A stretch of DNA of 37,855 nucleotides, from NCBI GenBank assembly GCA_035693385.1, contig DASSGQ010000258.1:1-37855 (forward strand), in the 5' to 3' direction. The DNA is from Mycobacterium sp. Lineage in GTDB: Bacteria > Actinomycetota > Actinomycetes > Mycobacteriales > Mycobacteriaceae. This document shows positions 1-37,855 of the stretch, piece after piece; within the stretch, counting starts at the first letter, position 1; each line of letters opens with the position of its first letter. The notes under the pieces were generated by a model. It did no database searches and was not told the origin of the DNA. It worked only from the letters and a program-made list of their open reading frames with translations. The translations under genes were made by a program, and so were the position numbers.

Positions 1-118
1 CCAGCGGCGGGACATTTTTGTACACGACGACGGTCGGTTCGCAGCAGACGCCTGTCGTGTCAAGTCAGCTGGGAGGCGACTTCAATACCGGGATCATTCC
101 GTTCCTGGAGGATCCGAT

Positions 119-541
119 CTACCTCTCGTACACCCCCAGCGGTTCCGGGACGATGAGCTTCGATTCCTGAGCCCTCCTGGAACCGAACAAAGCACCCGCC
201 CACAGCAGCACGCATAGCACCTCGGCGATCACGGTGATTGCGGCATGCGGCGAAGGGTCCCATCCGCGCTCGGTGAAGCCGAAGAGCCCCACGGTCCTGG
301 ACAGGACGAACGCCACCAGCGATCCGCCCGCCGTCGCGGCTGCCGCCCATTCGAGCCACCAGGGACCGCCGGCGAGGATCAGGACAGCCAACGCGAACGC
401 GACACTGGCCTGGATGAGGAATGCCGTGCCGATCGTCGGAATGTGTTGGTAACCATGGACATACAGGTAGGCGTGGCTGGCGCCGCTGACGGCCAAGGAT
501 GCCGCCAGACCCAGCCGGAGCAAGAATTCCTTCAATTTCAC
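119..541 (-). CDS. Hypothetical integral membrane protein (about 4 TM helices)
   Basis: 140-aa ORF with about four hydrophobic segments. Its start overlaps the stop of the upstream phosphoesterase (538-541), consistent with translational coupling. Confidence 0.75.
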   Translation of the reverse strand: MKLKEFLLRLGLAASLAVSGASHAYLYVHGYQHIPTIGTAFLIQASVAFALAVLILAGGPWWLEWAAAATAGGSLVAFVLSRTVGLFGFTERGWDPSPHAAITVIAEVLCVLLWAGALFGSRRAQESKLIVPEPLGVYER

Positions 542-1467
542 AGCAGCCTCTGCTCTTTCAATGCCAGGGCGGTCTGCCCTTTGGTGTAGCTGACCTCGCG
601 AATGCCCAGGGCTTCGCCGAGCTTGCCGGCCGGTAGCGTGACCGGCTTGGGTGCCGGTCCGTCACCCGGATGGGGTAGCGGATAGGCGGTTGTCGTGCCG
701 CTGTAGAACGTCACGTTGCCTTCCGTCTTGGAAAACAATTGGTGCACATGCCCGTTGAGGCAGGTAACCGATGAGAAGCGGCTCAGCTGGCTCAGCGCTT
801 GGGTGGCGTCATCGGTGCCCCAGCCCCAGTCCGGGTACATCGCGAACAACGGGATGTGGCTGAACACGATGATGGGGGTGTCGCTCGACAATCCGGCGAC
901 GTCCTTTTTGACGAACTCCAACTGGTCGATACCCAAATGCCCGAGCTTCTTGAGGTTCAGCGTGTTCACCAACGCGATCACGTGCACCCCGGCGATGTCG
1001 AAGCTGTACCACCCGTCGCCGCGCGTTCCCGCCCCGAAGGCGCTGCGGTACTTCTGCCCGGCATCGTCGACAGAATCGTGTTCGCCGGGCACCGTGAAGA
1101 CATGCGGGGTTCGCAGTCCGCTCAGCATCTGCTTCACTTGGTCGAACTGATCTGGGCTCGACAGGTGTGTCAGGTCACCGGTGTGGATGACGAAATCCGG
1201 TGTGTAGCCGAGGTTGTTGATCTGATCGATTGCGTGGTCGAACGTCTTGGTGACGTCCGGGTTGGCCCCACCGGTGAATCCGATGTGGCTGTCGCTGACT
1301 TGGGCGAATCGCAGCGTCGGCCGGCCCTGAGCATGCTCTGCCGAAGCCGAGCCGGCGACGTGCGAGATGACTTCGCCGCCGGCAACGGCCAGACCGACCG
1401 CCGCCCCGAACCATGCCGTGTGCCGGATCAGCTGGCGGCGGTTCATGGTGTGCGGGTCTTGGGTCAT
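538..1467 (-). CDS. Calcineurin-like metallophosphoesterase (CpdA/Icc-like) with probable Tat signal
   Basis: Motifs DSH, GDLTH, PGEHD, FSH and GHVH are present. The N-terminus has NRRQLI followed by a hydrophobic stretch. Confidence 0.88.
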   Translation of the reverse strand: MTQDPHTMNRRQLIRHTAWFGAAVGLAVAGGEVISHVAGSASAEHAQGRPTLRFAQVSDSHIGFTGGANPDVTKTFDHAIDQINNLGYTPDFVIHTGDLTHLSSPDQFDQVKQMLSGLRTPHVFTVPGEHDSVDDAGQKYRSAFGAGTRGDGWYSFDIAGVHVIALVNTLNLKKLGHLGIDQLEFVKKDVAGLSSDTPIIVFSHIPLFAMYPDWGWGTDDATQALSQLSRFSSVTCLNGHVHQLFSKTEGNVTFYSGTTTAYPLPHPGDGPAPKPVTLPAGKLGEALGIREVSYTKGQTALALKEQRLL

Positions 1468-1520
1468 GAGCGCCGCTCCTTCCCATCGCTTCGTTCTGCA
1501 TCGTCGCCGGCGCGGCTCAT
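1464..1520 (-). repeat. MIRU-like intergenic repeat encoding an 18-aa coupled mini-ORF (MSRAGDDAERSDGKERRS)
   Basis: The minus strand reads ATGAGCCGCGCCGGCGACGATGCAGAACGAAGCGATGGGAAGGAGCGGCGCTCATGA, with the MIRU core GACGATGCAGA..GAAGCGATG..GAGGAG. ATGA overlaps both flanking genes. Confidence 0.8.
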
Positions 1521-1969
1521 TGCGTCACCACCACGGTGCCGTGCATGGACGGGTGAATCGAGCAGACGTAGTCGAACTTTCCCGCGCTGGGAAAGGTGTG
1601 CGAATATGTGGCCCCCGTTCCCATCCCGGGCGAGTGAAACGACCCGTCGGCCGCGGCCACGGTGTGTGGTTCTTCGTCGCGGTTGGTCCAGGTAACGGTG
1701 CTGCCGGCGCGAACGGTCAGCGTCGCCGGGGCGAAGGCGAAGTTGTCGATGGTGACCGCGTCACCCGCGACCGCCACGGGCGAATCTGTTGCCGACGACG
1801 TGCCGGCCGGTGCACTCGGCATCCCGGGCATGCCGCTCATGCCCGACATTCCGGGCGTCCCGCCGGCGGAGCCGAAGGTAATCGATGGCTGCGCATCGTG
1901 CCGCGACGCCGAGCATCCCGCCAGCAACAGCGCACCCACGGCCAGTACGGCCAAGTGTTTTCGAGGCAT
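1517..1969 (-). CDS. Cupredoxin (amicyanin/plastocyanin-like type-1 copper) lipoprotein
   Basis: Lipobox LLAGC, copper ligands EPHTV and YVCSIHPSM, and a Met-rich linker. The start is placed at MPRKH (1969); 1978 is the alternative. Confidence 0.88.
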   Translation of the reverse strand: MPRKHLAVLAVGALLLAGCSASRHDAQPSITFGSAGGTPGMSGMSGMPGMPSAPAGTSSATDSPVAVAGDAVTIDNFAFAPATLTVRAGSTVTWTNRDEEPHTVAAADGSFHSPGMGTGATYSHTFPSAGKFDYVCSIHPSMHGTVVVTQ

Positions 1970-1996
1970 GGTGATCATGCCAAAAGATAGGAAGGT

Positions 1997-2005
1997 GGGT
2001 TACAC
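1997..2005 (-). promoter_or_regulatory. Candidate ECF -35 element GTGTAACCC upstream of the cupredoxin gene
   Basis: The identical 9-mer also lies upstream of the ECF sigma gene (3300-3308) at a similar distance from the start codon (28 vs 30 nt). Confidence 0.5.
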
Positions 2006-2008
2006 CAG

Positions 2009-2713
2009 TCAGGCCGGCTCGTCCTCGCGCGGCGGGGCGAACACCTCGATTGACCCGTTGGCCTCGCGAACCATCAACGTAGGCAATGGCTTTGGGGCGA
2101 TCGGCAGTTGATGGGTAAGCACCTGGCCGCTGGGCGAAAACGACGTCGTATGGCAGGGGCAACGCAGCGTGTCGTCGGGCGCGTCGAACCACAGCCGGCA
2201 GCCTTGATGCGTGCACACGCCGGACACGGCCTCAACTCGGCCGTCGACGCGGCGCACGAATCCAGTGACCGAACCCAGATCGAACGGATGCATCGTGGCG
2301 TCGGGCACATCCGCGCTGCCCGCGACACGCTGCCAGCTTCCGTCGTTGGGCGTGAGCTGCCCCGCTACGGCATCGCCGCCGGGGGCTTCGCCGGGACCGC
2401 CGATCACGGCTCGATCGATGGCAACCGCTGCCACCGCGGCGGCCGCGGCCGCCGACGTGCCCACGATGACTTGGCGGCGCGTCGCGCTTTGCCTGGGTCC
2501 TGCCTTGGGCGTTGTGCCGTGCATTTGCTCGGCGAGACGACGGTGCAGGTCGGTGAGGAATTCCTGGCGCGGGGCGTCATCACCCTGCCGAGCAGCCCGC
2601 AACTCGATCGCCGTTCGGATCTGCGCCGCCTCGAAGTCGTCGGGTGCAAACGGCTTGGGCCGGCGACCCCCCAACAGGTCGTCAACGTACCGCCGCAAGC
2701 CTCGCGCGTTCAT
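2009..2713 (-). CDS. Membrane-anchored Rieske [2Fe-2S] protein with an N-terminal cytoplasmic extension (putative anti-sigma factor)
   Basis: Rieske boxes CTHQGC and CPCH. About 78 helical residues precede TRRQVI and a hydrophobic helix. ATGA overlap with the ECF sigma gene. Confidence 0.8.
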   Translation of the reverse strand: MNARGLRRYVDDLLGGRRPKPFAPDDFEAAQIRTAIELRAARQGDDAPRQEFLTDLHRRLAEQMHGTTPKAGPRQSATRRQVIVGTSAAAAAAVAAVAIDRAVIGGPGEAPGGDAVAGQLTPNDGSWQRVAGSADVPDATMHPFDLGSVTGFVRRVDGRVEAVSGVCTHQGCRLWFDAPDDTLRCPCHTTSFSPSGQVLTHQLPIAPKPLPTLMVREANGSIEVFAPPREDEPA

Positions 2714-3270
2714 GGCTGGCCTCCCTCGTTGACCTGTGCCGCCAGCCGCAGAGCGCGGTGTTGCAGCACTTTGGCGTTGGCAACGCTGATCCCAAGTTCG
2801 GCAGCGGACTCCTTGATCGAATTGCCTTGTAAGAAACGCATTTCCAAAATCTGGCGATACCGGTCCGGCAGCCGATCGAGGACCTGGGCGACACGCTGGG
2901 GCGCCGTGCTGATCGCTTCCTCGCTCTCGGGTGGTTGTTCGATGTCGTCGATCGAGGTTATCTCTCGTCCCAAGGTCTCGCGCCAGTGCGCGGCCAGCAC
3001 CGTTCTGGCCGTGGCGCGCAAGTATGCGCGCACCTCGCCGACACTGGCACTCAGGCGCAGCGGCCGCAACGCGGCGAGGAACACCTCAGCGGTGAGGTCC
3101 TCGGCGTCGGCCCGGTTGCCGACCCGGGCGAACAGCGTGCGATACACCCACGCCGCGTTGTCCTGGTACACGGCTTCCCAGTCGGGGTAGCCACTGAAGC
3201 CAGCGTCATAGCCACTGTCGGGCACCGCGCGCAGCGGTCGCGGGCCGATGGGTTCGTTGTGTGCCGCCAC
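2710..3270 (-). CDS. ECF RNA polymerase sigma factor
   Basis: Region 2 (DAEDLTAEVFLAA) and region 4 (LPDRYRQILEMRFLQG.SIKESAAELGIS...K...HRAL). GTG start with AAGGAGG upstream. Confidence 0.92.
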   Translation of the reverse strand: MAAHNEPIGPRPLRAVPDSGYDAGFSGYPDWEAVYQDNAAWVYRTLFARVGNRADAEDLTAEVFLAALRPLRLSASVGEVRAYLRATARTVLAAHWRETLGREITSIDDIEQPPESEEAISTAPQRVAQVLDRLPDRYRQILEMRFLQGNSIKESAAELGISVANAKVLQHRALRLAAQVNEGGQP

Positions 3271-3299
3271 GTCCCTCCTTCACCGACCAATATCAGCTC

Positions 3300-3308
3300 G
3301 GGTTACAC
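3300..3308 (-). promoter_or_regulatory. Candidate ECF autoregulatory -35 element GTGTAACCC
   Basis: Same 9-mer as 1997-2005. A GTAAC core is typical of ECF -35 boxes. Confidence 0.5.
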
Positions 3309-3314
3309 ACCGGG

Positions 3315-4739
3315 TCACGGCGCGGTGAGTGCTGGTTCCTCGACCATCAACCGGTCGAGTTTGCCGGCGGTGGCCGACAGCGCTGATTTGGCCATGCTCA
3401 GTATCCGGTCGCGCACCCGGGGATTCGCCGACCCCGGCGCCTGTAGGTGGCCCAGCAGATGCCCCAAGACGTCGAGGCGCGCCGCGGCGAGCCAGGCCGT
3501 CAAGTCCGGGTCGTCGAGCCAGCGCAGTTGATTGCCATAGTCGGCCAGCGTGATGCGCAACCAGTCCAGGTCGGTGTCGGGGTGCGGTAGCGGCACGCAC
3601 AGCCGGTTCTTGACGGAGTCGTCCGGGTCATTGAGATGCGTCGCCTCGACGTGGGCGACCAACGCGGCGCTGAATACCTGTTGGCACCCCCGCACGCTTT
3701 GTAGCGTGATCCGGCCGTCATCGAAAATGGGTGTAGCGGGCCGCTTTTCGGCGCCGTCGGCGGTGCAGTCGAGGAACAGCGCGCGGCCGTGGATCGGCAC
3801 GGTACCCCCGTCGAGGATCATTTGGTCGGCGTCGGTACGGAGCAGGTGGCCCATGCGCACCACATCGGTGATGGCCCGCAGTTGCTCCAGTTCGGCCTGA
3901 GTGACGGTCGCGCAGCGGTACATGGAGGGCCGGATCGCCGGATCGATTCGCAGCAGGGCGCCGGCATCCTCCAGGCGACAGAACAGGTCCTCGACCGACG
4001 CCGCGTCCGCGATGGCCCGCACCCGCGCGGCGAAGTTGGCCTTGATCAGGTCGGCGAACAACGGTCCCGGCTGGACCATCGCGCGATCCAGCAGCCAGGA
4101 GTCGCGGGGCATGATCCAGGTCAGCCGATCCGGGGCGATGCCCTGGCCCAGCAGCCATAGGCACGTGTCGATGCCGGTCTTGCCGGCCCCCACCACGACG
4201 TAGCGCTCGTGGGCGGGGCGGCGCGGCAGGTCGTTCGGCGCGACGCATTCCACGCCCGCGGCAACCCGGTAGGGCGGCGGGCGCATCGAGGGAACCATGA
4301 CGCGCAGGTACGTGGCGTCGACGACGCGGCGTGCCACGTTGACGACGTAATCGGTCCCGGCCAGCGTCGCAAAGCGGCCATCGCCGCGGTATTCGCTCAT
4401 CGGGAAGTAGGAGACCCGCCCGGTCGGCAGCAAGTGTTGGCGCATCACCCGGTCGTAGTAGGCGCAGATTTCCCCGGCGGTCGCTAGTTCGTACAGCCCA
4501 ACGTTGCAGCCGACTTGGTCGATGGTGTCGCTACCGAGGCGCAGCGAGTTCACTCCGTAGAACGCCGAGGGCTGATGCAGCCGCACGAACGGGTAGGCCA
4601 TGGTCCAATGCCCGCCCGGCTGGTGGTTGCGATCGACCAGCACCACGCGTGCCTCGGTTTCCGAGACCAGCGTGTCGACGAACGCCATGCCCATGGCGCC
4701 CGCGCCGACCACCAGGTAGTCGGCCTCGATGGTGCGCAT
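3315..4739 (-). CDS. FAD/NAD(P)-dependent oxidoreductase
   Basis: Two Rossmann motifs (VVGAGAMG and VVGAGKTG) and GGHW; 474 aa. Confidence 0.85.
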   Translation of the reverse strand: MRTIEADYLVVGAGAMGMAFVDTLVSETEARVVLVDRNHQPGGHWTMAYPFVRLHQPSAFYGVNSLRLGSDTIDQVGCNVGLYELATAGEICAYYDRVMRQHLLPTGRVSYFPMSEYRGDGRFATLAGTDYVVNVARRVVDATYLRVMVPSMRPPPYRVAAGVECVAPNDLPRRPAHERYVVVGAGKTGIDTCLWLLGQGIAPDRLTWIMPRDSWLLDRAMVQPGPLFADLIKANFAARVRAIADAASVEDLFCRLEDAGALLRIDPAIRPSMYRCATVTQAELEQLRAITDVVRMGHLLRTDADQMILDGGTVPIHGRALFLDCTADGAEKRPATPIFDDGRITLQSVRGCQQVFSAALVAHVEATHLNDPDDSVKNRLCVPLPHPDTDLDWLRITLADYGNQLRWLDDPDLTAWLAAARLDVLGHLLGHLQAPGSANPRVRDRILSMAKSALSATAGKLDRLMVEEPALTAP

Positions 4740-4761
4740 ATCGGCTAAAGGCTAACCCGAC

Positions 4762-4799
4762 TTGCCAGCACCAGGAGAAGTTACTAGGATATCCTAGTA
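4762..4799 (+). promoter_or_regulatory. SigA-type promoter of the mmsA operon overlapped by a perfect 18-bp palindromic operator
   Basis: TTGCCA (4762-4767), N17, TAGGAT (4785-4790). The palindrome TACTAGGATATCCTAGTA spans 4782-4799. Confidence 0.65.
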
Positions 4800-4831
4800 T
4801 CTAATCTGCTTTTGCGCATTCGAGGACACCC

Positions 4832-6352
4832 ATGACCACACAGATCCCGCACTTCATCGACGGGAAGCGCACCGCCGGCCAGTCCAACCGCACCGCCGAC
4901 GTGTTCAACCCCAGCACCGGCCGGGTGCAGGCGAAAGTTCCGATGGCCGGCCAGGCCGATGTCGACGCTGCGGTGGCCTCGGCCGCCGAAGCCCAAAAGG
5001 GCTGGGCCGCATGGAACCCCCAGCGCCGCGCCCGGGTGATGATGCGATTCATCGAGCTGGTCGACGAGGCAGGCGACGAGTTGGCCGAGCTGCTGTCCCT
5101 CGAACACGGCAAGACGCTGGCCGATGCCCGCGGCGACATCCAGCGCGGCATCGAGGTGATCGAGTTCTGCGTCGGGATCCCGCACCTGCTCAAAGGCGAG
5201 TACAGCGAAGGCGCCGGTGCGGGCATCGACGTCTACTCGCTGCGCCAGCCGCTCGGGGTGGTCGCGGGCATCACCCCGTTCAATTTCCCGGCGATGATCC
5301 CGCTGTGGAAGGCCGGACCGGCGCTGGCGTGCGGAAATGCGTTCTTGCTCAAGCCAAGTGAGCGTGACCCGTCGGTTCCGGTGCGGCTCGCCGAGCTGTT
5401 CATCGAGGCAGGCCTGCCACCCGGCGTGTTCCAGGTCGTGCACGGCGACAAGGAGGCCGTCGACGCGATCCTGCATCACCCCGACATCAAGGCGGTGGGT
5501 TTCGTCGGCAGCTCCGATATCGCGCAGTACATCTACTCGACGTCCGCGGCGACCGGCAAGCGGTCGCAATGCTTCGGCGGAGCCAAGAACCACATGATCG
5601 TGATGCCCGACGCGGACCTCGAGCAGGCCGTCGACGCGCTGATCGGCGCCGGATACGGCAGCGCTGGCGAGCGTTGCATGGCCATCAGCGTCGCGGTGCC
5701 GGTCGGCGAGCAGACCGCGGAACGGTTGCGCGCCAGGCTGGTTGAGCGGATCAACCACTTGCGGGTGGGCCACAGCCTGGACCCCAAGGCCGACTACGGT
5801 CCGCTGGTCACCGAGGCCGCGTTGACGCGGGTGCGCGATTACATCGACCAGGGCGTGGCCGCCGGCGCCGAGATCGTGGTCGACGGCCGCGACCGGCGCA
5901 GCGACGACCTCGCTTTCGGTGACGCGAACCTGGAGGGCGGCTTCTTCATCGGGCCGACCCTGTTCGATCACGTCACCCCCGACATGTCGATCTACACCGA
6001 TGAGATTTTCGGGCCGGTGCTGTGCATGGTCCGCGCGCACGACTACGAAGAAGCGCTGCGGCTGCCCTCGGAGCACGAGTACGGCAACGGCGTGGCGGTG
6101 TTCACCCGCGACGGCGACACCGCCCGCGATTTCGTGTCCCGGGTGCAGGTGGGCATGGTCGGCGTCAACGTGCCGATTCCGGTTCCGGTGGCCTATCACA
6201 CCTTCGGCGGCTGGAAGCGTTCCGGCTTCGGCGACCTCAACCAGCACGGCCCGGCGTCGATTCAGTTCTACACCAAGGTCAAAACCGTCACGTCGCGGTG
6301 GCCGTCGGGCATCAAGGATGGCGCCGAATTCGTCATCCCGACGATGAATTAA
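4832..6352 (+). CDS. mmsA: CoA-acylating methylmalonate-semialdehyde dehydrogenase
   Basis: ALDH motifs ITPFNFP, KPSE, GGAKNH, catalytic GERCMAIS and EIFGP; leads the fadE9/mmsB operon. Confidence 0.95.
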   Translation: MTTQIPHFIDGKRTAGQSNRTADVFNPSTGRVQAKVPMAGQADVDAAVASAAEAQKGWAAWNPQRRARVMMRFIELVDEAGDELAELLSLEHGKTLADARGDIQRGIEVIEFCVGIPHLLKGEYSEGAGAGIDVYSLRQPLGVVAGITPFNFPAMIPLWKAGPALACGNAFLLKPSERDPSVPVRLAELFIEAGLPPGVFQVVHGDKEAVDAILHHPDIKAVGFVGSSDIAQYIYSTSAATGKRSQCFGGAKNHMIVMPDADLEQAVDALIGAGYGSAGERCMAISVAVPVGEQTAERLRARLVERINHLRVGHSLDPKADYGPLVTEAALTRVRDYIDQGVAAGAEIVVDGRDRRSDDLAFGDANLEGGFFIGPTLFDHVTPDMSIYTDEIFGPVLCMVRAHDYEEALRLPSEHEYGNGVAVFTRDGDTARDFVSRVQVGMVGVNVPIPVPVAYHTFGGWKRSGFGDLNQHGPASIQFYTKVKTVTSRWPSGIKDGAEFVIPTMN

Positions 6353-6372
6353 GTCTGCATTAGGACCGCTTC

Positions 6373-7548
6373 ATGGATCTATTCATGCTGAACGACGACG
6401 AACGCGTCATCACCGAGACGGCCGCCGCGTTCGCCGCGAAACGGGTCGCCCCGCATGCCCTGGAATGGGATGCCACCCAGCACTTTCCGGTGGACGTGTT
6501 GCGCGAGGCCGCCGAACTCGGCATGGCGGCGATCTACTGCCGCGATGACGTCGGCGGTAGCGGGCTGCGCCGACTCGACGGGGTCCGCATTTTCGAGCAG
6601 TTGGCCATCGCCGACCCCGTCACCGCGGCGTTCCTGTCCATCCACAACATGTGCGCGTGGATGATCGACACCTTCGGCACCGACGAACAGCGCAAGGAAT
6701 GGGTCCCGAGATTGGCGCCGATGGACGCCATCGCGAGCTATTGCCTGACCGAGCCGGGCGCCGGGTCCGACGCCAGCGCCCTGACCACGCGCGCCGTCAA
6801 GCAGGGTGGCGACTACGTGCTCGACGGCGTGAAGCAGTTCATCTCCGGCGCGGGCGCCTCGGACGTCTACGTGGTAATGGCCAGGACCGGCGGCCAGGAA
6901 AAGCCGGGGCCGCGCGGCATATCGGCGTTCATCATCGAAAAGGACACTCCGGGACTGAGTTTCGGCGCGCATGAACAGAAAATGGGCTGGCACGCGCAAC
7001 CCACCGCACAGGTGATCCTGGACGGGGTGCGGGTGCCCGCCGACGCGATGTTGGGCGGCGCCGAGGGCGAGGGTGCCGGCTTCGGCATCGCGATGAACGG
7101 CCTCAACGGTGGCCGGCTCAACATCGCGGCGTGCTCGCTCGGTGGTGCGCTGGCCGCCTTCGACAAGGCGGGAGCCTACGTGCGGGAGCGACACGCATTC
7201 GGCTCGTCCCTGCTCGACGAGCCGACCATTCGGTTCGCCCTGGCCGACATGGCCACCGGTCTGGAGACGTCGCGAATGATGTTGTGGCGGGCCGCGAATG
7301 CGTTGGACACCGATGACCCCGACAAGGTCGAGCTGTGCGCGATGGCCAAGCGCTACGTGACCGACACGTGCTTCGAGGTGGCGGACAAGGCCCTGCAACT
7401 ACACGGCGGCTACGGCTACCTGCGCGAGTATGGTCTGGAAAAGATCGTTCGCGATCTGCGGGTGCATCGCATCCTGGAAGGGACGAACGAAATCATGCGG
7501 GTCGTCATCGGCCGAGCCGAGGCCGCGCGGTTCCGCGCAACCCTTTAG
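6373..7548 (+). CDS. fadE9: Isobutyryl-CoA (acyl-CoA) dehydrogenase, FadE9-like
   Basis: YCLTEPGAGSD, QLHGGYGYL and ILEGTNEI motifs; valine-catabolism context. Confidence 0.9.
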   Translation: MDLFMLNDDERVITETAAAFAAKRVAPHALEWDATQHFPVDVLREAAELGMAAIYCRDDVGGSGLRRLDGVRIFEQLAIADPVTAAFLSIHNMCAWMIDTFGTDEQRKEWVPRLAPMDAIASYCLTEPGAGSDASALTTRAVKQGGDYVLDGVKQFISGAGASDVYVVMARTGGQEKPGPRGISAFIIEKDTPGLSFGAHEQKMGWHAQPTAQVILDGVRVPADAMLGGAEGEGAGFGIAMNGLNGGRLNIAACSLGGALAAFDKAGAYVRERHAFGSSLLDEPTIRFALADMATGLETSRMMLWRAANALDTDDPDKVELCAMAKRYVTDTCFEVADKALQLHGGYGYLREYGLEKIVRDLRVHRILEGTNEIMRVVIGRAEAARFRATL

Positions 7549-7558
7549 AAAGGCAGCA

Positions 7559-8443
7559 ATGACAGAGCTTTTCCAGGTCGCTTTCCTAGGTTTGGGCAAT
7601 ATGGGCGGGCCCATGTCGGCGAACCTGGTCACCGCCGGCCACACCGTGCGCGGGTTCGACCCCGTGCCCGCGGCGGTGGCCGCCGCGGCCGCGGGCGGGG
7701 TCGCGGTGTTCGACAGCGCGGCCGACGCCGTGTCCGAGGCCGACGTCGTCATCACCATGCTGCCCAACGGCGACGTGGTCAAACGCTGCTACGCCGAGAT
7801 CATGCCCGGCGCGCGGGCCGGTGCATTGTTCATCGACAGTTCCACGATCTCGGTCAACGACGCCCGCGAGGTACACGCACTGGCGGAATCACACGGCCTC
7901 TCCCAGCTCGACGCACCCGTGTCCGGCGGGGTGAAGGGCGCCGTCGCCGGGACCCTGGCGTTCATGGTGGGCGGCGACGAGTCCGCGCTGCAGCGCGCGC
8001 GGCCGGTGCTGGAACCGATGGCGGGCAAGATCATTCACTGCGGTGCGGCGGGGGCAGGTCAGGCCGCCAAGGTGTGCAACAACATGGTGCTGGCGGTGCA
8101 ACAGATCGTGATCGGTGAGGCGTTCGTGCTCGCCGAGAATCTGGGACTCTCGGCGCAGTCCCTTTTCGACGTGATCACCGGCGCGACCGGCAATTGCTGG
8201 GCGGTGCACACCAACTGCCCGGTGCCGGGCCCGGTGCCGACATCACCGGCCAACAACGACTTCAAACCGGGCTTCGCGACCGCGCTGATGAACAAGGACC
8301 TGGGCCTGGCGATGGATGCGGTGGCGTCAACCTGTTCGGCGGCGCCGCTGGGCACGCACGCCGCCGAGATCTACGCCAAGTTCGCGGCCGACCACGGCGC
8401 CCTGGACTTCAGCGCCGTGATCGAGGCGCTGCGCTCGAGTTGA
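7559..8443 (+). CDS. mmsB: 3-hydroxyisobutyrate dehydrogenase
   Basis: FLGLGNMG, DAPVSGG and KVCNN motifs. ATG at 7559 follows AGAAAGG. Confidence 0.93.
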   Translation: MTELFQVAFLGLGNMGGPMSANLVTAGHTVRGFDPVPAAVAAAAAGGVAVFDSAADAVSEADVVITMLPNGDVVKRCYAEIMPGARAGALFIDSSTISVNDAREVHALAESHGLSQLDAPVSGGVKGAVAGTLAFMVGGDESALQRARPVLEPMAGKIIHCGAAGAGQAAKVCNNMVLAVQQIVIGEAFVLAENLGLSAQSLFDVITGATGNCWAVHTNCPVPGPVPTSPANNDFKPGFATALMNKDLGLAMDAVASTCSAAPLGTHAAEIYAKFAADHGALDFSAVIEALRSS

Positions 8444-8468
8444 TGCGGCCCGAATCAAAGACCTTGTG

Positions 8469-9017
8469 TCACGGCACCTTTCGCCCCAGGAAGGCGGCCA
8501 GTTGATCGGCCGGTGCGCGCTCGGATGAGCACGGCTGCTCCTCGGCGAAGAGCTTGCCCGTGCCACGGAACTGGGCGCCCACGAAGGCACGCGCCGCGGC
8601 CAACTGCTCGGCCGCCAACTCGGGGTCGAGATCGGTGGACTGGCCGGTGGCCGCGGCGAGATCCCATGCGTGGGTCAGCACGTCGGTGGTGCGAATTCCG
8701 ACGAAGAGTTGCGCGGGGAATTCGCCGAACGGCAGCTTGAAGATGCCGTCCATGCCGCCCGGTGCCGCGAAGATCTCCTGTGCCGCGGCGGCGCTGGCCC
8801 GGTGTGCCGCAGCGGTGTCGTCGGGCCGGGCGGTCGGCTGCTGGTTGCTGGCCGACCAAATCCCGACGTACTCGTTGCCTCCGATGACATGCTCGATCAG
8901 ATCGCGAATCGTCCACTCCGAACAGGGCGTCGGGCCGTCGAACTGGTCGGGGCTGACATTCGCGAGGACGCCGGCGAATGTGTCCTGCGCACGCTGGTGA
9001 GCAACTAGTGGATCCAC
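8469..9017 (-). CDS. TIGR03086-type DinB/MDMPI metal-binding protein (Rv0738-like)
   Basis: PTPCSEWTIRDLIEH and HAWDLA motifs. GTG start at 9017 follows GAAAGGCAGG. Confidence 0.85.
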   Translation of the reverse strand: MDPLVAHQRAQDTFAGVLANVSPDQFDGPTPCSEWTIRDLIEHVIGGNEYVGIWSASNQQPTARPDDTAAAHRASAAAAQEIFAAPGGMDGIFKLPFGEFPAQLFVGIRTTDVLTHAWDLAAATGQSTDLDPELAAEQLAAARAFVGAQFRGTGKLFAEEQPCSSERAPADQLAAFLGRKVP

Positions 9018-9061
9018 TGTCCTGCCTTTCCAGTCCTTTTCAAGCCTTGTCACGTTCGAGG

Positions 9062-9568
9062 TTAGAAGTCGCCGGCGTTGCGCCGCAACGATTCGATGGA
9101 CGACACCAGCGCTTCGGATTCGCCGGCGTCCATTCCGACGTCGGCGAACACCTGCTGGTTGAGCGTAACCGTGGCGTCGTCGACCGTGGCACGGCCGAGG
9201 TCGGTGATCTGGACCAACGTCGTGCGCCCGTCGGTGGGGTGCGGTAAGCGCTGAACCAGCCCATCAGCCTCCAGCCTGCGAATGGCGTGGGTGACGCTGG
9301 TGACGTGGACCTGCAGGCGATCGGACGCCTTGGTGATCGGCAGCGCTCCCGTGCGGCTGAACGCCAGCAGCCGCAGCAACTCAAAGCGGGAGAAGCTCAA
9401 GTCGTAGGGACGCAACGCGGTTTCGACACGGGCCAGCAGGATTTGATGCGCGCGCATCACCGAGGTGACCGCGACCATGCCCTGCGACACCTCGGCCCAA
9501 CCGGCGCGCTCCCAGTTGGCCCGCGCGGCGGCGATCGGATCGCGCTTCTGAGGTCGTGCTGCGGCCAC
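9062..9568 (-). CDS. MarR-family transcriptional regulator (Rv0737-like)
   Basis: Winged-helix signature SVTHAIRRLEADGLVQR..HPTDGR...ITDLG; RBS AAGAAAGG. Confidence 0.9.
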   Translation of the reverse strand: MAAARPQKRDPIAAARANWERAGWAEVSQGMVAVTSVMRAHQILLARVETALRPYDLSFSRFELLRLLAFSRTGALPITKASDRLQVHVTSVTHAIRRLEADGLVQRLPHPTDGRTTLVQITDLGRATVDDATVTLNQQVFADVGMDAGESEALVSSIESLRRNAGDF

Positions 9569-9585
9569 GCCCTTTCTTACCGCAT

Positions 9586-10638
9586 CTAGGACCCTGGCGT
9601 GGCCTTTCCCATCGCGGCCAGCACCGCCAGCGTCGAGCCGCGGTTGCCGACGGTAATCCGCGCGCCACCGTCGGCGTAACAGCGAACGTGCAGTCCGCCG
9701 TCGGCGAATACCTCATGCCACGATCTACCGCGCCCACCCCTCGAAGGCAGGTAGATGAAGTTCGCATGGGCATCGGTGGTGTAGATCCCCAGTGCGCTCA
9801 GGCGCATCCGGAGATAGCGGCGCTCGGCGTTGATCGACTGGATCCGTTGCAGCAGTTGGTCTTCGGCTCGGTACGAGGCCGCCACCGCAAGCATACTGGT
9901 GATCGCGATGCCGAACGGCAGCTGCTGGGACCACAGCTCGCGGGCCAGTTCCGGCGATGCCAGCCCGTAACCGATCCGCAGGCCGGCCAGCCCGTATGCC
10001 TTGGAGAATGTCCGCACCACCACGACGTTGGGGAAACGGGTGACCAACGCCGCAACGTCGACGCGGTGCTCAGGCGCGACGAACTCGACGTACGCCTCGT
10101 CGAGCAGCACGATGGTGTCCCGCGGCACCCGTCGCAAGAACCGCACCAGCTCGGCGGCGGGCTCCAGCGTGCCGGTCGGGTTGTGTGGGCGGCATACCAC
10201 CACCACGCGGGCGTTCGCCGCGGCGTCGGCCAGCCCGTCGAGGTCGTTGTGACCGTCCTCGTCGAGGGGCACGGTCACCGCGTTCAGCCGGCCCATCCGC
10301 GCAACGATCGAATAACCGTCGAAGGTCGGCGACGCCATGGCGATCGTGTCACCCGGCGTGGTCAGTGCCAGCAGGGCCTGCAACACCACACCGGTGGCGC
10401 CGGCGCCCAGCACCACCTGGTCCGATGGCAGGTCGATGTGGTGGGCGATGAGACTGCGCAGCCGTTCGGGCAGGAACTCCGGATACCGGTTGGCCGCACA
10501 GATGGAGCGGATCAACGCCGACCGCACCGCCGGCAGCGGCGGGAACGGATTCTCGTTGAGCGACAACGCAAGCGGATCGACCGCAGTGGGAAGCGCGTCG
10601 TCGATCTCGGGCGCGAAAGGGCTTGGGACGGGTTGCAT
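9586..10638 (-). CDS. PLP-dependent class I/II aromatic aminotransferase (HisC/Pat-like)
   Basis: LSLNENP, PHNPTG, LDEAY and the PLP-lysine motif RTFSKAYGLAGLRIGY. ATG at 10638 forms a TGATG overlap with the KSIII stop. Confidence 0.9.
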   Translation of the reverse strand: MQPVPSPFAPEIDDALPTAVDPLALSLNENPFPPLPAVRSALIRSICAANRYPEFLPERLRSLIAHHIDLPSDQVVLGAGATGVVLQALLALTTPGDTIAMASPTFDGYSIVARMGRLNAVTVPLDEDGHNDLDGLADAAANARVVVVCRPHNPTGTLEPAAELVRFLRRVPRDTIVLLDEAYVEFVAPEHRVDVAALVTRFPNVVVVRTFSKAYGLAGLRIGYGLASPELARELWSQQLPFGIAITSMLAVAASYRAEDQLLQRIQSINAERRYLRMRLSALGIYTTDAHANFIYLPSRGGRGRSWHEVFADGGLHVRCYADGGARITVGNRGSTLAVLAAMGKATPGS

Positions 10639-11657
10639 CAGCCTCGCCCGCCCCAGCGCACCGCCGCCGCACCGGCGAAATCGCCGGCGTGGGCGAAGGC
10701 CGCCATCATGACCACGTCGCCCGCCTTGACCTGACCGTCGGATATCGCGCGGTCGAGGTTGACCGGGATCCCGGCCCCGAACAGGTTGCCGCACTCTTCA
10801 AAGGTGTCCCGATGGCGTTCGGGCGGCAATTCGAGCGCTTCCCGCCAATTGCGCAGGAACGCCCGGTTGGGCTGATTGGTGACCAGTAGGTCGATGTCTT
10901 TGGCGGGCAGGCCGATTCGGTCGCAGACCGCCAGCGCCACCTCGGGAACCTGCCGGTTGCCGCGGGCCAGCACCTTGGTGATCTTGCTTTCGGTGAAGCC
11001 GATGCTGCCCTCGCCCGGCCCGGCAGCCCACCATTTGCGGGGCGGGTCGTAGGAGAGCGTCATTTCGCCGGCGTATGCCCCGTAGGTGCGGCATTCCACA
11101 TCGAGAATCGGCGACTCGTCGCTCGCCGTGACCAGGCCCACCGCCGCCCCGTCGCCGGGCACCGCCGACTGCGCCTTGCGGCGAATCGTGGGCTGGTCGA
11201 AGAATTGCCCGGCCGCATTCTGCGCGATCGCGATCAGCGCGGTGTGCCCCTCTCCGGTCGACAGCAGTTTGCGAGCCACGTTGAGCGCCAACACAAACGC
11301 CGCGCAGCCACCGTTGTTCAGGTCGAGCACCCAGGACGGCCGCAAGCCCAGGCGGTGCGCGATGCCGCCGCCTTCACCGTAGAACGCCATGTCCGGCACC
11401 TGGGTGTGGGTGATCAACACGTCGGCATTTTCGACGGCGTCGTGGCCGTGGCGTTCGATCAAGCCCTGCGCCGCGCGCTCGACCATGTCGATCGCGCTTT
11501 CGTCCGATCCGACGTGATGCCGAAACTTGGGCGCGCGGAACATGAGGTTGTCGCGGAGGTCGTCGGATTCGGCGAATTGCGCGTAGTACTCGGCCGGGAT
11601 CGGTTCACCGGGTAGATAAGTGGAGACGTCGATCAGGCTGACGCTCGGCTTGCTCAT
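10638..11657 (-). CDS. FabH-like beta-ketoacyl synthase III (NzsJ/CqsB1-like)
   Basis: Active-site Cys in LDLNNGGCAAF, plus GDGA and GN (ECGNL). TNQPN replaces the canonical HQAN. Confidence 0.85.
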   Translation of the reverse strand: MSKPSVSLIDVSTYLPGEPIPAEYYAQFAESDDLRDNLMFRAPKFRHHVGSDESAIDMVERAAQGLIERHGHDAVENADVLITHTQVPDMAFYGEGGGIAHRLGLRPSWVLDLNNGGCAAFVLALNVARKLLSTGEGHTALIAIAQNAAGQFFDQPTIRRKAQSAVPGDGAAVGLVTASDESPILDVECRTYGAYAGEMTLSYDPPRKWWAAGPGEGSIGFTESKITKVLARGNRQVPEVALAVCDRIGLPAKDIDLLVTNQPNRAFLRNWREALELPPERHRDTFEECGNLFGAGIPVNLDRAISDGQVKAGDVVMMAAFAHAGDFAGAAAVRWGGRG

Positions 11658-11675
11658 GCTGTTTCTCACTCGTTC

Positions 11676-12323
11676 TCACCGCATCCACACGGGGGTCACC
11701 GGCAGGCCGTTGCGGTGGCGGTACTCGGCGATTGCCTTGAGGTTCTTCATTTCCAACAGGTGGCCGGCGCCGAACATGTCCCAGAAGTCGCCGACCCACA
11801 CCGGGCGCTGCGGCGGTGCGGTCTCCGGATACGGGTTGCGGTCGTAGAACGGGTGACGGCAATTGGTCCACAGCACAACCGAACCCGGCTTGTCGAGCAC
11901 CACCTGGGCGTCGATGACGCGCATCAGATAGATCATCCACAGGTGCTTGCCCTGATCCCACGCGCAGTGGTAGTCGACGGTGCGGGCGTGGCTGTTGGCG
12001 ATGGTCCGGGTGTAGATCTTGGTCTCCGAGCCGAGCCGGTCGTAGGCCAGCCACAGGCCGGGCTCGTCGGTGGTGGTGAAACCCCGCAGACTGTAGGTCC
12101 ACTCCTCGAGGCTTCGAGTGTCGGCCAGGTATTCGTACAACTCGTCCGGCGGGCAGTCGATGTAGTCGTTGACGGTGCAATACTCCCCGAAAACCTGATC
12201 GTGTGGGTACACCGACCGCATCATGTCCATGATGATCGGGGTGGCCTTCTCCCGGGGGCTGGTCTCGATACGGACCACCCCCTCGATGGGCGTACGGATA
12301 TCCTCAAGCGCTGGCAGCGACAT
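11676..12323 (-). CDS. SRPBCC/polyketide-cyclase fold protein, candidate carbazole synthase (NzsI/CqsB2-like)
   Basis: 215 aa with the SRPBCC pattern (IDCPPDELYEYLAD..SLEEW and C-terminal helix HLLEMKNLKAIAE). RBS AAGGAG lies inside the ThDP gene. Positioned between the ThDP enzyme and KSIII. Confidence 0.75.
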   Translation of the reverse strand: MSLPALEDIRTPIEGVVRIETSPREKATPIIMDMMRSVYPHDQVFGEYCTVNDYIDCPPDELYEYLADTRSLEEWTYSLRGFTTTDEPGLWLAYDRLGSETKIYTRTIANSHARTVDYHCAWDQGKHLWMIYLMRVIDAQVVLDKPGSVVLWTNCRHPFYDRNPYPETAPPQRPVWVGDFWDMFGAGHLLEMKNLKAIAEYRHRNGLPVTPVWMR

Positions 12324-14058
12324 CGGTCCGGTTCTCCTTTGCAATGGAACTGTCTTGTGTGAGATCCGCTTTGGCCGGCTGCGTGTTGAGAAATGGTGCA
12401 AAAGGCGGGATCTCGTCGGCGGCACACTCGACACTGACCACGGCAGGGCCGTCGACGGCCAGCACCCCGCGCATGGCAGCGGCGAAGCCCTCGAGGTCGG
12501 TGACGTCGACGGACGTCAGCCCGGGGAACATCGCCGCCAGGCCGGCACCCAAGCGGCTGGAGCGAAATCGGTTGTAGCTGTAGAGATCTTCGTAGAAGAG
12601 CCGCTCACGGGTCACGCACATGGCGTGGGCATTGTTGTTGAACAACACGAACGTCACCGGGAGCTGGTAATGCACGGCGGTATGGACCTCCATGCCGTGC
12701 ATGAAAAACGCCCCGTCCCCGGCGATCACGACGGTGCGGCCGCCCGGTCGTCCGCTGTTCGGGCGCCCGAAAGCCATCCCGATGCCGGCGCCGAAGCTGT
12801 AGCCCATGCCACCCATGCCGAGCGCGACCGCGAACCTGCCGCCGCGCCGTGCCGGCAGGTAGTGGATCGCCGCCGCGCCGGTGTTGCCGGCGTCGACCAC
12901 GATGTCCGCCCCGTCGGGCACGCAACCGTCCAGCACCGCCATCGCGTCGCGGTAGCGCACCCCGGCGCCGAGGCAGGGCGGGGGTGTCAGTTCGGTGCGC
13001 CGCACCACATCCGGCACCCGCACACCAGTCGGCCGTCCCGCTCCGGACAGCGCCTGGGTCAGCATGCGCAGCGAGCCGCGCAGGTCGTCGGTGTGCACGT
13101 GGGTGCACGAAACGTAGGGCGGCGCCGATCCGATCGAGACCGTCCGCGCCGCCGCAAGGGCGTCGTCGAGTCCGGTGCGCGCGGTGACCGACAGTCGGGT
13201 GCCCACCACCAGGCACACGGCGCTGTCGGCCACCGCCTGGGCCACACCCGGGTGGCCCATGACACCGGTCACCCCGAGCGCCGACGACGACCCGAGCCCC
13301 GGCGTGCCCGCGACGTCCTTGGCGTCGGGCACGGTCGCCACCCGTGCCCGCAACACCGCACGCAGCGCCTCGAGTTCGGCGCGGGCGTTATCCCGGGCCA
13401 CCTGTTCGCCGACGATGAGGGTCACCGGGCCGCGCGCGTGGCGCAGTATTCCGACGATCGGTTGGGGGTTACCGATGGGACGCAGACCCTGGGTGGCCAA
13501 CCCACTTCGAGTTCCGGCACGCTCCCGGTCCACGCGCCCCTGCTGAATGTCCTTGGGCAGCAACAACACTGCGGGGCCGCCGGTGCGCGCTGCGGCGATC
13601 GCCGCCGACAGCGCCGGTACGACGCCGGCCGGGGTGAGCACCCGCTCGCAGAAGAGGGACACCGCGGAAAACACCGCCTGCGCGTTCAACGAGCCGTTGT
13701 CGCCACTGGTGTCCTGAAAGCTGCCCCGCCCGTCCATGGTGGTGGCCGTTTGGCCGACCAGTGCCAACACCGGAACCCGGCTCGTCAGCGACTCCCCCAG
13801 GGCCGCTACGAGATTCAGTGCGCCGCCACCCGAGGTCGCCGCGACCACCCCCAGCCCGGCCCCGCTGCGGCTGTACCCGTCGGCCATGGTGGCGGCGGAG
13901 AACTCGTGCTTGGCCAGGACCGCGGTGATGTCGGAGCGGAAGTGTGCGGCGTCGTACAGGTCCTCGATGTTGGCGCCGTCGACGCCGAAGATGTGGTCGA
14001 CCCCGATTGCCGCGAGGCGTTCGACGATGTGGTCGACCACCCGGTGCGTCCTTGGCAT
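12304..14058 (-). CDS. ThDP-dependent carboligase (acetolactate synthase superfamily; NzsH/CqsB3/ScyA-like)
   Basis: Catalytic Glu in KHEFSA and the ThDP/Mg motif GDGAF...LFNNN. ATG at 14058 lies 6 nt after a SigL-type -10. Confidence 0.9.
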   Translation of the reverse strand: MPRTHRVVDHIVERLAAIGVDHIFGVDGANIEDLYDAAHFRSDITAVLAKHEFSAATMADGYSRSGAGLGVVAATSGGGALNLVAALGESLTSRVPVLALVGQTATTMDGRGSFQDTSGDNGSLNAQAVFSAVSLFCERVLTPAGVVPALSAAIAAARTGGPAVLLLPKDIQQGRVDRERAGTRSGLATQGLRPIGNPQPIVGILRHARGPVTLIVGEQVARDNARAELEALRAVLRARVATVPDAKDVAGTPGLGSSSALGVTGVMGHPGVAQAVADSAVCLVVGTRLSVTARTGLDDALAAARTVSIGSAPPYVSCTHVHTDDLRGSLRMLTQALSGAGRPTGVRVPDVVRRTELTPPPCLGAGVRYRDAMAVLDGCVPDGADIVVDAGNTGAAAIHYLPARRGGRFAVALGMGGMGYSFGAGIGMAFGRPNSGRPGGRTVVIAGDGAFFMHGMEVHTAVHYQLPVTFVLFNNNAHAMCVTRERLFYEDLYSYNRFRSSRLGAGLAAMFPGLTSVDVTDLEGFAAAMRGVLAVDGPAVVSVECAADEIPPFAPFLNTQPAKADLTQDSSIAKENRTDVAASA

Positions 14059-14064
14059 GTCTTT

Positions 14065-14092
14065 AACACGACACGCGCGTACCTTCAGTTCA
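14065..14092 (-). promoter_or_regulatory. SigL-type promoter (TGAACT-N16-CGTGTT), leaderless, driving the ThDP operon
   Basis: Matches the recalled SigL consensus TGAACC-N16-CGT and the sigL upstream element at 11 of 12 box positions with identical spacing. Confidence 0.75.
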
Positions 14093-14107
14093 CTCCGGCG
14101 CCGGGTG

Positions 14108-14884
14108 TTACATCGAGCGCTGCAGCAGAACCTCGCCGCTGTCAGCGGAAACCACTTGCACGGCGGCAATCTGGTCGACCGGCGTGGAGATGCTGCCCGC
14201 GGGCGTCGCGGTGTGGCCGGGTTCGGCCACCCACGTTGCCAGCCGGGTTTGGCTGCCGTCGCGACCCACCACCACCATCGCCAGGGTGTCATGGTGGGCA
14301 TTCAGCGGCGCCAGGCAGACACACTTGAGGTTGATGGACGTCCCCCAGTGCTGGCTGGACAGCTGCACCGTCGAGGCCAGCAGGTTCGTACCGACCTGCA
14401 CCATCGGCTGCGAGGATGCGGTCACCTGCTGCGCGGGTGCCGAGGTGTAGCCCTGCACACCGACGAACACCCCGATTCCGAGCACCGCGGCCGCAGCGGC
14501 CGAGGCCACCCAGGTCGCCACCCGCGTGCGGCGCCGGCGCCAGCGCACCGTTGCCAGCAACGACGGCAGCAACTCCGGCGACAATGCAGGCGTCTCCGGC
14601 AAAGACTCAGCACGGCCGTTGATCGCGGCCACTTCTGCTCGGTCAAGCCGCGAAAGCAGGGCCGGCACGCCACTCATATCGGCGACGGCCTCCCGGCATG
14701 CCGGGCAGTTGGCCATGTGCTCCTCGAATTCACGGCGGTCGGAGGCAGACAGCGACCCCAACACGTATGCGGCATCCCACATCGCGTAGCGGTGGTTGTC
14801 ACGCCCAGTCAGGTCGAACACCTCGTTGCCGTGATTGTCATAGGGAGGGCCGATACCCCGTAACGGCGTCCTCATTTCATCCAT
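14108..14884 (-). CDS. rslA: Anti-sigma-L factor (ZAS zinc finger, TM helix, extracellular domain)
   Basis: HxxxCxxC (EHMANCPAC), then RRRR and a TM helix; directly downstream of sigL. The start may be 14875. Confidence 0.9.
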   Translation of the reverse strand: MDEMRTPLRGIGPPYDNHGNEVFDLTGRDNHRYAMWDAAYVLGSLSASDRREFEEHMANCPACREAVADMSGVPALLSRLDRAEVAAINGRAESLPETPALSPELLPSLLATVRWRRRRTRVATWVASAAAAAVLGIGVFVGVQGYTSAPAQQVTASSQPMVQVGTNLLASTVQLSSQHWGTSINLKCVCLAPLNAHHDTLAMVVVGRDGSQTRLATWVAEPGHTATPAGSISTPVDQIAAVQVVSADSGEVLLQRSM

Positions 14885-14903
14885 CTCCTGTCACCCTCCA
14901 AGT

Positions 14904-14930
14904 ATTCGGAGCCGAAAGCCAGTCGGATGG
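14904..14930 (-). promoter_or_regulatory. Candidate SigK-consensus promoter CCATCC-N15-CCGAAT upstream of rslA
   Basis: Exact boxes and 15-nt spacer in the sigL-rslA gap. The consensus is recalled from the mpt70/mpt83 promoters. Confidence 0.45.
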
Positions 14931-14954
14931 GTTCGGAAATAAACCCCTGCGCTG

Positions 14955-15500
14955 TCATCGGGTAACCCCAAGTTCCTGCAGAGTGAGTCGCAATGCCCGC
15001 ACGGCATAGTGTAGTCGCGACTTCACTGTTCCTTCGGCGATCTCAAGATCTGCAGCAATCTGCGCGGTGGTCCAGCCGCGGTAGTAGGACCGTTCGATCA
15101 CGGCCCGGTGCTCTGGCGACAATTGGACCAACGCATCGGCGATCAGCAGCCGGTCCAGCGCCGCGTTCACCTCGTCGGGCGTGGACTGTTCGGGCGCGCC
15201 CGCTTCGTCGAGGGAGCCGACGACGTTGCGGTACCGTGCGCTGCGTCGGTCGTCGATGATCATGTTGCGGGCGACGGTGAACAGCCACGCCCGCGCTGAC
15301 CGTTCGGTGTCCCCGATTACCTCGGGATGCTGCCACGCCCGTAACAGCGTCTCCTGCACGACGTCCTCGGCCTGGCTCGCGTCCCCCGTCAACCGGAGCG
15401 CGTAGCGCCATAAAACCGCGGCATGCTCGTCATAGAGCGCCTTCATCAGGGCGGCTTCGGCTGCCCCGGACGCCCCCCGAGTACTGGCCACACGAGCCAC
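14955..15500 (-). CDS. sigL: ECF sigma factor SigL
   Basis: AEAALMKALYDEH...AEDVVQETLLRAWQHP...GTVKSRLHYAVRAL, between map and rslA. GTG at 15500 follows GGAGGTG. Confidence 0.93.
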   Translation of the reverse strand: MARVASTRGASGAAEAALMKALYDEHAAVLWRYALRLTGDASQAEDVVQETLLRAWQHPEVIGDTERSARAWLFTVARNMIIDDRRSARYRNVVGSLDEAGAPEQSTPDEVNAALDRLLIADALVQLSPEHRAVIERSYYRGWTTAQIAADLEIAEGTVKSRLHYAVRALRLTLQELGVTR

Positions 15501-15519
15501 TCGATCACCTCCGCCTACT

Positions 15520-15547
15520 GACACGAGTGGAGTAGGTGTTTAGTTCA
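15520..15547 (-). promoter_or_regulatory. SigL autoregulatory promoter TGAACT-N16-CGTGTC
   Basis: Lies in the map-sigL gap and fits the recalled SigL consensus and known sigL autoregulation. Confidence 0.8.
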
Positions 15548-15577
15548 AGCCAGGGTCCAGCTCAAGCGAGGCGTGGT

Positions 15578-16378
15578 TCAACCGAGAGTGAGGATGCGCG
15601 GGCCCCCGTCGGTTACCGCGACGGTGTGTTCCCAGTGTGCCGCACGTGACCCATCGGCCGTAGTCACGGTCCATTGGTCGTCGAGCACCACCGTCTTGCT
15701 GGTTCCCAGCGTCAGCATCGGTTCGATGGCCAACACCGAGCCCGGGGCCAGCAGCGGGCCCCGCCCGGGAGCGCCCTCGTTGGGCAGGAAGGGATCCATG
15801 TGCATGTGCCGGCCGATGCCGTGGCCGCCGTAGCCCTCCACGATCCCGAACGAACGTCCGTAGCGAGCCTCGGCGGCGCGGGTCCCCATTTCGATGGCAT
15901 GTGCCACGTCGGACAGCCGGTTACCGGCGACCATCGCCGCGATTCCGGCTTCCAGCGATTCCCTGGTCGCATCGCCGAGCGCTTCGTCGGCGGCGTCCAG
16001 CGCCCCGACCCCGAAGGTGATCGCGGCATCACCGTGCCAGCCGTCCAGCACCGCGCCGCAGTCGATGGATACCAGGTCACCCGGTGCCAATATCTCCGCG
16101 GCGGACGGGATGCCGTGCACAACGCGATCGTTGACCGATGCGCAAATCGATGCCGGGTAACCGTGATAGCCCAGGAATGACGGTGTCGCGCCGGCCTCGC
16201 GGATCACCGACTCGGCGATTTCGTCGAGGCCCAGCGTCGACGTTCCGGACACCGCGGCAGCGTGGACCGTGTGCAGCGCGGCGGCGACCACGGCCCCGGC
16301 CGCGGCCATCGCGTCGAGTTCACCCGGGCTGCGCTGCGGCACGACCCTGCGACTGCGCAGCCGCGCCAACGGGCTCAT
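15578..16378 (-). CDS. map: Type I methionine aminopeptidase
   Basis: VVHGIP, SIDCG, GDAA, GHGIG, IEPM and HWEHT motifs. Confidence 0.95.
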
Positions 16379-16380
16379 GG

Positions 16381-16938
16381 TTACTTGCCCAGCGCTTCCA
16401 GGGCGCGGGCGAACACCTCATCCATCGAGCCCACCGCGTCGACGGTCTTCAGCTGGTCTTTCAATTGATCCCCGTAGTACTCCAACAGCGGCGCGGTCTC
16501 GTCGCGGTAAACCTTCATCCGGTTGAGGATGACGTCGTTGGTGTCATCGGCGCGTCCGCGTGCCTTAAGCCGCGCAAACAACTCGTCCTGCGAGACGCGG
16601 AACTCCACAACCGCGTCGATGTCGGTGCCCCGGCGTCCGAGCATCTCGTGCAGCGCTTTGGCCTGCTCGAGCGAGCGCGGATAGCCGTCCAGGATGAAGC
16701 CGTCGGCCGTATCCGGATCGTTGAGACGGTCGTCGACGAGCTGGTTGGTCAAATCGGAGGGCACCAGGTCACCGGCGGCCAGGTAACGCTTGGCCTCCAG
16801 CCCGAGCGTGGTGCCGTTGGCGATGTTGCGCCGAAACAGCTCGCCGGTGGAGATTTGCGGGATTTCGAGCTTCTCGGCGAGCTTCACGGCCTGCGTGCCC
16901 TTGCCCGCCCCCGGCGGTCCCAGCAAAACGACTCTCAC
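16381..16938 (-). CDS. adk: Adenylate kinase (short-LID type)
   Basis: [11 protein letters not shown] and ILDGYPR. The GTG start overlaps the secY stop (GTGA). Confidence 0.96.
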
Positions 16939-18260
16939 TTGAGGAACCCTTCGTAGTTGCGCTGCATGAGCTGACTTTCGATTTGCTTGACCGTATCCAA
17001 ACCGACGCCAATCATGATCAAAACCGCAGTACCGCCGAACGGCAAGTTTTGGACGCCTCCGCCATTGCCGATCTGAAGGAAAAGATTGGGCAGCACGGCT
17101 ATCACCCCGAGGTAGATCGAGCCGGGCAGGGTAATCCGGTTCAGCACATAACGCAGGTAGTCCGCGGTCGGCTTTCCGGGGCGAATGCCCGGAATGAAGC
17201 CACCGAACTTCTTCATCTCGTCGGCGCGTTCGTCGGGATTGAAGGTGACCGACACGTAGAAGTACGTGAAGAAGATGATCAGTCCGAAGTAAATGGCGAT
17301 GTAGACCGGGTCGCTCGGGTCCGACAGGTAGGTGCCGACGAATTTGTCCCACCAACTGTTGCCGACACCCCCGGTGCCGCTACGGACCAGCTGGGTGATC
17401 AGGTGCGGAATGTAGATCAGCGACGACGCAAAGATGACCGGAATAACCCCGGCCTGGTTGACCTTGAGCGGCAGATACGTCGAGGTTCCGCCGTACATGC
17501 GCCGTCCGACCATCCGCTTGGCGTATTGCACCGGGATCCGGCGCTGGCCCTGCTCGACGAACACCACGCCGACGATGATGATCAGCGCGGCGACGCAGAC
17601 GGCGGCGAAGATGATCCCGCCGCGGCTGTCCAGGATGGACTTGCCTTCGGCGGGGATGCGTGCCGCGATGCCGACGAAAATCAGCAACGACATGCCGTTG
17701 CCGATGCCGCGTTCGGTGATCAGCTCACCCATCCACATCACCAGCGCGGCGCCGGCCGTCATCACCAGCACGATGACGACCAGGGTGAAGATGCTCTGGT
17801 CGGCGATGATGTCCAGCGAGCAGCCCTGGAGCAGACCGCCGTTGGCCGCCAGCGCCACGATGCTGGTGGCTTGCAGGATGGCCAGCGCGATCGCCAGGTA
17901 ACGGGTGTACTGGGTCATCTTGGCCTGACCCGATTGGCCCTCCTTGCGCAACTCCTCGAAGCGCGGGATGACCACCGTGAGCAGCTGCACGATGATGCTC
18001 GCGGTGATGTAGGGCATCACCCCGACCGCGAACACCGTGAGCTTCAGCAGCGCGCCACCGGAGAACAGGTTGATCAGCGAGTAGATCTGTCCGGCCTCGC
18101 CGCCGCTGGCCTCCTTGATGCACTGCTGCACGTTCGGGTAGTTCACGCCGGGGGACGGTAATGCGGCGCCGACCCGATAGAGAAGGACGATGCCAAGTGT
18201 GAAGAGGATCTTCCGTCTCAGGTCGACTGTCCGCAGCGATGAGATGAAAGCCGAAAGCAC
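16935..18260 (-). CDS. secY: Preprotein translocase subunit SecY
   Basis: About 10 TM helices with motifs [24 protein letters not shown] and GGTAVLI. Confidence 0.98.
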
Positions 18261-18353
18261 TCTTCTCCTCCTGCGCTACCGTGGGTCATCCTGCATCACG
18301 CGCCCAACACCCGCAGGCCAGGACGTACGGCGTCGCGCGTCAAACCGTGTACG

Positions 18354-18359
18354 AGACTA
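18354..18359 (-). promoter_or_regulatory. Probable -10 (TAGTCT) of the secY promoter
   Basis: TANNNT hexamer with a TG extension 94 nt upstream of secY. Confidence 0.45.
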
Positions 18360-18377
18360 ACAGCTGATCGGGCGAGA

Positions 18378-18432
18378 GCCTTTCAAGGCCCTTTCAAGGG
18401 CCTTTCAGGGGCCGTTCAGGGGCCGTTCAAGT
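18378..18432. repeat. Five tandem imperfect 11-bp repeats
   Basis: Units are GCCTTTCAAGG, CCCTTTCAAGG, GCCTTTCAGGG, GCCGTTCAGGG and GCCGTTCAAGT. Confidence 0.85.
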
Positions 18433-18754
18433 CCGGTCGAGGGGCAGGTCGCTGCGGCCGCGTAGGAACCCCCACAAGGCACAGGCGACGCTCAGCGACG
18501 AGGCGTACAGTGCTAGCTGGCTCATTGCTTTTGCTAAGTATCGAAGGCCGTCCGGGGAGCAATCTATGGCGCACCTGAGCAGCACACGGTTTAACGGCGG
18601 CACGTGTGGTCAGACGGTGGGGCTGCGGCAACGCCACGGCATCGATCTCGACAGGGCCCCCTGACCCGCCGGCCAGGCGTCCTTCGCCGAGCCCGCCGCT
18701 GCGCCGGGACCAGCCGAACCAACAACTAAAAGCCGCTCAAACCGCAGGAGCACC

Positions 18755-19660
18755 ATGACACGCACCGATCAAGACAGCTGGGACCTGGCCTCGAGTGTCG
18801 GCGCCACGGCGACCATGGTCGCCGCAGCCCGCGCGTTGGCCAGCTCAGAGACCGACGCGATCATCAGCGACCCGTTCGCCGCGCCATTGGTGCGGGCGGT
18901 CGGCGTCGACTTCTTCATCCGGCTGGTTGACGGTGCCGTCCTCCCGGCGGACGCGCCGGAGGGACAGCGGGACCTGCGGCTGGAAACGGATTCGATCGCG
19001 GTCCGCACCCGCTTTTTCGACGACTTCTTCCTCAACGCCGCCCGCGACGGCATCAAACAATCGGTGATCCTGGCCGCCGGCCTCGACGCGCGCGCCTACC
19101 GGCTGGCCTGGCCGCCGGGGAGCGCGGTCTACGAAGTCGATCAGCCCAAGGTCATCGAGTTCAAGGACGCGGCCATGGCGAACCTGAGCGCGGCCCCGTC
19201 CGCGGATCGGAGAACCGTCAGCATCGATCTGCGGGAGGATTGGCCGGCTGCGCTGCGCCGCAGCGGATTTGACGTCACGCAACCAACTTCCTGGAGCGCC
19301 GAGGGCTTGCTGATGTACCTCCCGCCGGACGCTCAGGATCGCCTTTTCGACAAGATCACCGAACTCAGCGCTCCCGGCAGCAAACTGGCCACCGAATACC
19401 ACGGCGATTCCGGCGAGACGATGACCGCCCGCGCACAGCAATTCAACGATCGATGGGCCAATCTCGGCTGCGACATCAACCTGTCGGGATTGTTCTTCGA
19501 CGGCGAGCGCAGCAATGTCGTCGACTACCTGACCGAGCGGGGCTGGCAAGTCACCACCAGGCCCCGGCGTGACTACTTCGCCGATTACGGCCGCGTCTTC
19601 CCGGAGGACGAGACATCCCAGCTTCGCAACATCGTCGCCCTTACCGCTGTCCGCATCTAG
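18755..19660 (+). CDS. SAM-dependent methyltransferase (Rv0731c/TIGR00027 family), copy 1
   Basis: [27 protein letters not shown] and SAEGLL motifs. Confidence 0.92.
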
Positions 19661-19670
19661 GGGCACTCCC

Positions 19671-20585
19671 ATGACCGACACCAAGCGATTTGAGGGCGAC
19701 AGTTGGGATCTGGCGTCCAGCGTGGGGGCCACCGCGACGGCCGTCGCCGCGCGGCGGGCGATGGCATCGAAGGGACCGAATCCACTGATCGACGATCCGT
19801 TCGCCGAGCCGCTGGTGAACGCCGTCGGTGTCGACGCCTTCATCCGGATGATGAACGGCGAAATCGAGGTTGCCGAAGACGATCCCGCCTTCACGGCGCA
19901 ACGGCTCAGCGAAGGAATGGCGGTCCGCACCCGGTTCTTCGACTCGTTCTTCCTCAGCGCCGCGGAAGCCGGCGTCCGCCAGGCTGTCATCTTGGCCTCC
20001 GGACTCGACACCCGCGCCTACCGGCTGCCGTGGCCGGCCGGGACCGTTGTCTACGAAATCGATCAGCCGCAGGTGATCGAGTTCAAGACCCGCACCCTGG
20101 CCGATCTTGGCGCGACCCCGACGGCGGACCGCAGGGCGGTAGGGATCGACCTGCGCGATGACTGGCCGGCCGCGTTACGCGCCAGCGGATTAGGCCCGAC
20201 GCGGCCGACGGCCTGGATCGCCGAAGGACTGCTCGGGTACCTGCCGCCGGACGCCCAGGATCGCCTGTTCGACAACATCACCGCACTGTCCGCTCCCGGT
20301 AGCCGCATCGGTACCGGCTATGTTCCCGACATTGGTGACCGCGTCCAAAAGCGCGGTCGCGAGCTCAGCGAACGCTGGCGACGTATGGGGTTGAATCTCA
20401 ACTGGTCCGAATTGGTTTACGCCGACGAGCGCAACGATGTGGTGGCCTACCTTTCCGACCGTGGCTGGCAGACGACGGTGAGTAGCACACCGGAGATGTA
20501 CGCGCGCAACGGTTTTGAGTTCCCGACCGAACCGTCCTTGGTCGCGTTCGGCGATATCAAGTACGTATCCGCAACCTTGACGTAG
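19671..20585 (+). CDS. SAM-dependent methyltransferase (TIGR00027 family), copy 2
   Basis: Same family motifs. ATG at 19671 (MTDTKR). Confidence 0.92.
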
Positions 20586-20600
20586 GGGGTCGCAAGCAGT

Positions 20601-21536
20601 ATGGCCATGGCGCGCACCGACCAAGACACCTGGGATCTGGCATCGAGCGTGGGAGCGACCGCGACCTGGGTCGCCGCCGCCCGGGCGTTGGCCAGCAGGC
20701 GGCCCGACGCACTGATCGACGATCCGTTCGCCGACCCACTGGTTCGCGCGGTGGGCAAGGAATTCTTCGTGCGGGTTCTCGACGGCGAGATCACCGATGA
20801 AAGCGGCGGCCTCGACCCGGAGGCCGATCCCGACGCGGAGTTCAACCTGCAGCGGATGGTCAACATGATGGCCGTGCGCACGCGGTACTTCGACGACTTC
20901 TTCACCGACGCGGCCGCCGCCGGCGTCCGCCAGGCCGTGATTCTGGCGGCCGGCCTGGACTCGCGTCCGTACCGGCTGGCGTGGCCGGCGGGCACCGTCA
21001 CTTACGAAGTCGATCAACCCGCCGTCATCGCGTTCAAGTCCACGACGTTGTCGAACCTCGGCGCCGAGCCCACCGCGGAGCGCCGGACCGTTTCTGTCGA
21101 CCTTCGCGATGATTGGCTGACCGCGTTGCGGGACAAGGGTTTCGACGATTCGATACCGAGCGCGTGGAGCGCCGAAGGCCTGCTGATGTACCTGCCACCC
21201 GAGGCGCAGGACAGGCTGTTCGACGCCATCACCACGCTCAGCGCTCCGGGCAGTTGGCTCGCCACCGAATACCATCGCGGAGGTATGCCGTTGCTCGAGA
21301 GGCGCGCCAAGGCGATGGCGCGCCGCTGGCAGCCATACGGCTTCGACGTCGACGTCTCAACTCTGGTCTATTTCGGCGAGCGCACCCCGGCGGCAGAGTA
21401 TTTGAGCGCTCGCGGCTGGCAGGTCTCGACGTGTACCCGCGCCGACATGTTCGCCGCGGCCGGACTGCCGATACCGAGGGGTGACAGCCTGGAATCGCTG
21501 CAGAACAGCATCGCCGTGACCGCCGTTCTGCGGTAA
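20601..21536 (+). CDS. SAM-dependent methyltransferase (TIGR00027 family), copy 3
   Basis: Same family motifs. The start may be 20607. Confidence 0.92.
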
Positions 21537-21539
21537 CGC

Positions 21540-22205
21540 TCAGCGCGGGTCGACCGCCGGCGAACGGACGACCATCGGCACCGCGGGGAAACACCACGCC
21601 ATCTCGGAGCGCGACCTGCGCAGTGCGGCGGTGCCGTAGCCCTTCTTTCGGTAGTCGGGGTGAATCCAGATCCGCACATCCACCTCGCCGTGGACCAACT
21701 CGCCGAAGACCATCCCGACCTTCTGCCCCGAATCGACGGCCACCAACCAGGTGGCCTCTTCATCGTCGACCCGCGCCAGCGCCGCGCGGATCTCGTCGTC
21801 GAGGTTGCCGGCCGGTCCGCCCGAGCCGTCGCCGGCCGCGCCCATGTCCTCGGTGCGAGCGGCGAAGATGTCGCGGTCCTCCTCGGCGGAAAAGGGCCGG
21901 AGCTCGAGGGTGTCCCCCGAGCTGGCCGGGCGCTCTTTGAGCGTGAAACTCAGCTGCTTGTTCAGGTCCTCGAGTTCGGACTGAATTTTCCTGCGCGAAT
22001 CCTTGGTGAGCTGATCGAAGGACATGCCCATGACCGCTTCGGCGCCGACATGGGAGGTTTCGAGCAAAGCCCCGATCGCTTCGACGGCGGCCGCCTTGTC
22101 CTCGGACTCCACCATGAGGTCGAGTACTTCATGCCGACGTTCGAGAGCTTTCAGCAGGGCGTCTGCGATCTCTCGACGGGCAGCTTTGCGATCCTGGTCA
22201 GTCAT
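21540..22205 (-). CDS. GNAT acetyltransferase with N-terminal helical domain (Rv0730-like)
   Basis: Acetyl-CoA motif WIHPDYRKKGYGTAAL; overlaps the xylB stop. Confidence 0.85.
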   Translation of the reverse strand: MTDQDRKAARREIADALLKALERRHEVLDLMVESEDKAAAVEAIGALLETSHVGAEAVMGMSFDQLTKDSRRKIQSELEDLNKQLSFTLKERPASSGDTLELRPFSAEEDRDIFAARTEDMGAAGDGSGGPAGNLDDEIRAALARVDDEEATWLVAVDSGQKVGMVFGELVHGEVDVRIWIHPDYRKKGYGTAALRRSRSEMAWCFPAVPMVVRSPAVDPR

Positions 22206-23580
22206 TGCACAAGCCTAGAACGCCACCGGGGGTATCGCGAGATCCTCGGTTTCCCAGTTCCAGGAACCGTTGGTAGCGGTCCTCGATCGCTGCCGCCCAG
22301 GCGGGGTCGGGGTCGACGGTGCACTCGATGGAGACCCAGCGGGCGGCATCGGCGATCGAGGTTTCCAGGCCGGCCGCGATGCGGCCCAGGAAGGCCGCTC
22401 CAAGTGCCGCCCCCTCGGCTACCCCGGACACCTGGACCGGCCGCCCGGTGGCGTCGGCGATGGCCTGCAGCCACGGCCGGATTCTGATGCCGCCACCCGC
22501 AGCCACGACGCGCGACACCGCCGCTCCGCTCAGCTCGATGAGCTGACGGACGACGAAGCCCGACGCCTCGTAGGCGGCCCGCCGCAGCGAGGCGGCGTCA
22601 TGCGTGAGATCGAGGCCGGCGAGCATCGCGCGGCGATCCGGATCGTGCAACGGCGTGCGCTCCCCGCGGATATACGGCGACCACACCGGTACCCGGCGGG
22701 GATCGACGGCCGTCGGGTCGCCCGGTCCCACAACGCGATCCACCCATCCGAGAAACAGCCCGCCCGCGTTGCTGGCTCCCCCGATCTGGCTCTTACCGGG
22801 AGCAACGTGCGGAATCGTCCACAGCCCGGGCACCTGCCGGGCCTGCGGAATGGTCGTCCACACGATCAAGGTGGTGCCGCACAGCACCAGCACGTCGCCG
22901 TCGTGGTCGGCGCCGGCCACCATCTGTTCGCACAGGGCGTCGATAGTCCCGATGCCCAGCACCGCCGGAGTCCCGTGAACCCGTCCGGCCGCCGCTCCGA
23001 TCGTCTCCGCGCGTGGCATCTGTTCGACGGTCGCGCCGCGCTCGGCGCAGGCGGCCGGGTTCCAGCCGGTTCCGTCGAAGAGGGGAAACGCCGTGGCGGC
23101 CGTGGCGAAGTCGATCACCGCCTCGCCGGCCAGGGCATGGTTGGCCACCGCCGGCGCCGGCCAGTACCCCGCCGCGTCGGGCGCCTGGCCGACCGTCCAG
23201 CGCAGGAACTCGGTCGCTTCACCCAGCGCCGGAAGCAGCGGGGCCGGTTGTCCGGGGACACTCGGAGCCCGGCCCCTGCCGTCGCCGTACAGCAGACCCG
23301 GGGTGAGCGGCCGGCCTGCCGAGTCGACGGCGGTCAGCGAAGGCGCCATCGCCGAGACCGCCACCGCGTGGGCGTTCGGACACCCGAGCTGATCCAGGGC
23401 CGCCAACGGACCCCGCCGCCACGCCCGCCCGGCGTCGTGCTCGAGCCGATCGGGGGCCGGGACCCGCAGCTCGTGCGGAATGCGCACCCGCGCCGTCACG
23501 CGGCCGTCGGCGTCGGCGGCGACCGCTTTGACCGCGGTGCGGCCGATGTCGATGCCGATTGTGACGTCTTCACGTGACAC
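22198..23580 (-). CDS. xylB: FGGY-family carbohydrate kinase (xylulokinase-like, Rv0729-like)
   Basis: IGIDIG.TAVK, PYIRGERTP and GAALGAA motifs. GTG at 23580 lies 7 nt after the -10 TACGGT. Confidence 0.85.
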   Translation of the reverse strand: MSREDVTIGIDIGRTAVKAVAADADGRVTARVRIPHELRVPAPDRLEHDAGRAWRRGPLAALDQLGCPNAHAVAVSAMAPSLTAVDSAGRPLTPGLLYGDGRGRAPSVPGQPAPLLPALGEATEFLRWTVGQAPDAAGYWPAPAVANHALAGEAVIDFATAATAFPLFDGTGWNPAACAERGATVEQMPRAETIGAAAGRVHGTPAVLGIGTIDALCEQMVAGADHDGDVLVLCGTTLIVWTTIPQARQVPGLWTIPHVAPGKSQIGGASNAGGLFLGWVDRVVGPGDPTAVDPRRVPVWSPYIRGERTPLHDPDRRAMLAGLDLTHDAASLRRAAYEASGFVVRQLIELSGAAVSRVVAAGGGIRIRPWLQAIADATGRPVQVSGVAEGAALGAAFLGRIAAGLETSIADAARWVSIECTVDPDPAWAAAIEDRYQRFLELGNRGSRDTPGGVLGLCND

Positions 23581-23610
23581 TGGCGTCACCGTACGCCAGC
23601 ATGGGGGTTC

Positions 23611-24597
23611 GTGACCTCAAGACCGCGCGCCCTCGTGACAGCCCCGCTGCGTGGACCGGGGTTCGCCAAGCTGCAGCAGCTGGCCGACGTGGTCTACGAC
23701 CCTTGGATAGGTGAGCTCGGCGCGACGCTGCGGATCTACAACGGCGAGCAGCTGGCCGAGCGGATCGCTGCCGAATCCGCTGATGTCGTTGTGGTGGAAA
23801 GTGATTCGGTACGCGGCCCGGTGTTCGACCTGGGCTTGCGCGCGATCGCGGCCACCCGGGGAGACCCCAACAACGTCGATGTCGAGGGAGCCACCGCGGC
23901 CGGTATCCCGGTGCTGAACACCCCGGCCCGCAACGCCGACGCGGTCGCCGAGCTGGCGGTGGCCCTGCTGCTCGCCACCACCCGCCACGTGGTGACGGCC
24001 GACGCCGATGTACGCAGCGGCAACATGTTTCGCGATGGCAGCATTCCCTATCAGCGATTCCGCGGCTGGGAGATCGCAGGACGCACCGCCGGACTGGTGG
24101 GCCTCGGCGCCGTCGGCCGCGCACTGCGGTGGCGGCTGTCCGGCCTGGGCATGCGGGTCATCGCCCACGACCCGTATAACGACGAAGCCCGGCACGGCCT
24201 GGACGAACTCCTGGGTGAGTCTGACGTGGTGTCGCTGCATGCGCCGGTCACCGACGACACCGTTGGCATGATCGGTGCGGGGCAGTTCGCGGCCATGCGT
24301 GACGGTGCGGTCTTCCTCAACACCGCCCGGGCCCAGCTACACGACACCGACGCGCTCGTCCACGCGCTGCGCGGCGGCAAGCTGGCCGCCGCCGGCCTGG
24401 ATCACTTCGCCGGCGAATGGCTGCCCATCGACCACCCGCTGGTGGGCATGCCCAACGTCGTCCTGACCCCGCATATCGGCGGCGCCACGTGGAACACTGA
24501 GGCTCGGCAGGCGCAGATGGTGGCCGACGACCTGGAAGCGCTGCTGTCCGGCAAGACACCCGCTCATATCGTCAACCCGGAGGTGCTGGCCTCATGA
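23611..24597 (+). CDS. serA2: D-2-hydroxyacid dehydrogenase (SerA2-like)
   Basis: GLVGLGAVG, FLNTAR and LTPHIGG motifs. Confidence 0.85.
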   Translation: MTSRPRALVTAPLRGPGFAKLQQLADVVYDPWIGELGATLRIYNGEQLAERIAAESADVVVVESDSVRGPVFDLGLRAIAATRGDPNNVDVEGATAAGIPVLNTPARNADAVAELAVALLLATTRHVVTADADVRSGNMFRDGSIPYQRFRGWEIAGRTAGLVGLGAVGRALRWRLSGLGMRVIAHDPYNDEARHGLDELLGESDVVSLHAPVTDDTVGMIGAGQFAAMRDGAVFLNTARAQLHDTDALVHALRGGKLAAAGLDHFAGEWLPIDHPLVGMPNVVLTPHIGGATWNTEARQAQMVADDLEALLSGKTPAHIVNPEVLAS

Positions 24598-25250
24598 AGT
24601 TCGTGGATAGTCCAGAAACCGCGGTGCTGGACGCGGCCAAGGACATGCTGCGCCGCGGTCTGGTTGAGGGCACCGCCGGCAACATCTCGGCGCGCCGCTC
24701 CGACGGCAACATCGTCATCACGCCGTCGTCGGTCGACTATCGCGATATGCAGCTCGATGACCTCGTGCTGGTCGACCCGGACGGCGCCGTCCTGCAGGCC
24801 GCGGCGGGTCGCTCGCCGTCGTCGGAATCCAAGCTGCATCTGGCGTGCTACCACGCGTTCGACGACATCGGCAGCGTCATTCACAGCCACCCGGTGTGGG
24901 CGACCATGTTCGCGATCGCGCACCAGCCGATCCCCGCCTGCATCGACGAGTTCGCGGTCTATTGCGGCGGGGACGTGCGGTGCACCGAGTACGCCGCGTC
25001 CGGCACACCCGAGGTTGGCGCCAACGCGGTCAAGGCGCTCGACGGCCGGGCGGCGGCCCTGATCGCCAACCATGGCCTGGTGGCCGTGGGGCCTCGACCG
25101 GACAAGGTCCTGCACGTCACCGCCCTGGTCGAGCGCACCGCCCAAATCGTCTGGGGTGCAAGAGCTCTCGGTGGACCGGTGCCTATTCCCGAGGACGTCA
25201 ACCGCAACTTCGCAATGGTCTACAGCTATCTGCGCGCCAACCCTCTGTAA
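24594..25250 (+). CDS. fucA: Class II aldolase, L-fuculose-phosphate aldolase-like
   Basis: GNIS, PSSE, HSH and NHG zinc motifs. ATGA overlap with serA2. Confidence 0.9.
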   Translation: MKFVDSPETAVLDAAKDMLRRGLVEGTAGNISARRSDGNIVITPSSVDYRDMQLDDLVLVDPDGAVLQAAAGRSPSSESKLHLACYHAFDDIGSVIHSHPVWATMFAIAHQPIPACIDEFAVYCGGDVRCTEYAASGTPEVGANAVKALDGRAAALIANHGLVAVGPRPDKVLHVTALVERTAQIVWGARALGGPVPIPEDVNRNFAMVYSYLRANPL

Positions 25251-25253
25251 CGA

Positions 25254-25315
25254 CGCCGAGTGTGAACCACGCGACGGGACACGCCGTCAAGCCGTCGTGA
25301 GATTCACTCTGGGCG
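25254..25315. terminator. Imperfect inverted repeat between convergent genes (terminator or REP-like)
   Basis: CGCCGAGTGTGAACCACGCGACGG pairs imperfectly with CCGTCGTGAGATTCACTCTGGGCG. Confidence 0.55.
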
Positions 25316-25341
25316 TTAGGTATTGGGCGGCTTCGCCCCGT

Positions 25342-26574
25342 CTAGCGCTGGTCGATGGCAACCTTCACGGCCCCGCTCCGGCCCTGGTTGGCGATCGCGA
25401 GGAAGGCATCGCGCCACTGCTCGAGCCCGAAGGTGTGGGTCAGCATAGGACGCAGGTCCACCCGGCCCGCGGCCACCAGGTCGAGGTAGTGGGCGATGGC
25501 GTGCTTGCGCTGGCCTTCGACCTCTTCGATCCCGAAGGCATTGCTGCCCACCCAGCTGATCTCCTTGAAGTACAGCGGACTCCACTCCCATCGTCCCGGC
25601 GCGTGGACGCCTGCTTTCACCAAGGTCCCACGGGCGCACAAGACCCGCACCCCCACTTCGAACGTCTCCGGCTTGCCGATCGTGTCGTACACCACCTCGA
25701 CCGCTCCGGGGTAGGCCATCGGCAAGCCCAGCAGCGGCCGGCGCAGCCGGCCACCGCCCCAGGCGACGACGTCCTCGATGACGGCCAGGCTCGGTTCGTG
25801 CGCCAGCACCAATGACGCCCCGAACCGGCGGGCCAGTTCCGCCTGGGCCCCGAAGCGGGCCACCACCGCGACCGCCACGTCGGGGTAGAGCGCCCGCAGG
25901 ATCGCGACCGCGCACAACCCGAGCGACCCGGCCCCATACACCAGGACTCGGCCCGCGCGGGGCGGGGGGTGGCGGGTGATCGCGTGCAGCGACACCGAGA
26001 ACGGGTCGGCGAACACGGCCAATTCGTCGGGAATCGACTCCGGAACGGCGAACAGCATGCTGTCGTGCGCCGGCATCAATTCGGCGTATCCGCCCGTCAC
26101 ATCTGCCGAGACCCCGGTGTGGATGCCGGGCTTGATGTCGCCGTCGGTGAAGCTCCAGCACAGGCTGTAGTCGCCGTTCTCGCAGGCGGGGCAGGGCGGC
26201 TCGACGCCGCGCGGCCCGCAGGACAGCCACGGGTTGAGCACCACGCGCTGCCCCTCCTGCAGCCCTCGTGCCTCCGGACCCACCTCGACCACGTCGGCGA
26301 CCACCTCGTGACCCATCACCTGGGGGAAGGAACAGAAGGCGGCCATGGCGTTATCGGCGTCGCCCTCGCCGAAATCCATCAGGATCTGCTTGGAGTCCGA
26401 CCCGCAGATGCCGGTCAGCCGCGGCCGGGTGATCACCCAATCCCGATGCAGCAGCCGCGGATCCGGCACCTCTCGCAGCGCCGTCGGGGTTCGGGCCAAG
26501 TTCTTGGTCAGCGTGTTGGCGCCATCGGGAATCGCGTACGGCTCCGGCGGCACACCATAGACGAGCGCCTTCAT
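25342..26574 (-). CDS. Zinc-dependent medium-chain (sugar-alcohol-type) dehydrogenase
   Basis: GICGSD, MGHE, the structural-Zn Cys cluster (C..CPAC..C) and YGAGSLG. Confidence 0.9.
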   Translation of the reverse strand: MKALVYGVPPEPYAIPDGANTLTKNLARTPTALREVPDPRLLHRDWVITRPRLTGICGSDSKQILMDFGEGDADNAMAAFCSFPQVMGHEVVADVVEVGPEARGLQEGQRVVLNPWLSCGPRGVEPPCPACENGDYSLCWSFTDGDIKPGIHTGVSADVTGGYAELMPAHDSMLFAVPESIPDELAVFADPFSVSLHAITRHPPPRAGRVLVYGAGSLGLCAVAILRALYPDVAVAVVARFGAQAELARRFGASLVLAHEPSLAVIEDVVAWGGGRLRRPLLGLPMAYPGAVEVVYDTIGKPETFEVGVRVLCARGTLVKAGVHAPGRWEWSPLYFKEISWVGSNAFGIEEVEGQRKHAIAHYLDLVAAGRVDLRPMLTHTFGLEQWRDAFLAIANQGRSGAVKVAIDQR

Positions 26575-26723
26575 CGCGGCGCCCTAAGGCCGGCGTTCGC
26601 GGCGTCGACGACCTCTTGAGTGTCCGGGACGTAGTGCTCGAATTCGTCGCCGCCCAAGGCCGCCCCCAAACCCGGCGAAGCGCCGGTGCTGAGCACCCGT
26701 TTGCCGGCCGCCGTGTACGCCAT
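26571..26723 (-). pseudogene. Internally deleted short-chain dehydrogenase remnant (50 aa)
   Basis: Hand translation gives MAYTAAGKRVLSTGASPGLGAALGGDEFEHYVPDTQEVVDAANAGLRAPR, containing the SDR TGxxxGxG motif. The stop overlaps the dehydrogenase ATG. Confidence 0.7.
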
Positions 26724-26822
26724 CAATCAAGGTTGCCGCGATTCGGTTCGGGCGTACAGTGTGGAGCTTGTTATACTGACTAAGTATTAGATGAAGTAAT
26801 TGCGTCCGATAAGGGGAAATGC

Positions 26823-27779
26823 ATGACGTCCACTCGCTACGAGGGAGATACCTGGGACCTGGCGTCCAGCGTCGGCGTGACCGCGACGATGGTGGCCGCG
26901 GCCCGCGCGATGGCCAGCAGGGTCGACCGTCCGCTGATCGACGATCCGTACGCGGAGCCGCTGGTCAGGGCGGTCGGTGTGGACCTGCTGACCCGGCTGG
27001 CCAGCGGCGAGTTGGATCCCGACGATTTGAACGATGTACATGACGGCGCGACCGGATCCGCCGGCGCCATGTCCCGCATGGCCGACAACATGGCGGTGCG
27101 GACCAAGTTCTTCGACGAGTTCTTCCTGGGCGCCACGAACGCCGGTATCAAGCAGGCCGTGATCCTGGCCTCCGGCCTGGACGCCCGCGCGTACCGTTTG
27201 CCGTGGCCCGCCGGAACCGTGGTCTACGAGGTCGACCAGCCGCAAGTCATCGAATTCAAATCCCGCACGCTGGCCGAGCTGGGCGCCGCACCCACCGCCG
27301 AACGGCGTGCTGTGGCTATCGACCTGCGCGAGGACTGGCCCGCCGCATTGCGCGCCGCCGGATTCGATCCGGCCCAGCCGACCGCATGGAGCGCCGAAGG
27401 CCTGCTTGGCTACCTGCCACCCGAGGCCCAGGACCGCCTGCTGGACACCATTACCGAACTCAGCGCGCCGGGGAGCCGGCTCGCCACCGAAAGTGCACCC
27501 AACCCGGAGCCCGGTGACGAGGAGAAGATGAGGGAGCGCATGCAGGCGATCTCCGAGCGTTGGCGTGCCCACGGCTTCGATCTCGACATGGCCGGTCTCG
27601 TCTACTTCGGCGAGCGCAACGAAGCAGCCCCCTACCTGAGCGGGCACGGCTGGCAGCTGACCAGTGCCAGCATTCGAGAACTGTTCGCAGACAACGGCCT
27701 TCCGCCGTTCGAGGACGACGACATGCGCATGGGCGAAATGCTCTACACCAGCGGCACCCTGAACTCGAACGCGAAATAG
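26823..27779 (+). CDS. SAM-dependent methyltransferase (Rv0726c-like), copy 4
   Basis: Same family motifs. Confidence 0.92.
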
Positions 27780-27790
27780 GAGCTACCGGA

Positions 27791-28717
27791 ATGGCTATCG
27801 ACTCGGGACGCACTGACGGTGACAGCTGGGGCCCGGCATCCAGCGTGGGAGCGACGGCCACCATGGTCGCGGCCTCCCGCGCCGTGGCGTCGCAGGGGCC
27901 CAACGCGCTGCTCGACGATCCGCTGGCCGATCCGCTGGTCCGCGCGGTGGGGTTGGATCCCTTCGTCCGCATCATCGACGGAGAGATCGATTTCGAGGAT
28001 GACCCGCTGTTCAACCGCAAAGCACGGACTGAGCAGATCACGGTGCGGACCAGGTTCTTCGATGACTTCTTCATCGGCGCTACCCAAGACGGCGTGCGGC
28101 AGGCGGTGATTCTGGCGTCCGGCCTGGACACCCGGGCGTACCGCCTGCGCTGGCCGGAGGGCACGGTGGTCTACGAGATCGACCAGCCACAGGTCATCGC
28201 CTTCAAGACCAACACGCTGGCCGGTATCGGCGCCAATCCGACCGCCGACCGCCGTGCGATCGCCATCGACCTACGAGACGACTGGCCTGCGGCGTTGCGG
28301 CAGGGCGGTTTTGATGTCACGCAACCGACCGCGTGGAGTGCCGAAGGCCTGTTGCCCTACCTGCCGCCCGAAGCTCAGGACCGATTGTTCGACAACATCA
28401 CCGCGCTCAGCGCGCCGGGCAGCCGGCTGGCCACCGAACACGTGCCAGACCCGAACGCGTTCACCGATGAGCGGTTGCAGCGCATCAGCGAGCGCTGGCA
28501 GCGCTTCGGTTTCAACCTCAACGCCGCGGACCTCTTCTACCCCGGCGAGCGCAATGTCGTCGTCGACTACCTGGGCACCCACGGCTGGGCGGTGACGGCC
28601 CATCCTGCCAGGGAACTGTATGCCCAGAACGGCTTTGAATTTCCCGAGGACGAGATGGCGGCCACCTTCGGCGAACTCAGCTATGTCGCCGCGATCCTGA
28701 AGCAGGGGGTTGGCTAG
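27791..28717 (+). CDS. SAM-dependent methyltransferase (TIGR00027 family), copy 5
   Basis: Same family motifs. ATG at 27791 follows AGGAG. Confidence 0.9.
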
Positions 28718-28726
28718 GGTCGTCCC

Positions 28727-29638
28727 ATGGCACGCGCTCACGACGATAACTGGGATCTGGCGTCCAGCGTGGGCGCGACCGCGACGATGGTCGCGGCCGG
28801 GCGCGCCATGGCGACCAAAGATCCCCGCGGTTTGATCGACGACCCGTTCGCCGAACCACTGGTGCGCGCGGTCGGGATCGATTTCTTCACCAGGATGATC
28901 GACGGTGAGCTGGACCTCGATGCGATCGAGAACCTGACACCGGTGCGCATGCAGGCAATCGTCGACGGGATGGCGGTGCGCACGAAGTACTTCGACGATT
29001 ACTTCGCCGACGCCACCGGCAGCGGGGTGCAGCAGGTGGTGATCCTGGCATCCGGCTTGGACTCGCGCGCGTACCGGTTGGCGTGGCCACCCGGCACGGT
29101 CGTCTACGAGATCGACCAACCACAGGTCATCGAGTTCAAGACCACCACGTTGGACGGCATCGGTGCCCAACCCACCGCCGTCCGGCGCACCGTGGCCATC
29201 GATCTGCGTGCGGACTGGCCGGCCGCACTGCGAGCGGCGGGATTGGACACGACGGCGCCGACGGCATGGCTGGCCGAAGGTCTGCTGATCTACTTGCCGC
29301 CGGAGGCCCAAGACCGGTTGTTCGACAACATCACCGCGCTCAGCGTGCCAGGCAGCACGATCGCCACCGAATTCGGGCCCGGCATCATCGATTTCGACGC
29401 CGACCGGGTGCGGCAGATGTCCGGCGCCTTCCGTGACCAGGGCATCGACATCGACATGGCGTCGCTGGTCTATGCCGGCGAGCGCAACCACGTGGTGGAC
29501 TATCTGGGCGCCAAAGGATGGGATGCGCAGGGAGTGACGCGAACGGAACTCTTCAAACGGCACCACATCGACGTGCCCGCCCCCGAACAGGACGACCCGC
29601 TCGGCGAGATCATCTTCATCAGCGGCCGACTCGCCTAG
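28727..29638 (+). CDS. SAM-dependent methyltransferase (Rv0725c-like), copy 6
   Basis: Same family motifs; the ORF is intact. Confidence 0.92.
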
Positions 29639-29645
29639 CGGTCGG

Positions 29646-31433
29646 TTAGAGGCGCGAGTTCCCCAGCCAGAGCACGCTGGCGCCGCTCAGCGTCTGCTCG
29701 ACGTTGTCCAGGATCCCGGCGACGGAGCGGGCCAGTAGCGCCCCCAACGCATCCGGCAGCGACGCCGCAGCCGGCCGCGACGAGGTTCGGGGCCGCACGA
29801 AGTCCAGCAGCGAAGACCCCGGATAGTTGATGATGCGAACTTCGGTGTCCGCGTCCAGGCCGGCCAGGACTTTGGCCCGCCGGACCGCGGTTCGAAACCC
29901 GCCGAGTTCGTCGACGAGGCCTCGCGCCAGCGCATCCGCGCCGGTCCAAACTCGCCCCCGGGCAACGACTTCCACGGCCTCAGTGGTCAGCTTGCGACCT
30001 TCGGCGGCCCGTGTCACAAAGTCGGTGTAGAACAAGTCGGCCTCGGCCTCGCGATGGGCCCGCTGCTGCGGCGTGAAGGGCGCATCGACCGACCAGGCGT
30101 CGGCATTGGCGTTGGTGCGCACGGTATCCGACCCGACGCCCAGCCGGTCCTTCAGGTCGCGGACCACCAGCTTTCCGGTGATCACCCCGATGGAGCCGGT
30201 GATCGTTCCCGGATCGGCCACGATCGCGTCGGCGCCCATCGACACGTAGTAGCCGCCGGACGCGGCAACCGAACCCATCGACGCCACCACCGGCTTGCCG
30301 CGTTCGCGAGCCCTTTTCACCTCGCGCCAGATGGTCTCCGACGCGGTGACCGAGCCCCCGGGGCTGTCCACCCGCAGCACGATCGCGGACACCGAATCGT
30401 CGGCCGCGGCCTCCCGCAGCGCCGCCGCGATGGTGTCGCCGCCGACGTTGGAGGTGCCCAGCGGCAGGAATTGAGGCCCACCACGCCCGTTGACGATCGC
30501 GCCATCGATGGTGACCACAGCCAACGTCGGCTTGGTCCGGCGACCGGGGACCGGGGGCATCGGCGGGGCCAGTCGTGCTCGGGCCGCACCGGCGTAGCGT
30601 GCCAGATAGAGCCGCGGTGGCGACTCTTCGTCCGAAACATCTTCCACACCAACTAGTTCCGCGATGCGCGCATAAGCTTCGTCGCGGAATCCGATCCGGT
30701 CGACCAGGCCGGAGGCAACCGCGTCGTCGCGCAGCAGCGGGGCCCGGTCGGCCAATTCATCGAGCGCTGCCGGATCGATCTTGCGTGATTGCGCGACAGC
30801 CTGCCACACCTGTTCTTGCAGGCTTTCCAGCATGCGGGTGACGGCCTCGCGGTGCGCATCGGTAAAGCCGTCCTCGGTGAAAAGGTTTGCCGCCGACTTG
30901 TATTCGCCCCGCGCGACAAACTGGGCTTCGATCCCCGCCTTGGCGAGCGCGTCGCGCAGGAACGTGGCGTTGCTCGCAAAGCCGATCAGCCCCACACTTC
31001 CCGAGGGCTGCATCCAGACCTCGCCGAACGCCGAAGCGAGGTAATAGGACAGCGTGCCCGGATAGGTCTCGGCCCAGGCCAGTGACGGTTTGACGGCGCT
31101 GAAGGCCGCGATGGCCTCCCGCAGCTCCTGCACCACCGCGGGCGGCGACGCCGCGAGCTGCACACGGGCAATCAGCCCGGCGACCCGGGGGTCCTCGGCG
31201 GCACGGTGGATCGCGGCGACGACGTCGCGCAGCGCCATCGGCCGGCTGCCCCCGGTGATGATCGCCAGCGGGTCCAAGCCCGTCGTCTCCGGTGGCGCTG
31301 AGCGCAGGCTGAATTCGAGCACGCAGCCGTTGGGCACGCCGTGGTGGCGGGCGGTATCGACCCGGCCAACCAGGGCACGGACGTCGTCAACCCTGTCTAG
31401 CAGGCCGGGGATGGAGGGCAGGAAGGCAAACAT
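29646..31433 (-). CDS. sppA: Signal peptide peptidase / protease IV
   Basis: Tandem S49 domains: GEYKSA, VDSPGGS, AASGGYY, TGSIGV and GRVWTG. Confidence 0.95.
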   Translation of the reverse strand: MFAFLPSIPGLLDRVDDVRALVGRVDTARHHGVPNGCVLEFSLRSAPPETTGLDPLAIITGGSRPMALRDVVAAIHRAAEDPRVAGLIARVQLAASPPAVVQELREAIAAFSAVKPSLAWAETYPGTLSYYLASAFGEVWMQPSGSVGLIGFASNATFLRDALAKAGIEAQFVARGEYKSAANLFTEDGFTDAHREAVTRMLESLQEQVWQAVAQSRKIDPAALDELADRAPLLRDDAVASGLVDRIGFRDEAYARIAELVGVEDVSDEESPPRLYLARYAGAARARLAPPMPPVPGRRTKPTLAVVTIDGAIVNGRGGPQFLPLGTSNVGGDTIAAALREAAADDSVSAIVLRVDSPGGSVTASETIWREVKRARERGKPVVASMGSVAASGGYYVSMGADAIVADPGTITGSIGVITGKLVVRDLKDRLGVGSDTVRTNANADAWSVDAPFTPQQRAHREAEADLFYTDFVTRAAEGRKLTTEAVEVVARGRVWTGADALARGLVDELGGFRTAVRRAKVLAGLDADTEVRIINYPGSSLLDFVRPRTSSRPAAASLPDALGALLARSVAGILDNVEQTLSGASVLWLGNSRL

Positions 31434-31467
31434 ATTCGCCCAGCGTACCTACCGTACGGTGGACGGG

Positions 31468-32394
31468 GTGAGGTTCTCGATCGCTATCCCCCAACTCGAC
31501 GCAGATACCTTCGACGGCCCCGGCCTTCGCTCCTACCTTGTCCGCGCCGAGGAGCTCGGGTTCGAGGGCGGCTGGGTGCTCGAGCAGATCATCGGGGCCG
31601 CACCGTTATTGGCTCCGCTGGAACTGCTGGCGTACTGCGCGGCCTGCACCGAGCGACTGCGCCTGGGGGTCGCGGTGCTGGTGACCTCGCTGCACGAGCC
31701 ACTTCAGGTGGCGGCGTCTGTGACGGCCGTCGACCGGCTCAGCCACGGACGGCTGGACGTCGGTGTCGCCCCAGGTGGGGGTGCTCGCAACTTCGCCGCG
31801 TTCGGCGTCGACAAGGACACCTTCATCTCGTATTTCACCGAGGGCCTGGAACTGATGAAGGCGGCCTGGTCCGATGAACCCAGGGTCACGTTCCACGGCC
31901 GCTTCCGCGACGTCGACGATCTGCCCGTCCAGCCGAAGCCGGTGCAGCGGCCACATCCGCCGATCTGGTTCGGCGGCCTCGCTCCCAAGGCACTGGCCAG
32001 AGCGGTCCGCCTCGGTGATTCGTTCTTGGGCGCCGGCTCGTCGACCACCGAGGCGTTTGCCGGAGCGGTCGCGGTGGTGCGACGTGAACTCGACGAACAG
32101 CAGAAAGACCCCACGCACTTCACCATCGGCAAGCGCGTCTATTTGATGGTCGACGACGACGCGCCACGGGCCCGCGAGCGCGTGCTCACCGGGCTGCACC
32201 GCATCTACGGCGAAATGCGCGGCATCGACGCGGTTCCCGTCTTCGGCACGCCCGACGACGTCGCCCGCGGGCTGCGTGAGGTGATCGACGCCGGCGCCGA
32301 GATGCTGCTACTCAATCCGGTCGGCGCCGATGTCCCGGAAAACCGCGAACAGATGGAACTCCTTGCGGCAGAGGTGATTCCGCAGCTGGTTTAG
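31468..32394 (+). CDS. LLM-class (luciferase-like) flavin/F420-dependent oxidoreductase
   Basis: AEELGF, RLRLGVAV, DRLSHGRLDVG and PKPVQRPHPPIWFGG motifs. GTG at 31468 lies 7 nt after TACGGT. Confidence 0.88.
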   Translation: MRFSIAIPQLDADTFDGPGLRSYLVRAEELGFEGGWVLEQIIGAAPLLAPLELLAYCAACTERLRLGVAVLVTSLHEPLQVAASVTAVDRLSHGRLDVGVAPGGGARNFAAFGVDKDTFISYFTEGLELMKAAWSDEPRVTFHGRFRDVDDLPVQPKPVQRPHPPIWFGGLAPKALARAVRLGDSFLGAGSSTTEAFAGAVAVVRRELDEQQKDPTHFTIGKRVYLMVDDDAPRARERVLTGLHRIYGEMRGIDAVPVFGTPDDVARGLREVIDAGAEMLLLNPVGADVPENREQMELLAAEVIPQLV

Positions 32395-32412
32395 CTGTAC
32401 ACCTTGATCGGC

Positions 32413-32470
32413 CGAGCAGACGCAGAATCGCACGAATCCGCGACGCGGCGTGCGATTCTGCGTCTGCTCG
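32413..32470. terminator. Perfect 22-bp inverted repeat (mycobacterial REP-like palindrome) between the convergent LLM gene and rplO
   Basis: CGAGCAGACGCAGAATCGCACG, a 14-nt loop, then CGTGCGATTCTGCGTCTGCTCG. Confidence 0.8.
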
Positions 32471-32487
32471 CGAGGGGCAGGTGCCCT

Positions 32488-32928
32488 TTACAGCTCGGTG
32501 GCCGAACCGCCCGCGGCGGTGATCTTCTCGCGGGCGCTGCCGCTGAACTTGTGCGCAGACACGTCGACCTTGACGGTCAACTCGCCGTCCCCGAGAACCT
32601 TGACCAAGGAGTTCTTGCGAACCGCACCCTTGGCCACCAGGTCGCCCACGCCGATCACGCCGCCCTGAGGGAAGAGCCGCTCGATGTCGCCGACGTTGAC
32701 GATCTCGTATTCGGTGCGGAACCGATTCCGGAATCCCTTGAGCTTGGGCAGCCGCATATGAATCGGCATCTGCCCGCCCTCGAAGGTCACCGGCACGCCT
32801 TTACGGGCCTTGGTGCCCTTGGTGCCACGGCCGGCGGTCTTGCCCTTAGAGCCCTCACCGCGACCGACGCGGGTGCGTGCGGTCTTCGACCCGGGGGCGG
32901 GCTTCAGGTCGTGCAACTTGATCGTCAT
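32488..32928 (-). CDS. rplO: 50S ribosomal protein L15
   Basis: [19 protein letters not shown] and FEGGQMP. Confidence 0.98.
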
Positions 32929-33131
32929 TTGGTGTTACCTCCGGCGGCCGCCTCGGCTGGCTCCACCACAACAAGGTGGTTGACCACCGCGATCAGGCCG
33001 CGCGTCTGTGGGTTGTCCTCTCGGATCACCGAATGGCGGATCCGACGCAAACCCAGGGTGCGCAGGCTCTCGCGCTGCTTCCAGCGGGCACCGATCGTCC
33101 CGCGTACCTGGGTGATCTTCAGCTGACTCAT
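32925..33131 (-). CDS. rpmD: 50S ribosomal protein L30
   Basis: LKITQVR..IG...TLGLRRI; position in the spc operon. Confidence 0.96.
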
Positions 33132-33808
33132 GGCTGCGGGGTTCCCTCCCGAGTGGCGCTCGCACTGGCCAGCGCTTCACTTTCCCGGCGCGCCTTGAGC
33201 ATTCCGGCCGGGGCGACGTCCTCGATCGGCAGCCCTCGGCGGGCGGCCACCTCCTCGGGACGCTGAAGGAGCTTGAGCGCGGCGACGGTGGCGTGGACCA
33301 CGTTGATCGCGTTGTCGCTGCCGAGTGATTTGGCCAGGATGTCGTGCACGCCGGCGCATTCCAGCACCGCGCGAGCCGCACCTCCGGCGATCACGCCGGT
33401 ACCCGGACTGGCCGGGCGCAGCAGCACCACGCCGGCGGCCGCCTCACCCTGGACCGGGTGCGTGATGGTGCCGCCGATCAACGGGACGCGGAAGAAGCCT
33501 TTGCGGGCCTCTTCGACACCCTTGGCGATGGCGGCGGGCACCTCCTTGGCCTTGCCGTAGCCGACACCGACCATGCCGTTGCCGTCACCCACGATGACCA
33601 AAGCGGTGAAGCTGAAGCGCCGACCACCCTTGACCACCTTGGAGACGCGGTTGATCGCGACGACCCGTTCCAGGTAGTTGCTCTTTTCGCCGTCGCGGTC
33701 GCGGCCACGGCCACCGCCGCCGCCGTCACGCCGGCCCCGGCTGTCGCGGTCACCGCGGCCGTCACCGCGGGTGTCTTGGCCCTGCCCGCCGGCCGACTGT
33801 TCCGCCAT
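33128..33808 (-). CDS. rpsE: 30S ribosomal protein S5
   Basis: [16 protein letters not shown] and GTGVIAGG. Confidence 0.98.
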
Positions 33809-33830
33809 TACGCGGTCCTTCCAGTTGTCA

Positions 33831-34238
33831 TCAGAAATTCAATCCGTTCTCGCGCGCGGCATCGGCCAGCGCCGCGATCCGTCCGCCGTAGGTGTATCCG
33901 CCACGGTCGAACACCGCGCTGTCAACACCGGCGGCCTTGGCACGCTCGGCGATCAGTTGACCCACCCGCACACTGCGGGCTTTCTTGTCGCCCTGCAGGC
34001 CGCGCACATCGGTCTCGATCGACGACGCCGCGGCGACCGTGGTGCCGTTCTCGTCGTTGACCAGTTGCACGTGAATGTGCCGGGCGGACCTGTGCACCAC
34101 CAGCCGGGGGCGCTGCGAGGTGCCCGCGATCTTCTTGCGCAGTCGTGAGTGCCTGCGCAGCCGTGACACCCGCCGAGTTGCGGATGCGCTCTGCCCCACC
34201 GGCTTTCGCGCGGTGGTGTCAGCCTTTGATTGCGCCAT
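33831..34238 (-). CDS. rplR: 50S ribosomal protein L18
   Basis: RPRLVVHRS and [13 protein letters not shown]. Confidence 0.98.
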
Positions 34239-34240
34239 GT

Positions 34241-34780
34241 CTACTTACCTGTCTTTCCGACCTTGCGGCGGATCTGCTCACCCTCGTAGCGCACGCCCTT
34301 GCCCTTGTACGGGTCGGGACGGCGCAGACGGCGAATATTCGCCGAGATCTGGCCGACCTGCTGCTTGTCGATCCCAGAGATCGTGAACTTCGTCGGTGAC
34401 TGGACCGCGAACGTGATGCCGTCGGGCGCCTCGATCACCACGGGGTGGCTGTAACCCAGCGCGAACTCCAGGTTGGAACCCTTGAGCTGCACGCGGTAAC
34501 CGACCCCGAAGATCTCCATCTTGGTGGTGTAACCCTGCGTCACACCGGTGACCAGATTGGACACCAGGGTGCGCGACAGCCCGTGCAGCGAGCGGTTGTG
34601 CCGCTCGTCGTCGGGACGGGTGACCACGATCGCACCGTCGTCGCTGCGCGCCACCCTGATCGGCTCGGCGACCGTCAGTTCCAGGGTGCCCTTGGGCCCC
34701 TTCACCGAGACGTTCTGGCCCTCGATCGTTACGTCGACTCCGGCGGGAACCGGAACCGGCTGCTTACCAATGCGCGACAT
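34241..34780 (-). CDS. rplF: 50S ribosomal protein L6
   Basis: MSRIGKQP and [11 protein letters not shown]. Confidence 0.98.
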
Positions 34781-34792
34781 CGTTTCCCCCTC

Positions 34793-35191
34793 TCACCACA
34801 CGTATGCGAGTACTTCGCCGCCGACGCCCTGGCGGGCTGCCTGACGGTCGGTGAGCAGGCCCGAGGACGTCGAGATGATCGCCACGCCCAGGCCGCCGAG
34901 CACCCGCGGCAGATTGGTGGATTTCGCGTACACCCGCAACCCCGGCTTGGACACCCGGCGCAGTCCGGCGATGCTGCGCTCCCGGCTCGGCCCGTACTTG
35001 AGCTGGACGATCAGCGCCTTGCCGACCCGAGCGTCTTCGGTCCGGTAGTCGGTGATGTAGCCCTCGGCCTTGAGGATCTGGGCGATGTTGGCCTTGATCT
35101 TCGAGTGGGGCAGCGTCACCTCGTCGTGATACGCCGAGTTGGCGTTGCGCAGACGTGTCAAGAAGTCTGCGATCGGGTCCGTCATAGTCAT
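34793..35191 (-). CDS. rpsH: 30S ribosomal protein S8
   Basis: [20 protein letters not shown] and GGEVLAYVW. Confidence 0.98.
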
Positions 35192-35277
35192 CGAGCGCTA
35201 CTCCTCTTCATCGCGGCGGCCCCCTCGCCGCTGCGCGTCCGGGGGCGCCCCCACTGCATCGTCGATAACGCGGTCAT
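35188..35277 (-). repeat. MIRU-like element encoding a 29-aa mini-ORF coupled to rpsH
   Basis: ATGACCGCGTTATCGACGATGCAGTGGGGGCGCCCCC...GCGATGAAGAGGAGTAGCGCTCGATGA, with ATGAC at both ends. Its stop overlaps the rpsH ATG. Confidence 0.75.
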
Positions 35278-35370
35278 GACAGCGTCTGTCACCTTCCTCG
35301 CGGTGGTTCCCTGCTGGGGCCTGTCGCGCGCCTGTTCTGGGTTGGGTCTATGTCCTGTTAGGAGAGGCTG

Positions 35371-35556
35371 TTACCAGCTGCTCTTCTGCACACCGGGCAG
35401 CTCACCCGCGTGCGCCATCTCGCGCAGGCAGATCCTGCACAGGCCGAACTTGCGGTAGACCGCACGCGGGCGTCCGCACTTGCTGCAACGCGTGTAGGCG
35501 CGCACCGCGAAGCGCGGTTTGCGATTCGCCTTGTTGATCAGTGCCTTCTTAGCCAT
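35371..35556 (-). CDS. rpsN: 30S ribosomal protein S14, zinc-binding type Z
   Basis: 61 aa with CSKC...CRIC. Confidence 0.97.
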
Positions 35557-35559
35557 TGC

Positions 35560-36156
35560 TCACGATCCCCTTTGAGGTTCTTCCTTGAACGGAAATCCGA
35601 GGGCCCGCAACAGCGCTCGCCCTTCGTCGTCGGTCGTCGCCGAAGTGACGACGTTGATGTCCATGCCGCGGACCCGGTCGATCTTGTCCACGTCGATCTC
35701 GTGGAACACCGACTGCTCGGCCAGTCCGAAGGTGTAGTTGCCGACGCCGTCGAACTGCTTGGGCGAAAGACCGCGGAAGTCACGAATACGCGGCAGCGCG
35801 ATCGACGTGAGCCGATCGAGGAACTCCCACATCCGGTCTCCGCGCAAGGTCACCCGGACGCCGATCGGCATGCCCTCGCGCAGTTTGAACTGCGCGATGG
35901 ACTTGCGCGCCTTACGGATTTCCGGCCGCTGCCCGGTGATCAGCGCCAGGTCGTTGACCGCGCCGTTGATCAGCTTGGCGTCGCGAGCCGCCTCGCCGAC
36001 TCCCATGTTGACGACAACCTTGGTCACGCCCGGGATCTGCATGACGTTGCCGTAGCCGAACTGCTTGTGCAAGGCATCGCGAATCTCGTTGCGGTAGCGC
36101 TCTTTCAGGCGCGGCTGCACCTTCACGGGCCTTTCAGAGCTTTCTGTAGTGGTCAT
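35560..36156 (-). CDS. rplE: 50S ribosomal protein L5
   Basis: [15 protein letters not shown] and [12 protein letters not shown] at 36156. Confidence 0.97.
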
Positions 36157-36160
36157 ACCC

Positions 36161-36478
36161 TCAGATGTCCTTGCCGTTGCGCTTGGAGATACGGACGCGC
36201 TTGCCGGTCTCCTCGTCGACGCGGTAACCGACTCGGGTGGGCTTACCGTCCGAGTCGACAACCATCACGTTGGAGGCGTGGATCGGGGCTTCCTGGGTGA
36301 CGATCCCACCCGACTGCGCACCGCGCTGCGTGGTCGAAACCGGGGTGTGCTTCTTGATCGCGTTGACACCCTGGACCAGCACCCGGTTGCGCTCCGGGTA
36401 GACCTTGAGCACCTTGCCTTTGGCGCCCTTGTCCTTACCTGCGATCACCAGGACGGTGTCGTCCTTTTTGATCTTCAT
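36161..36478 (-). CDS. rplX: 50S ribosomal protein L24
   Basis: KOW motif [12 protein letters not shown] and EAPIH.SNV. Confidence 0.98.
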
Positions 36479-36847
36479 CTACAACACCTCCGGAGCCAGC
36501 GAGATGATCTTCATGAATCGCTTCTCGCGCAGTTCGCGGCCGACGGGCCCGAAGATGCGCGTCCCGCGCGGGTCGTTGTCGGGCTTGATGATCACCGCGG
36601 CGTTCTCGTCGAACTTGATGTAGCTGCCGTCGGGGCGCCTGCGCTCCTTGACAGTCCGCACCACGACGGCCTTGACGACGTCACCACGTTTGACGTTGCC
36701 GCCGGGAATGGCCTCCTTGACGGTGGCGACGATGATGTCACCGATTCCGGCGTAGCGTCGCGACGAACCACCGAGAACCCGGATGCACAAGATCTCCTTG
36801 GCACCGGTGTTGTCGGCGACCTTCAGCCGCGATTCCTGCTGAATCAC
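36479..36847 (-). CDS. rplN: 50S ribosomal protein L14
   Basis: [16 protein letters not shown] and SLAPEVL. Confidence 0.98.
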
Positions 36848-36978
36848 TCGAGCTCCTGACCTGGTTCACGTGTGCACGGCAGGACAAAACCAACGTAGTG
36901 AGTACCTGACGTGCGCGGTCTTTGTCGCCCAAGAGCACGCGGGGCCGATTCGCACCGGCCGAGGTCTGCCCAAGGCAA

Positions 36979-36995
36979 CCCCTAGAGTCTAGGGG
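36979..36995 (-). promoter_or_regulatory. Probable spc operon -10 (TAGACT, 36986-36991) inside the palindrome CCCCTAGA-G-TCTAGGGG
   Basis: TANNNT about 140 nt upstream of rplN, with perfect 8-bp arms. Confidence 0.5.
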
Positions 36996-37115
36996 ACGAC
37001 CAGCTCAGAGCCAAATTTGACACCAAAGCGGCATCAGAGATCAATGACCAGCCCGTCGTCAGCCCAGCCCCAGAACGTTTTCAGACGGTCACCCGTGCAC
37101 GCCCGCGCCGCCAGG

Positions 37116-37598
37116 TCACGGAACGCTATCCCACCCCTGGCCCGGATCGCCGTTGCACCAACGAGTGGAGACCCAAGTCCCAGGGCCAGGCCCGCCGAGG
37201 ACGGCGAGGCAGCCTCCAGTATCAGTCGTTACCTGGCCGTTGGGCTGGATACTCCAATGTTGGGCGTACGTATCGATACAGGGCCCGAGGTGCGAAAACC
37301 AAGCGTCCCCCGGGATTGTCAGGCAATTCCCGGGGAAGGCCACGCTCTCCAGCTGCCGGCCGTTGAGATTCCAGCGCTGAAAATCCGAACCATTGCAGGG
37401 GTTGATCACCACCGCGGCGTACCAGCCGCCACTCGGGGCGTCCAGACAAACATCACCTAATCGGCTTCTCAACTGGGCCGGGCCGTCGGCGGCCGCCGCA
37501 CCGGCGCTTATCACCGCGACACCGAGCACTGTGCTGGCCACGACAACGCCCCGGCAGACACCGCCCATTAACGGCGACACATGCATCGTCAGCTCCAT
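37116..37598 (-). CDS. Secreted ricin-B (beta-trefoil) lectin domain protein
   Basis: Signal peptide ending AAAA-D, three QxW repeats (QRW, QHW, QGW) and paired Cys (CLD, CLT, CLA). ATG at 37598 follows AGGAG. Confidence 0.85.
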   Translation of the reverse strand: MELTMHVSPLMGGVCRGVVVASTVLGVAVISAGAAAADGPAQLRSRLGDVCLDAPSGGWYAAVVINPCNGSDFQRWNLNGRQLESVAFPGNCLTIPGDAWFSHLGPCIDTYAQHWSIQPNGQVTTDTGGCLAVLGGPGPGTWVSTRWCNGDPGQGWDSVP

Positions 37599-37855
37599 CT
37601 CCTGGTCCTCGTCAACCACAGCCAGTACACGCGATGCAGCCATACCGATACCACCACGGCCACCGACGACTTGCCGCAAGAAATGTATTTCTTTACCCCA
37701 GTACCGTCCCGCGGCCACCGCTTCGGCGGCAGGGAACACGAAAGGGAACGCCTTAGTTGGAGTGTCGATACCAGGCGGCGATATACAGCACGAGAGCAGT
37801 GGCCAGCGCGATCAGCACCCAGATCACGACAGCTTGGTCGATCCACGAACCCGCG

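Follow-up and report, generated by a model that had tools for sequence, protein, structure and literature searches.

What is made by four clustered minus-strand genes that lie between the anti-sigma factor gene rslA and a MarR-type regulator gene in a Mycobacterium sp.? The genes are contained in a window of 37,855 nucleotides, the whole stretch of DNA analysed here, and had been proposed in a first-pass annotation to encode a minimal carbazole or related aryl-acyloin pathway. All four open reading frames at 9586..14058 are intact and encode a ThDP enzyme, an SRPBCC protein, a KSIII protein, and an aminotransferase (Table 1). The ORF coordinates bore out both the tight linkage (a 20-bp overlap, an 18-bp gap, and a TGATG junction) and the claimed position between the two flanking genes: rslA ends at 14108, leaving 49 bp to the cassette on its upstream side, and the MarR gene starts at 9568, 17 bp downstream. 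Among the 80 best related loci, 74 show the same gene order, indicating that the grouping did not arise by chance. In 46 of these 74 loci rslA lies directly upstream, and marR lies directly downstream in 62. A horizontally acquired island was considered and rejected, because the GC content (0.66-0.72) matches that of the surroundings and the synteny is genus-wide.

Table 1. Features of the cassette and its flanks, with positions in the window
Feature	Coordinates	Strand	Remarks
MarR regulator, likely Rv0737/Ms_1492 orthologue	9062..9568	-	Pfam MarR; conserved flank
Aromatic aminotransferase, class I/II, CqsB7/NzsD homologue (P0004, 350 aa)	9586..10638	-	PLP Lys213
KSIII-like condensing enzyme, CqsB1/NzsJ homologue (P0003, 339 aa)	10638..11657	-	Pfam ACP_syn_III
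CqsB2/NzsI-type SRPBCC cyclase (P0002, 215 aa)	11676..12323	-	D95, Y132, Y160, H188, E191
ThDP-dependent carboligase, CqsB3/NzsH homologue (P0001, 584 aa)	12304..14058	-	Pfam TPP N/M/C
Predicted SigL-dependent promoter	14065..14092	-	TGAACT-16-CGTGTT; same motif as before sigL
rslA anti-sigma factor	14108..14884	-	zf-HC2; after sigL; start codon uncertain
sigL, ECF sigma factor (181 aa)	14955..15500	-	matches M. tuberculosis SigL (PDB 6dv9; E 5e-97)
sigL self-promoter	15518..15547	-	TGAACT-16-CGTGTCAG; -10 part is the P-sigL scaffold sequence (PMC6372665)

The sole significant PDB sequence match of P0002 was CqsB2 (6ipv, E 1.4e-49), and the predicted model (pLDDT 90.7) also gave 6ipv as the top Foldseek match (TM 0.78), upholding the suggested relation of the SRPBCC protein to NzsI/CqsB2. 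P0002 is 44% identical to the carbazole synthase CqsB2 (P0126, a UniRef representative from S. exfoliatus). The proposed catalytic residues of CqsB2 include Y144, Y172, H206, and E209 (PMC7466098), which align with Y132, Y160, H188, and E191 of P0002; four of the five proposed catalytic residues are thus kept. The fifth, Glu105, is replaced by Asp95, and an aspartate also occupies this position in the cyclase of Streptomyces sp. RKND-216. All five residues of P0002 (D95, Y132, Y160, H188, and E191) are invariant in 80 of the 80 best related loci. Relative to CqsB2, P0002 carries the changes E105D, R143I, and H203G, so its pocket differs from that of CqsB2.

The first-pass annotation had recognised the four enzyme classes of the Streptomyces carbazole pathways, and reciprocal searches agree with this: all four genes, including that of the SRPBCC protein, are reciprocal best hits of the genes of a cqs-type cluster. 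In these searches the cqs-type locus L135 of genome G1003 stood in for a characterised cluster, and genome G000 is 70% complete. The identities to the L135 proteins are 36% for P0001, 27% for P0003, and 44% for P0004. P0001 keeps both Glu52 and the GDG...NN motif, and its best PDB matches are BbmA and CsmA, above AHAS. The best NCBIfam match of P0004 is PRK03321, under its cut-off; a separate aminotransferase paralogue is located on contig C331. The database names of these families might suggest that genes of primary metabolism (acetolactate synthase, FabH, and HisC) have come together by chance, or that the cassette is an inactive relic, and a relic copy with frameshifts does exist in one relative (L173). 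We consider this explanation highly improbable, since the scores fall below the curated cut-offs for acetolactate synthase (183 vs 538 bits, far below), FabH (96 vs 292 bits), and HisC (237 vs 277 bits), the conserved order and invariant active-site residues described above speak against it, the cyclase does not serve primary metabolism, and 12 of 36 genus genomes have no match.

The best PDB match of P0004 is 4r2n, a putative phenylalanine aminotransferase, so tryptophan as the substrate is not fixed by sequence. This annotation, together with the three pocket changes in P0002 and a mycobacterial cassette without a Trp-pathway gene, would fit the use of phenylpyruvate or 4-hydroxyphenylpyruvate, in which case the cyclase would close a naphthol-type ring to give an alkyl-naphthol or naphthoquinone lipid. 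We regard such a product as unlikely: P0004 has the cqs-type aminotransferase as its reciprocal best hit, the sister clade to which the cassette belongs (see below) occurs in carbazole-producing lineages, and indole C2 is a better nucleophile than a benzene ring. A TrpB-like gene, found next to the cassette at 10 of the 16 Tsukamurella loci, points weakly in the same direction, being synteny within one genus.

Alignment to FabH placed Cys118-Asn261-Asn291 at the active site of P0003 in place of the Cys-His-Asn triad of the CqsB1 clade, and asparagine replaces the catalytic histidine in 78 of 79 relatives. In the KS tree, rooted with FabH as the outgroup and built from 32 of 59 rows (after removal of one fragment and trimming of two over-long ORFs to domain length), the P0003 clade is the sister of the CqsB1 clade. 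The clade-wide loss of the histidine and the low identity to the CqsB1 type raise the question of whether the enzyme performs an O-acylation or some other condensation, yielding an indole acyloin ester, a furanone, or another product that is not a carbazole, in which case the SRPBCC protein would direct some other ring closure. Furanolides are also built by pairs of ThDP and KSIII enzymes. Moreover, the CqsB1 product rearranges spontaneously to indole esters (2020 review). Nevertheless, we regard this outcome, too, as unlikely, since P0003 is sister to the CqsB1 clade and accompanies a cyclase with four of the catalytic residues, and since Tsukamurella has only the Cys-Asn-Asn type beside its only CqsB2 homologue.

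The claimed match to the nzsH-I-J order held for the adjacency of the genes but not for their direction: transcription is reversed, running KS > cyclase > ThDP in the cqs-type loci L135 and L136. Given this reversal, the His-to-Asn change, and identities of 27-44%, the cassette is, as judged from sequence, a sister clade separate from the Cqs/Nzs clade (cyclase tree of 58 rows). The proposal of a minimal carbazole pathway is thus supported by orthology and fold, whereas membership of the Cqs/Nzs clade is not. Query searches found no ACP, FabH for 3-hydroxybutyryl supply, or prenyltransferase in the cassette or the related mycobacterial loci searched.

Two indirect links tie the sister clade to long-chain carbazoles. 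First, Tsukamurella is the genus of the lipocarbazole producer T. pseudospumae Acta 1857, a species absent among the Tsukamurella names listed in our searches. The arrangement ThDP > cyclase > KS (Cys-Asn-Asn) was present in 14 of 14 fetched Tsukamurella loci, plus L091 and L162; the cyclases are 70-78% identical to P0002, and the sister-clade cyclase is the sole CqsB2 homologue in four of four genomes. An aminotransferase gene was found at one of 16 loci, and the SigL motif was absent at both loci tested. Second, reviews describe carbazoquinocin G as up-regulated in Streptomyces sp. RKND-216, whose cyclase is 54% identical to P0002. The genome bearing this cyclase was not found among 41 Streptomyces-related genomes (best match 90%). 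Carbazoquinocin annotations in a Micromonospora strain were set aside on account of low scores and no genome link.

The cassette is predicted to be under SigL control. The promoter motif, which the first-pass annotation did not mention, is separated by 6 nt from the start codon of the ThDP gene, and the transcript would be leaderless or nearly so. We take TGAAC to be the SigL -35 element, as in the window's own sigL promoter. The -10 sequence TGTTAA deviates from the revised SigL consensus (T-G-N-C/A-A-G) at -9 and -7, and many relatives have TGTCA. A SigL-type motif with a 16-nt spacer precedes the first cassette gene in 59 of 73 relatives; outside Mycobacterium it occurs in eight of eight loci with a sigL neighbour vs none of 35 without one. 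The sigL gene is present in 24 of 24 cassette-bearing genomes vs seven of 14 genomes without the cassette. In M. smegmatis RNA-seq data, co-induction with the presumed sigL was uneven (three of the four genes with one drug and two of four with another). Metatranscriptome contigs from three RNA runs covered sigL, rslA, and the cassette in short and scattered pieces; as contigs cannot show transcription, we did not use them as evidence. The MarR gene is a conserved flank outside the cassette chemistry, being kept in five of five tested genomes without the cassette. Its likely orthologue Rv0737/Ms_1492 binds the sigL-rslA promoter (PMC13002591), and direct control of the cassette is unsupported, the Ms_1488 promoter having served as a non-target control in that study.

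The cassette was detected in 24 of 36 sampled genomes of the genus. The genomes counted in this work are kin and not independent samples, so Fisher tests of co-occurrence overstate the association. Cyclase homologues occur in the M. avium complex, M. abscessus, M. chelonae, and M. xenopi, and the spread outside Actinomycetota is drawn from named matches only. MSMEG_1488-1491 of M. smegmatis appear to be the cassette, so this species would offer no clean background for an expression test. In genome G031, rslA lies 19 bp from marR with no cassette between them. Rv0735-0737 would be adjacent in the same way, to judge from their gene numbers. Tailoring of the product may fall to an FAD enzyme and a methyltransferase that this genome encodes on contig C23, away from the cassette. 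The FAD enzyme is present only in cassette-bearing genomes; a single query did not find it in four Tsukamurella genomes or G927, so the core does not require it, and the same absences leave a role in 3-mono-oxygenation unsupported.

From homology, orthology, fold, active-site residues, conservation, and the promoter motif, we infer the substrates, product, SigL dependence, and role as follows. The four CqsB7/B3/B1/B2 homologues probably constitute a minimal route to a carbazole with a lipid tail. Tryptophan, pyruvate, and a fatty acid would likely be combined by the four enzymes, and the product would likely bear a long fatty-acyl chain and lack prenylation. SigL is predicted to switch the cassette on, the FAD enzyme and methyltransferase may modify the carbazole, and the product would likely serve as an envelope-soluble antioxidant or redox lipid. 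More tentatively, and with somewhat more doubt than belief, we suggest that an unreported class of Trp-derived alkyl-carbazole envelope lipids is made by the majority of non-tuberculous mycobacteria, including M. smegmatis, M. abscessus, and the M. avium complex, as the ancestral output of the SigL stress circuit, via a His-less ketosynthase and an FAD/methyltransferase module, with M. tuberculosis among the lineages that kept SigL and lost the pathway. In keeping with the first-pass annotation, which knew of none, our literature search found no carbazole from Mycobacterium, although the lipids of M. smegmatis have been much studied. Core carbazole chemistry is already known, and the lipid-carbazole product was not found in print for mycobacteria; the proposal predicts an entire class of small-molecule lipids in a genus that has been studied intensively, for which M. 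smegmatis offers a direct test. It also gives SigL, a sigma factor of poorly understood function, a concrete candidate target and points to candidate genes behind lipocarbazoles and carbazoquinocins. For 3-mono-oxygenated carbazoles the route is listed as unidentified (2020 review), and the cassette perhaps names genes for it as well.

Among known systems, the SigL regulon of M. tuberculosis is small and centred on lipid/polyketide enzymes (sigL-rslA, pks10-pks7, mpt53-Rv2877c, and Rv1139c-Rv1138c; PMC4105308); the sigma factor is common to both, whereas the described regulon is without such a cassette. The carquinostatin (cqsB1/B2/B3/B7) and neocarazostatin (nzsJ/I/H/D) clusters share with the cassette the four families, the cyclase fold, and four of five catalytic residues. 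The cassette differs from them in its separate clade, reversed transcription, Cys-Asn-Asn KS, Asp for Glu105, and SigL-type promoter, and it is without ACP, FabH, prenyltransferase, IPP isomerase, and P450. The carbazomycin cbz cluster of S. luteosporeus has an aminotransferase, ThDP enzyme, cyclase, and KS as in the cassette; it is without ACP and FabH, and acyl-CoA is the proposed donor (PMC11610953). According to the table in that paper, its proteins are 51-68% identical to Nzs/Cqs, placing cbz nearer to the Cqs clade than the cassette, and unlike the cassette it contains an O-methyltransferase, an SDR, and an FAD protein. The putative chlocarbazomycin cluster, whose chlCz assignment is itself putative, resembles the sister-clade locus L139 in gene sizes and make-up. 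Finally, lipocarbazoles and carbazoquinocin G are long-chain bacterial carbazoles from lineages with a sister-clade cyclase, for which the present clade supplies candidate genes only.

All four minus-strand open reading frames of the cassette, with the 20-bp overlap, 18-bp gap, and TGATG junction described in the first-pass annotation, are present in the sequence, and its placement between rslA on one side and the MarR gene on the other was borne out. The cassette is real and conserved. The sigma factor encoded upstream matched M. tuberculosis SigL (E = 5e-97). RslA is a sensor of oxidation. The assembly holding the window is 70% complete, the closest relatives that bear a name are Mycobacterium records, and the sequencing runs containing it are labelled soil metagenome. 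The MDMPI_N/DinB-family gene following marR occurs in 19 of the 80 related loci, with no visible link to the cassette.

The ThDP enzyme, the KS, and the aminotransferase scored below the cut-offs for AHAS, FabH, and HisC, respectively. The Streptomyces locus L135 (genome G1003) was taken as a substitute for the cqs/nzs cluster, because its cyclase falls in the 90% cluster of P0126, the cyclase with the S. exfoliatus UniRef label, and because its genes encode a prenyltransferase, FabH, ACP, aminotransferase, NUDIX-family isomerase, and P450 along with the cyclase. When the window genome was searched with the four L135 proteins, the top match was the window gene each time. Conversely, the window ThDP enzyme, KS, and aminotransferase ranked the L135 genes first in G1003, where the window cyclase gave one match in total. 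Reciprocal best matches to a carbazole cluster, which the first-pass annotation had named as support for its proposal, were thus obtained for all four proteins with this substitute.

The 215-residue cyclase, P0002, had no match in Pfam, and the carbazole synthase CqsB2 was its only significant PDB sequence match (E = 1.4e-49). A structure search with its AlphaFold model (pLDDT 90.7) placed CqsB2 first (E = 9e-22, TM 0.78; runner-up E = 2e-7), so that the suspected kinship of this SRPBCC protein with CqsB2 holds in both sequence and predicted fold. The proposed catalytic residues of CqsB2 are Glu105, Tyr144, Tyr172, His206, and Glu209, according to the accessible part of PMC7466098. Alignment to P0126 (44% identity) gave Asp95, Tyr132, Tyr160, His188, and Glu191 as the equivalents. 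In contrast to CqsB2, the window cyclase has Asp at the position of Glu105, Ile at Arg143, and Gly at His203.

A SigL-type motif precedes the ThDP gene (Table), and TGAACT-16-CGTGTCAG lies upstream of the window sigL; the −10 element of this sigL promoter is identical to the P-sigL scaffold in the accessible text of PMC6372665. Of 73 relatives, 59 have this motif no further than 70 bp from the ThDP start (7 of the 80 loci were omitted, their ThDP start being outside the locus), with 16-nt spacing throughout and an expected background of 0.006 per 70 bp. Among non-Mycobacterium loci, it was found in 8/8 with a sigL neighbour versus 0/35 without one, and sigL is present in all 24 cassette-bearing genomes versus 7 of 14 cassette-lacking ones. 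Two observations count against SigL control: the window −10 element departs from the revised consensus at two positions, and in M. smegmatis RNA-seq only three of the four genes rose together with MSMEG_1486 under one drug and two under another. The SigL regulon is described as small and centred on lipids in the accessible part of PMC4105308. In the cassette-lacking genome G031, rslA abuts marR, the state implied for M. tuberculosis by the Rv0735-0737 numbering in the part of PMC3544749 consulted. Overall, we consider it quite probable that the cassette encodes, under SigL control, a minimal pathway to carbazoles with long alkyl chains. Several loci carry paired SigL-type motifs, one facing the ThDP gene and the other an ABC transporter (10 of 11 loci checked).

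Locations of features in the window, its genome, and related loci
Feature	Location	Strand	Remark
SigL-type motif TGAACT-16-CGTGTT	window 14092-14065	-	ends 6 nt ahead of ThDP start
MDMPI_N/DinB-family gene	window 8469-9053	-	
FAD_binding_3 enzyme, DUF4389 protein, SAM methyltransferase	G000:C23 413-7202 (L178)		behind SigL-type motif
Back-to-back SigL-type motifs	L018, L019, L022, L026, L032, L036, L038, L039, L049, L071 near 6180-6245		opposite strands
Two cassette copies	L173 (G008) 2998-7509 and 17309-18997		
Class III aminotransferase	L143 10565-11917; L152 6765-8204		end of sister-clade Streptomyces cassettes
Aromatic amino-acid lyase	L149 6462-8072		adjoins KS
ACP, cyclopropane-synthase-like methyltransferase, FAD oxidoreductase	L139, L144 near 11400-14000; L140 4800-7350		

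The FAD-enzyme module on contig C23 of the window genome stands opposite an FtsX-type ABC transporter and is a candidate tailoring and export module, which may act on the cassette product. In 18 of 80 loci, the FAD gene is no more than 8 kb away from the cassette; counted by genome, it occurs in 13/24 cassette-bearing versus 0/14 cassette-lacking ones. It was not found in four Tsukamurella genomes, and the enzyme is therefore optional.

The cyclase is present in 24 of 36 sampled genomes of the genus, 81 of 250 of the family, and 38 of 401 of one Streptomyces-like genus; homologues are named, among others, from the M. avium complex, M. xenopi, M. riyadhense, M. abscessus, and M. chelonae. The genes MSMEG_1488-1491 of M. 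smegmatis mc2 155 (1731, 681, 1023, and 1014 bp) lie on the same strand with a 20-bp overlap between the first two, and a 35-nt stretch of MSMEG_1488 encodes the glycine-rich motif of the window ThDP enzyme (PMC8931766 supplement). The MarR homologue is MSMEG_1492 in the accessible text of PMC13002591, and MSMEG_1486 appears to be sigL from its position and size. The gene sizes, strand, overlap, motif, and MarR neighbour make it likely that M. smegmatis itself carries the cassette, and expression there therefore calls for a deletion host.

Variant cassettes were also observed. In some mycobacteria (L172, L174, and L089), a second copy with an acyl-AMP ligase and an O-methyltransferase, joined in L172 by ACP and an FAD enzyme, appears to be a tailored version that provides its own acyl groups. 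In G008, one copy is fragmented beside sigL and the other has cyclase and KS within one 562-residue frame. The class III aminotransferase of L143 and L152 is a candidate for forming antiostatin-type 4-amino carbazoles, and the L149 lyase might supply an aryl acyl donor. Gene sizes in L139, L140, and L144 agree with the putative chlocarbazomycin (chlCz) table of PMC10100901.

Three indirect links point from the sister clade, to which the window cassette belongs, toward carbazoles. First, the lipocarbazole source is Tsukamurella pseudospumae (accessible part of PMC11387468). In 14/14 of the fetched Tsukamurella-group loci, and also in L091 and L162, the ThDP gene is followed by the cyclase gene and then by a KS gene with the Asn motif; the organism names shown include T. 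paurometabola, T. pulmonis, and T. ocularis, and not T. pseudospumae. A CqsB2 search of four Tsukamurella genomes matched solely the sister-clade locus in each. Second, carbazoquinocin G was up-regulated when Streptomyces sp. RKND-216 was co-cultured with M. smegmatis, according to the accessible parts of two reviews. The RKND-216 cyclase shares 54% identity with P0002 and 90% with the cyclase of the sister-clade locus L152; since M. smegmatis is likely cassette-bearing, it may have shared in this production. Third, the chlCz cluster, assigned putatively and with no knockout behind it in the accessible part of PMC10100901, agrees with the sister-clade locus L139 in gene sizes and content.

Our literature search, which covered few subscription papers, did not turn up any carbazole pathway described from mycobacteria, nor did a search by MSMEG numbers; the original cqs/nzs publications and supplements may list mycobacterial homologues. 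Although carbazole chemistry is already known, the predicted lipid is unreported for this important genus in the literature searched and is open to immediate testing in M. smegmatis.

The carbazomycin (cbz) cluster lacks ACP and FabH, as described in the accessible part of PMC11610953, and both are likewise missing from the window cassette, so that a fatty acyl group from primary metabolism would be the simplest acyl donor. Two trees, one of the cyclase (58 rows, rooted at the midpoint) and one of the KS (32 of 59 rows, with FabH-like rows serving as outgroup), agree in setting five Cqs-like loci apart from a larger assemblage, in which the window stands with other Mycobacteriales and with many Streptomyces. 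Wherever the three core genes adjoin one another in this assemblage, they run ThDP > cyclase > KS, the reverse of the order in the cqs-type loci L135 and L136. L137 has a mixed arrangement, and the cassettes of L094 and L154 are split, with a hemerythrin gene, a nitrate/nitrite-sensing kinase, and roadblock and GTPase genes in between. The window KS has the motif Cys118-Asn261-Asn291, with Asn retained in 78 of 79 relatives, whereas FabH and CqsB1-type KSs have His at that position. The two trees, the reversed order, the KS Asn, and the cyclase substitutions place the window cassette outside the Cqs/Nzs clade, although it is predicted to work like cqs/nzs.
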